From: a virus
Lineage: Duplodnaviria > Caudoviricetes
DNA: 60,196 nucleotides
Reading direction: 5' to 3' (one strand)
IMG/VR virus record: IMGVR_UViG_3300037755_000280
Location: 1-60,196 of that record
Shown here: in pieces, positions 1-60,196 of the stretch
How positions within the stretch are numbered: the first letter of the stretch is position 1
How the letters are laid out: each line of letters opens with the position of its first letter
The notes under the pieces: model-generated
Databases searched by the model: none
Told to the model about the DNA's origin: nothing
What the model saw: the letters and a program-made list of their open reading frames with translations, nothing else
Program-made: the position numbers and the translations under genes

Positions 1-229
1 GCCTTGTCGAGCACTGCGACCTCACCCTTGCGCACGGTGTCCGCATCGTTCGCGGGCTCCCTGGGCCGCTTGGGTGCGGCAGGCTTGGGCTTGGCACGCA
101 GTACCTTCCCGATCGACTCCGCCAACACGGTTGCGAGCTGTTCGCGTTCGGCTTCCGGCATCGCCCGGGTGAGTGCCCCGATTGCCAGGAGCGCCGGGGT
201 GACGTCGGTGCCGGACTGTCGGTGTCGGT
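1..229. repeat. terminal direct repeat / circular assembly overlap (copy 1)
   Basis: Identical to 59968-60196 except two substitutions (120 C vs 60087 G; 192 C vs 60159 G). Confidence 0.95.
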
Positions 230-956
230 GGAGCGCGTCGGCCACGTCGTTCACGTGAGCCACGATCGCGGCCACCGTAGGAACCGCAGACACGGACGCG
301 GTTCCGGTCTCGACGTCACCGGGCCCGGTCTCCTGTACGGCCGTTCCCGGTCCGCTGGAGTCTCCCTCGACCTTGGGGGCCGCTGGAGTCTGTTCGGCGC
401 CGGAAGGGCTGTTCTCGTCACTCTGAGCGGGTGTCTCGGCCTCCCCGTCGTCACCTTCCGGTTCGGACGTCGTGAGCGCGTCAGTCAGGATCGACTTCCA
501 CTCGGCCACGTTGTCCAGCGTCAGACCCAACTCACGGGCCCGGCCGATCACTTCCGCATCCTCCGCACGGTTCGAACCCGTGCCATCCATCCCGAGAGTC
601 TGCCGGATCGACTTTGCGTCGTTCACCCACATCCGGCCCAGACCGAACCGGCCCGCGAACGTCTCGACGTCGCCCGGACCGTCCAGCTCGGTCGCCAGGG
701 TGTAACCGAACGCGCTCACGATCTTGTCGATACGCGTCGCACGGCTGTAGTTGGTCTTCGTGACCAGCTCGGCCACGTCGTCCGGCGCGACCCCGTACGT
801 CAGACCCGCACGTCCGCACGCCACGATGGCGGCGTTCGTGTGGGCCGACGCGTTCGCTTCCGCCGTAGCGGCGAGCTTGAGTGCCCGCCACAGCGCTGCG
901 TGAGCGTCTGCGTCCGGCTCGGCCTTGACCGTGTTCACCTTAATGTTCTCAGACAT
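1..956 (-). CDS. hypothetical protein spanning the circular junction (about 333 aa; C-terminus at 59922-59967)
   Basis: GGAGGTAG RBS then ATG at 956 (MSENIKVNTVKAEPDADAHAALW...); frame runs off the window start and is in frame with ORF 59922-60128 through the overlap. Confidence 0.75.
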   Translation of the reverse strand, partial: MSENIKVNTVKAEPDADAHAALWRALKLAATAEANASAHTNAAIVACGRAGLTYGVAPDDVAELVTKTNYSRATRIDKIVSAFGYTLATELDGPGDVETFAGRFGLGRMWVNDAKSIRQTLGMDGTGSNRAEDAEVIGRARELGLTLDNVAEWKSILTDALTTSEPEGDDGEAETPAQSDENSPSGAEQTPAAPKVEGDSSGPGTAVQETGPGDVETGTASVSAVPTVAAIVAHVNDVADALHRHRQSGTDVTPALLAIGALTRAMPEAEREQLATVLAESIGKVLRAKPKPAAPKRPREPANDADTVRKGEVAVLDK

Positions 957-973
957 GTTGTCTACCTCCATGA

Positions 974-1002
974 GTTATCCCGGGATAACGCCCCGGGATA
1001 AC
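974..1002. promoter_or_regulatory. perfect 16-bp palindrome GTTATCCCGGGATAAC plus extra half-site; putative operator
   Basis: Palindrome at 974-989, CCCGGGATAAC again at 992-1002, directly upstream of the RBS of the 956 gene. Confidence 0.55.
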
Positions 1003-1189
1003 GCGGTATGTGTGAGGACACCACTAGGACAGTGGTGTCCCAGAGAGTGAATCCGATACCTCTATTCAATTCTCAAGCAACGCGGACAACGCGGCCATCA
1101 CGGGCGAAAAACCCCTTATGCCTTAGCTGTCACAGTGCCCCATACCGGTCACGAACCGGTGCCGCCTACGCGGGATGGGGCCCCGAAAA

Positions 1190-1342
1190 TCAGCGCCAAC
1201 CGAACCCGTTCACGACCGCCATCGTCGACGAAACGACCAGCGCGCACAACGCGAACGCGCGGCACCACTCTTCAAACAGGATGGGCGTGACGATGCCGAT
1301 GGCGGCGTAGTGGTCGGCCAGGAACTGGGCGGTGTCGGTCAT
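1190..1342 (-). CDS. small hypothetical membrane protein
   Basis: 50 aa from ATG 1342 with hydrophobic C-terminus; weak RBS. Confidence 0.4.
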   Translation of the reverse strand: MTDTAQFLADHYAAIGIVTPILFEEWCRAFALCALVVSSTMAVVNGFGWR

Positions 1343-1402
1343 GGCGTTGTCCGTTCGGTTGTGGGTGGGTTGGCTTCGCCAATCTATCATCCGGTGGTGC
1401 TT

Positions 1403-1418
1403 GTTATCCCGGGATAAC
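1403..1418. promoter_or_regulatory. second copy of palindrome GTTATCCCGGGATAAC
   Basis: Exact match to 974-989; further half-site GGGATAAC at 1523-1530. Confidence 0.55.
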
Positions 1419-2068
1419 CGTCGGGATGCCCCGGTATGTCCGTATTTGTGGCGAAAAAGAAGGGCATTAGTTCTTTTTTCACCCTGCGTGTTGTTCCATG
1501 TCCTATATCCCGCCCCGCCGGGGGGATAACTAGACCAGTCACACCAACCCCCCACACCAGACGCGAAAAGACGCGAGAACTCTGGAGCACCTGCATCCCT
1601 TCGTGCTGTCTGGGTGCTGTGTGGGTCTGGTAGAGGTACACCTCTACGTGCACAGTGTCTGCACCTGGTGCTACGGTGCCTGCACGGCGTCTCTTCGTCC
1701 CAAGCCGGGGGGACGTCTACGGGTTTCGCTCCTTCGGGGGCGCACCGGCGGGTCTTCATCCCTACCGTCGTCTCCTGGGATGCCGACGCCTGGTCTGTCA
1801 TCGCGTTCCGGGCGGTCTCTGGCCGGAGATCAGAGCGACAACCCCCCTGGGTCTTCGACTCCCCAGGGGGGTTGTCTTGTGCGCTGTGGCGGTTTACCGC
1901 GCGTTCTGGCCTCCGCGGTGGGGTGTGCCGCCTCCCGATGGTCGGCGGCAGGGTTCTGGAGCGGTCTGCTGCTGGTGGTGGCCGGAGCGTCGTCGCAGGT
2001 CAGTGCCTTGGCTCCACGGGCGGGTGAGCGGTGCACACCTGGTGCGGTTTACCGCTAGGATGCGGCGC

Positions 2069-2236
2069 ATGGGAGGCCAGCACGTCAACTCGACGACGCT
2101 GTCGGTCCGCGTCCCGCACGAGCTGTACGACGCGGTGATCGACATCGCCAGCTACCGAAGTACCCCGTATGGCCCGATGCTGCGAGAAGTCATCATGCAG
2201 TGGGTCGCCGAGATCGAGGAGGAAGAGGTCAGGTGA
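2069..2236 (+). CDS. ribbon-helix-helix DNA-binding protein
   Basis: STTLSVRVPHELYDAVIDIA...LREVIMQW RHH pattern; TAGGAT -10-like hexamer at 2056-2061 lies 7 nt upstream (possibly leaderless). Confidence 0.6.
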   Translation: MGGQHVNSTTLSVRVPHELYDAVIDIASYRSTPYGPMLREVIMQWVAEIEEEEVR

Positions 2237-2520
2237 CGACGTACAGGAGGATCGCGGAGGCCATCCGCGAGCAGATCAAAGACCAGAGCATGCCCAGGCA
2301 GGTGCGCCTGGGCCTGCTGGCCATTGCTGCGCGAGCCCAGGCGCAGGGAGCAGCAGGGACCGGACCGACCATCGCGCTGTCGGTCCGGCTGGGCATGGAG
2401 ACGATCGAGTGGATCGACGAGTTCGTCGCCGACGACCCGCACGACAGCCGGCACGCGTTCATGCGCCGGGCCATCGAAGACCGGGTGCTGGAACTCCAGG
2501 AGCCCCTGGATGAACAGTGA
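2233..2520 (+). CDS. protein with C-terminal ribbon-helix-helix domain
   Basis: IALSVRLGMETIEWIDEF...SRHAFMRRAIE; GTGA overlap with previous gene. Confidence 0.55.
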   Translation: MTTYRRIAEAIREQIKDQSMPRQVRLGLLAIAARAQAQGAAGTGPTIALSVRLGMETIEWIDEFVADDPHDSRHAFMRRAIEDRVLELQEPLDEQ

Positions 2521-2580
2521 GGTCAGGAAGCTGCGCGATTGCTTCCTGACCTCTACCCGACCAACACTCAAGGAGGAACT

Positions 2581-2907
2581 GTGAACACAGACATGCTGAT
2601 GCAGGACATCTCGGACTTCTCACGTCAGATCGACGCTGCGCAGCCCGATGACGAAGCGCGCACCGCGCTGCGGCTGGGCAAGATCGCCGAGCAGGCCGGC
2701 GAAGCGCTGGGGGACTACATCCGTTCCCAGGGGCGCAACATCATCAAGGAGGACGGCGAGGTCTCGGCCGAGCAGGTGGCAGACCGGGTGCTGAGCGTCG
2801 CGTTCAGCGCGCTGGGGGTCTACGAACACCTGACCGGTCACCGGGGCGCTGCGCTGGACGAGCTGGCCATCAAGGCTCGCGAGATGCGAGAGAAGGCGCC
2901 CCGGTGA
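2581..2907 (+). CDS. MazG-like family protein with degenerate active site
   Basis: LRLGKIAEQAGE..G.N..K..VADRVLSV resembles actinobacterial MazG-like LKLxEEVGE..GQNPRK..ELCDV; AGGAGG RBS. Confidence 0.55.
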   Translation: MNTDMLMQDISDFSRQIDAAQPDDEARTALRLGKIAEQAGEALGDYIRSQGRNIIKEDGEVSAEQVADRVLSVAFSALGVYEHLTGHRGAALDELAIKAREMREKAPR

Positions 2908-3512
2908 CGAAGTACTTCTACGACACCGAGTTCATCGAGGACGGCAAGACGATCGACCTCATCTCGATCGGGATCGTGTGCGAGGACGGGCGCGAGTACT
3001 ACGCCGTCAACGCCGAGATGCCGTTCCGGCGCATCCTGGCCAACAGGTGGCTCATGGACAACGTCGTGCCGGCGCTCCCGTTGCCGCCCGGCGGCCAGGC
3101 CGACTACGCGACCGGGTGGCTGTTCGACATCGCGCACCCCGCGGTCAAGCCGAAGTCGCAGATCGCCCGCGAGGTGCGCATCTTCCTGACCGGTGAGCCG
3201 GAGCTGTGGGCGTGGTACGGGGCGTATGACCACGTGGCCCTCGCGCAGCTCTGGGGCCCCATGATGGATCTGCCCGACGGCGTCCCGATGTGGACCAACG
3301 ACATCCGTCAGGAAGTCCTGCGCCTGGGCAACCCGCGTGTGCCCGAGCAGCCGTCCGGTCAGCACAACGCGCTGGAGGACGCGCGCTACAACTTCACGCG
3401 GTACGTGTTCCTGGAGCAGATCGCCCTGATCCGGGAACTGCACCCGGACATGAAGCTGGAGCTGGAGCAGGTGGGCGAACGTGTGAAGCACCGGATGGAG
3501 GAGGACACGTGA
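2904..3512 (+). CDS. DEDDh 3'-5' exonuclease, Rv2179c/RNase AS (DUF5051)-like
   Basis: YFYDTEFIEDGKTIDLISIGIVCEDGREYYAV, WAWYGAYDHVALAQLWGPM and HNALEDAR motifs. Confidence 0.88.
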   Translation: MTKYFYDTEFIEDGKTIDLISIGIVCEDGREYYAVNAEMPFRRILANRWLMDNVVPALPLPPGGQADYATGWLFDIAHPAVKPKSQIAREVRIFLTGEPELWAWYGAYDHVALAQLWGPMMDLPDGVPMWTNDIRQEVLRLGNPRVPEQPSGQHNALEDARYNFTRYVFLEQIALIRELHPDMKLELEQVGERVKHRMEEDT

Positions 3513-3814
3513 GCGAGGAACAGGTGGACCCGCGAGTGGAACAGGTGCGGGCGGTACGGCTGGAACACACGCGTGATGAGAACAGGTGCCTGTGGTGTCA
3601 CGAACACGTGCCCGAGCAGCGGCGGGGAACACGTGCCTGCAACGAGTGGCACGCCACTCTGTGGGCGGCGGAACGGGAGGGACGGGACACGTGCTGCCAG
3701 GTGTGCCGGGAACAGGACGCCGTCGACTTCACGCTGTCCCAGCTCCACCGGCGTGCGACCACGTGTTCCGGGCGGCACCGCAAGATCAAGTACAGAATCC
3801 GCAGGAACACGTGA
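3509..3814 (+). CDS. hypothetical Cys-rich protein
   Basis: GGAGGAG RBS, GTGA overlap, CxxC motifs. Confidence 0.55.
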   Translation: MSEEQVDPRVEQVRAVRLEHTRDENRCLWCHEHVPEQRRGTRACNEWHATLWAAEREGRDTCCQVCREQDAVDFTLSQLHRRATTCSGRHRKIKYRIRRNT

Positions 3815-4014
3815 GCGCCGTCGTGCTGCTGGTGGCCACGTGTCTCGTCGCGCTCGCGCTGCACATGTGGGCGGCACGTGTTCTGCGCCGGATGCTGGAC
3901 GACGTCCCGGAACAGGAGCCGGCGTGTGAACACGAGGCGTTCATGGACGGGAGGTGCATGGTGTGTGGAACACCAACCGATAGCATCCAGGTGTACCGCG
4001 AACCGAGGAGGTAA
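3811..4014 (+). CDS. small membrane protein with C-terminal CxxC
   Basis: N-terminal hydrophobic helix; GTGA overlap. Confidence 0.55.
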   Translation: MSAVVLLVATCLVALALHMWAARVLRRMLDDVPEQEPACEHEAFMDGRCMVCGTPTDSIQVYREPRR

Positions 4015-4017
4015 CAC

Positions 4018-4329
4018 GTGAGCAAGTGGGACGCCGTGATCGACCCGTCGTCGCGGGGGCTGTACGACCAGGCCGTCATGAGTGCCCGCGACCTGGGTGA
4101 GGAAGCGATCGGTCACGACATCGCGCAGATGGCGTCCGATCTGGTCCTGTCGCGTGAGGGGGACGCGCTCGTGAAGTCGCTCATCGTGTCCTCCGACGCG
4201 TTCGGTAAGTCCGACGACCCCGGTGCGGGGATCGAGGTGTTCGACGGCGAGCTGTGCATCTCGATCCAGGTTCGTATCACCGATCCTGACGACAGGCCCG
4301 CGTGCACCAACCCGGACCACCGGCACTGA
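4018..4329 (+). CDS. hypothetical protein
   Basis: GAGGAGG RBS, operon packing. Confidence 0.65.
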   Translation: MSKWDAVIDPSSRGLYDQAVMSARDLGEEAIGHDIAQMASDLVLSREGDALVKSLIVSSDAFGKSDDPGAGIEVFDGELCISIQVRITDPDDRPACTNPDHRH

Positions 4330-4739
4330 TGATCCAGCTCAGTGTTCCAGGCGTCCCCGTTCCCAAGGGCTCGTTGAAGCACGTGGGACGGGGGCGCCTG
4401 GTCGAGCAGACCAACGTCAAGCCGTGGATGAGCCGCATCCGTGCCGCAGCGCTGCGGCACGTGTTCGGGATGGAGCTACCGGTCATTGATGCCGCGTGCC
4501 GGGTCTCGCTCACGTTCTGGTTCCCGCGGCCGGCGTCTGCGAAGAATCGCCTGTACCCGCACCTGCGCTCCACCGGGGACCTGGACAAGCTGGTGCGGGC
4601 CGTCCTGGACGCCCTCCAGCCCAGCGGGCACACCCCGGGCATCCTCGCCGATGACTCGCTGGTCGTGCAGCTCCGGGCGGGCAAGGAGTACGTCGAGGAA
4701 GGCGTACCCCGCGTGGAGATCACTATCGAGGAGCTGTGA
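4329..4739 (+). CDS. rusA: RusA-like Holliday junction resolvase
   Basis: VPGVPVPKGS; DLDKLVRAVLDAL; DDSLVV catalytic motifs. Confidence 0.9.
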   Translation: MIQLSVPGVPVPKGSLKHVGRGRLVEQTNVKPWMSRIRAAALRHVFGMELPVIDAACRVSLTFWFPRPASAKNRLYPHLRSTGDLDKLVRAVLDALQPSGHTPGILADDSLVVQLRAGKEYVEEGVPRVEITIEEL

Positions 4740-4894
4740 TGCCCAGAACCCCAGACCCGAACAGCCGGCGCTTCCCCGTCACCGTCAAGGTCTCCCGTGC
4801 CGAGCGTGAAGCGCTACGGCGTATCGGTAGCACGCCGGGGCTGGGGCTGCGGCGCCTGCTGGACCGGCACTTGAAGATCCGGAAGGCGGCGTGA
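4739..4894 (+). CDS. small RHH-like DNA-binding protein (51 aa, not in ORF track)
   Basis: MPRTPDPNSRRFPVTVKVSRAEREALRRIG...; exactly fills the gap with overlapping stop/start codons. Confidence 0.6.
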   Translation: MPRTPDPNSRRFPVTVKVSRAEREALRRIGSTPGLGLRRLLDRHLKIRKAA

Positions 4895-5118
4895 TGCGCG
4901 CGTTCAAGTACACCCACATGCTCGACATCCGCCGGCACGCAAACGGCGACGTCGACCCCGGACTGATGGACGCGGTCCTGCACCACTGCATCCGGCGAAC
5001 CCGGTGGATCGCCGGCCAGAACGCGGAGATCGCGTCGGTGTCCACCATGCTGACGCCGGACATCGAGAGTGACAGGGTCACTCTCACGGTCGAGATCCTG
5101 GCGGGGGTGCCCCAGTGA
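4891..5118 (+). CDS. hypothetical protein
   Basis: Overlapping start/stop codons on both sides. Confidence 0.6.
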   Translation: MMRAFKYTHMLDIRRHANGDVDPGLMDAVLHHCIRRTRWIAGQNAEIASVSTMLTPDIESDRVTLTVEILAGVPQ

Positions 5119-5627
5119 ACGTCTGGTTCCACGAGCACTCGCTGCCTCACCTGGTCGACATCGAGAACATCCGCCCCAATCCGCACAACGAGAACTGCAA
5201 CGAGACCGATGAGATCGTCGCCTCGATCGCCACGAACGGGTTCTACGGGACGATCATCGCTGACGCCGACGGGATGATCGTCAACGGCCACGGCCGCTAC
5301 GCCGCCCTGCAAGAGCTGGGCGCCACGCAGATCCCGGTCATGTACGCGGAGACCAACGCCGAGGAGTCGGCGCGTATCCGGGTGGGGGACAACCGCACCA
5401 CCCGCCTGGGGCGGGATGACCCGGCGCTGCTGCTGGAGACATTGGCCGAACTCCAGGAGACCGAGATCGGGCTGATCGGTACCGGGTACGGGGACGAGGA
5501 CGTCGACGAGCTGCGTGCGAGCATCGAGAACCCGCTGGAGTTCGACGACGCCGAGTTCGCGAAGCAGCGGGGTACCAAAATCTTCGAGTGCCCGAACTGC
5601 GGGTGGACACCTGGGCAGGATGGATGA
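5115..5627 (+). CDS. ParB/Srx-like nuclease domain protein
   Basis: IRPNPHNEN...SIATNGF...IVNGHGRYAA...DNR; C-terminal CPNC. Confidence 0.85.
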   Translation: MNVWFHEHSLPHLVDIENIRPNPHNENCNETDEIVASIATNGFYGTIIADADGMIVNGHGRYAALQELGATQIPVMYAETNAEESARIRVGDNRTTRLGRDDPALLLETLAELQETEIGLIGTGYGDEDVDELRASIENPLEFDDAEFAKQRGTKIFECPNCGWTPGQDG

Positions 5628-5637
5628 GGGAGGACTG

Positions 5638-6174
5638 ATGGGGCAGCCGTACAAGAAGGCGCCGGCCGAGCTGGTCAAGGCGGCTGAGAAGGTGGGCGAG
5701 GACGACGAGATCGTGATCGCCGGGGAGATCGTCGGGCAGACCCGGGCGTCGGCGGCCCTGAGCTTGCGGATCGATGGGGCCTCGTTCGAGCAGATCGCCA
5801 AGGCGCTGGAGTTCCAGGACGGGTCCACGGCCAGGCGTGCGGTGGAGTACGCGCTGGCGAGTATCACGCACACACCCGAGGAGGTCGAGCACGTCCGGTA
5901 CCTGAACGCTCGCCGCCTGGAGCGCATCCTGGCCTCTCTGATGCGGCGGGCCACCAGCCCCAAGGACCCTGACCATCTGGCCTATGCGCGTACGGCGCTG
6001 GTGACGATCGACCGGCACATCAAGCTGTACGGGGCGGACGCGCCGGCGAAGATGAATGTCACCTACAACCCGACGGTCGGGCAGATCGAGGAGTGGGTGA
6101 TGGCCACCGCGCGGCAGGTGCACGGCGAGATCGCCGAGGCCGACATCCTCGACGTCGAGGTCGAGGAGGACTAG
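5638..6174 (+). CDS. HTH protein, probable terminase small subunit
   Basis: ALSLRIDGASFEQIAKAL HTH, IDRHIKLYGADAP motif; lies upstream of terminase. Confidence 0.65.
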   Translation: MGQPYKKAPAELVKAAEKVGEDDEIVIAGEIVGQTRASAALSLRIDGASFEQIAKALEFQDGSTARRAVEYALASITHTPEEVEHVRYLNARRLERILASLMRRATSPKDPDHLAYARTALVTIDRHIKLYGADAPAKMNVTYNPTVGQIEEWVMATARQVHGEIAEADILDVEVEED

Positions 6175-6527
6175 TGCCGCACCCCGAGGGCAAGACGATG
6201 AACGACCCCGGCGCCAGGGACGGGTGGGAGGCGCGGGTGCTGGAGCGGATGAATCGGCGCCGGGCGTCCGAGAGCAACACGAACCACCAGTACGGCATCC
6301 CGATGCACTGGATGTTCCGTATCTACCTGCGCCGCGCCGCCCAGGAGCGGGGGATCAGCATGTCGGGGTACGTGCGCCGTGCGCTGGCGGTGTTCATCGC
6401 GCGGGATCTGGGGATGTCGTACGAGGAGCTGTGCGCCCTGAACAGGAAGCCGTTGGCGTTCGGTGATGTCGGTAGACGCGGGTTGGCACAGCAAGATGAT
6501 GGGGAGGGCTTCGGGGACTGGTTGTAG
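6174..6527 (+). CDS. hypothetical (RHH-like) protein
   Basis: LRRAAQERGISMSGYVRRAL; GAGGAGG RBS. Confidence 0.6.
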   Translation: MPHPEGKTMNDPGARDGWEARVLERMNRRRASESNTNHQYGIPMHWMFRIYLRRAAQERGISMSGYVRRALAVFIARDLGMSYEELCALNRKPLAFGDVGRRGLAQQDDGEGFGDWL

Positions 6528-6683
6528 AAGCATGCGACCATGGGGGCATGAAGATGCGTTTTCGTGCTGCATGCCCCAGGTGCCGCGTTCACCTGCACGT
6601 GGGTGAGCGCGGCATTCGCATGCACGGCGGCTACTGGCACACCGGGTGCTGGCTCGCCTACCGCCGGCACCGGGAGGCCATCC

Positions 6684-8165
6684 GTGTCCCTACAGATCCC
6701 CGACGAGTTCCGTAACTGGCCCCCGCAGGCGCAGGAGAAGGCTCTCGCGCTGCTCAAGGAGCACGGTGAGCCCGGCAAGATCTGGTACTGCCTGCGCGGG
6801 CGCGAGTGCGACGGCCAGCCGCACGAGGGCGCCGAGTACAAGCACGCGAGAGGCGACCAGTGGCCCCCTGAGGGCAGCGATTGGCGCTACTGGGTGTGTA
6901 CGAGTGGTCGCGGAGCCGGGAAGACGCGCCTTGGTGCCGAATACGTGCGGAAGATGTCCGCACGTATGGATCGTATGGCGATGATCGGGCGTCGTGGCGT
7001 CGACATCCGCGCCACGATGGTCGAAGGGGAGTCCGGACTGATCCGGGTGTGCGAGCGGGCCAAGATCCCGTACACGTGGGAGCCGTCCAAGCGCGAGTTC
7101 ACCTTCCACAACGGTGCGAAGGTCTTCGGGATCTCGGCCGAGGAGCCCGACAGCCTCCGCGGACCCCAGTTCGGGGTCGCATGGCTGGACGAGCCCGCCC
7201 ACATGCCCCTCATCGACGCCGTCTGGGACAACCTCCTGATGGCCCTGCGCGTGGACGGCGTGCCCGGCGGCGCCAAGGCCCTGGTCACCTCGACGCCGAC
7301 GCCGATCCCGTGGCTCAAGAAGCTGGTGAAGAATCCGCGGACCCGGCTGGTGCGAGTGTCCACCTACGCCAACCTGGACAACCTGGACCCCGCGTTCCGG
7401 GATGTGATCCTGTCCACCTTCGAGGGCACGAGGCTGGGTCGTCAGGAGCTGCACGGGGAGATCCTGGAGGACGTCGAGGGCGCCCTGTGGACGTGGGACC
7501 TCATCGAAGCCGCCCGTATCCAGGTGGCCGGGTCCATCGAGGAGCTGGCGCACACGATGGACCGCATCGTGGTTGGCGTGGACCCGGCCGGTACCGCGCG
7601 CAAGAAGTCCGATGAGACCGGGATCGTCGTGGTCGGCAAGAAGGACGGCGTCCTGTACGTGCTGGCGGACGCGTCTGGCAGGTACACGCCCGAGCGGTGG
7701 GCGCGGCGGGCGATCGACCTGTACGACCACTGGGACGCGGACGCCATCGTGGCGGAGAACAACTACGGCGGGGAGATGGTGCGCGCCGTGCTGGACAACA
7801 TCTCCGCCTTCCCCCGCGTGAGGGAGGTCAACTCCACCCGCGGCAAGCTCATCCGCGCCGAGCCGGTCTTCTCGCTGTACGAGCAGACGAAGGTGCGCCA
7901 CGTGCCGGGGCTGGTGAAGCTGGAGACCCAGCTCTGTGAGTGGGTGCCGGGTAAGGGGTCCTCGCCGGACCGGATGGACGCGATGGTGCACGCGGCCCAC
8001 GAGCTGTCCGACCACGCACGTCCCGCCCAGGTCCAGGTCGCCCGCAGGAAGCCTGCCGGCGACAATCCGCTGCCCGCGGGGGCCGTCCAGCTCGGGCGGC
8101 ACATGAAGCTGGGGAACGTGATCCCCGGGCGGCTCAAGAAGCCGGCGGTACGATCGTGGTCGTGA
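6684..8165 (+). CDS. terL: terminase large subunit
   Basis: Walker A GRGAGKT, Walker B AWLDE, nuclease VGVDPA and SPDRMDA; GTG start after GGGAGG. Confidence 0.95.
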   Translation: MSLQIPDEFRNWPPQAQEKALALLKEHGEPGKIWYCLRGRECDGQPHEGAEYKHARGDQWPPEGSDWRYWVCTSGRGAGKTRLGAEYVRKMSARMDRMAMIGRRGVDIRATMVEGESGLIRVCERAKIPYTWEPSKREFTFHNGAKVFGISAEEPDSLRGPQFGVAWLDEPAHMPLIDAVWDNLLMALRVDGVPGGAKALVTSTPTPIPWLKKLVKNPRTRLVRVSTYANLDNLDPAFRDVILSTFEGTRLGRQELHGEILEDVEGALWTWDLIEAARIQVAGSIEELAHTMDRIVVGVDPAGTARKKSDETGIVVVGKKDGVLYVLADASGRYTPERWARRAIDLYDHWDADAIVAENNYGGEMVRAVLDNISAFPRVREVNSTRGKLIRAEPVFSLYEQTKVRHVPGLVKLETQLCEWVPGKGSSPDRMDAMVHAAHELSDHARPAQVQVARRKPAGDNPLPAGAVQLGRHMKLGNVIPGRLKKPAVRSWS

Positions 8166-8470
8166 CCGAAATCCTCTACACCGTTGCCGCCATCGTGGTA
8201 GGTGTGGCCTCCAGTGCCCGCATCACGCGTCTGATCGTGGACGATGCGTGGCCTCCTGTGGCTTTGCTGCGCGCCTGGTGGGCCGCGAAGACCGACGAAG
8301 GACCCTGGTACGACCTGGTTGACTGCCATTGGTGTGCGGCACCGTGGGTTGTAGCGGGTAACCTCGCTTTCGCCACAGCAACCGGACTTCACCCCATCTG
8401 GTGGCTGTTGAACGGATGGATGGCAGCATCTCTAGCCACGTCGTGGCTGGCGATCAAGACAGGGGAGTGA
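8156..8470 (+). CDS. membrane protein (DUF1360-like)
   Basis: ARITRLIVDD...LVDCHWC pattern; hydrophobic; sits between terminase and portal. Confidence 0.65.
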   Translation: MVVTEILYTVAAIVVGVASSARITRLIVDDAWPPVALLRAWWAAKTDEGPWYDLVDCHWCAAPWVVAGNLAFATATGLHPIWWLLNGWMAASLATSWLAIKTGE

Positions 8471-8471
8471 C

Positions 8472-10250
8472 ATGGCACGACTGGGCAACAAGCCCAAGAA
8501 CATCGACAACGCAACCCGCGCCCCCAAAACCCTCGTCGCCGCCGCCAAACGCTTCAAGGGAGCCGACGACCACACCCGCGTCTCCCGCACCGGCGACGGC
8601 TGGCAGCAAGCTGCCTGGCACTTCTTCAACACCGTCGGCGAATACGCCTACGCCGTCAACTGGGTCGGCAACCTCCTGTCCCGAGCCAAGCTCCACGCCA
8701 CGAGGGACACCGGCGAAGGACCCCGCAAGGTCGAAGACACCACCGACCCCGCCGCCATCCTCGTCGACGCCCTCTTCTACGACGAACAAGGCCGCTCCAC
8801 CGCCCTCCAGCAGATGGGCGTCCACTACACCGTCGCCGGCGAATGCTTCATCGTCGGCACCGAAGACAACACCGGCCAGGACTGCTGGGAAGTCGTCGCC
8901 TCCGGGCGCATCAAGCCCGACGGCAAGCGCTGGCTCATCGACGGCTCCCCCCAACCCGAAGACGCCTTCGTCATGCGCTCCTGGCGCCCCCACCCCGCCG
9001 ACCGCCGCGAAGCCACCTCCCCCTCCCGAGCAGCCCTCCCCCTGCTGTCCGAGATCGAACGCCTCACCATGCACGTCGCCGCCCAGGTCGACTCCCGCCT
9101 CATCGGCGCTGGCATACTTTTTCTCCCGGACAGGATGACCTTCGCGGTACGCACCGAGAACGGAGAGGTCATCACGGGCAACTCCGACGCGTTCGCCGAC
9201 ATGCTCGGCGAAGTGGGCGGCCGGGCCATGATCAACCGCGACTCCCCCGAGGCCAACGTCCCGGTCATCGTCACCGCCGACGGTGAGGCCATCGGCAACG
9301 TGAACCTGCTCAAGCTGTGGTCCGAGCTGGACGAGCACGCGGTGGAGCTGCGCACCGAGGCCATCCGCCGCCTCGCCCTGAGCATGGACATGCCACCGGA
9401 GATCCTCACCGGCGCCGGTGACACGTCGCACTGGAACGCCTGGTCGATCGATGAATCTTCAATCAAGTCCCACACCGAGCCGCTGCTGAACCGCATCGCC
9501 GACGACCTCGCGACCGGCTACCTGCGCCCCATGCTCATCCAGGAAGGCATGGACCCCGAGGAAGCACGCACCTACTCCATCGGCGTGGACACCACCGAGA
9601 TGCGGCTGCGCCCCAACCGGTCTCGCGAAGCCCTGGAGCTGTGGGATCGCGGCGTACTGAACTCTGCCGCGCTGGTGGAGGAGACCGGGTTCCGCCCCGA
9701 CCAGATCCAGGACGACGCCGAGCACCGTCGCTGGTTCCTGGACCGTGTCGCCGGCGGCCAGACCCAGCCCGAGATCGTCGAAGCCGCCCTGCGAGCCCTC
9801 GGCATCCGCCTCGACGTCGTCCCGGAGGCCAACGCGCCCGACGACGAGCGTCCCGGCCAGCACGAGGCACGCCCCACCCGTTCCCTGGAGGACCACCCCG
9901 ACAACTCACCGCCCGACCGGGACGACGCGATGGTCGCCGCGTGTGAGGTGCTGGTCTTCCGGGCCCTGGAACGGGCCGGGAACCGGCTCAAGAACAAGCG
10001 GCAGAAGGCCATCCCCGGGGTGTCGGCGGCCGAGTCCTACCTGTTCCACAAGGTTGACACCTCCACGCTCAACTTCATCCTGGAGGACGCCTGGAGTGCC
10101 GTGGACCGGTTCGCCGGCAAGTGGGGCGTGGAGGCAGGCAGGCTCGCCGACAGCCTGGACGCCTACGCCCGCGCGATCATCCTGGAACAGAAGCCGCACG
10201 ACCCGGCGATGATGCGCTCCTTCATCAACCTGGTCCGGGAGACACGATGA
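8472..10250 (+). CDS. portal protein
   Basis: 592 aa after terminase; LRTEAIRRLALSMDMPPEILTG..SHWNAW motif of actinophage portals. Confidence 0.9.
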   Translation: MARLGNKPKNIDNATRAPKTLVAAAKRFKGADDHTRVSRTGDGWQQAAWHFFNTVGEYAYAVNWVGNLLSRAKLHATRDTGEGPRKVEDTTDPAAILVDALFYDEQGRSTALQQMGVHYTVAGECFIVGTEDNTGQDCWEVVASGRIKPDGKRWLIDGSPQPEDAFVMRSWRPHPADRREATSPSRAALPLLSEIERLTMHVAAQVDSRLIGAGILFLPDRMTFAVRTENGEVITGNSDAFADMLGEVGGRAMINRDSPEANVPVIVTADGEAIGNVNLLKLWSELDEHAVELRTEAIRRLALSMDMPPEILTGAGDTSHWNAWSIDESSIKSHTEPLLNRIADDLATGYLRPMLIQEGMDPEEARTYSIGVDTTEMRLRPNRSREALELWDRGVLNSAALVEETGFRPDQIQDDAEHRRWFLDRVAGGQTQPEIVEAALRALGIRLDVVPEANAPDDERPGQHEARPTRSLEDHPDNSPPDRDDAMVAACEVLVFRALERAGNRLKNKRQKAIPGVSAAESYLFHKVDTSTLNFILEDAWSAVDRFAGKWGVEAGRLADSLDAYARAIILEQKPHDPAMMRSFINLVRETR

Positions 10251-12721
10251 AGCTGGTCGCAGACATCGAGGAGTTCGTGGCCCGCCGGCGGGCCAGCCAG
10301 GACACAGCCATCGACCGGCTTCGCACGGCGGTGCGCGAGGGCTTGGCCGTCTTCGGCTCGCCCGCGTGGGACACCGAGATCGCGCTGATCGCTGGCGATA
10401 TCTGGGACACCACCCAGGAAGAGGATGGCGGCGACGTGCCGGCGCCGGCTGGGTTCTTCGAGGCGCTGGGTGAGTCGCTGGCCCAGACCAGCCGGCCGGC
10501 CGACCCGCCCGACGCGGCGCAGGTGGAGCGGGTGGCGACCTGGGTCGCGGTCTACACGATCAACGCCTCGACCAACGCACTGGCCCTGGAGGCCCAGACC
10601 GGGCAGGAGGACCTGGTGCTGCGCGAGTGGGTCACCATGCGCGACGCGGACGTACGTGACCTGCACGTGCCGCTCGAAGGTGACCAGCAGCCCGTGGGCC
10701 AGCCGTTCCAGGTCGGGCAGTGGGAACTGGACTTCCCCGGCCAGCCGGTCGGGCCACCCGAGGTGTGGATCAACTGCCGATGCGTCATTCGACCAGTTCT
10801 GGGAGGAAACATCGTGGCAGCAGCAGTGACCGAAGAGGCCGCCGAAGAGACTGGTGACCCCGTCACCGACGAAGAGATCGACGAGCTGATGGACCAGGCC
10901 GACCTCGACCCGGGCATGGTGCCCATCCACGGCGTGCTCGTGGACAACACCGAAGAGACCGGCGACGGCCGCCACATCCAGGGCGAGACGCCCGTCATCG
11001 CCGTCGAGGACGGCCCCATGGCCCTGCGCTGGGTCAAGTACGACACCGGGGAGCACAACGGCGCCGTACGGGTGGCGACCATCACCCAGGCGTGGCGCGA
11101 GGGGCAGCGCATCCTGTGGAACGGGCACCTGATGCTCACCCCCGAAGCCTCCGAGGTGCTCGGACTACTGGCCGAAGGGCGCGTCGGCCTGAGTGTGGAC
11201 ATGGACGACGTGGAGTTCGAGGTCGACGAGGAGCGCGGTGTCGCCCACGTCATCTCCGGGCGCATCCGCGGCGCCACGCTCGTGGACATGGGGGCGCTGA
11301 CCACGGCGTGGGCCCAGCTCGGCTCCTGGGAGGACGTGCTGACCCTCGCCGCATCGGGGTGCGCGCCGTGCCAGGAGCAGATGATCTACCGCACCTTCGC
11401 GATCAGCGAGCAGCCGTGGGACGGGTCGGCGGGCCGGTTCACCGACGAGCAGTGGGTCCGCTCCACGGTGGTGGACCGCGGCGAGGAGTTCGACACCGCC
11501 AAGACCCGCTACGCGGTCCCGATCCGCGAACCGAACGGCGACCTGTCCCGAGCGGCCGTACACAACGCCGCAGGCCGGATCGACCAGGTCGAGGGTGCCC
11601 CTGCGAGCGCCATCGCCGCAGGCAAGCGTGCCCTGGTGCGTGCCTACGGGGAGTTGGACGAGGAGCCGCCGGAGTCCCTGACTGCGGCCGGCCAGACGTT
11701 CCAGGTGCCCGGCATCCCCGCGATCACGAAGGACGCACCCGGATGGCTCACTCACCCGACCGACACCGCGCGGCTGCGCCGCTACTGGACCGAAGGGGCC
11801 GGCGCCGCGAAGATCCGCTGGGGCGCGCCCGGGGACTTCAACCGGTGCCGTACCCAGCTCGCCAAGTACGTGCAGCGGCCCGACTACCTGGCGGGCCTGT
11901 GCGCGAACATGCACTTCGACGCGCTCGGGTTCTGGCCCGGGGAGCACGCACGCCTGACCTCGGGCGCCGTGATCGCGTCCGCCTTCACCATCTACCAGGA
12001 GGCCGACGTGCTGCCCGCCGAGTGGTTCGAGAACCCGAACCTGCCCATGCCCACCCCCGTCACCGTCACCAAGGAGGGACGCGTGTTCGGGCACATCGCC
12101 CAGTGGGAGGTCTGCCACACGGGCCTGGGCCTGTCGGTCGGGAACGGAGACGTGTGCACCACGGCGCCGCACTCGACGTCGAACTACGCCTACTTCCGCA
12201 CCGGCGTCGTGGACACCACAGGCGGTGAGATCGCGGTGGGGAACCTGACGATGGGGATCGGGCACGCCGGGGACCGGCTCTCCGCGCAGGCCACGGCCTC
12301 CCACTACGACAACACCGGCACCGTGGTGGCCGACGTCGCGGCCGGTGAGGACGAGCACGGCATCTGGTTCTCCGGGGCGATGCGCCCGGACCTGACCGAG
12401 GAGCAGGTGCGCCAGTTCAAGGCGGCCACCCTGTCCGGGGACTGGCGCACGATCGCCGATGACTACGAGCTGGTCGCGGCGCTCGCGGTGAACGTGCCCG
12501 GCTTCCCCATCCCGCGGGTGTCGATCGCCGCCTCGGGTGGCCGCCAGACCGCGATCCGTTCCGCCGGCATCGTGCCGCCGCAGGAGAAGCTGCCCGGTGG
12601 CCTGTCGGTGCGGGACTTCGCCCGCCAGGTCGAGGCGGAGCTGGACCGGCGCCGCAAGGCGCGCGAGGTGAAGCGCAAGTTCCGGGCAGCGCGGCGTGCC
12701 GAGCTGGCCAAGAGGCTCTGA
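10247..12721 (+). CDS. MuF-like minor capsid / capsid maturation protease fusion
   Basis: WVTMRDADVRDLH...INCRC (MuF-like); TGDGR and LSVD protease-like segment; GRVFGHIAQW..CH C-terminal domain. Confidence 0.85.
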   Translation: MKLVADIEEFVARRRASQDTAIDRLRTAVREGLAVFGSPAWDTEIALIAGDIWDTTQEEDGGDVPAPAGFFEALGESLAQTSRPADPPDAAQVERVATWVAVYTINASTNALALEAQTGQEDLVLREWVTMRDADVRDLHVPLEGDQQPVGQPFQVGQWELDFPGQPVGPPEVWINCRCVIRPVLGGNIVAAAVTEEAAEETGDPVTDEEIDELMDQADLDPGMVPIHGVLVDNTEETGDGRHIQGETPVIAVEDGPMALRWVKYDTGEHNGAVRVATITQAWREGQRILWNGHLMLTPEASEVLGLLAEGRVGLSVDMDDVEFEVDEERGVAHVISGRIRGATLVDMGALTTAWAQLGSWEDVLTLAASGCAPCQEQMIYRTFAISEQPWDGSAGRFTDEQWVRSTVVDRGEEFDTAKTRYAVPIREPNGDLSRAAVHNAAGRIDQVEGAPASAIAAGKRALVRAYGELDEEPPESLTAAGQTFQVPGIPAITKDAPGWLTHPTDTARLRRYWTEGAGAAKIRWGAPGDFNRCRTQLAKYVQRPDYLAGLCANMHFDALGFWPGEHARLTSGAVIASAFTIYQEADVLPAEWFENPNLPMPTPVTVTKEGRVFGHIAQWEVCHTGLGLSVGNGDVCTTAPHSTSNYAYFRTGVVDTTGGEIAVGNLTMGIGHAGDRLSAQATASHYDNTGTVVADVAAGEDEHGIWFSGAMRPDLTEEQVRQFKAATLSGDWRTIADDYELVAALAVNVPGFPIPRVSIAASGGRQTAIRSAGIVPPQEKLPGGLSVRDFARQVEAELDRRRKAREVKRKFRAARRAELAKRL

Positions 12722-12730
12722 GGAGGAGCG

Positions 12731-12874
12731 ATGGCATGTGCCTGCAAGAACCGTGACGCCCGCAAGGCCACCTACACGGTCACCTTCCCCGACGGTTCGA
12801 CCAAGTCCTACCGGTCGGAGATCGAGGCCAAGCGGCAGGTGGCGCTCAAGGGTGGGAAGTACGAGAAGAAGTGA
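12731..12874 (+). CDS. small basic protein MACACK... (47 aa, not in ORF track)
   Basis: AGGAGGAG RBS, ATG 12731 to TGA 12874. Confidence 0.7.
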   Translation: MACACKNRDARKATYTVTFPDGSTKSYRSEIEAKRQVALKGGKYEKK

Positions 12875-12877
12875 CTC

Positions 12878-12903
12878 GCGGGGCCCCCACACGGGGGCCC
12901 CGC
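12878..12903. terminator. GC-rich hairpin
   Basis: GCGGGGCCCCC-ACAC-GGGGGCCCCGC right after the stop codon. Confidence 0.55.
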
Positions 12904-13034
12904 TCACGTAGAGGTACACCACAAACAGTACCTAACAGCCTCATCTGTTACGATCTGGCACAGAAGCATGTCGCACGACCGGGTGCCCATAGGGCGCGTG
13001 CAAGACCACGCCCTACGCATCCAAGGAGTGCGAC

Positions 13035-14696
13035 ATGGACTTCGAGTTCCCAGACCTCAGCGCCCTTTCGGGCGAGGCTCTTCGCGAGGCCCGCGCCAGC
13101 GCGCACCAGGCCGCCCTGGCGCTCAACGCCATCGACGACGACGACTTCACCGACGAGAACAGCGAGCAGCTCAACAGGCTCCTGGACTTCCGGGACGAGG
13201 CCGACAAGCAGATCACCGCCGAGGACACCGCAGCCTCCGAGCGCGCCGCCACCCGCGAGCGTGCCGCAGCCGCCCTCGCAGACCCCGAGCCGGACCCCGA
13301 GCCCGAGCCGGAGGCCGCAGACCCCGAGCCGGACCCCGAGCCCGAGCCGGAGCCGGAGTCCGAGGCCACACGCCGGGCGGCGCCGGAGCCCGTCACCGCC
13401 GGCGCCAAGCGCGCCAAGCCCAAGGTCACCCGGCGGGCCGCCGGCGCCGCCCCCGAGCCGGTCGAGCCCCGCACCCTGGTCCCGACCATCACGGCCGCCG
13501 CCGACGTGCCCGGGTTCGTCATGGGCTCCGAGCTGACCGACCTCGACCAGGTCGCACGCGGCTTCATGGAGCGCTTCCGCGCCATGCCGCGCGGCAAGGT
13601 CGGCCGGGTCCAGAACCGGTACGGCGTCGCCTCCATCACGTTCAACCGCACCGACGGGCTGGTCGCCTCCAACTACCGCACCACCCAGGAACTCATCCAG
13701 GCCGCCTCGGTCGAGTCCCGCCTGCGTGGCGGCTCCCTGACCGCGGCCGGCGGCTGGTGCGCGCCCTCGGAGACCCTGTACGACCTGTGCACGATCGAGT
13801 CGACCGACGGCCTGTGGGACCTGCCCTCGGTCCAGGTCGACCGCGGTGGCATCCAGTTCACCAAGGGCCCCAACTTCGCCGACTTCTACGCCTACGCGGC
13901 CACCGCCTTCCAGACCGAGGCAGAGGCCGAGGCCGGCACCGAGAAGCTGTGCATCGACGTCGAGTGCCCCCCGTTCGAGGAGGTGCGCCTGGACGCCGCG
14001 TACGTGTGCGTCAAGGCCGGCATCCTCACCAACGCCGCCTACCCCGAGCTGGTGCGCCGCTACATCGAGGGCACCCTCATCGCCCAGCAGCACGCGATCT
14101 CCGCCCGGCTCATCGCCGACGCAGAGGCCATCACCGGCGCCGCCATCGCGGTCCCGGACGTGTGGGCCAACGCGACCAGCATCCTGACGGCGCTGGAGCT
14201 GGTGGCCGAGGGCGAGCGTGAGCGGTTCCGCATGGCCCGCTCGGCGACGCTGGAGGTCCTCCTGCCGTACTGGGTGCGCCCGGCACTGCGCGCGGACCTG
14301 TCCAACCGCACCGGGGTGGACCTGACCAACGTCACCGACGGCATGCTGGACGCCCACTTCGCCAACCGCGGACTGCGGGTGCAGTGGCTGTACAACTACC
14401 AGCAGCTCGACGTGGACACCGCCGGGATCGCGACGGACTACCCCACGACGCTGGAGACGATCATGTACCCGGCCGGCACCTTCGTGATGCTGACCGACGA
14501 CGTGATCCGCCTGGACGCCGTGTACGACTCCGTCGGCCTGTCCACGAACACGTACACCGCGATGTTCGCCGAGGAGGGCATCGCCCTGGCGAACGTCTGC
14601 CACGACCCGCGCCGCATCAGCTTCGACCTGTGCGTCTCGGGCAACACGGCCGCCGCCATCATCGAGCAGTGCTTCGGCCAGGCCCCCGCCGAGTGA
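13035..14696 (+). CDS. major capsid (hexamer) protein with N-terminal scaffold-like region
   Basis: LTAAGGWCAPSETLYD motif; acidic DPEPEPE linker; gene order. Confidence 0.9.
   Translation: MDFEFPDLSALSGEALREARASAHQAALALNAIDDDDFTDENSEQLNRLLDFRDEADKQITAEDTAASERAATRERAAAALADPEPDPEPEPEAADPEPDPEPEPEPESEATRRAAPEPVTAGAKRAKPKVTRRAAGAAPEPVEPRTLVPTITAAADVPGFVMGSELTDLDQVARGFMERFRAMPRGKVGRVQNRYGVASITFNRTDGLVASNYRTTQELIQAASVESRLRGGSLTAAGGWCAPSETLYDLCTIESTDGLWDLPSVQVDRGGIQFTKGPNFADFYAYAATAFQTEAEAEAGTEKLCIDVECPPFEEVRLDAAYVCVKAGILTNAAYPELVRRYIEGTLIAQQHAISARLIADAEAITGAAIAVPDVWANATSILTALELVAEGERERFRMARSATLEVLLPYWVRPALRADLSNRTGVDLTNVTDGMLDAHFANRGLRVQWLYNYQQLDVDTAGIATDYPTTLETIMYPAGTFVMLTDDVIRLDAVYDSVGLSTNTYTAMFAEEGIALANVCHDPRRISFDLCVSGNTAAAIIEQCFGQAPAE
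13277..13352 (+). repeat. 39-nt period tandem duplication encoding ADPEPDPEPEPE twice
   Basis: CGCAGACCCCGAGCCGGACCCCGAGCCCGAGCCGGAG at 13277 and 13316. Confidence 0.85.
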
Positions 14697-14701
14697 TCTG
14701 A

Positions 14702-14739
14702 CCGGGCGGGGGTTCTGACGGCCCAGAACCCCCGCCCGG
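14702..14739. terminator. 16-bp stem hairpin after the capsid gene
   Basis: CCGGGCGGGGGTTCTG-ACGGCC-CAGAACCCCCGCCCGG. Confidence 0.65.
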
Positions 14740-14763
14740 CCCAGACCGGAAGGAGGTCGGCCG

Positions 14764-15564
14764 ATGCCACTGGCAAATCCTGTCTACATCGAGGCCCCGA
14801 GCGTCTCAGCGTCTCCCGGGGGCCTGTACGCGGTCGCGAACGTCATGGAGGGCGATCCGCACATCGGGGCCTCCGGGTTCCGCTACCTGTCCCAGAACTG
14901 CGGCGTCGCCTCCGCACTGGACGACCCGGCATGCATCACGGCCGGTGAGCGTGCGGAGAAGACGTTCGGTGAGACCGACGTCGTCACCTCCACCGACCCG
15001 TTCGCCGTCTACAAGGGCGTGCGGTGTGAGGACCTACACGAGGACGACACCGGCTGGGCCGAACGCGGCCTGGAGCTGACTGAGGACATCGCCGTCGAGC
15101 AGCAGGTCATGTCCGAGCTGCTGTTCGGTGCCACCGACATCACCCCCACCCCGGGCACCGCCGTCACCGTCCGGGAGGGCATCGCCCTGCTGGAGGCGGA
15201 GGCCGGCGCCACCTACGGGGGCCTGCCTGTGTTCCACATGGATCGGGGGACCGCCACGATCGGGTTCTCCGAGCGGGTCCTGGAGCACGACCTGAACTTC
15301 ACGGTCATGACCATGCAGGGCTCCCTGGTGGCCAACGGTGGCGGCTACTCCGCCAACCTCGGACCTGACGGCACCCCGGCCGATGCGGGTGAGGCGTGGA
15401 TCTACGTCACCGGCGCGGTCACCGTCATCCGGGGACCGGTGGTGGTCAACCGTGTGCTGGCCGTGGGTGAGGGGCTCAACCTCCAGCAGGCGCTGGCCGA
15501 GCGGCTGATCGCCGTGGCCGCGGAGTGCATCAAGTACGCCGTCCTGGTGGAGCTGGTGATCTGA
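14764..15564 (+). CDS. probable major capsid pentamer protein
   Basis: Follows the hexamer gene; PFAVY, GGY, WIYVTGAV and AER motifs of this actinophage family. Confidence 0.7.
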   Translation: MPLANPVYIEAPSVSASPGGLYAVANVMEGDPHIGASGFRYLSQNCGVASALDDPACITAGERAEKTFGETDVVTSTDPFAVYKGVRCEDLHEDDTGWAERGLELTEDIAVEQQVMSELLFGATDITPTPGTAVTVREGIALLEAEAGATYGGLPVFHMDRGTATIGFSERVLEHDLNFTVMTMQGSLVANGGGYSANLGPDGTPADAGEAWIYVTGAVTVIRGPVVVNRVLAVGEGLNLQQALAERLIAVAAECIKYAVLVELVI

Positions 15565-15566
15565 GG

Positions 15567-15902
15567 ATGACCAGCGTCTCCTACGGGCCCCGATCCCAGG
15601 CCAATGCGCGCCTGCTCATCGACACTGCCGTCTCCCTCGGCTACCCGTCGTCCGTCGTGAAGACGACGGTGACCGGCTACCGCGTGCCGGACGACGTCCT
15701 GGAGGCCGCGCTCGGGGTCGGTCAGGTCCACGAGGGCGTCCAGTACCCGCCCCCATCGCAGGTGCCTGCGGCGGCTCCTGACAAGCCTCGGGGGAACGCG
15801 TCACGTGACGCGTTCGCCGAGTACGCGCAGACAGTCGGCCTCCCCATCACCGAGGCCATGTCTCGCAACGACATCCGCAACCTCGTCAACGGAAAGGAGT
15901 GA
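15567..15902 (+). CDS. hypothetical virion-associated protein
   Basis: PRGNASRDAFAEYA...SRNDI C-terminal helical motif; in structural operon. Confidence 0.6.
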   Translation: MTSVSYGPRSQANARLLIDTAVSLGYPSSVVKTTVTGYRVPDDVLEAALGVGQVHEGVQYPPPSQVPAAAPDKPRGNASRDAFAEYAQTVGLPITEAMSRNDIRNLVNGKE

Positions 15903-15905
15903 CCC

Positions 15906-16826
15906 ATGGTTACTCGTTGCGGTAGCTACGTCCGGGGGCGGATGCTTCGAGCCACCCGGCTGGACTCGTGCGGCCGGGTCGTCTACGGCCCTGACTCCGT
16001 CGTCACCTCCAAGGGCTTCGTCTCGGTCGCCTACACGGCCAACATCGACGAGGGCGAGGAGATCAACGTCCCGGACGCCTCGGGTGAACGGTGCATCTAC
16101 GTGCCGGCCAACCCCAGCCTCTTGGGCTACACGGTCGAGATCACGTTCTGCAACGTCGACCCCGACCTGTTCGCCCTCATGACCGGCCAGCGCGTCGTCA
16201 CCGACGCGTTCGGCGTCGTGGTCGGCTTCACGATGGACACCGCTGTCAGCAGCCAGGACCAGGCATTCGCCCTGGAGGTCTGGGCCGGCGCCCCGAGCAC
16301 GGCAGGCTGCGAGAACGGGGCCGAGGGCAACTTCGGCTACATCCTTCTGCCGTTCCTCCAGGGCGGCGTGGTGGGCGACTTCACCATCGAGAACGCCGAG
16401 GTCGCCTTCACCATCTCCAACGCGGCCACCAAGGACGGCAACGCCTGGGGTGTTGGCCCGTACGACGTGGTCCTGGACGCGATGAGCGCCCCGTCGCCGC
16501 TGCTGGCGCCGCTGACCACCACCGACCACCTGCTGTTCATCCAGACCGGTGTCGCACCGCCCGAGGCGCTGTGTGGCGCTCGTCCGCTGCTGGACCCGAC
16601 CGACGACCCGCTGGAGGCCGTGGACACCACGATCGACGGGCTGGAGGTCACCTTCACCCCGTCGCCGTCCTCGGGCGACCCGTGGTGGATGGACTTCGGG
16701 GACGAGACGTGGGACTACTCCGCCGACGGCGGCGACCTGGTGCACACCTACGTGGAGGCTGGCACGTACTCGTGGACGGCCTACCGCAACGACTCGATCG
16801 TCGAGGGCGACGTCACCGTCTCCTGA
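15906..16826 (+). CDS. major tail protein with C-terminal PKD/Ig-like domain
   Basis: RATRLDSCG...FCNVDPDL...FALEVW; WMDFGD...HTY PKD-like signature. Confidence 0.85.
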   Translation: MVTRCGSYVRGRMLRATRLDSCGRVVYGPDSVVTSKGFVSVAYTANIDEGEEINVPDASGERCIYVPANPSLLGYTVEITFCNVDPDLFALMTGQRVVTDAFGVVVGFTMDTAVSSQDQAFALEVWAGAPSTAGCENGAEGNFGYILLPFLQGGVVGDFTIENAEVAFTISNAATKDGNAWGVGPYDVVLDAMSAPSPLLAPLTTTDHLLFIQTGVAPPEALCGARPLLDPTDDPLEAVDTTIDGLEVTFTPSPSSGDPWWMDFGDETWDYSADGGDLVHTYVEAGTYSWTAYRNDSIVEGDVTVS

Positions 16827-16848
16827 CCGGTTCAAGACAACGCGCGAG

Positions 16849-16880
16849 GAGGTGGGGCTGAGGAGATGCAGCCCCACCTC
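16849..16880. terminator. hairpin after the major tail gene
   Basis: GAGGTGGGGCTG / CAGCCCCACCTC 12-bp stem. Confidence 0.55.
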
Positions 16881-16901
16881 TGACCGGAGGAGGAGCAGGA
16901 T

Positions 16902-17630
16902 ATGACGACCGAAGCCGAAGTCGAGGCCCGGTTCCCCGACAACACGACGGGCGACATCGACGCCGACGATGTACGCGCGTTCGTGTCGGCTGTCTGGGAG
17001 CGCTTCAACGGTGCCACTGCCGTGGACGGCATCCTGTTCGACACGAGTCCCCCGATACCCGCCCACACGACCGGGCATATGCACTGGAACACCACCGAGG
17101 GCATCCCGGAGGTGATGACCGACATCCCCGGCGTCGTCCTCCAGATCGGTCACGAGTTTTTCGCCGAGGTGCGGAACAACTCCGGTGCGACGATCCCGAA
17201 CGGGCGCGCGGTACGGGTCACAGGCGGGATCGCCACGCGGCCCACGATCGCACTGGACGACGGGGAGGGCGGCATCCTCGGGCTGACGACTCACGAGATC
17301 GCGAACAACTCCAACGGGAAGGTCACCCTGTTCGGGCTGGTGCGCGGGCTGAACACGTCCGCGTTCTCTGGAGGGGACACGCTCTACTCCTCGTCCACGG
17401 GGACGCTGACCACCTCGATCACGTCCTCGTTCGTCGGGTACGTGACCGACTCCCACGTCAGCAACGGGAGGGTCCTTGCCACACGGCTACGCACCGACGC
17501 GGCAGCGGGGACCACGGCTCAGCGGCCCACCACGAGGGCTCTGGGCTTCCGGTACTTCGACAACACGCTCGGCATCCCGATCTGGTGGAACGGGAGCGAC
17601 TGGGTCGACGCCACAGGCTCGGTGGTCTGA
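16902..17630 (+). CDS. putative virion fibre/decoration protein
   Basis: Gly/Thr-rich beta sequence; C-terminal GTTAQRP..YFDNTLGIPIWWNG motif typical of fibre proteins. Confidence 0.55.
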   Translation: MTTEAEVEARFPDNTTGDIDADDVRAFVSAVWERFNGATAVDGILFDTSPPIPAHTTGHMHWNTTEGIPEVMTDIPGVVLQIGHEFFAEVRNNSGATIPNGRAVRVTGGIATRPTIALDDGEGGILGLTTHEIANNSNGKVTLFGLVRGLNTSAFSGGDTLYSSSTGTLTTSITSSFVGYVTDSHVSNGRVLATRLRTDAAAGTTAQRPTTRALGFRYFDNTLGIPIWWNGSDWVDATGSVV

Positions 17631-18505
17631 TGAGCGTCGAGAACGAGTTCTCGGCCGCGTTCTCTGCCGCGTTCGACGCCACCTCCAGCGATTTCCCGGG
17701 CCTGCTGACCGAGTGCTGGCCGGTGAACTGGGAGGTGTGCCCGCCGGACATCCTGGAGGAGATCACGCCCGAGGCCAAGGCGATCTCCGAGGCCCTGGCC
17801 GTGCAGTCTCTGCGCATGCTCACTGGGTTCCGGGTGGGGGGCTGCCCCATCACGGTGCGCCCGTGCAAGCGCGACTGCGTCCCTGGCACATGGCTGACCG
17901 CACCGGACCCGGGACTGATGTTCGCCGGCGTGTACGGGTCCACGTTCTCCCCCTACATCATGAACGGGCAGTGGCTCAACGCGTGCGGCTGCCGCAACGA
18001 CGACTGCTCCTGCACCCGCGTGCGCCAGGTGATCCTGCCCGGCCACGCGGGGCGCGTCGACCAGGTCCAGGTCGACGGCGTCGTACTGCCGCAGGCCGCC
18101 TACCGGGTCGACAACGGCAACAAGCTCGTGCGTCAGGACGGCGAGGACTGGCCCGTCTGCCAGGACATGAACCTCCCCAACGGTGAGGTCGGCACCTTCT
18201 CGGTGACCTACCTCGACGGCAACCCGGTCGACGGTGTCGGCTCCTACGTGGCGGGGCTGCTGGCCGCAGAGTTCGCGCGCGCGTGTGTCAACGCCGACTG
18301 TTCGCTGCCGCGGAACGTGCAGTCGGTGACCCGGCAGGGCATCAGCATGCAGATGACCCCCGAGGAGGTCGACTTCCCCGGGGGGTTCACGGGCATCCAG
18401 ACGGTGGACAACTGGGTGCGGATCTGGAACCCGACCGCGACGCTGCCCTCGGGGATCTACTCCCCGGATGCGCGGCCCGCCCGGCGCACCACCTGGGGGG
18501 CCTGA
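17630..18505 (+). CDS. head-to-tail adaptor
   Basis: CWPVNW, CPITVRPC, WPVCQD and SVTRQGIS motifs. Confidence 0.75.
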   Translation: MSVENEFSAAFSAAFDATSSDFPGLLTECWPVNWEVCPPDILEEITPEAKAISEALAVQSLRMLTGFRVGGCPITVRPCKRDCVPGTWLTAPDPGLMFAGVYGSTFSPYIMNGQWLNACGCRNDDCSCTRVRQVILPGHAGRVDQVQVDGVVLPQAAYRVDNGNKLVRQDGEDWPVCQDMNLPNGEVGTFSVTYLDGNPVDGVGSYVAGLLAAEFARACVNADCSLPRNVQSVTRQGISMQMTPEEVDFPGGFTGIQTVDNWVRIWNPTATLPSGIYSPDARPARRTTWGA

Positions 18506-18987
18506 TGAGCGTCGTCCCACCGGAGGACTACACCGAGGACACCGTCGTCTGGCCGGTCATGGAGGCGCTGCGCCAGTGCCTGTGCGACACGCTGACCGAG
18601 CGTGGCCTGATGCCGGGCGCGTGCTTCTGCGGGATGGCGCCGGGGGCGGAGGTGTCGTGGGACTACTCCTCGGGGCTGGCGTGGGTGCGGCTGGACACGA
18701 TCGTGCCGCTCACCGAGACGGCGAACACCGGATGTCAGCCGCCGCTGGAGGCCACGTTCGACATCGGGGTACTGCACTGCGCCCCCAAGATGTCCGCGAA
18801 GGGTACCCCGCCCGACGAGGCGGCCCAGCGTGAGGCGACGCGGTTGCAGCTCGCGACGATGTCGGCGATCTCGTACGCCATCACTTGCTGCTACCCCGGT
18901 GACGGCCTGTCTCTGGGCACCTACACGCCCCTGGGCCCCCAGGATCTGGTAGGGGGGGCCTGGTCGGTCTCCTACGGAGGCTACTGA
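18505..18987 (+). CDS. tail terminator / neck protein
   Basis: Position; AWVRL..GVLHCAP..GPQ...GGAW pattern. Confidence 0.6.
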   Translation: MSVVPPEDYTEDTVVWPVMEALRQCLCDTLTERGLMPGACFCGMAPGAEVSWDYSSGLAWVRLDTIVPLTETANTGCQPPLEATFDIGVLHCAPKMSAKGTPPDEAAQREATRLQLATMSAISYAITCCYPGDGLSLGTYTPLGPQDLVGGAWSVSYGGY

Positions 18988-19484
18988 TGGTTCGCGGCGA
19001 CGTCGACGTCGAGGTGCGCATCTCCCAGCGCGCACTGGACCGGCTGGTGGCCAACGGCGGCCTGGTGAACGACTACATGGAGGACGTGGCCAGGGAGGGG
19101 TGGGGGTACGCCCGCCAGTTCTCGCCGATCGGGTCCGGGGACCTGTTCCACGGGCTGGACTGGGAGGTCGAGACCAACTCCCGCGACCAGTGCACGGCCC
19201 GGGTGGGCACGCGTGGGGTGCCGTACGCGGTGCACTTCCTGATGGGTCACGGGCCCCAGCCACCGCATCCGAACCGGCCGATCGGTTACACGATGGTCGG
19301 GCGCGGCATCCCGTTCGGGAACGTGAACCGGGCGCCGGGCAAGCGGTACCCGGGGGTGCCGGCGATGTTCACCAGCGGGCCGGTTCGAGGGTTCGGGGGG
19401 AACGACATCTTGACGCGGGGGATGAACCTGGCACTCGGTAGACGTGGTCTGGGTGGTCTTAGTGTTCGCTCGGTCGTCTTGTAG
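18987..19484 (+). CDS. neck/tail completion protein (HK97 gp10-like)
   Basis: SPIGSGDL...YAVHFLMG pattern; position. Confidence 0.55.
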   Translation: MVRGDVDVEVRISQRALDRLVANGGLVNDYMEDVAREGWGYARQFSPIGSGDLFHGLDWEVETNSRDQCTARVGTRGVPYAVHFLMGHGPQPPHPNRPIGYTMVGRGIPFGNVNRAPGKRYPGVPAMFTSGPVRGFGGNDILTRGMNLALGRRGLGGLSVRSVVL

Positions 19485-19521
19485 TGGGTACCCTTCGGGT
19501 GTACCTGTTCTAGGAGGACGT

Positions 19522-19965
19522 ATGAAGCAGTTCGGTGATGTGACACGAAGCCGTAAGCCTCGCGAAGACGACGAAGACCTCCCCCCAGTCCCGATCACGA
19601 TCCTCGACCGCGACATCGTGTGCGAGTTCCCCGGCTCGGGCCCCCTGGCCTACGTCGGCGCGGTCCTCGGCGCAGAGGGCAACCCCCTGTACATCGCCGG
19701 CAGCCTGGTCAACTTCTTCGCCTCGACCGTCCCGGACGACGTCGCCCGCTGGGTCAACGGCCTGCTGCTCAACACGAAGTCCGGCTTCGACATCTACGAC
19801 CTGGAGGAAGTCCTGGAGTACCTGATCACCGAGTGGAGCGGCAACCGCCCTACGAAGCCTGCGTCCGACTCATCGCGTACGCAGGGATCTACTGGGAAGC
19901 GTTCGACGGCGAACTCGCGACGCGTGGCATCGACCCGCTCGCCCTCGCCTTCAACCGCTTCCTGA
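19522..19965 (+). CDS. tail assembly chaperone (short form)
   Basis: AGGAGG RBS; upstream of tape measure; ends WSGNRPT plus Ser/Thr-rich tail. Confidence 0.75.
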   Translation: MKQFGDVTRSRKPREDDEDLPPVPITILDRDIVCEFPGSGPLAYVGAVLGAEGNPLYIAGSLVNFFASTVPDDVARWVNGLLLNTKSGFDIYDLEEVLEYLITEWSGNRPTKPASDSSRTQGSTGKRSTANSRRVASTRSPSPSTAS

Positions 19966-20171
19966 ACGCCGTCTACGCCTGGGTCCTGGCAGAGGTCCGA
20001 GGCCGCGGCCTGGAGACGCTCTCGCTGACCGAGGGCATCGAGCGGCTCAACGCCGAACTCCTGAAACCCCTGCCGGGAAGCCGGCGCGAACCATCCAGAG
20101 CAGTCATCGAGGACGAGATGCGGCAGTTCCAGCAGGCCGCCGCCACAGCAGCAACAGCACGCGGGAGGTGA
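19845..20171 (+). CDS. tail assembly chaperone C-terminal extension, probably via -1 frameshift
   Basis: Overlapping -1 frame (PYEACVRLIAYAGIYWEAFDGELATRGIDPL...) with no evident start or RBS of its own; shift position approximate. Confidence 0.6.
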   Translation, partial: PPYEACVRLIAYAGIYWEAFDGELATRGIDPLALAFNRFLNAVYAWVLAEVRGRGLETLSLTEGIERLNAELLKPLPGSRREPSRAVIEDEMRQFQQAAATAATARGR

Positions 20172-20177
20172 GAACGG

Positions 20178-22928
20178 ATGCCACTCGGCACAGACATCGG
20201 GGACGCGTACATCGACGTGCACGCCCGTACCGGCCCCTTCCGCAGGGAGCTGCGCCGAGAGGCACGCCGAGCCGCCGCCGAGGCCGGGTCAGAGGCGGGG
20301 GAGGAGTTCTCCGACGGCTTCGATGCCGAGCTGTCCCCCCTGGGGCGCCGGTTGGCACGTCGCATGCGTGCCAACGGGGAGCTGTCGGGGGAGCAGTTCA
20401 ACGACGGGCTGCGCCGCGCCATCCAGGACCGCTTCGGCCGGGTCGTGTCCGCGTTCAACCGGTCGGTGGCCGACCTGGACTTCTCCGGCTTCGTCGGCCA
20501 GTTCGACGACCTGGACGACGCCGTGGCCTCCTTCGAGCGCCGGCTGCGATCCCTGGCCGCCAACGGTCAGGTGACCCGGGTCGAGTTCGACGAGATCCGC
20601 GACTCGTTCGACGCGTACGCGTCCAGTGTCCGCCGCGCGGCGCAGCAGGACGAGCTGGACCGGTCCCTGCGGGAGCAGATCCAGGCACTGAACGAGCAGG
20701 ACGAGGCGGCCCGCCGGGTCGCTCAAACCTTCGAGCGCAACCTGGGCCCGCAGCTTCGCCGGTCGGCGAACAACGCCGCACAGTTCTTCCGCCGCGCGGC
20801 TGAGGGCGTCTCGGAGTCCTCCCGCGTCATGCGACGCGAGTCCGAGGCCGCACGCCGGGCGTTCTCGGAGCTCGCCGAGGAGTTCGGTGAGCGGCTGCCA
20901 GGCGTGATCGAGGAGCTGCGGCGTACCGACATCGGGTTCGACCGACTGACCCGGAACGTCGCCAGGAACTCGGACCGCATCCGCAGGAACCTGCGCCGCG
21001 CCCTGCGGATCGACGAAGGCGACACCTCGGCCATCCGAGCGATCGACCAGGCCATCGAACGGATGGCCGACACCGCACAGACCACCGTGGTGAGCGTGGA
21101 TCGGCTCAACCGCGGCCTGGGGCGCCTCAAGGGGGGGCGTAACGACTTCCTGAACCTGATCGGCTCCATGGACCAGTTCGTCCGGTCCGGTGTGCTGCGG
21201 GCCCTGGACCGGACGTTCGGTGCTGTCGGCGACAGCGTCCGGCGCCTGGGTGAGCGCATCACCGATGTCCGCGGCCCACTGAGCACGCTCGGGAACCTGT
21301 TCTTGAACGCAGGTAACCGTATCCAGGCCATGGGTACCAGCCTGGACGGCTTCCTGGTCCAGCTCGTCCTGGGGTCTATCGCCTTCCGGGTGTTCGTCGG
21401 CATCCTCGGGCCTGCCATCGCGCTGCTGTCTGCCCTGTCCGGAGCGTTCGTCGCCCTGACGGTCTCTGTCGGCGGTGCGCTTGCCGGTGGTCTGGTAGCT
21501 CTGGGGCCGATCCTGCTGGGCCTGGGCGCCGGGGTGGGTGCGGTGGCCATCGCGTTCTCCGATCTGTCCAAGCAGCAGGAGCGCGTCTTCAAGCCGTTCG
21601 GCGACTGGGTCGACGAAGTACGCGAGCTGGTGCAGGGAGAGCTGTTCAAGGGCCTGGCCGGCGACATCCGGTCCGTGGTGGACGTGCTCAGCGCGGACAT
21701 CAACCCCATCCTGCGCGACGTCGCGGCCAACATCCGGTTCGCGTTCGGCCAGTTCGCCGAGGTCATCCAGGGAGACGCGTTCCAGGAGTCACTGTCCACG
21801 TTCCAGGTCTTCCTGCCCTCGATCATGAACAACCTGCTGTCCATCATCGGCAACCTGGGCCTGGCGCTGTTCAACATGTTCGCCGCCGCTTCCCCCGCCA
21901 CGCAGGACTTCCTTGAGCGGATCAACGGTGTCGTGGAGCGGTTCGCCGAGTGGACCGGGCAGGAGGACGGCCGTCAGGCGATCCGCGACTTCATGGAACG
22001 GGCCGTTGACCTGCTGGACAGCATCTGGGACCTCATCACCTCGGTGTCGGAGACCTTCGGGAACTTCTTCGAGGACGGCAACCGGCTCGGTCAGCGCATG
22101 ATCGACAACCTCACCCAGATCCTGGACAACTTCAACGCGTGGCTCAACACCGAGGCGGGACGTGATGAGCTGCGTGGCTGGTTCGAGGACGCCGAGACCA
22201 TCATCGGCGAGGTCGGTGACGTGCTGCGTCAGGCTGGCGACCTGATCGACGAGCTGGACTCCCCGCAGAACCGGGCCACGCTGCTGGTGATCCTGACCGC
22301 GTTCGAGCAGATCATCGGCGTCGTCACCGATCTGGTGCGGTTCGTGAACCGCACCACCGCGGCGATCACCGGCATCCGCGACGGAGGCGTTTCCCTCCAG
22401 CGGATCGACGGTCTGCTCGACCGACTGTCCGGCGCGTTCACCAACGTTCGCCGCGCCGCCGCGCGCGTGGCCGACGCGATCGTTGACGTGTTCAACATCA
22501 ACCTGTTCGGCCGCGGACAGGGCATCATCGACGGCCTGATCAGAGGCATCGAGTCCGGCGCCGGACGTCTGCTGGGGCTCGCCCAGTTCCTGGCCCAGCA
22601 GATCTCGAACACGTTCGCGGGCGTGCTGGGCCTCTTCTCCCCCTCCCGCGTCTTCCGGGACTACGGCCGCGACATCACCGAGGGCCTGATCCTGGGCATG
22701 CAGGCCGGTCAGGCTGCTGTGCAGGCCACCGCGGCGGGACTCATCAACACCGACGCCCTGTCCAGCCTGAACACGCCCCTCGGCCAGCTCGGTCAAGACG
22801 ACGGCACCGCAGCCGCCGGCAGCAGCTCGACGACGAATCTGGGGGGCATCACGATCGTGACCCCCTTCGCAGACCCGCGCCTGGTGGCGATGGAGACGAT
22901 GGACGCGCTGGCCGCGCGGGGAAGGTAG
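20178..22928 (+). CDS. tape measure protein
   Basis: 916 aa helical; IGDAYIDV N-terminus; hydrophobic middle; SPSRVF near C-terminus. Confidence 0.9.
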   Translation: MPLGTDIGDAYIDVHARTGPFRRELRREARRAAAEAGSEAGEEFSDGFDAELSPLGRRLARRMRANGELSGEQFNDGLRRAIQDRFGRVVSAFNRSVADLDFSGFVGQFDDLDDAVASFERRLRSLAANGQVTRVEFDEIRDSFDAYASSVRRAAQQDELDRSLREQIQALNEQDEAARRVAQTFERNLGPQLRRSANNAAQFFRRAAEGVSESSRVMRRESEAARRAFSELAEEFGERLPGVIEELRRTDIGFDRLTRNVARNSDRIRRNLRRALRIDEGDTSAIRAIDQAIERMADTAQTTVVSVDRLNRGLGRLKGGRNDFLNLIGSMDQFVRSGVLRALDRTFGAVGDSVRRLGERITDVRGPLSTLGNLFLNAGNRIQAMGTSLDGFLVQLVLGSIAFRVFVGILGPAIALLSALSGAFVALTVSVGGALAGGLVALGPILLGLGAGVGAVAIAFSDLSKQQERVFKPFGDWVDEVRELVQGELFKGLAGDIRSVVDVLSADINPILRDVAANIRFAFGQFAEVIQGDAFQESLSTFQVFLPSIMNNLLSIIGNLGLALFNMFAAASPATQDFLERINGVVERFAEWTGQEDGRQAIRDFMERAVDLLDSIWDLITSVSETFGNFFEDGNRLGQRMIDNLTQILDNFNAWLNTEAGRDELRGWFEDAETIIGEVGDVLRQAGDLIDELDSPQNRATLLVILTAFEQIIGVVTDLVRFVNRTTAAITGIRDGGVSLQRIDGLLDRLSGAFTNVRRAAARVADAIVDVFNINLFGRGQGIIDGLIRGIESGAGRLLGLAQFLAQQISNTFAGVLGLFSPSRVFRDYGRDITEGLILGMQAGQAAVQATAAGLINTDALSSLNTPLGQLGQDDGTAAAGSSSTTNLGGITIVTPFADPRLVAMETMDALAARGR

Positions 22929-22934
22929 GGGGTT

Positions 22935-25900
22935 ATGCCGTACGACGGCTACCTGGAGGTGGGTGGACGCGAGATCGCGAACGCCGCCCGCGTGTTCACC
23001 TACGTCACCGACCTGTCCTCCTTCGGCCTGCACAACTGCCAGGACTGCGCAGACCTCGGTGAAGCCCTGGATGAGACCTACACGACCCCTGCGGCAGATC
23101 CTGCGCCGTGGTTCGACCCGTCCGACCCGGACACGGGGCTGTTCTTCGGCTTCTACCCCACGGCCATCGAGGGCCTGTCCACCTCGACGCGGCAGTCGAT
23201 CAACGTCGAGCTGGTCGGCGACGGCTCCGTGCAGACCTCACAGCGGCGCGCCGGCCGCGACCTCATGGTCCGCGGCGCCCTGTTCGCCGAGACACGGGAG
23301 GCCCTGGACAAGGGGTTCTCCTGGCTGGACAACACCCTCGACTCCGAGGAGTGCGACGGGGAGCAGGCGCGCATCTTCGCGGCCTGCCCGCAGGTGGTCG
23401 AGTACCCGCCGTCCGCGTTCGAGCCAGTTGACCTGACCGACTACGAAGTGGAAGCACCGCTGTGGCAGTCCACGTCAGGAACGATCACCGCAGAGCCCAC
23501 CTCGGTCCAGTTCAACTGGGACACCGGTGACGCCGAGAAGGCCGCGTGGCGGACCGTCACCGGCCTGATCCCCGGTGAGCAGTATCAGCTCCGCCTGAAG
23601 CTGGACGGCACCCCGACGGAGGTGTCGATCGGCAGCCAGGACGTCACCCCGGACTCGAACCTCGCGGAGAACCCCCGCTGGCTGGACTCGCAGTTCGACG
23701 GCACGCTCATCACCCCTGTGCCTGCCGGGAACCAGTTCGACGTCTCCGACGGCGGTCCGCTTGGTCTTGGCTGGCGCAAGTACGTCTACCCGTCCGACAC
23801 GGCGGCGGACACGATCTTCGTCACGGACACCATGGACCTGGGCCAGATGATCGACGTGCTGGACCTGTGGGATCTGACGCTCAGCGCCTACGCCTTCTCC
23901 AGCGCGGAGTCCACGGTCGAGCTGGTCGCCCGGTACCTGGACTCTGCTGGAGGCCAGGTCGGTGTCGACGTGATCGTCGACACCGACACGTCGATCGATG
24001 AGTGGGTACAGCTCTCGGGCCCTATCACGGTGCCGAACGGTATCGGCGCCACCTACGTCCAGCTCGAAGTCCGGTACACCACGGCCGCCGCCATCACGGC
24101 CGGTACCGAGTTCGGCGTGTGGGGCGCGCTCGCATCCCCGAGCGGTTCCACCAGCTACTTCGACGGGTACACGCCCGGCTACGTCTGGTCTGGGCCGCCG
24201 GACGCCTCCACGAGCGAGATCGATGCTGGCGTCGAGTGGGTCACGTACTGGGACTTCTCCGGCACCACCTGGGCTCCGCCCATCGAGCCGACCGTTCTCG
24301 ACTTCGTTCCGCGGTCGCAGGAGGTGACCGTGTACCTGCGCTCCGGTTCCGGCACGGTCCTGGACCTCGAACTCATGAAGGTGTGGCGGGTACCGAACCC
24401 GGGTGTTGTCGCGTTCAGCACGAACGAGCTGGACATGACCCCTCCCTCGGACGGATGGCAGCACGACCCGATCACGGACGCGATCATCACCTCCCAGATC
24501 ATCGACGTGCAGGGCGCCCTCTACTCCGGCGAGCTGTGGATCACGGTCACTGCGGCGTTCGGTGAGAGTGTCACTGTCGGGTCGGGTACCGGCCCGTACC
24601 GGGCGTCGTTCGGTCTGGAGCCTGGCGTTCCGTACCGGCTGGCGATCGACTACGCCATCCAGTACGACAGCGCGGCCGTGCCTGGCGAACCGACCATCGA
24701 TGGCGCCATCGCACAGAACGTCGTCTACGCGGCCGACAACGACACCGGTGACCTCATCCAGAGCTACCGTGTCATCGAGTTCACGCCCGGCTCCTCCAGC
24801 GTGACCGTGCGCTTCGAGGTGGGGGCCTCGGTCATGCTGGCGTCGCTTGAGTCGCTCCAGTGGCAGATCGGCGAGGTCCTCGTCGAGGAGGTCTTCGAGG
24901 AGGCTGATACCTCACAGCCTGACGCGCTACGCGATGTGACGCGCACCCTGTACGGGGTGGCGGCCATCACGGGCCCGCAGATCACGAACCTGCGGGAGAC
25001 GTCATGCGGGTGGATGGCGGAGGTGACCTTCGGGCTGCGTGCCGGGAACCCGGGGCTGTTCCGTAACCCGGTGCTTGCCGGTGGTCTGCCGACGTCGGTA
25101 TCCACGCTCCAGGAGGCGCTCCCGTGCATCGACGGGGAGCAGGCGCGGGTGAACTTCATGTACAACCCGTCCGTCGAGGTCGCGCTGAACCCGGTGGGTG
25201 GGCGTACCGACTACGCCCAGTCGGGTGGAACGATCACACGCGAGTCCGCCGGCGGCCCGGGACCGCTGGTGGGTTCCTGGTTCGTGCAGGGGGATGGGGT
25301 CACGCAGATCGTCGGCTACTACGCTCCCTTCCAGGTCACCGACGGGCTGGTGCCCATCGAGGGGAACACCTACGTGCACAGCGTGTACGTGTCGGCCGAC
25401 GTGTCCGGCTCCTACGACTGGACCCTTGGCGTGAACTACCCGGGCCCCATCTCCGACGTCACCAACGGGTCCGTGATGATCACCGCGGATGAGTGGACCC
25501 GGGTGGTGAACGTCTTCACGATCCCGCTCGGGAACGAGCTGGATCTGCTGGAGTTCCACCTGGAGGACAACGGCGCCCTGTCCAGCTTCCTGTACATGGA
25601 TGGCTACATGGTCGAGCCGGGCGACACTCCGGGGACCGTGTGGGATGACACGTTCGAGGGCGTGGAGTGGAGTGGTACTGAGCTGGAGTCCGCTCTCCTG
25701 TATCCGGAGGGTGAAGAGGACATCACGGTAGATCCGGACTGTCCGTCGATCCCGCTTCCCCCAGCGCCGCCGTCGGTGGCTGTCGCGTGCGTGGACGAGC
25801 CCGCCGCGTACCAGCGGTCGGTCATCACCATCCTGGAGAGCACCGTCCCCAGGAACCTGACCGCCTTCCCGGTGCTCACCCTCCAGGCAGGTGCGCAGGA

Positions 25901-26228
25901 CGTACGTCAGGCGCGCATCCGGTTCTGGGAGAACCCGGACCACCTGGACATCGACGACCTTGACCCCTGTTCGTTCGATGGGGACATCATCGTCTCCTAC
26001 CTACCGGCCGGCGCCACTCTGGTGATCGACGGCGTGCAGCGTACCGCCACGATGACGCTCGGCGGCGTCACGCAGGACGCGACGCACCTGCTGTACGGCT
26101 CCGACGGGGGTCCGGTGGACTGGCCGGAGCTGACTGGTGGCATCGAGTACCTGGTGACGCTGGATCTGGACTCGACCGGCACCTTCTCCGATACGCAGAT
26201 GAACGTCGAGCTGGTGGTGAAGGACTGA
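22935..26228 (+). CDS. minor tail protein (distal tail-like, with inserted carbohydrate-binding-like domains)
   Basis: 1097 aa after tape measure; GYLEVGGREIAN N-terminus; NLAENP / NFMYNPS domain starts. Confidence 0.8.
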   Translation: MPYDGYLEVGGREIANAARVFTYVTDLSSFGLHNCQDCADLGEALDETYTTPAADPAPWFDPSDPDTGLFFGFYPTAIEGLSTSTRQSINVELVGDGSVQTSQRRAGRDLMVRGALFAETREALDKGFSWLDNTLDSEECDGEQARIFAACPQVVEYPPSAFEPVDLTDYEVEAPLWQSTSGTITAEPTSVQFNWDTGDAEKAAWRTVTGLIPGEQYQLRLKLDGTPTEVSIGSQDVTPDSNLAENPRWLDSQFDGTLITPVPAGNQFDVSDGGPLGLGWRKYVYPSDTAADTIFVTDTMDLGQMIDVLDLWDLTLSAYAFSSAESTVELVARYLDSAGGQVGVDVIVDTDTSIDEWVQLSGPITVPNGIGATYVQLEVRYTTAAAITAGTEFGVWGALASPSGSTSYFDGYTPGYVWSGPPDASTSEIDAGVEWVTYWDFSGTTWAPPIEPTVLDFVPRSQEVTVYLRSGSGTVLDLELMKVWRVPNPGVVAFSTNELDMTPPSDGWQHDPITDAIITSQIIDVQGALYSGELWITVTAAFGESVTVGSGTGPYRASFGLEPGVPYRLAIDYAIQYDSAAVPGEPTIDGAIAQNVVYAADNDTGDLIQSYRVIEFTPGSSSVTVRFEVGASVMLASLESLQWQIGEVLVEEVFEEADTSQPDALRDVTRTLYGVAAITGPQITNLRETSCGWMAEVTFGLRAGNPGLFRNPVLAGGLPTSVSTLQEALPCIDGEQARVNFMYNPSVEVALNPVGGRTDYAQSGGTITRESAGGPGPLVGSWFVQGDGVTQIVGYYAPFQVTDGLVPIEGNTYVHSVYVSADVSGSYDWTLGVNYPGPISDVTNGSVMITADEWTRVVNVFTIPLGNELDLLEFHLEDNGALSSFLYMDGYMVEPGDTPGTVWDDTFEGVEWSGTELESALLYPEGEEDITVDPDCPSIPLPPAPPSVAVACVDEPAAYQRSVITILESTVPRNLTAFPVLTLQAGAQDVRQARIRFWENPDHLDIDDLDPCSFDGDIIVSYLPAGATLVIDGVQRTATMTLGGVTQDATHLLYGSDGGPVDWPELTGGIEYLVTLDLDSTGTFSDTQMNVELVVKD

Positions 26229-27334
26229 TGGCCCTGGGCTGCACGATCCACCGTGCCTTCATCTACGACCGAGGCGGCGGGAACCGGCTGTTCGAGGTCA
26301 CGCCGATCTCGCGGGTGTCGTGGGAGCGGCTGCGCGACGACATCTCCCAGGGGCAGATCACCATCCTGGACCCGAGCGAGGACTGCCAGCGCCAGATGCT
26401 GCGCGTGCACCCGCACCGGCACGAGCTGGTCATCTATCGCGGCAGCGAGCGGGTGTGGGAAGGGCCGATCACGTTGATGGGGTGGCATCGCGACCGGATC
26501 GAGGTGACCGCGAAGGACGTCATGTACTACGCCTACCGGACGGTGATGCGGTCGGGGTACGACAACTCCTACCCGAACATCCAGACCGTCGTGCAGCGGG
26601 CCATCAACGTGCTAGGGGAGCTGTCGCGCAAGGAGGCGCTGGACCCGCCGATCGACGTGCTGCCGTATGTGACGGCGCTGACGACGTCGACCGACGCCGA
26701 GACGTCGAAGGTGACGATCCCCTACCAGTCCACGGTGTTCGACGACGTCGACGCGCTGGCGTGGCGCTCGGGCCTGGACTACACGGTGATCGGTCGCCGC
26801 ATCCTGCTGTTCGACACGCACACGATCTTCTACACGACACCGCAGGTCACCGAGTCGGACTTCCTGTCGGAGATCATCGTGACGCAGTACGGGTCGGAGC
26901 ATGCGACGTGGGCGGCCTCGGTGTCCGCCTCGGGGAACGTGGGGATCTCGTTCGCCGACGGTGCCCCGGCGGGGACGGACCCGTTCTACGGCGAGTGGGA
27001 GTTGGTGGACTCCGCGTACAACGAGGACGGTACGACCGCACCGACCGAGGATGCCCTGGAGCAGCAGGCGTCACGGAACCTGAACGGGCGCAACCCGGTG
27101 CCTCTGCATGTGCGTGTGCCGGACAACTCGCGGCTGAACCCGCAGGGCGTTCTCACGCTGGCCCAGCTCGTACCGGGTGTGCGCGTGCCGCTGCGGGCGA
27201 CGCTGCTGACGTTCGAGGTGTCCCAGATGCAGAAGCTGGACCGGGTGCTGGTGACCGAGGACGCCGAGTCAGGCCAGTCGATCTCGGTCACGCTGTTCCC
27301 GGCCTCGCTCAACGACGTCCCCGCGGAGGAGTGA
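26228..27334 (+). CDS. minor tail protein (baseplate hub-like)
   Basis: SWERLRDDIS, GLDYTVIGRRI and LVPGVRVP motifs. Confidence 0.8.
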   Translation: MALGCTIHRAFIYDRGGGNRLFEVTPISRVSWERLRDDISQGQITILDPSEDCQRQMLRVHPHRHELVIYRGSERVWEGPITLMGWHRDRIEVTAKDVMYYAYRTVMRSGYDNSYPNIQTVVQRAINVLGELSRKEALDPPIDVLPYVTALTTSTDAETSKVTIPYQSTVFDDVDALAWRSGLDYTVIGRRILLFDTHTIFYTTPQVTESDFLSEIIVTQYGSEHATWAASVSASGNVGISFADGAPAGTDPFYGEWELVDSAYNEDGTTAPTEDALEQQASRNLNGRNPVPLHVRVPDNSRLNPQGVLTLAQLVPGVRVPLRATLLTFEVSQMQKLDRVLVTEDAESGQSISVTLFPASLNDVPAEE

Positions 27335-27335
27335 G

Positions 27336-28091
27336 ATGCCCAACCTGGTGCCGCAGTCGATGAACGAGTGGATGCGCAGGATGGAGCTGCGCATGGAGGA
27401 CCTGACCTCCCGCATGTCCAACCTGGTCGCGCGTGACATCGCTGACACGGTCGACCTGGACGACTTCCTGTTCTCGGGGCGGTATTACCGCGAGGACCCG
27501 ACGGGGACGACGACGGCGCTGGGCTACCCGGAGGCGGGGGCTGCCGGCACGCTGGAGGTGATCCGTAATCCTGGGGTTGCGGAGGCGCAGCAGGTCTTCC
27601 ATAACCGGGTCTCGGGGATCACGTGGATTCGCTGGTGGGACGGGGTGTCGTGGGGGCCGTGGATGGCGGGTGGGAGTGCGTCGGGTGGGCTGTGGCAGGA
27701 CTATGTGCCGAGCTTCTCGAACGTCTCGGTGGGTAACGGGACGCTGACCGCGCGCTACACGCAGAACGGGAAGACGGTCCATTTCTGGGTGGACATCGCG
27801 TTGGGGTCGACGTCGTCGGTCACGGGAACGATCGGGGTGGGGACACCGGTGACGGGGTTGTCGACGACCGGCTTCGTGTACCCGATGGGTACGGCTATCG
27901 CGAAGCCGGCTGGAGCTACGGGCTCGAACGTGTTCAAGGGGTTCACGACGAACGAGGGCACTGGCCCGATCACTTCGGCGCGGGTCGTCGCGGCGAACGG
28001 GGCGAACGGTGGCCTGTGGAATGCGACGACGCCGTTCGCCTGGAGCGACGGCGCGAATTTCTCCCTGCTGGCCGTCTATGAAGCCGCGTAG
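27336..28091 (+). CDS. minor tail / receptor-binding protein
   Basis: N-terminal coil, YIR-W-like knob segment (WIRWWDGVSWGPW), WQDYVP...ARYTQNGKTV head domain. Confidence 0.7.
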   Translation: MPNLVPQSMNEWMRRMELRMEDLTSRMSNLVARDIADTVDLDDFLFSGRYYREDPTGTTTALGYPEAGAAGTLEVIRNPGVAEAQQVFHNRVSGITWIRWWDGVSWGPWMAGGSASGGLWQDYVPSFSNVSVGNGTLTARYTQNGKTVHFWVDIALGSTSSVTGTIGVGTPVTGLSTTGFVYPMGTAIAKPAGATGSNVFKGFTTNEGTGPITSARVVAANGANGGLWNATTPFAWSDGANFSLLAVYEAA

Positions 28092-28173
28092 CTTCGCGGT
28101 ACAAGGGTCATCTTCTGCGATCATCGATGGCATGATCGGATCTACCCAGGTCAACCCGACACAAGGACCGCAG

Positions 28174-28533
28174 ATGCCGTCAGAGGTCGGACAGCTCTCT
28201 GACCTGTCCGCGGCCATCGCCGGGATCACCACCCTGGCGATCCTGGCACTCGGGACACTGGCCTGGAGACGCGTCGCCACCTGGCTCACCGACGCCGGCG
28301 CGGACCTGAAAGCGACCAGGAGCCAGACCACCAACGGGCACAAGACCAACCTGCGCGACGACGTCACCGCCATCGGCGACGACCTCGCGACGCTGACCAA
28401 GAACGTCGGCTCGATCATCGGTGAGATCCGGGAGCTACGCGACGATGTCCGCTTCGTCCTGCGCTACACCCGCACCGTCGATGAGCGGCTCATCCGCCAC
28501 CTAGGCCACCAGAAGCAGGAGGACAACGAATGA
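28174..28533 (+). CDS. membrane protein (DUF2746-like) of the lysis cassette
   Basis: One TM helix plus NGHKTNLRDDV motif. Confidence 0.6.
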   Translation: MPSEVGQLSDLSAAIAGITTLAILALGTLAWRRVATWLTDAGADLKATRSQTTNGHKTNLRDDVTAIGDDLATLTKNVGSIIGEIRELRDDVRFVLRYTRTVDERLIRHLGHQKQEDNE

Positions 28534-29387
28534 CCTACGAGTACCACACGAAGCTCACGTCGCGGAACCAGTCGGGGCGCCGCGAGCAGAAGATCACCTC
28601 GATCACGATCCACCACTGGGGCGACCCCAGCCACTTCGGTGACGAGCCGAACGACGGCGACCCGGAGGCCGTCGCACGCTACCTGTGCCGCAAGGACGGC
28701 AGCTCCAGCGCCCACTACGTCGTCACCGCCGGGCAGGTGTGGTGCATCGTCGACCCGGACAACATCGCCTGGCACGCCGGAGACTTCGCCGTCAACAAGG
28801 TCTCCATCGGCATCGAGTGCGACCCGGACGCCCAGCCCGGAACGTATGAGACCGTGGCCGAGCTGATCGCCGAGCTCCGCGCCCACTACGGCGACCTCCC
28901 GCTCTACCCGCACCGCAAGTGGCAGGCCACTGCATGCCCTGGCGTGTGGGACCCGGACAAGCTCGACCAGATGGCCCGCGCCATCACCGTGACCGACAAC
29001 CTCGGCGGTGGTGGGCAGGGCGGGGGCCTGTCGAAGCAGCCGGCGCCGGCCAGGAAGATCGACATCCGCCGGCTCCAGGCAGCGGTGCGCACCTGGACGG
29101 ACAACATGTGGGGGCCGAACACCGACAAGCACGTCAAGGCGGTCCGCGGCGCATCCCTGTGGGCCGGTCAGCGGTTCCCCTCCGGCGTAGCATTCGCGCA
29201 GGTGTGCGTGGGCGCCAGGCCGGACGGGGTGTGGGGGCCGCGGTCACGTAAGGCGCACGACCGTACGGTCAAGAAGGTCCAGAAGGCGCTGCGACGGCTG
29301 GGGCTCTACCCCGGCGAGATCGACGGCGTCTACGGACCGCTGACGAACAAGGGAATCAAGCTGGCCCGGATCAAGTCCCGGGCCTGA
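28530..29387 (+). CDS. endolysin: N-acetylmuramoyl-L-alanine amidase (Amidase_2) with peptidoglycan-binding repeats
   Basis: ITIHHWG, SAHY, AWHAG, SIGIE, HRKW.ATACPG; C-terminal DGVWGP/DGVYGP repeats. Confidence 0.92.
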   Translation: MTYEYHTKLTSRNQSGRREQKITSITIHHWGDPSHFGDEPNDGDPEAVARYLCRKDGSSSAHYVVTAGQVWCIVDPDNIAWHAGDFAVNKVSIGIECDPDAQPGTYETVAELIAELRAHYGDLPLYPHRKWQATACPGVWDPDKLDQMARAITVTDNLGGGGQGGGLSKQPAPARKIDIRRLQAAVRTWTDNMWGPNTDKHVKAVRGASLWAGQRFPSGVAFAQVCVGARPDGVWGPRSRKAHDRTVKKVQKALRRLGLYPGEIDGVYGPLTNKGIKLARIKSRA

Positions 29388-29399
29388 GAGGCAGGCATC

Positions 29400-29648
29400 A
29401 TGAACGACTCCATCACCTCCCTGGCCAGGACGATCGCACCGATCCTCGCCGGCGCGATCATCTCCTGGCTTCTGACCCTCGGAATCGACGTGGACCCGCA
29501 GGCGCAGGCTTCCCTGATCATCTTCATCACGGCCCTGATCCAGGCGGCCTACTACGCACTCGTGCGGTCGATCGAGCCGCACCTGCCGGTGTGGCTTCGC
29601 CGGGCGCTGCTCGGGTCGGCCAAACAGCCCACCTACCCGCAGGCATGA
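29400..29648 (+). CDS. holin
   Basis: Two TM helices, YYALVRSIE...LLG...PTY motif; follows endolysin. Confidence 0.8.
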   Translation: MNDSITSLARTIAPILAGAIISWLLTLGIDVDPQAQASLIIFITALIQAAYYALVRSIEPHLPVWLRRALLGSAKQPTYPQA

Positions 29649-29649
29649 G

Positions 29650-29683
29650 CAGGGCCCTGCACCATCTCCAGCGCAGGGCCCTG
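29650..29683. terminator. hairpin at the convergence of the two arms
   Basis: CAGGGCCCTGC ... GCAGGGCCCTG. Confidence 0.6.
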
Positions 29684-29719
29684 TCCCGAGGTGACGCGTG
29701 ACGCCGCGCCGGTTTCATG

Positions 29720-30052
29720 CTACCTCGACGATCCCCCCTGCGGACCGTCCGGGTAGTTCTCGTACAGCCACGTGTCCATCTCCTGGACATCGTGCCTGGT
29801 CAGGAGCTGGTTGACCCATCGGGGGACGAGGTTCCCGGGCGGGAAGGGGTATGCCTGCACCGCCCCGCCGGGGTTGATCTCCTTCCTGCTCGCCTCCAGC
29901 ACCGCGGTGATGATGCCGTGCGCTTCGACGATGCAGACACCCAGGAATCTCTCACTGGTGGCGAAGCTCAGCCACCACCAGCCCAGCGGCTCGGTGGTGA
30001 CTTCCTGGAGGGCCTGGAGCTGCATGCGGTTCGCGTGCTGCTGGTTGACCAT
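29720..30052 (-). CDS. hypothetical protein
   Basis: GGAGGTAG RBS; WWWLSFA...FLGVCIVEA...INPGG. Confidence 0.7.
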   Translation of the reverse strand: MVNQQHANRMQLQALQEVTTEPLGWWWLSFATSERFLGVCIVEAHGIITAVLEASRKEINPGGAVQAYPFPPGNLVPRWVNQLLTRHDVQEMDTWLYENYPDGPQGGSSR

Positions 30053-30072
30053 GATCTACCTCCTGCTCGGTC

Positions 30073-30333
30073 CTACTCCTCGACGACGGGCGCCATCTCC
30101 GCTGTCGCCTTGTGCGCCCACATGGAGGCGTTCTCCAGGTTGCGGACCGCGATGCGCTTGGCGCGCCCGCGCGGCAGGAGGTCGTTGATCTTGACGGTGA
30201 AGTCGATGAACGCCAGCCGCAGCTCGCGGTGGATGGGGAGGGTCGCGTTCTCGCCCTCCACGGTGGCCTTGTGGAAACCGAAGAGGTGCTTGATCTCCTC
30301 AAGGGTCAGGTCGTCGTGCTCGTCAGTGGTCAC
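30073..30333 (-). CDS. Acb2/Tad1-like helical hairpin protein (putative immune-signal sponge)
   Basis: FGFH...R...LLPRGRAKRIAVRNLENASMWAHKA resembles family pattern FxYH...SREKSLAxTKLEEAxMWANxA. Confidence 0.65.
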   Translation of the reverse strand: MTTDEHDDLTLEEIKHLFGFHKATVEGENATLPIHRELRLAFIDFTVKINDLLPRGRAKRIAVRNLENASMWAHKATAEMAPVVEE

Positions 30334-30932
30334 AGTTTCTCCTCTGCGTGGTCGGCCATCTCGATCAGGTCGTCGCCCAGCCTACGGGCGAGGTCGACGT
30401 CCAGGGCGATCGGTCCGTGCACGAGGAGGTCGCCCTCGTAGCGCACGCACTTGTCGGACAGCAGGGTCCACAGCTCCAGCAGGACGCGCGGCTCCCGGTC
30501 GGTCTTGCGCACGCCGACGACCCGGAACGACTCCGGCTCGCAGGCTGTGTTGTGGCGAGCGATCTCCGCTTCACCGATGTGATGGTCGACGTCGTCGTCG
30601 GCCGCTTCATCGTTCACGCTCGGCAGTTCGGTGCTCGCGTCGAGGGCTTCGCCGGGCGCCGGCTCAGGTGCGGGGGCCGGGTCTGCACGGGGCTTCTCGC
30701 CGGTTCCCGTGTGCACCACGATGCGACCAGCCGCGCGGCCGTTCTCCAGCAGGTCGTACATGTTCCGCATGGCCCGGTGGATCGTGAAGGCACCGACGCC
30801 GAACTCGCCTGCCAGCACCTGCGTGTACGGCAGCGCCTTGCCCACCGGGTACTTCCCCTTGGCGATGCGGTCACGCATCACCCGCTCCACCCACTGGGCG
30901 CCCGTCTCGCTTGGCTTGCGCTTTTCACTCAC
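30330..30932 (-). CDS. GntR-type winged HTH protein with extra C-terminal domain
   Basis: RDRIAKGKYPVGKALP...LAGEFGVGAFTIHRAM. Confidence 0.8.
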   Translation of the reverse strand: MSEKRKPSETGAQWVERVMRDRIAKGKYPVGKALPYTQVLAGEFGVGAFTIHRAMRNMYDLLENGRAAGRIVVHTGTGEKPRADPAPAPEPAPGEALDASTELPSVNDEAADDDVDHHIGEAEIARHNTACEPESFRVVGVRKTDREPRVLLELWTLLSDKCVRYEGDLLVHGPIALDVDLARRLGDDLIEMADHAEEKL

Positions 30933-30989
30933 TGTCTACCTCCAGATAGTTAGCAACACGGGGAGCTTAATGCCTCATGTGCTGCTGGC

Positions 30990-31229
30990 CTACTGAACGG
31001 GCGGTACCTCCTGTGCATGGTCGGCCATCTCGATCAGGTGCTCACCCAGCGTGCGAGCCAGCTCCGGATCGAACGTGAGGGGTAGCGGGTAGAACATCTG
31101 CTCGCCCAGCCAGAACTCCAGCGCGACCATGCACATGTCTCCAGCAGGGAACGACCGGTCGCCGGCCTGGAACCCGGTGACTCGCCACCTCTGGCCGACG
31201 TTGGTGCCGTCGACACGACACGCCTCCAT
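30990..31229 (-). CDS. hypothetical protein, paralog of the GntR protein C-terminal domain
   Basis: GGAGG RBS; shares LARxLGxxLIEMADHA. Confidence 0.7.
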   Translation of the reverse strand: MEACRVDGTNVGQRWRVTGFQAGDRSFPAGDMCMVALEFWLGEQMFYPLPLTFDPELARTLGEHLIEMADHAQEVPPVQ

Positions 31230-31240
31230 CTGGTTGCCTC

Positions 31241-31558
31241 CTAGGGGTTGATGTACTCGCGTGCCGGGTCCCCGCCTGGCCGGCGACGGCCGGTGTAGGG
31301 GTCTCGGAACCATCCCACCGGTTCGGTGACCGGGTGGTTCCCGTCCCAGGCTCGTGCTGAGCGTATGGCTTCTTCGGGGCCTGTGTAGCACCAGTGCTTG
31401 TCGAAGGAGGGCTTCTTGTCGGGTCCGACGACGAGCGCCCAGGTGAACGCCTTCTGCACGAGCCACACGACGTAGTCGTCCTCTAGCTCGCGGATGCGGT
31501 ATCCGCCGCCGCCGGCGTCCCACGGGTAGGTCCGGAAATCGTCCTCACTGCTCACCAT
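31241..31558 (-). CDS. hypothetical protein
   Basis: AAGGAG RBS; WCY..EPVGW.R...GRRRP. Confidence 0.7.
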   Translation of the reverse strand: MVSSEDDFRTYPWDAGGGGYRIRELEDDYVVWLVQKAFTWALVVGPDKKPSFDKHWCYTGPEEAIRSARAWDGNHPVTEPVGWFRDPYTGRRRPGGDPAREYINP

Positions 31559-31608
31559 GTGCTCCTTCGTGTGGACATCGTAGGGGGCATATACGGGGAA
31601 GTTTTCAG

Positions 31609-31695
31609 CGCAGAACCCCGTGACCTGCGGGTTCACGGGGTTCTGCGGGACATCAGGGGGGACATGACACCCGCTCTTGTAAAGCGGGTGTCATG
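31609..31695. terminator. two tandem hairpins downstream of Ro60
   Basis: CGCAGAACCCCGTGA/TCACGGGGTTCTGCG (31609-31647) and CATGACACCCGCT/AGCGGGTGTCATG (31663-31695). Confidence 0.6.
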
Positions 31696-31745
31696 CTTGT
31701 GGGGGCTTCTTGCTCGTCTTGCGCGTCATGAAGAGCGCCATCTCC

Positions 31746-33446
31746 TTAGAGCTTGCCCTGGATGAAGTTCGAGATCACGGCCGGGGCCGAGGAGTCGAAC
31801 CCGACCACGTTCAGGGTGCCGGGGTCGGTCGGGTCGCCGATGGTGAACTGGGTGGCGGTCATCATGACGACGATCAGCTTGGCGCGGGGGTTGATGCGAC
31901 GGCGGTACTCGGTGAGCGCGTCGACCACCTGCACCTTGCCGCCCCACGTCTCGTTGTCGGAGTAGATGACGAACGCGTCGTACTCCTTCTTGTGAGCCGC
32001 CGCCCACAGGATCGGCAGAGCGCAGTCCGTGCCTCCCCAGGGGAGCTTGCCGGTCTCGGTGATGATGTCGTCCAGCCGCCGGCGGGGGGACAGGCCCACC
32101 TCCTGAATGCCCGAGGACAGCGCGTAGCCCACCCGGTTGGGCTGGTACTGCCCCTCGGGGCACCAGCCGGCGCTGGTGAACGCGACGACGTCGGTGGTTA
32201 CCGGGTCGGCGGCGACGGTGGCCATGGACATGGCGACCGACCCGATCCGGGCGGTGATGCTGGAGTCCATCAGCGGCGCCGACATCGAGGCCGAGACGTC
32301 CAGGCCCACGAGGATGCGCTGGCCGGTGGGCTCCACGTTCTGGAACGCCTTGTAGAAGGCGCCGTCGAGGGCGTCCACGATGGGCTGCTTGGGCGCCCAG
32401 GCCAGCTTGCCGCGGAAGCCGTGTCCACCGGTGTAGGTGGTCAGGGCGGTGAGCACGTTGAACGGGTGCACGCGAGCCTTGGTGATGTGGTCGCCGTCGC
32501 CCAGTATCCGGCCGACGGCGACCACGTACTCGGCCTGGTCGAACACGCCGATCTTCGTCATGCGGCCGAGGTTGCGCAGCATGGCGGTGTAGGGCAGCTT
32601 GCGGTTGGTGATGAGCGCGCGCCACACCTCGGGGTCGGCCAGTGCGGCGCTGGGCAGCATCTCCCACGTCAGCGCGTCGGCCTGGGTGGGGGCCAGGTCG
32701 CCGTGCTTGACCCGCTGGAACTGGTCCAGTACGACCGGCAGGTCGCCGGCGGCCAGGTGCTCCTGGTAGTCGGCGTCCTCGGTGCCCTTGACGGCGTAGC
32801 CGACCACGCCGCGCGGGGTGCCGGTGAGCTTGGGGTGGGCCATGCGCAGGACGTCGCGGTGGGCCCAGCCCTTGCGCGACTGGTACTTGAGCATCTGGTA
32901 GGCCAGGTCGTCGGCGCCCCGGTCCTCGTACCAGGAAGCGACCAGGCGGCGCAGGCTCGCGCCCCACTTGCGGAACATCAGCGCGTACTGAACGAACTCA
33001 AACAGGTGGGAGCCCGTGCGCACGAAGCTGGTGAACTCGTCGTCGATGAGGTCGCGGACGGGGTGGCGCTCCTGGAGCTTCTTGGTCTCCTCCCCGCGCT
33101 GCACCTCGATGGTGTGGGTGGCGGGGGTGAGGCTGTGCAGGATCGCCAGGCCCAGCAGGACGGTCGAGTGGCGGGCGGCGAGGTTGCCGTTGTTGACCTC
33201 CTTGAGGATCTTCCACATGGCGACCGGCTCGCTGGTGGCCATGGTCTGGAGGGTCTGGAAGTTGTGCATGGTCAGGCTGCGCTCGTTGGCGTAGAAGCTG
33301 CCGCCCTCGGAGCCGAGGATGAGGAAGCGGCGCACCCGCTGCGCGTCGTCGACCTGGTAGACGTAGCCGCCGGCGTTGTTGGTGACCTGGGCCGGGTCGC
33401 GGCGCTCGCGCTGGGTGGGTCGGGTGTCGATCTGGTCGTACTTCAT
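31746..33446 (-). CDS. rsr: Ro60/Rsr TROVE-vWA RNA-binding protein (566 aa)
   Basis: NNAGGY...RRFLILGSEGGSFY, KYQSRKGWAHRDVLRMAHPK, LTWEMLPS, TAMLRNL, MIDAS DVSASM, GGTDCALP, SDNETW, VVGFD; GGAGGAG RBS before ATG 33446. Confidence 0.96.
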   Translation of the reverse strand: MKYDQIDTRPTQRERRDPAQVTNNAGGYVYQVDDAQRVRRFLILGSEGGSFYANERSLTMHNFQTLQTMATSEPVAMWKILKEVNNGNLAARHSTVLLGLAILHSLTPATHTIEVQRGEETKKLQERHPVRDLIDDEFTSFVRTGSHLFEFVQYALMFRKWGASLRRLVASWYEDRGADDLAYQMLKYQSRKGWAHRDVLRMAHPKLTGTPRGVVGYAVKGTEDADYQEHLAAGDLPVVLDQFQRVKHGDLAPTQADALTWEMLPSAALADPEVWRALITNRKLPYTAMLRNLGRMTKIGVFDQAEYVVAVGRILGDGDHITKARVHPFNVLTALTTYTGGHGFRGKLAWAPKQPIVDALDGAFYKAFQNVEPTGQRILVGLDVSASMSAPLMDSSITARIGSVAMSMATVAADPVTTDVVAFTSAGWCPEGQYQPNRVGYALSSGIQEVGLSPRRRLDDIITETGKLPWGGTDCALPILWAAAHKKEYDAFVIYSDNETWGGKVQVVDALTEYRRRINPRAKLIVVMMTATQFTIGDPTDPGTLNVVGFDSSAPAVISNFIQGKL

Positions 33447-33468
33447 GCTCTCCTCCATGGGAACGACA

Positions 33469-33499
33469 AGCGGCGCACCCCCCTGGGGGGTGCGCCGCT
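33469..33499 (-). terminator. perfect inverted repeat between the Y RNA array and Ro60
   Basis: AGCGGCGCACCCCCC-T-GGGGGGTGCGCCGCT, followed on the - strand by TGTCGTT. Confidence 0.6.
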
Positions 33500-33507
33500 C
33501 GGACGGG

Positions 33508-33572
33508 TGTCGCGGATGTGGGGTTGAGGCCGGGTTATTTTTCCGATAACCGGCGTTCGTCGACCCGCGACA
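33508..33572 (-). ncRNA. Y RNA-like ncRNA 6 (minimal, 65 nt)
   Basis: UGUCGCGG-GUCGACG..GCCGGUUAUC...CCGGC..CACAU-CCGCGACA; no tRNA-like domain. Confidence 0.75.
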
Positions 33573-33581
33573 GGGTCTGAA

Positions 33582-33703
33582 CGGCGGATGTGGTGTGAGG
33601 CTCGGATGACTGATCACCGGCGTGCCCCTGTGTTGAGCAGGGAGCCGTGTGGTCCAACTCCACAAGGGTTTGTGTTGGATAACCGAGTCTCTTCGACCCG
33701 CCG
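33582..33703 (-). ncRNA. Y RNA-like ncRNA 5 (divergent multi-hairpin domain, 122 nt)
   Basis: CGGCGG-GUCGAAG..CUCGGUUAUC...CCGAG..CACAU-CCGCCG. Confidence 0.8.
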
Positions 33704-33719
33704 CGATTGATTTGTGAGT

Positions 33720-33818
33720 GCGCTGGATGTGGTTTGCGTCCCGGGGACAGCCAGCCTCCCGCGTCAGGCGCGGGCTCGGAGTCGAACCAAGGGTAACCGG
33801 GTCGCTTCGACCCAGCGC
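33720..33818 (-). ncRNA. Y RNA-like ncRNA 4 (T-arm retained, 99 nt)
   Basis: GCGCUGG-GUCGAAG..CCCGGUUACC; T-arm CUUGG-UUCGACU-CCGAG; closed stem CCCGCG/CGCGGG; ..CACAU-CCAGCGC. Confidence 0.85.
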
Positions 33819-33833
33819 TGTGTGAAGTTATGA

Positions 33834-33941
33834 CGTCAGATGTGTGTTGGTGGCCGATGGGCTCCCGCCCAGGCACTACAGGTGCCTACGTCGTGCATCG
33901 TAGGACTTCATGGTGGATAACCAGCCGCCGTCGACCTGACG
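33834..33941 (-). ncRNA. Y RNA-like ncRNA 3 (three hairpins without tRNA sequence motifs, 108 nt)
   Basis: CGUCAG-GUCGACG..GCUGGUUAUC...CGGC..CACAU-CUGACG. Confidence 0.8.
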
Positions 33942-33956
33942 CTTAAGGCGCTTACA

Positions 33957-34085
33957 TGGCAGATGTGGGTTGATGCCGGAAGGTGCTCTGCCTAGTTGAG
34001 CTACCGGGACCATGAAGGGCCCCGGGCGGGATTCGAACCCGCAACCGCCTCCTCCGAATGGTAACCGGCGATCTTCGACCTGCCA
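33957..34085 (-). ncRNA. YrlA-like Y RNA 2 (complete permuted tRNA mimic, 129 nt)
   Basis: UGGCAG-GUCGAAG; T-arm GCGGG-UUCGAAU-CCCGC; closed acceptor CCGGGGCC/GGUCCCGG; D-arm UAGCUCAACUAGGCAGAGC; CACAU-CUGCCA. Confidence 0.9.
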
Positions 34086-34100
34086 CTATATGAAGTTTGC

Positions 34101-34239
34101 CCTGATGGATGTGGGGTGGATGCCGGGGTTTAAGCGTCCTAGGCCGCTGGACGACCCTGGTGGATGACAACCAGGACTGGGATTCGAACCCAGGTTTCTC
34201 CGGTGGAAGCGGTAACCGGCGCTCCTTCGACCCATCAGG
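34101..34239 (-). ncRNA. YrlA-like Y RNA 1 (complete permuted tRNA mimic, 139 nt)
   Basis: CCUGAUGG-GUCGAAG; T-arm CUGGG-UUCGAAU-CCCAG; closed acceptor CCUGG/CCAGG; D-arm CGUCCAGCGGCCUAGGACG; CACAU-CCAUCAGG. Confidence 0.9.
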
Positions 34240-34281
34240 TCTGTCTACAGCGGCCACCGTACACGAGGATGAGGTATACCG

Positions 34282-34602
34282 CTACCTCTTTGTCCTCGTC
34301 GTCCGCGAGACGCCGTCGAGTTCCTTCTGCGCCTCGCCGTGCTCGGCGCACCAGTAGGTGTGTTCGCCCTGGATCGTCCGTCGTAGGACGGCTCGGTTGG
34401 GGGCGTGGGTGTCGTGTGGCCAGTGCTCGTGTACCCACTTGAGGCAGGCGTCGCAGTGGACAGGGTCCTGGACCTTGTAGCTGGCCCATCTGATCTTCGC
34501 CCTGGTGGTCTCCCTGGGCTTGGCTTCACCTGCGCCGCGTCGGGCGTCGTGAGCTGGGGGGAGATCCAGCCCGAGGTCGAGAGTGATCTCCTCCCAGCTC
34601 AC
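34282..34602 (-). CDS. hypothetical Zn-binding protein
   Basis: CDAC and WCAEH motifs; GGAGG RBS. Confidence 0.65.
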   Translation of the reverse strand: MSWEEITLDLGLDLPPAHDARRGAGEAKPRETTRAKIRWASYKVQDPVHCDACLKWVHEHWPHDTHAPNRAVLRRTIQGEHTYWCAEHGEAQKELDGVSRTTRTKR

Positions 34603-34618
34603 GATGACGCCTCCAGGA

Positions 34619-35242
34619 TCATGCGTAGCCGAACTCTTTGGCGCGGGCGACGATCAGATGGCCGTAGGGATGCCGGTTGATCTGAGGGTCGGTGGGTAGC
34701 CCGGTCACGCCCAGCCATGGCCTGTTGGCGTTGATCTTGCCACCGACCTGGAGTAGTCCGGTCTTCACGTCGTTGATCGTGGCCGCGGTCCCGGTCGCGT
34801 ACTCGAAGGCGTCGGCCAGGCTCTCCAGGCTGTGGTGGTCGACGCGCAGCACCCGGTGGTCGTACATGTCCAGGTGCATGTCCCACAGGCCGACCCAGAG
34901 GATGGCGCGGGTGAGGTGGTCGGGGCCCTCGGTGATGGCTGGGCGGTGGGTGGCGACGAACTCCTCGTAGGCGCCCTGACGTTCGCGGAGGAATCCGCGG
35001 GCGATGACGGACCGCACGACGTCGTGCGGGTTGCGCATCATGCGCACGATGGGGATGTCGTCGGGGATGTCGGGCAGGTAGGGGATGGCGAGCCAGGAGG
35101 ATTCTGGGCGTCGTAGTGGGCCGTTGGCCCAGGGGGCGAACTGCTGCTCATGACCGCATGGGCGTCCCATCTTCGTGAAGAAGTGGGACGCCCATGCGGT
35201 TCCTGACCTGCCGCACCCCGTGACGAGGAACGGCTTGTTCAT
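34619..35242 (-). CDS. sulfotransferase-family (P-loop) protein
   Basis: FLVTGCGRSGT (5'-PSB-like), GHE, and MRNPHDVVRS (3'-PB-like) motifs. Confidence 0.75.
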   Translation of the reverse strand: MNKPFLVTGCGRSGTAWASHFFTKMGRPCGHEQQFAPWANGPLRRPESSWLAIPYLPDIPDDIPIVRMMRNPHDVVRSVIARGFLRERQGAYEEFVATHRPAITEGPDHLTRAILWVGLWDMHLDMYDHRVLRVDHHSLESLADAFEYATGTAATINDVKTGLLQVGGKINANRPWLGVTGLPTDPQINRHPYGHLIVARAKEFGYA

Positions 35243-35246
35243 CGGG

Positions 35247-35453
35247 TCAGATCAGCCCCCGGCGTGCGGCGGCGCACTCGGCGGCCTTGAGTGCGCAGGC
35301 GGTGTAGACGCCGTCGCCCCAGCCGATGGACTGGACGGTGTCCTGGGAGCCCTCCTCGATGAGGTCGGCCAGGGTGGGGACGGCGACGGCGGTCTGGATC
35401 TCGTCGATCAGGTCGGGGTCGATGTCGGGGCGGGTGAGCGTGGTGCTGGTCAT
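35247..35453 (-). CDS. hypothetical protein
   Basis: AAGGAGG RBS; TLADLIEEGS...Q..GW....ACAL. Confidence 0.65.
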   Translation of the reverse strand: MTSTTLTRPDIDPDLIDEIQTAVAVPTLADLIEEGSQDTVQSIGWGDGVYTACALKAAECAAARRGLI

Positions 35454-35908
35454 GGTGCCTCCTTGTGGGTGATGTCCAGTGGCAGATCTCGTAGCCACTG
35501 GGCGATTCTCTGACGATCCCACCCGTCAGGTCCGGGGTTGGCGGGGTGGTGGCTGTCGTTGAGGTGAGCGATGACATGTTTGACCAGGTCACGCTCGCGC
35601 TGGCAGGCGCACGGGTAGGCGACCTTGGCTTCCAGGACGGGGTAGCGCTCGGCGAGCCGCTCCTGCGGTCCCGCCTCGGCCACGGCCTGCAAGATGATCG
35701 GGTGCAGCGTCTCCAGGTAGGTTTGCGTCGAGATGCTGGACTTCATCAGCTCCTCCAGCTCCTCCTGGATCTTCTCGATCTGGGCCTGTGCCTGGCTGAG
35801 GCCGACGGCCGCGACCGCCGAAAGTGACAGCGGCCCACCGAACACGATGTCGTGCGCCGGATCGCAGAACGTGATCTCGACGGTGATCTCCTTGATGGGG
35901 TCAGTCAT
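35450..35908 (-). CDS. hypothetical protein
   Basis: IAHLNDSH...WDRQRIAQWL motif; operon packing. Confidence 0.65.
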   Translation of the reverse strand: MTDPIKEITVEITFCDPAHDIVFGGPLSLSAVAAVGLSQAQAQIEKIQEELEELMKSSISTQTYLETLHPIILQAVAEAGPQERLAERYPVLEAKVAYPCACQRERDLVKHVIAHLNDSHHPANPGPDGWDRQRIAQWLRDLPLDITHKEAP

Positions 35909-35910
35909 CG

Positions 35911-36825
35911 TCAGGCGCCCTTGATCGGTCGCACGTCCAGGCGCTGGTGTGCGGGGCGGACGGTGGCGCGGACCTGGGCCTCGTTGACGTTGACCCAGCG
36001 CACGCTGGTCGTGCCGGTGGAGCCGGAGACGCCATGGAGCGTCTTCTTGGCTTCGTTCCTCATCCGCTTGCCCTCCTTCTCCATCGCGGCGCCCTCGACG
36101 TACAGGTCGACAGCGGCCAAATGTATGGGGTGATCGATGAGTCCCCCGGGAGTCCAGTCTCCACGACAGGCGGTGAAGAACTCGCAGAAACGCTCACACC
36201 ACACCGCGGGTTCATCCCGTGGGACGTCGGACAGGTCGAACGTGGCCGCGTACTCGGCCTCGTCGATGCGGGCCTCGATCTCCTGGATGACGGCCATGTC
36301 CAGGGTGGAGGACATGACCACGGGTGTGGCCCGCTCGCCCGAGCGGTCGAAGTAGACCAGGTGGCATTCGGCGTCTGCGGGCAGCAGCCCCATCTGGATG
36401 GCGCCCAGCAGGTAGAGCATGACCTGCGCGACGTTCTTGAAGGGGGCGCCGTCGCGGGTGATGGTGGCCAGGCCGTCGCGGGTCTTGAAGTCGATGAGTC
36501 CGTGGTCGGGGTCCAGGACGTCGGCGGTGCCGCGCACGATGCGGCCCGAGGGGAGCGTGACGGTGATCTTGACCTGGGCCTGGGCGCCGGGGTGGGTGGC
36601 GACGTAGGCGTGTTCGAGGTGGTCGCCGACGGCCGTGCCGATGAACGCTGCGACGGGGGGTTCGCCGCGTTCATCGGCAGGTGTGCCGGCCAGCATATGC
36701 GCCAGGTAGGCGCGGCAGCCACCGAGGTCGGACGGTCCCAGGACGTGTGCCTTGGACTGGAGGGTGCGTGCGCTGTTCATCGACGCGGCACTGTATGCCT
36801 CGACGATCTCGGTGGCCAGGTTCAT
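35911..36825 (-). CDS. Cas4/RecB-like PD-(D/E)XK exonuclease
   Basis: LGPSDLGGC, GTAV, GTAD, IDFKT, Q..LY, CERFCEF..AC. Confidence 0.85.
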   Translation of the reverse strand: MNLATEIVEAYSAASMNSARTLQSKAHVLGPSDLGGCRAYLAHMLAGTPADERGEPPVAAFIGTAVGDHLEHAYVATHPGAQAQVKITVTLPSGRIVRGTADVLDPDHGLIDFKTRDGLATITRDGAPFKNVAQVMLYLLGAIQMGLLPADAECHLVYFDRSGERATPVVMSSTLDMAVIQEIEARIDEAEYAATFDLSDVPRDEPAVWCERFCEFFTACRGDWTPGGLIDHPIHLAAVDLYVEGAAMEKEGKRMRNEAKKTLHGVSGSTGTTSVRWVNVNEAQVRATVRPAHQRLDVRPIKGA

Positions 36826-36983
36826 GACTTGTGCGTCCCGTCTATGTGGTTCCTGGCTGCCCTCTTGGCACCCTCACGGCTGCCCGACATGCCGGACATG
36901 TTGCAGACGTTGCCGTCCTCGTCGGTTTCCTTGCACTGCCAGATGAACGCCTCGGGGCCGCGTTGGCGGATCTTTGCCATCAT
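36822..36983 (-). CDS. small hypothetical protein
   Basis: AAGGAGGAG RBS; C..C..H..H residues. Confidence 0.55.
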   Translation of the reverse strand: MMAKIRQRGPEAFIWQCKETDEDGNVCNMSGMSGSREGAKRAARNHIDGTHKS

Positions 36984-37062
36984 CTCCTCCTTGATGTGGA
37001 TGGGTAGCATGTGGTGTGGTCGGGGAGCGTACGGGGGTGTACGCGCCCCGACCACCTGGCGT

Positions 37063-37242
37063 CTACCGATTCTTGACCTCGGACGGCGCGAACGAGTCGA
37101 TCTCCTCGACGGCGTCCGAGGACGGCGTCGGGTAGCGAACCTCGGGGTGGCCGCTGACCGGTACGCGCGTGACGATGCCGTTCACCCAGCGCCCGCTGAC
37201 CCAGACCTGGACCTCGTCGCCTCGCGTGTAGGGCGCGCTCAC
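37063..37242 (-). CDS. small SH3/Tudor-like hypothetical protein
   Basis: YTRGDEVQVWVSGRWVNGIV; GTGA overlap. Confidence 0.5.
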   Translation of the reverse strand: MSAPYTRGDEVQVWVSGRWVNGIVTRVPVSGHPEVRYPTPSSDAVEEIDSFAPSEVKNR

Positions 37243-37511
37243 ATGAAGTCCTTGAAGCGGTTCTTGAGGAGCTGCTCGTACTCCTCGTGCACCTGTTCCT
37301 GAGCCTCGATGGCGGTGGCGCCGTCCAGGATCAGGAGGCTGGCTCGCACGCCCTGGATTGCTCCGAGGCACGAGCCGAGCATGATCAGTCCCAGAAGCGC
37401 CGGGGGCCCCACCCCGATGGTCTTGACGATCACCTCCAGCTCGGCCTCCAGCTTGACGCGCTGGTTCTCGCTGGCTTGCAGGAGCTCGTTCATCTCCTGC
37501 CGGGCGCTCAC
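37239..37511 (-). CDS. hypothetical protein
   Basis: Overlapping start/stop codons. Confidence 0.55.
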   Translation of the reverse strand: MSARQEMNELLQASENQRVKLEAELEVIVKTIGVGPPALLGLIMLGSCLGAIQGVRASLLILDGATAIEAQEQVHEEYEQLLKNRFKDFM

Positions 37512-38485
37512 TGGCCCTGCTCGCGCAGCTTCTGGCCACGGGTGGAGAACGCCTCCTGGACGGTCCGGTGGCGGTTCCCACCGTCCTGGGCGTTGTACAT
37601 CTCGATGAGGCGGTTGACGTCGCCGGTGCGCTCGATGGCGGCCAGCAGTTCCTCGTCGGTCATTCGCGGCGCACGGCGCTCGGCCTCGTACATCATCTGG
37701 TCGGGGTCCGACTCGGTGGTGGGCAGCCGGAGGGTCTGGATCAACGCCGTGCGGTAGGCCACCGACATCGCCTTGGCGGTGGCCTTGTCACCGGAGTCGA
37801 ACGCCTCACCCGGGGCCTGGGCGAAGATGGTGTCGACGCCGTCGGTGAAGGCGTACTCCACCTGCACCTCGACGGTGTTCATCACGGCACCCTTGGCCGT
37901 GGAGGCGGTGCCTCGCTTCACGCTGAGAACCTTGCACGGGTAGGTGAACACGCCGTGGTCGTTCAGGGGGCCGTCCACGGCGTTGATGACCGCGTCGATG
38001 CCGCGGAAGTTCCATCCTTGTTGCATGTTGCGCTCGCCCTTGCCGACGGCGCCGATGGCCTGCTTCGCGGCGATCAGGCGTTCGATGAGAGTGGGCGGTG
38101 TGGTGGTCTTGTCTGGCATGTCTTCCTCTTCGTAGTGGTACTCGATGACGGTGAGCCCGACCTTGCGGGCTTCTCGGATGCAGTTCGCGGTGCCTGGCGA
38201 GCCGTCTCGGACGAACGCCAGGACCAGGTCGGTGGCGGGGTCGAGCGTGGCGACCATGGCCCGGTTGCGTGCGGGGCCGGCGCCATGCCCGGTCTGCCAG
38301 TTGGCGGGGTGCGGTTCCTGGACCAGGCCGTACTTGGCCGCGACGCGTGCGGCGTGCAGGTCCGCCCCTCGGGGGCACGCGCCGTGCACGATCACCACGT
38401 CCGAGCCATCCGCGTGGTCGCGGATGGCTTGCTCGACCACGTGCGGCTTGTCCCAGGCTCGGGCACCGGTGACCAGGAACCGCAC
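37508..38485 (-). CDS. erf: DUF2493/YspA-type SLOG domain in frame with ERF single-strand annealing protein (possible internal start at 38119)
   Basis: FLVTGARAW..VHGACPRGAD..AGPARNRAM..SPGTANC (SLOG); NFRGIDAVINA..GEAFDSGDKATAKAMSVAYRTAL (ERF); no stop between them. Confidence 0.85.
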   Translation of the reverse strand: MRFLVTGARAWDKPHVVEQAIRDHADGSDVVIVHGACPRGADLHAARVAAKYGLVQEPHPANWQTGHGAGPARNRAMVATLDPATDLVLAFVRDGSPGTANCIREARKVGLTVIEYHYEEEDMPDKTTTPPTLIERLIAAKQAIGAVGKGERNMQQGWNFRGIDAVINAVDGPLNDHGVFTYPCKVLSVKRGTASTAKGAVMNTVEVQVEYAFTDGVDTIFAQAPGEAFDSGDKATAKAMSVAYRTALIQTLRLPTTESDPDQMMYEAERRAPRMTDEELLAAIERTGDVNRLIEMYNAQDGGNRHRTVQEAFSTRGQKLREQGQ

Positions 38486-38487
38486 CG

Positions 38488-38583
38488 CTACAGGATCAGG
38501 TAGACGACGACGAACATCATCACGATGGCGATGATCACGCTGGCGATGATGGTGCCGGGGCCGTTGTTCAGGCCGTCGCTCAT
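38488..38583 (-). CDS. 31-aa single-TM protein
   Basis: MSDGLNNGPGTIIASVIIAIVMMFVVVYLIL; TGATG overlap. Confidence 0.55.
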   Translation of the reverse strand: MSDGLNNGPGTIIASVIIAIVMMFVVVYLIL

Positions 38584-39014
38584 CAGCCGTCGCCTTCAAG
38601 GTCTCCGGAGGTCTCGAAGTCGATGTCCGGCAAGACGGTCTCGGGCTTGACGATGATGCGGGTGTGGTACACGTCGACATCGATCGGGTCCAGTTGCACC
38701 GAGGAGTACAGGGCGTTGTCCCCGATCCCCGTGTGGTGCTTGCGGAAGTCGCCCTCCCCGTGCTTGCACACGGTGACCAGCTTCCGGGCCTCGGGTTCGA
38801 TGGAGCAGCGTCCTTCGGTCTCGAACACGACCTCGCCGGTGAACGGGTGGATGACGGTGATGCGCCGCTGGACCTCGAACTGCTCGGCCGCCTTGCTCAA
38901 GTTCTCGGACGCCATGTCGGCGTCGCTGGTACAGCCGGCGCTGGTGGCCAGGATGAGACCGGCGGTGGTGGCCCAGGTGCCGAGGGTGGTCAGTGCGGTG
39001 CGTGTGCGGTTCAT
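38583..39014 (-). CDS. lipoprotein
   Basis: Signal peptide with lipobox SAGC; ADMASENLSKAAEQFEVQRRI phage family motif. Confidence 0.8.
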   Translation of the reverse strand: MNRTRTALTTLGTWATTAGLILATSAGCTSDADMASENLSKAAEQFEVQRRITVIHPFTGEVVFETEGRCSIEPEARKLVTVCKHGEGDFRKHHTGIGDNALYSSVQLDPIDVDVYHTRIIVKPETVLPDIDFETSGDLEGDG

Positions 39015-39271
39015 GATTCCTCCTTGGATTGCAGTGGTGGTCTGCCGCCGTGGCCCCCGTACTCGATGCCCATCTCTGCTCGCACCTGTGCTCGGACCTG
39101 CTCGTACTCGGCGCGGTGGCGCTCGACGATGATCTTGGCGGCGGCGTAGTCGGATCGGCTGAGCAGGCGGTTGCGGGCTTGGCGGTCGGGGTGGGTGGCC
39201 CGGTACTCGCGCATGTAGGCGGCTCGTTGCGCGCGAGCGCGCTGGTCGTCGGTGGGCTCTTGTTCTGACAT
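39011..39271 (-). CDS. hypothetical basic helical protein
   Basis: GAGG RBS, overlap with the next gene. Confidence 0.55.
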   Translation of the reverse strand: MSEQEPTDDQRARAQRAAYMREYRATHPDRQARNRLLSRSDYAAAKIIVERHRAEYEQVRAQVRAEMGIEYGGHGGRPPLQSKEES

Positions 39272-39287
39272 GTGGTGTCCTCGGGTG

Positions 39288-39440
39288 TCATGCGCCGTAC
39301 CAGTAACGCCTGGCGGCATGCAGGTCGGCGATCAGTGCTCGCAGCTCGCGTGCGAGTTCTCGGGGGTCGGAGTCGATGAGTGCCTCTGCGGCCTCGACGA
39401 TGTTGGTCTCGATGATGTCCGGGTTCTCATACCCGTTCAT
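39288..39440 (-). CDS. small hypothetical protein
   Basis: GGAGGTAG RBS before ATG 39440. Confidence 0.55.
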   Translation of the reverse strand: MNGYENPDIIETNIVEAAEALIDSDPRELARELRALIADLHAARRYWYGA

Positions 39441-39491
39441 AACTACCTCCGCGGTAATTGTTCCATGGTCGTGCGTGTGCGGCAAACCGCG

Positions 39492-39605
39492 CTAGGCGGA
39501 CTTGATCTTGTTGCAGCGGGCGCACTGTTTGAACTGCTCGCCGCTGCTCGTGGTGTGCAGCACCCAGTCGTGCCCCTTCCAGGTGCACGCGATCGGACTG
39601 GCCAT
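39492..39605 (-). CDS. 37-aa Zn-ribbon-like protein (C...GHDW...CARC)
   Basis: AAGGAGGTGA RBS; not in ORF track. Confidence 0.55.
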   Translation of the reverse strand: MASPIACTWKGHDWVLHTTSSGEQFKQCARCNKIKSA

Positions 39606-39689
39606 GTTTCACCTCCTTGCGTGTACGGCCCGTGAAGGGCCTGGCAGGCTCCCGGACCGCCCCAGGTGCCGGGGAGCCCTGTACGGGCC

Positions 39690-40037
39690 TCAGCGGCGCA
39701 CCTGGGGCTTCTGGGCGGTGCGTGGGGCGATGACTTCGAAACGTCCGGCCTCGGTGAGCAGGACCCAGCCTCGCCAGGACCATAGCGGTTCGCGCGTGGT
39801 GTCCACGTCGGCGACGGCCGAGAGGATGAAGCCCTTCGACCGCGCCCACGCCGGCTGGTTGTGGCACGTGGCGTGGCAGTGGCGGCAGCCGAGGGCCAGG
39901 TTGGACAGCTCGTGACCGCCTTCCCGGCGCCGGACGCGGTGCATGATCTCGGTGGCAGGGGCCCCGCAGATGATGCACCGCCCGTCGTCCCGCTTGCGGA
40001 TGGCCTCGCGTGTGGCGGTGGGGATCTCGTTGCTCAC
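39690..40037 (-). CDS. HNH endonuclease
   Basis: RDDGRCIICG..EIMHR..GG...SNLALGCRHCH. Confidence 0.85.
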   Translation of the reverse strand: MSNEIPTATREAIRKRDDGRCIICGAPATEIMHRVRRREGGHELSNLALGCRHCHATCHNQPAWARSKGFILSAVADVDTTREPLWSWRGWVLLTEAGRFEVIAPRTAQKPQVRR

Positions 40038-41359
40038 GGTTCCTCCCTGTGCGGCTGGCCGAAGGTGGCGTTCTCCAGGCGGGAGAACTCCCCCCTGCGT
40101 ACCAGCCGGATGTTGACGGCGTGGGGTCCGTGCCGGTTCTTGGCCACGAACAGGCCGTAACCCTCCACCTCGGACTCGTACAGGAACATCACGACTCCGG
40201 CGTGCTGCTCGATCTCACCGGAGTCGCGCAGGTCGCCGAGGCCCGGGATCGCCGAGGCGCGCTGTTCGACCTGCCGGTTGAGCTGGGCCTGGAGGATGAC
40301 GGGGATGTCGAACTCCTTGGCCAGTGCCTTGAGCAGCCGCACCGATTCGGAGACGCGCTCGTAGGTGTTCATGTTCGGCCTCGATGCGGCGATGAGCCCG
40401 AGGTAGTCCACGATGAGGCCGGCGACCTTGCCCCGGCGTGCCACGGTGCGCACGTGGGAGCGGATCTGGTTGACGGTGACGCTGCCGCGGTCGTCGATGC
40501 TCAGCGGCATGTTGCGCACCTCGCTCGCGTGCTGCTCGATCATCATCGTGTCGATGTCCCGCATCTCCCCGCCCGAGCCGTCCAGGCGCCGGGTGTCGAC
40601 GCGGGCGATGTTCGCGGCCAGGCGCGTGAGGACCTGGCTGGTGGGCATCTCCAGGGAGTGCATGACCACCTGCCCGTACTCTGCCAGGTCGATCATGGCC
40701 TGGATGCCGAAGATGGACTTGCCCACCCCGGGACGGGCGCCGAGGACGTACAGCTCGCCGGGACGGTACCCCCCCAGGACGCCGTTCAGCTCGGGCCACA
40801 TGGTGGGGAACATGACCTGCTCGGTGCCGACCTGGGCCAGGAACTTGTCGAACGCGTCGGCCATGGACCACTCGTCCACGACGGCCCGGGAGGAGGCGTC
40901 CACGTCGGCTCGGGCGTTCTCCACGATCTCGGCCACGTCTGCCCCGGAGCGCGCCATCTGCGCGATCCGCATGGCCGCCTCCAGCAGCCTGCGGCGCACG
41001 GCCTGTTCACGGATGATGCGGGCGTGGGAAGTGGCCATGAACGAGCCCAGAGGCGCGTCGGCGTACAGGTCGTGGATGTCGACCGCGGTGACCTGGTGCA
41101 GTCCGTCGCGGTGGATGCGTGCGGTGACGTGCACCGGGTCGATGTGCTCGCCCTCGGCGCGCATCGTGGCCAGGAGCCGGTACAGCGCCCCGAGGCGCAG
41201 GTTACGGAAGTCCTGGTCGGACAGGTCGATGGCGTCCAGGATCTCGGGATCGTGCAGGGCGGTTCCCACGATGGCGTGCTCAGGGCTGGTGACGTCACCC
41301 ACGAGGCTGTACGCCGAGTCGGTGGGGTCGGGGTCCATGGAGTCGAGCTGGTCGTGCAC
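40034..41359 (-). CDS. dnaB: DnaB-like replicative helicase
   Basis: GARPGVGKS, SLEM, IVDYLGL, AQLNR, DLRDSGEIEQ, KNRHG. Confidence 0.95.
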   Translation of the reverse strand: MHDQLDSMDPDPTDSAYSLVGDVTSPEHAIVGTALHDPEILDAIDLSDQDFRNLRLGALYRLLATMRAEGEHIDPVHVTARIHRDGLHQVTAVDIHDLYADAPLGSFMATSHARIIREQAVRRRLLEAAMRIAQMARSGADVAEIVENARADVDASSRAVVDEWSMADAFDKFLAQVGTEQVMFPTMWPELNGVLGGYRPGELYVLGARPGVGKSIFGIQAMIDLAEYGQVVMHSLEMPTSQVLTRLAANIARVDTRRLDGSGGEMRDIDTMMIEQHASEVRNMPLSIDDRGSVTVNQIRSHVRTVARRGKVAGLIVDYLGLIAASRPNMNTYERVSESVRLLKALAKEFDIPVILQAQLNRQVEQRASAIPGLGDLRDSGEIEQHAGVVMFLYESEVEGYGLFVAKNRHGPHAVNIRLVRRGEFSRLENATFGQPHREEP

Positions 41360-41368
41360 GGGTGGCTC

Positions 41369-42214
41369 CTAGTCGGGCAGGCGGATGTCGTCTGGGGTCA
41401 GATACTTCACCGGCCTGGGCCTGGGCTGGGGCAGGTTCCCGAGGCGGTACTCCAGCCAGGGGTCGTTCTGGAGCCAGCGCATCGGGGAGCCGGCACCGTG
41501 GTCGGCCCACATCTGAGACTCCCGGTAGGCGTTCAGTGCGCGCCAGGCGTCGCGGCGTTCCTCGACGGTCAGGGACTGCCACAGGCGATGGCAGTCGGCC
41601 TTGCGTCCCTTGTAGGGCCCTGGAGGGTAGGCGGCCCAGAACTCCTGGAAGCCGTCCTTCGAGGGCGTGGTCGTGGAGGAGGTAGGAGGAGGAGTCTCGT
41701 CGTCTCGCCTATAAGAGGAAGGGCCTGCACTTTTTTGGGATGCTGCTGGGCTGCCACTTTCGTCCACCCCGGTCCCGTCATCCGGGGTTGAATCGTTATT
41801 GTGGGACGGGGAGCTACCACTTCCTTCCTCCTGCCCGGAAGAATCTGGAGGCTCGTCCGGCTGTCCGTCCTGGTCAGCCGGTTCTGGCAGGGCCGATTCG
41901 TCAGTGGCCTCGGTAACATGCTGGAAGGGATAGGCGTTACCGACGTACTCGGAGGCCACCTGTCCGCGCACCGGCTCGAACACCTCGATCACCTCGATCC
42001 AGCCCGCATCCCGCAGCGCATGCAGGTGCTTGCGGGCCGTCTTGGTGTTCATGCCCAGCCAGTCGGCCAGCCGCCCGATCGTGATGGTCTCGTGCCCGGC
42101 GACCTCGTCGATGACCGCGTAGATCGTCTTCGCCGCCGCCGGTACTGACGGGTCGCGCAATAGTTCTTTCGGTGTCCGGCCGTAGCGCGGAAGCCGGGAT
42201 CGTACGTTGCTCAC
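41369..42214 (-). CDS. replication initiator (N-terminal HTH)
   Basis: LLRDPSVPAAAKTIY..LADWLG..LRDAGWI; low-complexity linker; FQEFWAAYP; upstream of helicase. Confidence 0.8.
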   Translation of the reverse strand: MSNVRSRLPRYGRTPKELLRDPSVPAAAKTIYAVIDEVAGHETITIGRLADWLGMNTKTARKHLHALRDAGWIEVIEVFEPVRGQVASEYVGNAYPFQHVTEATDESALPEPADQDGQPDEPPDSSGQEEGSGSSPSHNNDSTPDDGTGVDESGSPAASQKSAGPSSYRRDDETPPPTSSTTTPSKDGFQEFWAAYPPGPYKGRKADCHRLWQSLTVEERRDAWRALNAYRESQMWADHGAGSPMRWLQNDPWLEYRLGNLPQPRPRPVKYLTPDDIRLPD

Positions 42215-42345
42215 TCATCTCCCATCCTTGGGAGCCAGCGGCCCATTGTCGGGTATCGTGTTGCCCGCAGATTGAGTACCGCTTAGCTCATCCTGGAGGA
42301 GGGCCCCGGCCACGGGGCCCTCCTTGTCACTGCATGGATCGAACT

Positions 42346-42531
42346 TTACGCCGACCCGGTACAGTCCCGGATCGTGTACAGCGTCGGCGCCGGCCCCAGG
42401 CACTCGTGCAGCTCATCCTGGCGGCGCAGCTCGTCAACGATGACGAGCCCCACGACCAGGCTGATGCCGATCAGCACCAGCCCGAGCAACAGCCTGTGAT
42501 CTTTCTGCGTCGTGCTCAGCGTCTTGCCCAT
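42346..42531 (-). CDS. small membrane protein
   Basis: GGAGG RBS; single TM helix. Confidence 0.55.
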   Translation of the reverse strand: MGKTLSTTQKDHRLLLGLVLIGISLVVGLVIVDELRRQDELHECLGPAPTLYTIRDCTGSA

Positions 42532-42660
42532 CAGTCCTCCTACCGGTTCCCTGATAGACTGCTCACGCCTTCGCGGCACGAGCATGATCTACCTCCATGA
42601 CTCGGATGTGACGGGGCCCCGCACGGTTTACACCTGGCCGTGCGGGGCCCTTTCTCTGTC

Positions 42661-43677
42661 TCAGCCCCTTCTGGCAGCCTCCCACGTCGCCGCCCACTCG
42701 GCAGCCCGAGCCTCCAGTGAGAGGGGCTGACACGCATCCGGGGTGCGCACCAGCCACGGCTCGATGCGCACCTTCTCCACAGCCCACCGGATCGCGGTCG
42801 CCCAGTCCAGCTCGGTGCCCCCGTGAGGCACGATCGAGATGGACGTGTGCTGGCTCAGGCGCATGTTCTCCTCCGTCCCGGACGCCGTCACCGCCAGCCC
42901 TCCACCGGACGCCTCCAGCGCCTTGAGCCAGCTCTTGGACCGGTTGAACGCCGTGTCCGCCAGCGGCACCAGCATGACGTCGATCCGCTCGCGCAGCTCC
43001 TGGTGGTAGTGCCGGATCGGCACCCAGTCCAGCGCCTCGATTCGGGATTCCGGAATGCCGAGCACCGGAGCGATCCGGTAAGCCGGCTCACCGATCACCG
43101 CGAACTGCACGTCAGGGTCGGCCGCCAGCACCCGTGCGACCGCATCACCCATGACCTCCAGGTCCCCCGGGTGGGTGGCCAGCGAACCGGTCCAGCCGAT
43201 CCGCACCACCTCCCGCGGACCAGGAGCCTCCTGGACGCGTCCGATACCTGGCAGCGCGTTGCGCAGCACCACACCGTGGTCGCCCCCGTACCGGCGCGCG
43301 AGCATGTCAGTGCTCGCCGTGACCACGTCGGCGATATCGCAAGCCACGTCCACGAGCTGGTAGCGCCGCATCCCCCCGACGACCTCGTTGTGGTAGCTCC
43401 ACGCCCGGTTACGCCGATCGACCCGCCACAGCGCGTCGTCCACGTCGTGCACGAGCCCGATCCCCATGGCCCGCGCCTTGATCAGCTCCTTGATCTGCTT
43501 CGGTTCACTCATCCGCTGCACCACGACCACGTCATACCCGGTCGCATCGGTCAGCGGATGCTTCTTGTCGTGGATGCTCACGTCCCACCCGGTCAGCTTG
43601 CGCACGGCCTGCGCCGGCCAGATCAGCCGGTAGTACCCGACTCCACCCATGTCGGACGGCACGACACCGATCTTCAT
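42661..43677 (-). CDS. glycosyltransferase (GT-B, GT4-like)
   Basis: GVGYYRL, DVDDALW, IGWTGS..H..DL, PLADTAFNRSKSWLKALE. Confidence 0.85.
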   Translation of the reverse strand: MKIGVVPSDMGGVGYYRLIWPAQAVRKLTGWDVSIHDKKHPLTDATGYDVVVVQRMSEPKQIKELIKARAMGIGLVHDVDDALWRVDRRNRAWSYHNEVVGGMRRYQLVDVACDIADVVTASTDMLARRYGGDHGVVLRNALPGIGRVQEAPGPREVVRIGWTGSLATHPGDLEVMGDAVARVLAADPDVQFAVIGEPAYRIAPVLGIPESRIEALDWVPIRHYHQELRERIDVMLVPLADTAFNRSKSWLKALEASGGGLAVTASGTEENMRLSQHTSISIVPHGGTELDWATAIRWAVEKVRIEPWLVRTPDACQPLSLEARAAEWAATWEAARRG

Positions 43678-43955
43678 GCCCGGCGCCTCAGCCACTCGTC
43701 CAGGGCGTCCAGGATGGGTCCGTCCAGTTCGATGCTGATGACCCGGTCGACCACCGCCCTCTCATCGACCGTGTCCCACGCAAGCGGCGTGGGCTCGGCG
43801 ACGTAGACACGCTCCTGCATGCGCAGCCCGCGGGCGCCGGTGGACGGGTCCACCGCCAGCGTGAGGGTCAGGTTCGAGCGCATCGACCCCTGCTGCACGA
43901 TCTGCCGCACGGTCAGGTTCTCGCCGTCCGGATCGATCTGCTGTTCGTTGATCAC
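43674..43955 (-). CDS. hypothetical protein
   Basis: Overlapping start/stop codons. Confidence 0.55.
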   Translation of the reverse strand: MINEQQIDPDGENLTVRQIVQQGSMRSNLTLTLAVDPSTGARGLRMQERVYVAEPTPLAWDTVDERAVVDRVISIELDGPILDALDEWLRRRA

Positions 43956-44317
43956 GCGCCCTCCTCATCGACCATGGGCACCATCTCGCCGTCGACCGAC
44001 ACCACGGCATCCTTCTCGGCGATGATCACCACGACCTTCACCGAGCCGGCTTCCTGACCGGCGACGGCCAGCTCACCCATGACCGCGGAGAACCGGCGCT
44101 TGCCGAACACCACCGCACTGGCCAGGGCAGTGGTGATCAGGTGCCCCCACTCCCGTGTCGCGCACAGATCCTGCAAGTCTGCGACGAGCGCCGCCCTGCA
44201 CGTCTCCTCACCGGCCTCGGCCGTGGCCTGCATGACCGCCTCGAAGTCCGCGCCGCTGGGGCTGGCGACGCGCGACATCTCCATGATCGCCTCGTGGAAC
44301 GGGTTGTTCTCCATCAC
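43952..44317 (-). CDS. hypothetical protein, paralog of 44314-44685
   Basis: Shared FH.A..VM.A..EAG..T.EW..A..FG..F.A..E.D.V..V.G pattern. Confidence 0.65.
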   Translation of the reverse strand: MMENNPFHEAIMEMSRVASPSGADFEAVMQATAEAGEETCRAALVADLQDLCATREWGHLITTALASAVVFGKRRFSAVMGELAVAGQEAGSVKVVVIIAEKDAVVSVDGEMVPMVDEEGA

Positions 44318-44685
44318 TGGTCTCCAGTCTGCTTGGTGACGATCGTGCCGAGGTGGTCGCCCTCCATGCCGGGCTCGATGGTGTGACCGGCCACCGTGAT
44401 GACGGAGTCCGGCTCGGTGAACACGATCACGGCGCGCAGCTTGCCGTGCAGGGTCGCCGTCGCGGCTGTGAACGGCAGGTCACCGAACGCCGCCGCCTCG
44501 GTCAGCATGTGGTTGGTCACGGTCGACCACTCCTGCGTGCGGAGCAGGCCGGTGAGCGCCCCGCCGCTACGATCCCGCGCGGAATCCCGCCCGGCCTCGC
44601 GCACGGCGCGCATGACCTCATCGAGACCCTCCTGGTCCTGGTCGGCCAGGGCCCGCAGCGCCTGGTGGAACTTCTCGGTCGTCAT
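44314..44685 (-). CDS. hypothetical protein, paralog of 43952-44317
   Basis: GGGAG RBS; ATGA overlap. Confidence 0.65.
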   Translation of the reverse strand: MTTEKFHQALRALADQDQEGLDEVMRAVREAGRDSARDRSGGALTGLLRTQEWSTVTNHMLTEAAAFGDLPFTAATATLHGKLRAVIVFTEPDSVITVAGHTIEPGMEGDHLGTIVTKQTGDQ

Positions 44686-45332
44686 CGCGTCTCCCTCGGG
44701 TAGATCTTCGCCGCCGTCGCAGGGCGCCCTGATGTGTTCTTGCCGTGGTGGTGCCAGATCCACGTGCGCTCCGGCAGGTGGGAGAACTTCGCGCCTGCCG
44801 CCAGAAGCCGCTTCCACAGCCCCCAGTCCTCCCCGTCCTTGAGCGGCCACTCTTCCGTACCAGGCACGGGGAAGCCCCCCACCTGGTCGAACAACTCAGC
44901 CCGCACCAGCGCCGTGACAGGGATGTAGTTGCCCCGGCGCAACGCCTCAGCATCGAACGGCTGCCCGAACACCGGCTTGCCGTGCAGGCGCAGCGGGTCC
45001 AGGTCGTTACGGATCTTGCCCATCCGGTCCAGATCGAACCACGGGTAGACGACATCCGCTCCCGTAGCCTCGGCGTGGTCCAGACACTTGCGCAGGTGCC
45101 CCGGGTGGAATTCGTCGTCGTCGTCCAGGAACGCCAGCCACGCGGGCGCCTGCCCGTGCTTGCTCGAATCCACGACCGCCCGGTTGCGCACCGCCGCCGG
45201 CCCCTCACCGTGGTGGTCGACCTCCAGCCACACCGAATGGCTCACGTCCGGATCACGGACCGAGTCCAGGGCGCGTCCGACCATGTGCCCGCGCCCCGCA
45301 ATGGTGGGAACGATGACCCTCACGGACGTCAT
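44682..45332 (-). CDS. glycosyltransferase family 2
   Basis: VIVPT, RALDSV, AAVRN, AFLDDDD, VGGF, EDWGLW. Confidence 0.9.
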   Translation of the reverse strand: MTSVRVIVPTIAGRGHMVGRALDSVRDPDVSHSVWLEVDHHGEGPAAVRNRAVVDSSKHGQAPAWLAFLDDDDEFHPGHLRKCLDHAEATGADVVYPWFDLDRMGKIRNDLDPLRLHGKPVFGQPFDAEALRRGNYIPVTALVRAELFDQVGGFPVPGTEEWPLKDGEDWGLWKRLLAAGAKFSHLPERTWIWHHHGKNTSGRPATAAKIYPRETR

Positions 45333-45334
45333 CG

Positions 45335-45958
45335 TCACCACGACCTGGAGAAGAACGTGACCCCGCGCGGCGTGGCCAGCGACACCCCGGAGAAGTCGTA
45401 CTCTCGCGCCACCGCCCACATGCTCGACGAGAACTTCGGGTACTTGCCCAGCGCCGGCCACGCGCAGTCGTGCACAGCGATCACGCCGCCGGTAGCCAGC
45501 AGCGGTACCGCGAGGACGAACTCCTGCGGCCGGTTCTCGAACGTGGAGTCCAGCAGCACGAACCCCACCTGACCGGCGTGCGTGTGAGCCAGTTCAGCGA
45601 GCCCCTCCAGGCTGGAACGCTCCATGACACTCACCGGCAGCCCCTCGACCCGCTTGCGGGCGTAGTCCACCCGTACCGGGTCGGTCTCGTACGTGATGAG
45701 CTGCCCGTACCCGGCGTGCTTCATGGCCGCACCGATCCCGTGCGCCGACTGACCGAACGCCGTGCCGGTCTCCACCGCCCAGTCCGTGCGCTGCGCCTGC
45801 GTGAACGCTCCGAACAGGACCGAGACCTCGATCTCGGTCGAGTCCGTGTCCGTCGAGTGCCACCGCTGCGGGTGCGGGCACCACGTGGTCGGCGGGGACC
45901 ACTCCGACTCCGGCTTGATCTCGCCGAAGTCGACGTCCTCGTGCTGGTCCAGCTTCAT
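45335..45958 (-). CDS. class I SAM-dependent methyltransferase
   Basis: VETGTAFGQS, TYETD, LLDS, GGVIAVHD. Confidence 0.85.
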   Translation of the reverse strand: MKLDQHEDVDFGEIKPESEWSPPTTWCPHPQRWHSTDTDSTEIEVSVLFGAFTQAQRTDWAVETGTAFGQSAHGIGAAMKHAGYGQLITYETDPVRVDYARKRVEGLPVSVMERSSLEGLAELAHTHAGQVGFVLLDSTFENRPQEFVLAVPLLATGGVIAVHDCAWPALGKYPKFSSSMWAVAREYDFSGVSLATPRGVTFFSRSW

Positions 45959-46338
45959 GCGCCTGTCCTCTCCTGTTGTGACTGATCCTGGGGCGCCTCG
46001 TCCAGCAGACGGGCCGCCTCGTCCAGCGCCTCTTGCAGCGACACCCGTTCCTCGGCCCCCGCCATGAGGCTCATCTGCCGCAGCAGGTCCAGATCCCTGG
46101 CCGCCAAGCACTTGGCGTGGAAGACGATGATCTCGTCCATGTCCGACGGCGCCGCGAACAACGGCTCCCGGCACCCCCAGCACAGCGTCATGCCCGCTGT
46201 CGGGGCAGCCTCCTGCTTCACCCGCCCGCGCCTGATCTCCACGATGCAGGCGGGGCACTGATCCTCGAACGCGAGCGCGAACTCGTCGCACCCCGGCTGG
46301 TCGCACTTGCGTGAGACTCCGTCCAACGTGACCGGCAT
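45955..46338 (-). CDS. hypothetical Cys-rich protein
   Basis: Several CxxC motifs; ATGA overlap. Confidence 0.55.
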   Translation of the reverse strand: MPVTLDGVSRKCDQPGCDEFALAFEDQCPACIVEIRRGRVKQEAAPTAGMTLCWGCREPLFAAPSDMDEIIVFHAKCLAARDLDLLRQMSLMAGAEERVSLQEALDEAARLLDEAPQDQSQQERTGA

Positions 46339-46339
46339 G

Positions 46340-46537
46340 TCAGCCTTCCTTCCCTGGTTGCAGGAACTGGTCCATGACCCGCATCTCATGGGCGAACTCC
46401 TCCAGCAGATCGCACATCCCCTGGACGGCCTGGGACTTGCTGTGATCCGCGGGGAGCACCAGCTCCCCGATGTACTGATCCTTGAGCTTGTCACCCACGT
46501 TGATCGTGACCGGCACCCGCTTCTTCGGTGTGCTCAC
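46340..46537 (-). CDS. hypothetical protein
   Basis: GGAGG RBS. Confidence 0.5.
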   Translation of the reverse strand: MSTPKKRVPVTINVGDKLKDQYIGELVLPADHSKSQAVQGMCDLLEEFAHEMRVMDQFLQPGKEG

Positions 46538-46764
46538 GGCCTGTCCTCCTTGTCCCATACCGCCAGAGCTGCTCTTGCCCGGTAGAGCTGAACCCACCAC
46601 GCGATGGTGAGCGCCGTGTACCCGGCGAAGACGAGCCAGAACTCGTCACGCTCCGTGAGTGCCGCCCACATCAGCATCCCGAAGGCGCCCGCGTCCAGGA
46701 TCGTGATCGCCATCAGCGCCAGCGACGCCTTGGCCGCAGTCCGACGTGCCCGGCTGTACGTCAT
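46534..46764 (-). CDS. two-TM membrane protein
   Basis: Two hydrophobic helices. Confidence 0.55.
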   Translation of the reverse strand: MTYSRARRTAAKASLALMAITILDAGAFGMLMWAALTERDEFWLVFAGYTALTIAWWVQLYRARAALAVWDKEDRP

Positions 46765-47324
46765 GACCGCTCCTGCGGGATGGGTGGCGCCACCAGGGCG
46801 GACAGCTTCACCAGGTCGTGACGCTTGAACTGGTAGTCGCCCCGCTGGGAGGCCCCCGGCTCGTCGCTCTCGGGCCAGCGCCCGTTCGTGCGGACCAGGA
46901 CACCACCCTTCCTCTTGTGGCCGATGAACTTGATCTGCTCCCAGTGGGGGTCCGGCTCCCACCCCCACCCATCCTGGGCCTCACGGCCGTCGATCACCGC
47001 GTCGGGCAGCCACAGCCACGTCTCCATCCACCGGCAGTCCAGCAGCCCGGCCTGGAGCCGCTCGTCATCATCCAGGTTGGGGCGCCCGATGGCGTTGAGC
47101 GAGATCTCGAACAGCCGTTCAGCTTCGACTTGGGCGAGCTGGTGCTGGGCTTCGGCCAGACGCCGGTCGTAGTCCACGAAGTCCTCTTGCAGCGGCAGCC
47201 CGATCACCTGCGCGCCGCCCAGGCCATCCTTGGTCCAGTACTGGAAGAGAGGGTTAGCGCCATGGACCTTCCACCCCCACTCGTCCAGTAGGGTCAGCAG
47301 CTCCTCACGGGTCAACTGCGTCAT
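46761..47324 (-). CDS. hypothetical protein; N-terminal domain paralogous to 47321-47572
   Basis: TREELLTLLDEWGW...LP....DY...L..A...A..EAE. Confidence 0.6.
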   Translation of the reverse strand: MTQLTREELLTLLDEWGWKVHGANPLFQYWTKDGLGGAQVIGLPLQEDFVDYDRRLAEAQHQLAQVEAERLFEISLNAIGRPNLDDDERLQAGLLDCRWMETWLWLPDAVIDGREAQDGWGWEPDPHWEQIKFIGHKRKGGVLVRTNGRWPESDEPGASQRGDYQFKRHDLVKLSALVAPPIPQERS

Positions 47325-47572
47325 CGCTGCCTCCTGCCTTCCATCACGAAGGTGAGAAGCCACTCGGCCTCAGCGTGCGCGAACTTCTGTCGGGCACGCT
47401 CCAGCAGCTCCTCGTAGTCGTGGATGCTGGAGTTGGCGGGAAGCATCACGTTCCTCTCCCACGATCCGAACCTCTTGGCCCAGATCTGCCAGTTCTCCGT
47501 GACCGAGAAGAGCTGCCACCCGCGATCGTTCAGCAGGTCGACCAGCTCAGCTCGTGTCATGTGCCTGGTCAT
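47321..47572 (-). CDS. hypothetical protein, possible HicA-like fold
   Basis: TRAELVDLLNDRGW...VMLP....DYEELLERA. Confidence 0.55.
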   Translation of the reverse strand: MTRHMTRAELVDLLNDRGWQLFSVTENWQIWAKRFGSWERNVMLPANSSIHDYEELLERARQKFAHAEAEWLLTFVMEGRRQR

Positions 47573-47883
47573 GAGATGTTCACCCTTCCGCAACGTGTGC
47601 AGTCCACCGTGAGCACGGACTCGCCCAGCGGCATCGTGTTGGCCTGGTAGCGCACGTGCCGTGCGAACCGTCCACACAGGCACTGCGGGGTGACCATGGC
47701 GGCGCCCATGCGTGCTCTGTCCTGGCGCGTGGGGATGAGGAGCAGCTCGAACGAGTCGGCGTGGAACTCTGACCCGCAGCCGCCCCGCTTGCCGCAGATC
47801 CACCCTCCGGCCCCGTCCCCCCGTAGGAAGTGTGGGCAGACGGGACAGCGTGGTTCCCCATCTCGGTTGAACTCCGTCGTCAT
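47569..47883 (-). CDS. Zn-ribbon hypothetical protein
   Basis: Four Cys pairs; AGGAGGAGG RBS. Confidence 0.6.
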   Translation of the reverse strand: MTTEFNRDGEPRCPVCPHFLRGDGAGGWICGKRGGCGSEFHADSFELLLIPTRQDRARMGAAMVTPQCLCGRFARHVRYQANTMPLGESVLTVDCTRCGRVNIS

Positions 47884-48140
47884 ACCTCCTCCTTCATGAT
47901 CTCGAACGTGAACTCCACGCCGGTGCGCGCAGGCAACACCCCGACCTGCAAGCCGACCACACGGCTCTGGTCGACCGGCTCGATGGGGTGTGCCATCCAC
48001 AGGTGGCAGTACTTCTTGTCGACGCCGTCGTACACGACACCGCAGACGACCTCGGTGCCGTCCTCCAGCACCATCCGTACCTCCTGGGGAGGCAGCGGTG
48101 TCCATCGGCCGCCGAGCAGCCAGCAGATCAGGCGCTTCAT
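47880..48140 (-). CDS. hypothetical protein
   Basis: GAGGAG RBS, overlaps. Confidence 0.5.
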   Translation of the reverse strand: MKRLICWLLGGRWTPLPPQEVRMVLEDGTEVVCGVVYDGVDKKYCHLWMAHPIEPVDQSRVVGLQVGVLPARTGVEFTFEIMKEEV

Positions 48141-48418
48141 GACGTGGCTCCTCGGATCTCGTTGATCATCTTCCCGGCTCGCCCGCGGTAGTGGTCCTGG
48201 ACCGACGACGGCGCCAGGTTGTAGTGCTTCGGTGTGCCGTCGGCCTTGATCCACGTCTGCTGGAACAGGATGCGGGCGATCTCCTCCCGGTCCAGGCCCT
48301 GGTTCAGGACCTCCCAGGCGTAGTCGAGCTGGTGCTGCTCGAACCCACCCTTCCAGTCGGGCCACAGGAACTGGGCCACGCGCAGGACCGCGGGCGCCGG
48401 CTCAGACTGGTTCGACAT
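48137..48418 (-). CDS. hypothetical protein
   Basis: GGGAGG RBS. Confidence 0.55.
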   Translation of the reverse strand: MSNQSEPAPAVLRVAQFLWPDWKGGFEQHQLDYAWEVLNQGLDREEIARILFQQTWIKADGTPKHYNLAPSSVQDHYRGRAGKMINEIRGATS

Positions 48419-48896
48419 CCGGTTCCTCCCTCGGCTCGGCGTGGTCGCACACGATCCCCGCCTCGGGCAGGAACGCCGCGAGCAGCGGCCAGCGGGCGAA
48501 CCGGGTGTGGCAGGTGCAGCAGGTCACTGCGCGCCAGCGGGCCACGTTCTCCGAGTCGGTGGTGCTGTGGCACGTGGGGCAGCGGTGTGGCTTGTCCTCG
48601 TTCCACTTCACGATCCCGCTCGGCGGGGCGTAGGTGTAGGTGCGGTAGAAGATGTCCGGCTTGCACGAGTAGAACTCACCCGCGACACCCCGGATGACGT
48701 AGTCACCCTCGACGGCGCGCATCGCCCCTTCCAGCGTGTCGATGCGCATCCTCACCGGTGCTTCCTCCATCGACAGCCACGCCGAGCCGCCGTTGCTGGT
48801 GACCCAGCGCATGACCTCCAGGTTCTCCTCGTGGCGGTCGCTCAGCCGCATGGCCTCGATCTCCACGGGCGCCTTGCGGTACTTGATGGGTCGCAT
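48402..48896 (-). CDS. conserved phage protein (KYRKxPV..TLEG..GEFYxCKPDIF family) with C-terminal Zn ribbon
   Basis: Recognisable widespread phage family motif; GGAGGAG RBS. Confidence 0.7.
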   Translation of the reverse strand: MRPIKYRKAPVEIEAMRLSDRHEENLEVMRWVTSNGGSAWLSMEEAPVRMRIDTLEGAMRAVEGDYVIRGVAGEFYSCKPDIFYRTYTYAPPSGIVKWNEDKPHRCPTCHSTTDSENVARWRAVTCCTCHTRFARWPLLAAFLPEAGIVCDHAEPREEPDVEPV

Positions 48897-48981
48897 GTCT
48901 CCTCCTTGACTTGTGCGATTTACGCACACGCCAGCCCAGGAACCGAGCGGCTCCTGGGCCAGCGAGCGCGTCAGACCCGGG

Positions 48982-49476
48982 TCACGCCTGGATCGCCTTG
49001 GCGGCCGCCTCGATGGCCCGCTTGAGAACGGTGTTCTGGATCGCCTCGCGCGCCTTCTTCGCTTCGGCGCCCATCTCCCGGTTCAGGACCACGACAGTCT
49101 CCTTGTGAATGAGCTGCGTCAGGTTTCCGGGCTGGGCGTTGTAGCTGCTGCTGGTGTTCGGCGAGCTGTTGAGGTAGCGCTCGATCTCCTTGCGGATCAG
49201 CTCGCGCACCGTGACCTCGTCGCCCTGCTTCTCGCCCCATCGGGTGGTGCGCTGCACGGGCTGGTCGATCGCTTCCTGCACCAGCGCTCCGACCCTCTCG
49301 TGGATCTGCTCCTCGACCTGGCGCCGCACGGTGCCCTTGAGGTCGTAGAACGCGCCACCCTCGGACGTGAGCCGGCTGACCAGCTCGTGCACGACGGCGT
49401 CGCGCAGCCCTCCGGTCAGCTCCCCGTCCTCGTCGTAGCTGACACCGATGTCTTGCAGCTCGATCTCGATCTTCAT
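48982..49476 (-). CDS. hypothetical protein
   Basis: GGAGG RBS; helical. Confidence 0.65.
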   Translation of the reverse strand: MKIEIELQDIGVSYDEDGELTGGLRDAVVHELVSRLTSEGGAFYDLKGTVRRQVEEQIHERVGALVQEAIDQPVQRTTRWGEKQGDEVTVRELIRKEIERYLNSSPNTSSSYNAQPGNLTQLIHKETVVVLNREMGAEAKKAREAIQNTVLKRAIEAAAKAIQA

Positions 49477-49568
49477 GCTTCCTCCATGTCGGGTGCTACT
49501 GATCGCCGCCGGATGGCGGCACGCCGGGGTAAGCCCCAGGCCATCACGCCTGGGGCTCACGTCCGGTA

Positions 49569-50024
49569 CTAGAAGGGCGGCTTCTCCTCGAAGCCGCCCT
49601 CGGGGGCCATGGGGTGGGTGGCCCACGGGTCACCGCCCACAGCGCGGGACACCTCCCGCTGGGCGTCCACCCTCGTGACCTGCGCGGTGGCCCGGCGCAG
49701 GCTGGGGCCGACGGCGTCGACCCGGTCCATGACCAGGGTGGTGCGCTTGTTGCCCTCGCGGTCGGTCCATGCGTCGGTCGACAGGCCACCGGCCACGACG
49801 ACGTTCATCCCCTTGGTCAGGGACTCGGCCACGTTCTCGGCCATGCCCTCCCACACGGTGCAGCGCACGAACGTGGGCTCCCCGTCGGTCCAGCCCTCCC
49901 CGTCACGGATGCGCTTGTTCTGCACCACGGTGAAGGTGGCCACAGCCTTGCCTCCGGGGGTGAAGCGCAGCTCGGGGTCCGCGGTCAGGTTGCCGACGAC
50001 GTACGCCGGGATCTCCCCGGCCAT
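49569..50024 (-). CDS. ssb: single-stranded DNA-binding protein
   Basis: VVGNLTADPELRFTPGGKAVATFTV...AENVAESLTKG...VGPSLR; PPF tail. Confidence 0.95.
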   Translation of the reverse strand: MAGEIPAYVVGNLTADPELRFTPGGKAVATFTVVQNKRIRDGEGWTDGEPTFVRCTVWEGMAENVAESLTKGMNVVVAGGLSTDAWTDREGNKRTTLVMDRVDAVGPSLRRATAQVTRVDAQREVSRAVGGDPWATHPMAPEGGFEEKPPF

Positions 50025-50260
50025 CAGAACGGCACCGCCCCTTCGGCCCTGGCTCGCACCCAGTCCTCCATGGTGCGGTCCACCTCCAGGTAGCCGGCCG
50101 CGTTCAGCGCACCGGCCAGGGACCGGAACGCGTCGGTGACCAGGTCGGCCGCCGTGGTGTCGCTGGCACCCTCGACCAGGTCGATGGTGACGGTGATCCG
50201 TGACTCGTCCGAGTAGGTCACGGACGCTTCTCCCTTACGTACCAGGGGCTTGTCACTCAT
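50024..50260 (-). CDS. hypothetical protein
   Basis: Tight packing with neighbours. Confidence 0.55.
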   Translation of the reverse strand: MSDKPLVRKGEASVTYSDESRITVTIDLVEGASDTTAADLVTDAFRSLAGALNAAGYLEVDRTMEDWVRARAEGAVPF

Positions 50261-50477
50261 CGACGTCCTCCTCGTCGGCCGTCATCTCCAGGTCGGTGGA
50301 TGTGGTGCCCGCAGCCAGGAGCGCCCTGACCTGCGAGGCGTAGAAGCGGTGGTGCCCACCCAGGGTGCGGATGTAGCGCAGCTTCCCGCGCTTGGCCCAG
50401 CGCACGGTCGTCTTCGGGTCCACCCGGAAGAGGCCGCCTGCCTCCTTGGGCGTCATCAGTTCCTCGTCGTCGTCCAT
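50253..50477 (-). CDS. bldC: BldC-family MerR-like HTH protein
   Basis: LMTPKEAGGLFRVDPKTTVRWAKRGKLRYIRTLGGHHRF..VRALL closely follows BldC LLTPAEVA..FRVDPKTVTRWAKAGKL..IRTLGGHRRY..VRALL. Confidence 0.85.
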   Translation of the reverse strand: MDDDEELMTPKEAGGLFRVDPKTTVRWAKRGKLRYIRTLGGHHRFYASQVRALLAAGTTSTDLEMTADEEDVDE

Positions 50478-50544
50478 ATCCCTCCCTCACTACAAGGTGC
50501 GGTTTGCCCGCCATGGGTAATTCTACTACCGGAGTCCGGATTTT

Positions 50545-50907
50545 TCACGGCTTCGAGCGGATGCACTGCACCTGCGCGGTGTCCACCTCCTGCTCCACGA
50601 TGTAGCAGTCGCGCGTCTCGATCTCGGGCACCGAGTCCACGCCGGCGCGGTAGGCGAACACTCCCACGGCGATGCACAACGCGGCGCAGACCCACGCCCA
50701 GGTCCACTCCGATCGCCGCCGGATGGCCCGGCAGGCTGCCGCGTCGGCCAGCAGCCACTCGTAGTCGGCCTGCCCCAGCTCGGACACCTCCACCCCGCCG
50801 GTGTGGGTCAGCGCCTGAACCTCCAGGCTGCGACGCAAGCGCCCCTCGTACCGGCGTGCTCGGGCCATGGTCAGCCGGTCGAGCAGCTCGTCGAACCACT
50901 CCTTCAT
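50545..50907 (-). CDS. membrane protein
   Basis: GGAGGAGG RBS; one TM helix. Confidence 0.55.
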   Translation of the reverse strand: MKEWFDELLDRLTMARARRYEGRLRRSLEVQALTHTGGVEVSELGQADYEWLLADAAACRAIRRRSEWTWAWVCAALCIAVGVFAYRAGVDSVPEIETRDCYIVEQEVDTAQVQCIRSKP

Positions 50908-51320
50908 CCCTCCTCCTTCCCCAGCCCGGCCGCAATCGCCCAGCGCGAGATCTCCAGGATCTGCCGGCGCATCTCCACCAGCGCCACGCCGGTCAGGTCG
51001 TGCGCCAGCGCCCACGCCAACCGTGCCGCCGGCGCCGTCGTGACACCGAACCCGATACCGCCGACCGACTCGGTCACGGTCAGCCCGAGCATGTCCATGC
51101 GCACCTCGACGACCCCGTAGGTCCACTCCCCGCGCTCCCACGCCGCGCGGTTCGCAGCGCTCAGCGCCTCGTCGTCCTCGGGCCGGGTGTCGTCGTCGTA
51201 GCGCACGATGACCTGCACTTGTGCCTGACGCCACACGCCGATCTCGTCCAGTGCCTCGCGGTCCACCGCCCAGGCGTAGATGCCGCCGGTGTTCGCCAGC
51301 TTGGTCATCGGAACTGCCAT
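50904..51320 (-). CDS. hypothetical protein
   Basis: GGAGG RBS; AWERGEWTYGVV..SVGGI motif. Confidence 0.6.
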   Translation of the reverse strand: MAVPMTKLANTGGIYAWAVDREALDEIGVWRQAQVQVIVRYDDDTRPEDDEALSAANRAAWERGEWTYGVVEVRMDMLGLTVTESVGGIGFGVTTAPAARLAWALAHDLTGVALVEMRRQILEISRWAIAAGLGKEEG

Positions 51321-51340
51321 GTCTGCCTCCGTCTCGTGTC

Positions 51341-51410
51341 TGGCACCCTGCCAGATCGCAAGCACCCCCACACCCGCAGATCGGGTGTGGGGGTGCTTGC
51401 GTCCTGTCAG
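51341..51410 (-). promoter_or_regulatory. intergenic hairpin element, copy A
   Basis: TGGCACCCTGCCA...[19-bp perfect stem]...TGTCAG. Confidence 0.55.
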
Positions 51411-51411
51411 G

Positions 51412-51912
51412 TCACCGCACCTCCACGTGCTTGAGGCCGTGCTCGATTCCCCACAGCTCGGTGCACAGCGTGTCGACCAGGAACCGGCCGGCGCTCGCAA
51501 CCGGCTGGTTGATGCGCACCCCGGCGTTCAGGCGCCGCAGCCCCAGCCGCGCCGCTACCGGGGCGGACAGGTTGTAGATGCGTCCACCCTGAGCGCTCAG
51601 GACGTTCACGCAGGTGGCCTCCCCGGCGGGGAAGCACAGCGTGAACACCTCCGACCCCCGGGGAAAATACTGTGTCAAGATCCGGTGGGTGGAGGTGAGA
51701 TAGAGGTCGATTTCGGCGACGTGTCCGGCTCTGGTGAGTCGGAAGGCGTGGATGTCGAGGCCGACGCTTGCATCGTGCAGGCGGTGGCCGAGGGGGGCGC
51801 CGGTGTGGATGTGTAGGTGGTGGACCTGGCCGCGGATGTCGGTGATGCTGACGTCGTTGACGGGTTGGTTGCCGTCGGTCCAGGTGACGCGGCCGATGAT
51901 GACGGTGCTCAT
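51412..51912 (-). CDS. hypothetical protein
   Basis: 166 aa ORF in the - strand gene run. Confidence 0.55.
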   Translation of the reverse strand: MSTVIIGRVTWTDGNQPVNDVSITDIRGQVHHLHIHTGAPLGHRLHDASVGLDIHAFRLTRAGHVAEIDLYLTSTHRILTQYFPRGSEVFTLCFPAGEATCVNVLSAQGGRIYNLSAPVAARLGLRRLNAGVRINQPVASAGRFLVDTLCTELWGIEHGLKHVEVR

Positions 51913-51966
51913 CCGTGCGGTCCTGCGCCGGTGACGTGGGTGTCCATGATCTTGTCCTCCATGGGG

Positions 51967-52218
51967 TTACTGGTCTGCGGGGTGGTTGGGGGTGTAGCGG
52001 GTGTAGCGGGCCACGTTCTCGGGTGTGCTGATCTGGGGGATCTTCTTGCGGGTCTCTTCGGCCCGGCGGTAGTTCTCGGCGATGCGGTCGCCCCACTGGT
52101 AGCTGTCGGTGGTGTCGTGGATGAGCATGAACACCGCGAACAGGAACGAGCCGGACCCGCCTACGAACACGGACCAGGCGAAGATGTCCTTGATGGTCTC
52201 GATGGTCGTGGCGTTCAT
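51967..52218 (-). CDS. membrane protein
   Basis: One TM helix; TGATG overlap. Confidence 0.55.
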   Translation of the reverse strand: MNATTIETIKDIFAWSVFVGGSGSFLFAVFMLIHDTTDSYQWGDRIAENYRRAEETRKKIPQISTPENVARYTRYTPNHPADQ

Positions 52219-52412
52219 CAGCTTTCCTCGGGGGTGATCTCGATGCCGGCGATGGTGACCGGCCGGCCGGCTGCGAGGGTGCTCGCGGCGGCGATGCGTT
52301 CGGCGGGGGTGGAGTGGTGGCGTCCCTTCTGGTTGGCGGCCAGGACCGCGGCGACGACCTCGTTCCAGGACTTCCCGCTGCGGGTGAAGCTGCCGCCGGT
52401 TGCCTTGGGCAT
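52218..52412 (-). CDS. hypothetical protein
   Basis: GGAAGG RBS. Confidence 0.55.
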   Translation of the reverse strand: MPKATGGSFTRSGKSWNEVVAAVLAANQKGRHHSTPAERIAAASTLAAGRPVTIAGIEITPEES

Positions 52413-52497
52413 GACGTTTTTCCTTCCTGCTCGTGAGTCTCACGAGAGCAGTCCAGCCACGAACTGTCTGGTTCGTGGCTGAACCTCACCCGTGGAA

Positions 52498-52749
52498 TCA
52501 GTCGGTGGGATCGACGAGTTCGATGTCGGTGATGCGGGCATTCTCCAGGTCGATGACCGCGGGCACTTCACACCAGGCGGGGTCGATGCCGAATGCGACG
52601 GTCGCGTCGATCTTGGTCAGCCACGTGCCCGCGTCGGTGAACACCCGCCAGCGCGGGTTGCCCTCGGTGGTGTTCGTCGCCCGCTCGACCTTGGCGATGA
52701 TGCAGCCCACCCGTGTGGGTGCGGGCTGCGGGAAGGGGTCGGCCGTCAT
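52498..52749 (-). CDS. hypothetical protein
   Basis: NTTEGNPRWRV motif; ATGA overlap. Confidence 0.6.
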   Translation of the reverse strand: MTADPFPQPAPTRVGCIIAKVERATNTTEGNPRWRVFTDAGTWLTKIDATVAFGIDPAWCEVPAVIDLENARITDIELVDPTD

Positions 52750-53120
52750 CGCTGGTCCTCCATGATCTCGTTGTACTGGGTCTCGGAGACCATGACCAGG
52801 ATGATTTCGTGGAGGTACCCGACCTCACGCCAGGGCAGCATGACCCTGGCTCCCAGCTCGCGCGGGGTGCCGTCGTCGGGTTCCAGGCCCTTCTTCCAGG
52901 TGGCCTTCATCTCCTGCGCGCCGGTGACGTAGGTGTCCCACAGGCGCTGAACCTCGGGGTCCTGCTCGTCCACGTCGTCGGCGTCGATGCGGTCCATGGT
53001 TCCCTTGATGTCCTCAAGGAATGTGTCCAGCGCGGAGTCCAGGTCCTCGGTGTGCCAGATCGCGTCGGGGTCGGGCAGGAACCCGGGCTGGTTGTGACAC
53101 ACCCGCCACATCGCCCTCAT
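52746..53120 (-). CDS. hypothetical acidic protein
   Basis: HNQPGFLPD; overlaps. Confidence 0.6.
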   Translation of the reverse strand: MRAMWRVCHNQPGFLPDPDAIWHTEDLDSALDTFLEDIKGTMDRIDADDVDEQDPEVQRLWDTYVTGAQEMKATWKKGLEPDDGTPRELGARVMLPWREVGYLHEIILVMVSETQYNEIMEDQR

Positions 53121-53620
53121 GACTGCCCCCCCTCCAGCCACTGGAAGATCCACACGAGCCCGTTGATCTGCACTTCGCCCGCGAAGTGCAGCGTCCCCTC
53201 GTTCCCGCCCGGATCGTCGGGGGTGATGGCGAGGTAGGTGTCCCCCTCCTGGACGCGGGAGACGTACACCTCCACGGTCAGCGCATCCCAGTTCCCCCGC
53301 ACCAGGTTCATGCTCGCGACCGTGTAGTCGCCCTTGGCGGAGTACTCGGTGGACATCACCCCCTCCCCGTCCCCACGGGCGGCCATGTGGGTGATGTGGG
53401 AGACGACCATCTGGTGGAACTCGGTGTCCAGCCGGTGAAGCTTGACCACCGCCCAGAACGTGTCGATGGGAGGAAGGTTGACGTACGCGCCCATGCCCAT
53501 GGTCGACAGCGCGACCAGCTCCTTGGTGATGGACTCGACCTCGTAGTGCCCCGGCACGCCGAAGACGGCCTGGGTGACCATCTCCTTGAAGTCGGCTTCA
53601 GATCTGTACTGCGTGTGCAT
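53117..53620 (-). CDS. hypothetical protein
   Basis: GGAGGTAG RBS. Confidence 0.6.
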   Translation of the reverse strand: MHTQYRSEADFKEMVTQAVFGVPGHYEVESITKELVALSTMGMGAYVNLPPIDTFWAVVKLHRLDTEFHQMVVSHITHMAARGDGEGVMSTEYSAKGDYTVASMNLVRGNWDALTVEVYVSRVQEGDTYLAITPDDPGGNEGTLHFAGEVQINGLVWIFQWLEGGQS

Positions 53621-53658
53621 GCTTCTACCTCCTGCTTGGTGTCCTCTGACCTGGTGGG

Positions 53659-53904
53659 TCAGAGGGTGATGCCGTACATCGTGAGTGCGCGGGCCACGTC
53701 CGGCTCATCCTGTCGTGCGCGCGCCTGGTCGGCCAGACGCAGCGCCCGTGCGGCAAACCGCAGGGACGATACCATCCACCAGCTCGCTTCCCGGGAGGGC
53801 TGGTCTGCCTTCCCGGTGGCGTACCCGTACTGCCGCTGGGACGCACGCGCGCAGCGGGCCAGCTCGGCGACCAGCTCGAACCCGTCGTTCAGCTTGCGCG
53901 TCAC
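53659..53904 (-). CDS. hypothetical protein
   Basis: GTGA overlap with upstream gene. Confidence 0.45.
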   Translation of the reverse strand: MTRKLNDGFELVAELARCARASQRQYGYATGKADQPSREASWWMVSSLRFAARALRLADQARARQDEPDVARALTMYGITL

Positions 53905-54410
53905 GAGCCCGCCACGTGCCCGCAGATGAACTCGGTCACCCGCTCGATCTGGTCGTCGATCACGGCCGCCCACGTCCCGGGGTGCAGCGCCATCCAGTAC
54001 CCCTCGTGCTTGTCCAGCTTCATGACCATCACCTGGTCCGTGGTGCCGGTGCCGGTGTGGATGACGCCGTAGTTGCCCGGCACCATCCCCTCCAGTGCGA
54101 TGTGCACCACCACCGACGGGTCCGGCACACCGGACACGTCCAGGTCCGCCAGCTCCCGAAGGGCGCCGCTGCTCGGGTCGGCGGGCCGGGCGTGCGCACG
54201 GATCGCCTTCGCCGCGGTGTTGATGGCGCGCCGCTCGTCGGCGGCGGTGCCACTCTGCCCCGTGAGCAGGTGCCACCCGTACCGGTCACCCTCGATCGGG
54301 TTCACGTTCCCGTAGTTGGGCAGCGTCCGCCCGTAGTTGTCCGGGTCGTACACCTCGACCTTGACCGTGTCCCCGATGCGGGTGGTGAGTACGTCCTTGC
54401 CTGCCATCAT
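53901..54410 (-). CDS. hypothetical protein
   Basis: ATGA overlap. Confidence 0.55.
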   Translation of the reverse strand: MMAGKDVLTTRIGDTVKVEVYDPDNYGRTLPNYGNVNPIEGDRYGWHLLTGQSGTAADERRAINTAAKAIRAHARPADPSSGALRELADLDVSGVPDPSVVVHIALEGMVPGNYGVIHTGTGTTDQVMVMKLDKHEGYWMALHPGTWAAVIDDQIERVTEFICGHVAGS

Positions 54411-54628
54411 TCGCCCCTTCCTGGGCAATCGCTGTCCATGTCGTTCCCGCCTGACTCGGCGAGCTTCTGCGCGGCCTCCCAGGTGGGGGCCTGGACCTGG
54501 TCAGCGAAGGGTCCACCCTCGCTGACCTCTTCCCCGCCGTACACGTCACAGGCTCCGGCGATGACGCCGACCACGATCTTGTGGCCGGCGTCATCCCAGT
54601 AGCCGACGACGGTCCACGTCGTCGTCAT
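54407..54628 (-). CDS. hypothetical protein
   Basis: GGGAGG RBS. Confidence 0.55.
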   Translation of the reverse strand: MTTTWTVVGYWDDAGHKIVVGVIAGACDVYGGEEVSEGGPFADQVQAPTWEAAQKLAESGGNDMDSDCPGRGE

Positions 54629-54630
54629 AG

Positions 54631-54924
54631 CTAACCCTCCCGGGAGTCGCCGAGGTTGATGGTGGCCTCCATGTCCGTCTCCAGACGGGAGGCCACCATC
54701 GAGAGCTGGTCCATGGTGTACCCGAGCAGCCCGGTGTTCACGTTCGCGGACACGTGCATGTAGTGCGTGTACCCGGGCATCGGGTCATCCAGGTCGATGT
54801 TCCGCTCGACGGTCCGGGGCTTGGGGTCCAGGAACACGTCCGACAGCGCCTGCTCGAACAGTGCCCGCTCCTCCTGGTCCTCGTCGTCGTCCAGGCCCAG
54901 GTACACCGTGACCTTGTGCAGCAT
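54631..54924 (-). CDS. hypothetical protein
   Basis: TGATG overlap. Confidence 0.55.
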   Translation of the reverse strand: MLHKVTVYLGLDDDEDQEERALFEQALSDVFLDPKPRTVERNIDLDDPMPGYTHYMHVSANVNTGLLGYTMDQLSMVASRLETDMEATINLGDSREG

Positions 54925-55304
54925 CAGGTCCACTCCTGTCCGGTCGTGTCGGCGTAGGTACGGATGCCGGGCACGAACACCTCGGCGACCTCGGTCCACA
55001 GGCCCGAGTCGTCGAAGTCGAACAGGTCGATGATCAGACCGGGCAACCCGCCACTTGCGGTGATGCCGAGCTTCTCCACCTCCTTGTGCACGAACATCGA
55101 GATCTCGCCCTTGATCTCGTTCGCCACCCCGGACTCACCCTCGCGGGCGAGCATCTGCCGGTACTGCTCGGGGTCCATGTCCGGGTAGCCGCACGAGTAC
55201 CGCAGGTGCTCGCACACCAGCTCCCAGATGGCCTCGTACAGCTCGGGCGTGTTGCCCAGCACCGTGGTGATCTGGTCGGCGGTGGCCTTCTTGTAGGCGT
55301 CCAT
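54924..55304 (-). CDS. hypothetical acidic protein
   Basis: TGATG overlap. Confidence 0.6.
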   Translation of the reverse strand: MDAYKKATADQITTVLGNTPELYEAIWELVCEHLRYSCGYPDMDPEQYRQMLAREGESGVANEIKGEISMFVHKEVEKLGITASGGLPGLIIDLFDFDDSGLWTEVAEVFVPGIRTYADTTGQEWT

Positions 55305-55687
55305 CAGTCCCACTCCTCAGCCTTGAGCCGGTCGTAGTCCTCGCCGAGGAACAGCCGCAGCACGTCAGCCTGCCCGCCTGCCTGCCGGTAGCTCTCCTCG
55401 GCGCTGCGCGAGTCGGTGTCGTAGCTGAGCTCGGTCGCCCACTGCTCGAACGAGCCCGCATCGTCGTACGTGCGAGCTTCGCTGAGCAGGTCAGGCAGCA
55501 CGTCCGCCACCGTCGGCCGCTCCTTCCACCCTGTACCGGTCATGTACGGGGTGGTCATGCTGGTGTCCAGCCGCTGGTTGTGCAGGGTGACCTCGTAGGC
55601 GTAGTGCTTCCACTTCCTGCCGCCCGACTGGTCCGCGAACTGGACCCCCAGGTACTCCACCTCGGCGGTGATGTGGTCGATGTTCAT
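55304..55687 (-). CDS. conserved hypothetical phage protein
   Basis: P...DVL..L.S.A....SFEQWATELSYDTDSRSA motif. Confidence 0.65.
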   Translation of the reverse strand: MNIDHITAEVEYLGVQFADQSGGRKWKHYAYEVTLHNQRLDTSMTTPYMTGTGWKERPTVADVLPDLLSEARTYDDAGSFEQWATELSYDTDSRSAEESYRQAGGQADVLRLFLGEDYDRLKAEEWD

Positions 55688-56091
55688 CGGTTCACCTGCA
55701 CCTTCACGTCGTCGCCCATGACGTCGACCACGATGATGCGGCGCCCGTCGGGGCGGATCTCGGCGCCGACGATGGCCACGGTCTCACCGGACTCGGTGTC
55801 GAAGTCGACCGTGTCGTACCGGTTGTTCTTCGGCTCCTGGTTCGCCCGGTACACGATCGGGATGAGCCTGCCGAGCTGCTCGACCGGCGCGATCACGTGC
55901 TCCCAGTCGGTGTGGCCCGGACCGACCCACGTGATCTTGTCCCCGCAGTCCTTGCACCGGTCACCCGGCTCGTTCAGGTCGTCGGGCCGAGCGTCGTGCT
56001 CGGCGGCACGCTCGGCGTCCCGCTCGGCGTCCCGCTCCTGCCTCTGCGCCTCGATCTCGGCGCGGTCGTGCTCTTCCCACTCGTCTTCCAT
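55684..56091 (-). CDS. hypothetical protein
   Basis: GGAGGTAG RBS. Confidence 0.6.
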   Translation of the reverse strand: MEDEWEEHDRAEIEAQRQERDAERDAERAAEHDARPDDLNEPGDRCKDCGDKITWVGPGHTDWEHVIAPVEQLGRLIPIVYRANQEPKNNRYDTVDFDTESGETVAIVGAEIRPDGRRIIVVDVMGDDVKVQVNR

Positions 56092-56114
56092 GGATCTACC
56101 TCCATCTCATCGCG

Positions 56115-56176
56115 TGGCCCTCTGCCACACACCGAGCACCACCACCCGCTGGTGGTGGTGCCGGGGTCTGTGTCAG
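56115..56176 (-). promoter_or_regulatory. intergenic hairpin element, copy B
   Basis: TGGCCCTCTGCCACACACC-[GCACCACCACC/GGTGGTGGTGC stem]-GGTCTGTGTCAG. Confidence 0.65.
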
Positions 56177-56520
56177 TACGGGAACGACATGCCGTCGACG
56201 ACGTCCGGTTCGCAGAACGTGACCATGCCCGGGAAGGGACGGTCACGTTCCTTGAGCTTCACGCGAGCCTTCCACCCACCGGCGGCGAGGCTGCGCTGAT
56301 CCAGCTCGTACCCGATCGCGGTCTTGGCCACGTGCACGTCCCAGCCGGTGTTGCCCGTGGTCAGGAACTGTGCGTGCCAGACGCCGAACCCGTTGGCGTA
56401 GGTGTTCACCGTGATGAACGTCGCCTCGCCACCGGGGAGTGTGGCCCTGCGCTTGATGTGCAGGTTCGTGTCGTCGTCCTGGATGACCTGGTAGCGCGGA
56501 ACTCTGCCCTTGTGTGCCAT
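56173..56520 (-). CDS. hypothetical protein
   Basis: YANGFGVWHA motif; operon packing. Confidence 0.6.
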   Translation of the reverse strand: MAHKGRVPRYQVIQDDDTNLHIKRRATLPGGEATFITVNTYANGFGVWHAQFLTTGNTGWDVHVAKTAIGYELDQRSLAAGGWKARVKLKERDRPFPGMVTFCEPDVVDGMSFPY

Positions 56521-56523
56521 GGC

Positions 56524-57111
56524 TCAGCCGTCCAGGTTGTCGTGGGCGAGTTCGGCGGCGACCACCCGCAGGTAGTCGTCCCCCGCGTCGCACGCCACGC
56601 CGCCCATGGCGGCCACGACCTCGGGCTCGTCCACGTCGGCCACGTTGTACAGCGTGACGACCCACACCGGCCCGTCCCACGGCGCGTCCCCGTCGTACGG
56701 GTGGTCGTCGGGCTCGACGTGCCAGAAGTAGGGGCCCTTGCGGAGCTTGTCCTCGGCGGCCACCAGTTCCATGGCACACCGCCGCCGCCCCTGCTCGGAC
56801 GTCTCGGTCTCCGGGTCGTACGACCAGGCGCCGTTGCCCATGAAGAACTCGAACGCCGCGTGCCGCCGGGGCATGACGACGAACCGCTCCTTGCAGAGGT
56901 GGCACTCCTGCATCCCGTCCCAGTCGACCAGTCCGGGGGACAGGTAGAACGTGGCGGGGCGCCCCGGCTGGGGCTTCCACTCCAGGCACCGGATCTTCAT
57001 GAGGCCGCCGCCGAGCGTGCTGACCTCGTGCTTCGCCTGCGACGTGCACGTGTGGTTCTCCAGGAAGTCGGAAGTGCCACCCGAGTTCCCGCACTTGCTG
57101 CATACCTGCAT
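56524..57111 (-). CDS. hypothetical protein
   Basis: AAGGAG RBS, TGATG overlap. Confidence 0.6.
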   Translation of the reverse strand: MQVCSKCGNSGGTSDFLENHTCTSQAKHEVSTLGGGLMKIRCLEWKPQPGRPATFYLSPGLVDWDGMQECHLCKERFVVMPRRHAAFEFFMGNGAWSYDPETETSEQGRRRCAMELVAAEDKLRKGPYFWHVEPDDHPYDGDAPWDGPVWVVTLYNVADVDEPEVVAAMGGVACDAGDDYLRVVAAELAHDNLDG

Positions 57112-57686
57112 CAGATCGCTCCTTCCATGACGGCCTGGTCGCGGCCGTCGGCCGTGATCGCGAGCCCATCGGTCCCGAGGACCACGCCTGCCCCGACGTG
57201 CTGGGGTATGCCCATGGCGCTGCGCTGGCTGGGAACGTCCGTGTAGACGATGACCGCCGGACGTTCGGCGTGGTGCTGGGGCGTGCCGATGTATCCGTGC
57301 CACACCCCGGCCGACGGCGCCCCCATGATGAACGGGGTGCCTGCCATGCAGTGGGCGATGGCTTGCTCGGCGCTGTCGGCGGCGAAGATCCGGGTCCGCG
57401 GCGCCGAGTGACGCTGCACCCCGGCCCGCTCGTGCACGATGAACATGCTCACACCCTGGTCTCCCTGCTTGATCAGCTCCCGCAGGAGTTCCATGTCACG
57501 ATCGACCGACGTGCTCGACCACCGGGAGATCTGTGTGTACAGGATGTCCGTCAGCAGCTCGTCCTTGTCCGCCTCGCCGGTTCTGGCGAGCTGCGCCAGC
57601 ACCGACCCGGGCATCCCTGGCGCCTGCCATGTGGCCGCGATCCGGCGTGCCGTGTGTGCCGGGTTCTGAAACTTCACCGTTGCCAT
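57111..57686 (-). CDS. hypothetical protein
   Basis: GAGGAGG RBS. Confidence 0.6.
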   Translation of the reverse strand: MATVKFQNPAHTARRIAATWQAPGMPGSVLAQLARTGEADKDELLTDILYTQISRWSSTSVDRDMELLRELIKQGDQGVSMFIVHERAGVQRHSAPRTRIFAADSAEQAIAHCMAGTPFIMGAPSAGVWHGYIGTPQHHAERPAVIVYTDVPSQRSAMGIPQHVGAGVVLGTDGLAITADGRDQAVMEGAI

Positions 57687-57701
57687 GACTCAGCCCTCCT
57701 C

Positions 57702-58100
57702 TCAGATCCGCTCGACCCGGATGCCACCGCGTGGCCCGATGTACACCCGGGCCACGCACGCGTCCCCGACCGACCGCTCCAGGGCCTCCAGCTCGGTCGG
57801 GTAGCGCAGCGCCAGCAGGATCTCCGACAGCACTCGTCCGCCGCCGTACCCGTGGTCGTGGTTCTTGTGCCCCTTGACCGCGTAGTAGCCGACGTGGCCG
57901 GTGTCCCCGGCCTTCCACTCGGCCACGTGCGGGGTCGTACCCGGGTGGGTCTGCCCGTCCTCGAACCGCTGACGCAACACCTCCCGGGCGTGGTCGAGCG
58001 TGTCGAAGATCTCCGCGTCCGTCGCCCACTCGCCCGGGGAGAAGTCGAGTCCCCCGTACCACAGGCCCACGAACTTGCCCGGCCTGGTCCTGTCCTTCAT
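57702..58100 (-). CDS. hypothetical protein
   Basis: GGAGGTAG RBS; ends IGPRGGIRVER. Confidence 0.65.
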   Translation of the reverse strand: MKDRTRPGKFVGLWYGGLDFSPGEWATDAEIFDTLDHAREVLRQRFEDGQTHPGTTPHVAEWKAGDTGHVGYYAVKGHKNHDHGYGGGRVLSEILLALRYPTELEALERSVGDACVARVYIGPRGGIRVERI

Positions 58101-58118
58101 GACTACCTCCATCCTGCA

Positions 58119-58181
58119 TGGCCCTCTGCCACACACCCACCCCCCACAGCGCGAGGCTGTGGGGGGCTCGGTCTGTGTCAG
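58119..58181 (-). promoter_or_regulatory. intergenic hairpin element, copy C
   Basis: TGGCCCTCTGCCACACACC-[CCCCCCACAGC/GCTGTGGGGGG stem]-GGTCTGTGTCAG. Confidence 0.65.
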
Positions 58182-58537
58182 AACACCTCGCCCGCGAACC
58201 CTTCGGCCAGCTCGGCGACCCGGGCGGGCGTGCTGGCCATGCACATGCTGGTCAGGGCGATCTCCACCTGGACCGGTAACTCCCTCTCGGCGACGCACAC
58301 CAGCGCATCCCCGGGTTCGGTCTCGGTCAGGTTCGTCGCCCGGTAGGTGACCGCGTCGGCGATCTCGTGGGCGATGCGGTCGTGGTTCACCTCCCCGGTG
58401 TCCGGGTCGACGATGACGTACACGTCCGCCACCACCGCGGCGAGGATGCGCACCCTGCGCACCCCCAGTTCCGTGAGGGTGCTGGTCAGCTCCGCCCGAG
58501 GCAGCGGCGCGGGCAGTGTGATGATGTCTCGGGTCAT
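58178..58537 (-). CDS. hypothetical protein
   Basis: GGAGG RBS. Confidence 0.6.
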   Translation of the reverse strand: MTRDIITLPAPLPRAELTSTLTELGVRRVRILAAVVADVYVIVDPDTGEVNHDRIAHEIADAVTYRATNLTETEPGDALVCVAERELPVQVEIALTSMCMASTPARVAELAEGFAGEVF

Positions 58538-58595
58538 GCTTCCTCCATGATGGCCACGGCCGCGCCCACACTGTGTGGGCGCGGCCTGGGGTGGG

Positions 58596-59066
58596 TCAGA
58601 ACGCGACGACTTCCATGAGCTCGAAGTCGATGCCGTACAGGTCACCCCCGATCCAGACGTCACACACCCGGTCGTCGTCGGTGCGGCAGTCGAGGCGGCC
58701 GGCTTCCTCCCGGGGCCCGAAGGTGCCCTGCTCGTAGTCCATGAGGTACCGCTGCCCGTTCACGATCACGCCGCACACCTGGTCACCCTGGATGCGGCAG
58801 TCCCATCCCGGGTCGTCCTCCTCGGCGCCCTCCCCGTAGGGCGGGGCTGCCATGTCCAGCACGGGCAGGTAGTCGGGTAGCACCTCACACCCGTTGTAGT
58901 CCTCCCACTTGTGGGTGAACGACCCACACACCAGCTCCTGCTCGGCGGCTTGCCTGCCCTGGTTGTAGGCGATCTGGCTGCACACACCCGCCGCGCTGGC
59001 GGCGAGCGCCGCGAGCAGCACACCCATCCCGTACTGCTTCGCGGCTTCCATGACTCGATCCTTCAC
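58596..59066 (-). CDS. secreted/membrane-anchored Cys-rich protein
   Basis: N-terminal hydrophobic helix; EDDPGWDCRIQGDQVCG and repeated DCRTDDDRVC motif. Confidence 0.6.
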   Translation of the reverse strand: MKDRVMEAAKQYGMGVLLAALAASAAGVCSQIAYNQGRQAAEQELVCGSFTHKWEDYNGCEVLPDYLPVLDMAAPPYGEGAEEDDPGWDCRIQGDQVCGVIVNGQRYLMDYEQGTFGPREEAGRLDCRTDDDRVCDVWIGGDLYGIDFELMEVVAF

Positions 59067-59200
59067 CACGTACCTCCAACGACGTTGTTCCGAAGTTCCT
59101 TCTTGCCTGCTTCCGCCTCGGCGGAAGTGATCAGGCCGAGTGCGGCCTCCTTGTCCAGGAGGATGCACTCGGCCTCGTACTCGGCGCGGCTGATGATCAC
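59063..59200 (-). CDS. small hypothetical protein
   Basis: GTGA overlaps at both ends. Confidence 0.45.
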   Translation of the reverse strand: MIISRAEYEAECILLDKEAALGLITSAEAEAGKKELRNNVVGGTW

Positions 59201-59304
59201 GCGGGCCACAGCCACGCCAGCACGATGCACGTGACCACGACCTCCACCACCACGGCGCCCACCACTGTGAAGGTGAGCGTCCCGGTCCCCACGGACTGGG
59301 ACAT
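59197..59304 (-). CDS. 35-aa single-TM protein
   Basis: MSQSVGTGTLTFTVVGAVVVEVVVTCIVLAWLWPA; TGATG overlap. Confidence 0.45.
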   Translation of the reverse strand: MSQSVGTGTLTFTVVGAVVVEVVVTCIVLAWLWPA

Positions 59305-59540
59305 CACTTGTCACCGGGGTTGTTCACGACGCGCACGGCTTCCGTGGACCCGGGCACCGTGCGGATACGCCGCGTGTCGCGCCCGGCAAGTTCCATGGCC
59401 GCCTCCCACACCCGCGGGTCGATCATGCGCCGGTCGATCGTGCCGTTCAGCGCCGTTGCGCGTTGCCGCTGCTTACGCCTGGTTTTCACGCTACCTCCAT
59501 CCTTGATAACGATCACCGCGTTGTCACGGACATGGGTCAT
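59304..59540 (-). CDS. hypothetical protein
   Basis: GGAGGTAG RBS; IDPRVWEAAMELAGRDTRRI motif. Confidence 0.6.
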   Translation of the reverse strand: MTHVRDNAVIVIKDGGSVKTRRKQRQRATALNGTIDRRMIDPRVWEAAMELAGRDTRRIRTVPGSTEAVRVVNNPGDK

Positions 59541-59884
59541 CGCTACCTCCGTCCTCGATCTGATACGCGATGCCAACGGTTTCCCCGCAAGCCGTACATG
59601 AAAACTCCTGCACGACGTAACCATCCATGACAGAGCGGAAAACCGCTACATCGAGGTGCGGGCAACCGTCGTATCGGGGGGTCAGTCCATCCTCCCCATG
59701 ACTAGCTACCTTCCATGACCAGGACATTCCATGACGAACGGAACATCCGCGTGTCCTGTCGCCGAATCGAACGGCCGTTCCCGACATAGCGCGAGAGACA
59801 CCAGACACAGAACTGACCACGCTTGCGCGCGGCCGGTAGAACAGAGAATCGAACACAGGTACCGGATCCACAACGTAGAGACGA

Positions 59885-59920
59885 GACAAGGCCCGGCGGG
59901 TTCGCCCGCCGGGCCTTGTC
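59885..59920 (-). terminator. 16-bp perfect hairpin after the junction-spanning gene
   Basis: GACAAGGCCCGGCGGG-TTCG-CCCGCCGGGCCTTGTC immediately after the stop at 59922. Confidence 0.7.
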
Positions 59921-59967
59921 ATCACTTGGACTTGCTACCCGTCAGGAGTGCCTCACGGGTCTTGCGC

Positions 59968-60196
59968 GCCTTGTCGAGCACTGCGACCTCACCCTTGCGC
60001 ACGGTGTCCGCATCGTTCGCGGGCTCCCTGGGCCGCTTGGGTGCGGCAGGCTTGGGCTTGGCACGCAGTACCTTCCCGATCGACTCGGCCAACACGGTTG
60101 CGAGCTGTTCGCGTTCGGCTTCCGGCATCGCCCGGGTGAGTGCCCCGATTGCCAGGAGGGCCGGGGTGACGTCGGTGCCGGACTGTCGGTGTCGGT
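59968..60196. repeat. terminal direct repeat / circular assembly overlap (copy 2)
   Basis: Matches 1-229 with two mismatches. Confidence 0.95.

What the first reader, a model, noticed from the sequence alone, without database searches (positions are those of the whole stretch)
33508..33941. Graded diversification of the distal domain across Y RNA units 3-6
Seen: unit 4 keeps a canonical T-loop (UUCGACU) and a closed stem but has a collapsed D-arm. Unit 3 keeps three hairpins (CUACG/CGUAG, GCAC/GUGC, UGGGC/GCCCA) with no tRNA sequence motifs. Unit 5 has a UGUGG-AGUUGGA-CCACA arm with a 7-nt non-canonical loop plus a long bulged hairpin. Unit 6 is only the Ro-binding stem with a short GGAAAAA-containing cap. 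Pairing is preserved while loop sequences are replaced, which argues against simple decay. Inference: a constant handle with variable payload, where each RNA may recruit a different partner and the minimal RNA may act as a gate or competitor for Ro60. tRNA-like models would probably miss these units.
Basis: partly seen in the sequence, partly recalled or inferred. Interest (0 to 1): 0.8.

Follow-up and report, generated by a model that had tools for sequence, protein, structure and literature searches.

The report
Six-unit phage Y RNA array
An uncultured high-GC phage carries six tandem Y RNA genes in front of its Ro60 (Rsr) gene, and the four flagged units are real Y RNAs whose outer part is reduced or replaced: a known kind of RNA in an unusually large and varied set.

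Summary
On the minus strand, 34239-33508, six Y-RNA-like units lie head to tail, 62 nt upstream of a Ro60/Rsr gene (TROVE and vWA_Ro60 domains). The finding's coordinates match units 3-6.

All six share a covarying Ro-binding handle. A model built only from other loci finds these six and nothing else in the window.

- **U4**: has a clear ortholog in the one moderately close relative, G001 (Rsr 55% identical, 10 units). The T loop is identical and every stem substitution keeps pairing.
- **U5**: ortholog by handle, 80% identical.
- **U6**: counterpart in G001 of the same size and last position.
- **U3**: no ortholog, and its hairpins fold no better than shuffles.
probably wrong.

Mixed arrays of long, intermediate and minimal units are common at phage rsr loci: 10, 7, 6, 6 and 6 units elsewhere, and 2-5 unannotated units in cultured actinophages.

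The "constant handle, variable payload" idea is the established Y RNA model (Chen 2014). What my searches did not find in print is the array size, the unit classes and the uneven divergence. No RNA data exist, so partner recruitment is untested.

Verdict: new variant of a known kind, of moderate interest.

The parts
34101..34239 (-). Y RNA unit 1 (about 138 nt), full tRNA-like (YrlA-type) distal domain. Context for the finding.
   Evidence: R1 98.4 bits, R2 69.3 bits. Ortholog is G001 unit 1: distal alignment z 18.3, handle 90% identical, T-arm pairs changed on both sides. The ARAGORN 'tRNA-Gly' call lies inside it.
33957..34085 (-). Y RNA unit 2 (about 129 nt), canonical YrlA-like T arm, AS stem and D arm. 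Context for the finding.
   Evidence: Rfam YrlA 41.9 bits, below the cut-off of 69. R1 97.1 and R2 64.2 bits. Best distal match is G001 unit 4, z 10.1.
33832..33942 (-). Y RNA unit 3 (111 nt): intact handle with GUCGACG motif; distal domain without tRNA motifs; structure unverified.
   Evidence: R1 88.8 bits; R2 39.0 bits, E 6.5e-7, the weakest of the six. Distal fold z -0.22. No significant distal match to any G001 unit.
33719..33819 (-). Y RNA unit 4 (about 100 nt): handle, T arm (UUCGACU loop), 6-bp hairpin, degenerate third arm.
   Evidence: R1 90.7 and R2 57.2 bits. Ortholog is G001 unit 9: distal z 11.6. 11 of 11 pairs are standard in both, 3 changed on both sides, T loop 7 of 7 identical. 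Layout -43.6 against MFE -46.3 kcal/mol.
33581..33704 (-). Y RNA unit 5 (124 nt): handle, a hairpin directly after UUAUC, and a long bulged hairpin.
   Evidence: R1 108.7 and R2 56.8 bits. Distal fold z -2.15. Handle 80% identical to G001 unit 5, the best of ten. First hairpin sits at the same position in both, with 3 of 6 pairs changed on both sides (read from the folds).
33508..33572 (-). Y RNA unit 6 (65 nt): minimal unit, handle plus 16-nt cap, GUCGACG motif.
   Evidence: R1 63.5 and R2 48.9 bits. Fold z -2.57. G001's last unit is also 65 nt, with 3 stem-2 pairs changed on both sides. Units of 64-75 nt occur in many other arrays.
33469..33501 (-). 16-bp G+C hairpin between the last Y RNA and the rsr ribosome-binding site; likely terminator, attenuator or processing barrier (inferred).
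   Evidence: MFE -40.6 kcal/mol for 33447-33507, z -5.16. G001 has a 13-bp hairpin at the same place, z -3.76.
31746..33446 (-). rsr (Ro60 ortholog), 566 aa.
   Evidence: Pfam vWA_Ro60 1.7e-50 and TROVE 1.1e-45. 55% identical to G001 Rsr. Best cultured-phage match 43.1%, Gordonia phage GMA2.
34262..34297 (-). Hairpin upstream of unit 1. It probably ends the preceding gene, so the array's promoter is expected between it and 34240 (inferred).
   Evidence: Fold of 34240-34300, z -2.47. The consensus scan found no sigma-70-type promoter and only a + strand terminator-like site at 34271-34288.

Best explanation
Units 3-6 are genuine, diverged Y RNA genes. They belong to a six-gene Y RNA array lying directly upstream of, and on the same strand as, the phage's Ro60 (rsr) gene.

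Shown:
- Each unit keeps the Ro60-binding handle: a terminal stem, an internal loop with G-Y-C-G-A-A/C, a 3-bp stem and a 5-bp stem, then UUAYC, with CACAUC on the 3' side.
- The distal domains differ. U1 and U2 are full tRNA-like. U4 has a T arm and one hairpin. U5 has two non-tRNA hairpins. U3 is non-tRNA with an unverified fold. U6 has almost nothing.

Inferred:
- The array is transcribed as one precursor.
- It is cut in the 8-15-nt single-stranded spacers, two of which carry AACUUCA. That motif fits the RN|CNU preference of mycobacterial RNase E.
- The strong hairpin before rsr keeps Y RNA output above rsr output.
- Each RNA binds Rsr through the handle. The tRNA-like modules tether Rsr to host tRNA- or RNA-handling enzymes such as PNPase. 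The other modules offer other surfaces. The minimal U6 only occupies or gates Rsr.

The tRNA-like modules evolve slowly. The non-tRNA modules and the copy number evolve fast.
For: - Rsr identity.
- Six units and no other match in the window, with a self-built model and with a model built from other loci only.
- Handle covariation over 81 units from 20 sources: 93.8% of cells paired against 63.7% in shuffles (0 of 500 reach it) and 25-43% when slid. 16 of 17 pairs changed on both sides.
- Strand and place: 58 of 58 matches in 39 IMG/VR rsr loci and 56 of 56 in 80 metagenome rsr loci lie on the rsr strand.
- Relative G001: Rsr 55% identical, 10 units, neighbouring genes shared.
- U4 and G001 unit 9: distal z 11.6; 11 of 11 pairs kept, 3 with both sides changed, T loop identical.
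- U5 and G001 unit 5: handle 80% identical; the first hairpin is positionally conserved.
- U6 and G001 unit 10: same last position and length, stem-2 pairs compensated.
- Uneven divergence: distal domains of U1, U2 and U4 are alignable with G001 (z 18.3, 10.1, 11.6). Those of U3, U5 and U6 are not.
- Not an assembly artefact: contigs of four other runs lie on the stretch with 0 differences and bridge all five unit junctions.
- Published frame: at least two Y RNAs per characterised bacterium, one tRNA-like; M. smegmatis YrlA and YrlB cut from one precursor upstream of rsr; GNCGAAN0-1G motif (PMC4201824, passages). Phage phiLo Ro60 binds two upstream Yrls and host PNPase (PMC12135203, passages).
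- RN|CNU preference: PMC10641625, passages.
Against: - No expression, processing or binding data exist.
- Only one relative closer than 45% Rsr identity was found, so covariation in distal domains rests on two sequences and has no statistical power (59 of 500 shuffles reach the observed values).
- Distal folding energies of U3 and U4 are no better than shuffles (z -0.22 and -0.37).
- The distal domains of U3, U5 and U6 have no significant sequence match in G001.
- U6 and G001 unit 10 are linked by position, size and terminal stem only. Overall handle identity is 69%, not the best in its row.
- The unit order is not fully colinear: U5 matches G001 unit 5, U4 matches unit 9.
- U3 and U6 carry GUCGAC instead of the published GNCGAA. 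This is seen in 5 of 81 aligned units, 2 of them these.
- Alignment A6 was fitted to the model. R2's training units were picked by R1, so the two models are not fully independent.
- The AACU motif is in only 2 of 5 window spacers.
Confidence: 0.75

Rival explanations
1. Some of units 3-6, above all U3, are decaying duplicates of a tRNA-like Y RNA. They are still recognisable by their handle but are no longer functional.
For: U3 has the lowest score under the independent model (39.0 bits), no ortholog, a distal fold at chance level and a departure from GNCGAA. U4's third arm is degenerate compared with G001 unit 9, which forms a 4-bp hairpin there. Copy number differs between the two phages, 6 against 10.
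Against: All four handles are complete and pair. U4's substitutions against G001 unit 9 all preserve pairing. Intermediate and minimal units make up 45 of the 81 aligned units in many arrays, so reduced forms are kept widely. Phage genomes rarely keep about 400 nt of dead sequence (general knowledge).
Confidence: 0.15
2. The proximal units (U5, U6 and the hairpin) are not free RNAs. They are a structured leader of the rsr mRNA through which Rsr regulates its own synthesis by binding handle-like sites.
For: U6 ends 62 nt before the rsr start. A strong hairpin, and a small fold that pairs with the Shine-Dalgarno region, lie between them in both phages. No promoter was found between the array and rsr.
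Against: In Microbacterium phage FuzzBuster the last minimal unit ends 8 nt before rsr with no hairpin. Minimal units also lie downstream of rsr or among tRNA genes in other phages. M. smegmatis YrlB, encoded between YrlA and rsr, is a discrete Rsr-bound RNA (PMC4201824).
Confidence: 0.07
3. The repeats are not Y RNAs but another repeated structured element that happens to lie next to rsr.
For: No Rfam family reaches its gathering score.
Against: YrlA partial match on U2 at E 1.2e-7. The motif and architecture match published Y RNAs. 114 of 114 related matches lie on the rsr strand at rsr loci.
Confidence: 0.03

Closest known systems
Mycobacterium smegmatis YrlA and YrlB (Chen et al. 2014, PMC4201824)
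   Same: Encoded upstream of rsr on the same strand and cut from one precursor. One is tRNA-like; one is shorter, with only a possible T arm (compare U4). GNCGAAN0-1G motif in the 5' strand of the handle.
   Different: Two RNAs there, six here. U3, U5 and U6 have no tRNA element at all. U3 and U6 carry GUCGAC.
Deinococcus radiodurans Yrn1 and Yrn2 (plus RNAs a, b, d) and Salmonella YrlA and YrlB
   Same: Several small RNAs next to rsr. [quoted passage not shown] YrlA and Yrn1 tether Rsr to PNPase (passages).
   Different: The U6 cap loop is A-rich (CGGAAAA), not pyrimidine-rich. The array here is tandem, with 8-15-nt spacers.
Thermus phage phiLo Ro60 with Yrl1 and Yrl2 (PMC12135203)
   Same: A phage-encoded Ro60 with Y-like RNAs directly upstream, a CGAA motif and a stem-bulge-stem handle. 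Binding to phage Ro60 and to host PNPase was shown there.
   Different: Two units against six. No class diversity is described in the passages I read.
Rfam YrlA (RF02553)
   Same: U2 matches model positions 23-89, the T arm, AS stem and D arm.
   Different: U2 is below the gathering score (41.9 against 69). U3, U5 and U6 have no match at E<=10. U4 matches only Deinococcus_Y_RNA, at E 0.51.
Vertebrate Y RNA families (two to four per species)
   Same: A conserved Ro60-binding stem with variable loops thought to bind different proteins (statement in PMC4201824).
   Different: Those genes are dispersed or clustered and transcribed by Pol III, not a polycistronic array. They have no tRNA-like module.

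Membership tests
Bacterial/phage Y RNA (Rsr-associated, sensu Chen 2014) | Encoded within about 4 kb of rsr on the same strand | tested here: met
   U3-U6 lie 62-496 nt upstream of the rsr start at 33446, on the minus strand.
Bacterial/phage Y RNA (Rsr-associated, sensu Chen 2014) | The 5' and 3' ends pair into a long stem interrupted by an internal loop | tested here: met
   Present in the MFE of U3-U6. Handle pairs covary across 81 units. Independent model R2 scores them at 39.0-57.2 bits.
Bacterial/phage Y RNA (Rsr-associated, sensu Chen 2014) | GNCGAAN0-1G motif near the 5' end | tested here: inconclusive
   U4 and U5 have GUCGAAG (met). U3 and U6 have GUCGACG, one base off. In 81 aligned units GYCGAA is commonest, and GYCGGA, GYCGAC and GUCGCU also occur.
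Bacterial/phage Y RNA (Rsr-associated, sensu Chen 2014) | Length 80-130 nt | tested here: inconclusive
   U3 is 111, U4 about 100 and U5 124 nt (met). U6 is 65 nt (shorter). 22 of 81 aligned units are 80 nt or less.
Bacterial/phage Y RNA (Rsr-associated, sensu Chen 2014) | Bound by Rsr, with Rsr-dependent accumulation | not testable with these tools
   This needs immunoprecipitation or Northern blots.
YrlA (tRNA-like Y RNA, Rfam RF02553) | T arm, AS stem and D arm; score at or above the gathering cut-off | tested here: not met
   No match at the gathering score. U4 has a T arm and one stem but no D arm. U3, U5 and U6 have none of the three.
YrlB/Yrn2-type Y RNA | [quoted passage not shown] | tested here: inconclusive
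   U6 is a long hairpin, but its loop CGGAAAA is purine-rich. The cap of G001 unit 10 is pyrimidine-rich.
tRNA | Cloverleaf recognised by ARAGORN or Rfam tRNA | tested here: not met
   No tRNA call in 33508-33942. The only Rfam tRNA match is a 21-nt piece of U2 at E 7.4.

The most novel reading that the evidence does not exclude
Phage Y RNA arrays are fast-evolving adaptor libraries. One phage Ro60 is loaded with up to ten interchangeable RNAs. Slowly evolving tRNA-like modules dock it to conserved host tRNA and RNA enzymes. Rapidly diverging non-tRNA modules (U3, U5) and copy-number changes (6 against 10 units at 55% Rsr identity) track variable host targets such as defence nucleases or their RNA products. 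The minimal unit sets the pool of gated Ro60. A Ro60-like phage protein has been reported as a counter to the Ppl defence system (bioRxiv 10.1101/2024.10.10.617714, passage read).
Probability: 0.2. Interest if true: 0.8.

Novelty: new variant of a known kind. Interest (0 to 1): 0.5.

Why it matters
Y RNAs are understood as modular: a Ro60-binding handle plus an effector part. In bacteria and phages, however, only the tRNA-like class has been catalogued, because searches used tRNA-like models. Chen 2014 reported 355 YrlAs in 276 genomes.

This locus and the survey built on it show three things:
- Phage rsr loci often carry arrays of 3-10 Y RNAs.
- More than half of the units are not tRNA-like.
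- Such units are unannotated, or lie under 'hypothetical protein' calls, in cultured actinophages such as Essence and FuzzBuster, where they could be tested directly.

A handle-only covariance model is a practical way to annotate them. The contrast between conserved tRNA-like modules and fast-diverging ones gives a testable handle on what phage Ro60 is aimed at.

Tried and rejected
**Closer relatives for covariation**
- blastn of the array against GenBank phages found nothing.
- The single-protein scan of IMG/VR found none.
- A U1-specific pattern in IMG/VR found only G001.
- A U4-specific pattern in metagenome contigs gave 0 matches.
- The Rsr-profile scan of metagenome contigs gave at best 41% identity.
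- Distal-domain covariation therefore rests on one relative.

**Population variation**
- I laid contigs of four runs with low word shares, hoping for variants. All long pieces were identical to the window (0 other letters). The low shares were low coverage, not divergence.

**Expression**
- No RNA holder is listed among the 24 runs. This says nothing about expression.

**Alternative conformer of U4**
- The handle GGGUCGAA can pair with the T loop UUCGACUC, and RNAalifold on a poor two-sequence alignment picked this.
- I rejected it: -26.6 kcal/mol against -43.6 and -46.3.

**Other leads**
- The MAFFT alignments of U4 with G9 and of U5 with G5 over whole units were misaligned at the 3' end or in the distal part. 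I used ungapped sub-stretches or direct reading instead.
- The sigma-70 consensus scan found no promoter. This is uninformative for an actinobacterial host.
- PHROGs and Pfam gave no RNA-metabolism partner gene (PNPase, RtcB, CCA enzyme) among the 10 and 10 neighbouring proteins scanned. The rest of the window was not scanned.

**Papers not held**
- The Annual Review 2020, Microbiol Spectrum 2018 and Crit Rev 2019 on Ro60 and Y RNAs were not available.
- Supplements of Chen 2014 (Tables S1 and S2, which list phage YrlAs) are closed.
- Either could already report multi-unit phage arrays.
- My statement that arrays of 6-10 mixed units are not in print rests on searches only.

Full report
**What is there**

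The window is a whole IMG/VR virus record of 60,196 b, 96% complete, with 67% G+C. It has the usual layout of an actinobacterial-type siphovirus. Structural and lysis genes lie on the + strand. Replication and recombination genes (DnaB-like helicase, Erf-like protein, exonuclease) lie on the - strand.

On the - strand, a 566-aa gene at 33446-31746 is a Ro60/Rsr ortholog: vWA_Ro60 1.7e-50 and TROVE 1.1e-45. Directly upstream, six units lie head to tail, separated by spacers of 8-15 nt:

| Unit | Coordinates (- strand) |
|---|---|
| U1 | 34239-34101 |
| U2 | 34085-33957 |
| U3 | 33942-33832 |
| U4 | 33819-33719 |
| U5 | 33704-33581 |
| U6 | 33572-33508 |

The finding's coordinates are exactly U3-U6.

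**The repeat is real and specific**

- The six units share 21 invariant columns: GGUCGA, G, GGUUA and C on the 5' side, and CACAUC on the 3' side.
- They share one handle: a terminal stem of 8-10 bp, an internal loop, a 3-bp stem, a 5-bp stem, then UUAYC.
- Model R1, built from the six units, scores them at 63.5-108.7 bits. The next best match in the window scores 15.7 bits.
- Because that model is self-trained, I built R2 from 57 units of 23 other loci, leaving out the window and its relative. Over window plus L133 (69,897 b, both strands, filters off, E<=1) R2 returns 16 matches. These are the six window units (U1 69.3, U2 64.2, U4 57.2, U5 56.8, U6 48.9, U3 39.0 bits) and the ten units of the relative, and nothing else.
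- R2's training units were chosen by R1, so the independence is partial.
- Contigs from four other public runs, none flagged as a possible source, lie on the stretch with no differences. They bridge all five unit junctions. The array is therefore not an assembly artefact.

**They are Y RNAs**

- The place, the strand and the 5' motif agree with the published definition of bacterial Y RNAs: within 4 kb of rsr, same strand, GNCGAAN0-1G (PMC4201824, passages read).
- U2 matches Rfam YrlA over its T arm, AS stem and D arm at E 1.2e-7. The score of 41.9 bits is below the cut-off of 69.
- I scanned rsr loci fetched from IMG/VR (39 loci) and from metagenomes (80 loci; a few are the same contigs). R1 found 58 matches in 22 of the 39 loci and 56 matches in 28 of the 80. 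All 114 lie on the rsr strand.
- On an alignment of 81 such units from 20 sources, the 17 handle pairs are paired in 93.8% of cells. Shuffles give 63.7% (0 of 500 reach the observed value) and slid partners give 25-43%. Sixteen of the 17 pairs show changes on both sides.
- That alignment was fitted to the model, which favours the structure.

*U4.* It has the T arm CUUGG-UUCGACU-CCGAG, a 6-bp hairpin and a degenerate third element. That layout is 2.7 kcal/mol above the MFE.

*U6.* It is the handle plus a 16-nt cap.

*U3.* Its three hairpins can be drawn. The distal domain folds no better than shuffles (z -0.22), and the drawn structure is about 10 kcal/mol above the MFE.

*U5.* The arm UGUGG/CCACA is 4.6 kcal/mol worse than the MFE. 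It also excludes the hairpin UCCAAC/GUUGGA, which begins right after UUAUC. G001 unit 5 has a hairpin at the same place (CCCAGA/UCUGGG), with three of six pairs changed on both sides (read from the folds).

*The prediction that tRNA-like models miss these units.* It holds even for U1 and U2 at curated thresholds.

Only one moderately close relative exists in what I could search. It is G001, an IMG/VR record of 58 kb with Rsr 55% identical and several shared neighbouring genes. It carries ten units upstream of rsr.

Distal domains align significantly for three pairs only:

| Window unit | G001 unit | z |
|---|---|---|
| U1 | 1 | 18.3 |
| U2 | 4 | 10.1 |
| U4 | 9 | 11.6 |

*U4 against unit 9.* Over the 34 nt of T arm plus hairpin there are nine substitutions.
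- Seven lie in stems, and all seven keep pairing: 11 of 11 pairs are standard in both, with 3 changed on both sides.
- Two lie in the hairpin loop.
- None lies in the T loop.
- With two sequences this has no statistical weight (59 of 500 shuffles reach it), but it is not what decay looks like.

*U5.* It is tied to unit 5 by its handle, 80% identical and the best of ten, and by the first hairpin.

*U6.* It is tied to unit 10 by last position, equal length (65 nt), a near-identical terminal stem and three compensated stem-2 pairs. Overall handle identity is only 69%.

*U3.* It has no counterpart.

So the tRNA-like modules are conserved, while the non-tRNA modules and the copy number have diverged beyond alignment at the same evolutionary distance.

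**How unusual it is**

Arrays are common at phage rsr loci. By R1 at E<=0.01, G001 has 10 units, L170 (the same contig as L235) has 7, and L171, L207 and L180 have 6 each. Many loci have 2-4.

The 81 aligned units fall into three length classes:

| Length | Units |
|---|---|
| over 120 nt | 36 |
| 81-120 nt | 23 |
| 80 nt or less | 22 |

The same classes recur in unrelated arrays: full tRNA-like, T-arm-only, non-tRNA long and minimal.

Cultured actinophages carry unannotated units (filters off, E<=0.1):

| Phage | Units |
|---|---|
| Microbacterium phage FuzzBuster | 3 |
| Mycobacterium phage Essence | 3, under two 'hypothetical protein' calls |
| Gordonia phage BearBQ | 2 |
| Gordonia phage Mareelih | 5, some between tRNA genes |
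| Gordonia phage GMA2 | 3, some between tRNA genes |

R1 was trained on this window's handle, so counts in distant loci are lower bounds.

**How it most likely works**

Shown: a constant, covarying handle, variable distal modules, and rsr immediately downstream.

From the literature (passages):
- Rsr binds the handle.
- tRNA-like Y RNAs tether Rsr to PNPase.
- M. smegmatis YrlA and YrlB are cut from one precursor upstream of rsr.
- A phage Ro60 binds its two upstream Yrls and host PNPase.

Inferred here:
- One precursor starts between the hairpin at 34297-34262 and U1.
- It is cut in the spacers. AACUUCA is present in 2 of 5 window spacers. AACU is present in 7 of 9 G001 spacers and in 8 of 30 spacers of other arrays. 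This fits RN|CNU of mycobacterial RNase E (PMC10641625).
- The 16-bp hairpin before rsr limits read-through. It has z -5.16, and G001 has a 13-bp hairpin at the same place.
- That the distal modules recruit different partners, and that U6 acts only as a gate or competitor, is plausible and untested.

**Novelty**

The kind is known, and the modular idea is the standard one. What I did not find in print is a phage array of 6-10 mixed units, the recurring non-tRNA classes, or the uneven divergence. Three reviews were not held and the supplements of Chen 2014 are closed, so this may be incomplete.

Noticed in passing
window 34168-34241 (-): ARAGORN calls a tRNA-Gly(tcc) here. It lies inside Y RNA unit 1 and uses that unit's T arm, so it is almost certainly a false tRNA call.
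   Followed up: partly
window 34086-34100 and 33820-33831 (-); L133 spacers 2912-3765: Spacers between Y units carry AACUUCA or AACUGAA: 2 of 5 in the window, 7 of 9 in G001 and 8 of 30 in other arrays. This fits the RN|CNU cleavage preference of mycobacterial RNase E (PMC10641625). It may be the processing signal.
   Followed up: partly
window 33447-33507 (-); L133 3944-4000: A very stable hairpin (16 bp; 13 bp in G001) sits between the last Y RNA and rsr. In both phages a small second fold pairs the following U/C tract with the Shine-Dalgarno region. This may control rsr output.
   Followed up: partly
L133 3003-3082; L170 7011-7090; L168 3672-3783: Units with a hairpin whose 7-nt loop reads CUGCUAA (ACUGCUAAU) recur in three otherwise unrelated arrays. 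It looks like an anticodon-loop mimic. It is absent from the window.
   Followed up: no
L256 2077-2425 (Mycobacterium phage Essence); L255 4850-5485 (Gordonia phage Mareelih); L253 4667-5488 (GMA2); L257 2190-2481 (FuzzBuster): Cultured actinophages carry unannotated Y RNA units. In Essence they lie under two small 'hypothetical protein' CDS. In Mareelih and GMA2 several sit between tRNA genes, and one overlaps an annotated tRNA-Leu(gag).
   Followed up: partly
window 33719-33819 (-): U4's T loop UUCGACUC is an 8-nt complement of its own handle motif GGGUCGAA, as in G001 unit 9. The conformer is much less stable (-26.6 against -43.6 and -46.3 kcal/mol), so a switch is unlikely.
   Followed up: yes
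window 33832-33942 and 33581-33704 (-): U3 and U5 both start their distal domain with UUAUCCA(C/A)CA, and their handles are 73-76% alike. They may be diverged duplicates of one ancestor.
   Followed up: no
window 37508-38680 (-): The Erf-like annealing protein has an N-terminal YAcAr/SLOG-type domain: PF10686 1.2e-11 and ERF 1.7e-11.
   Followed up: no
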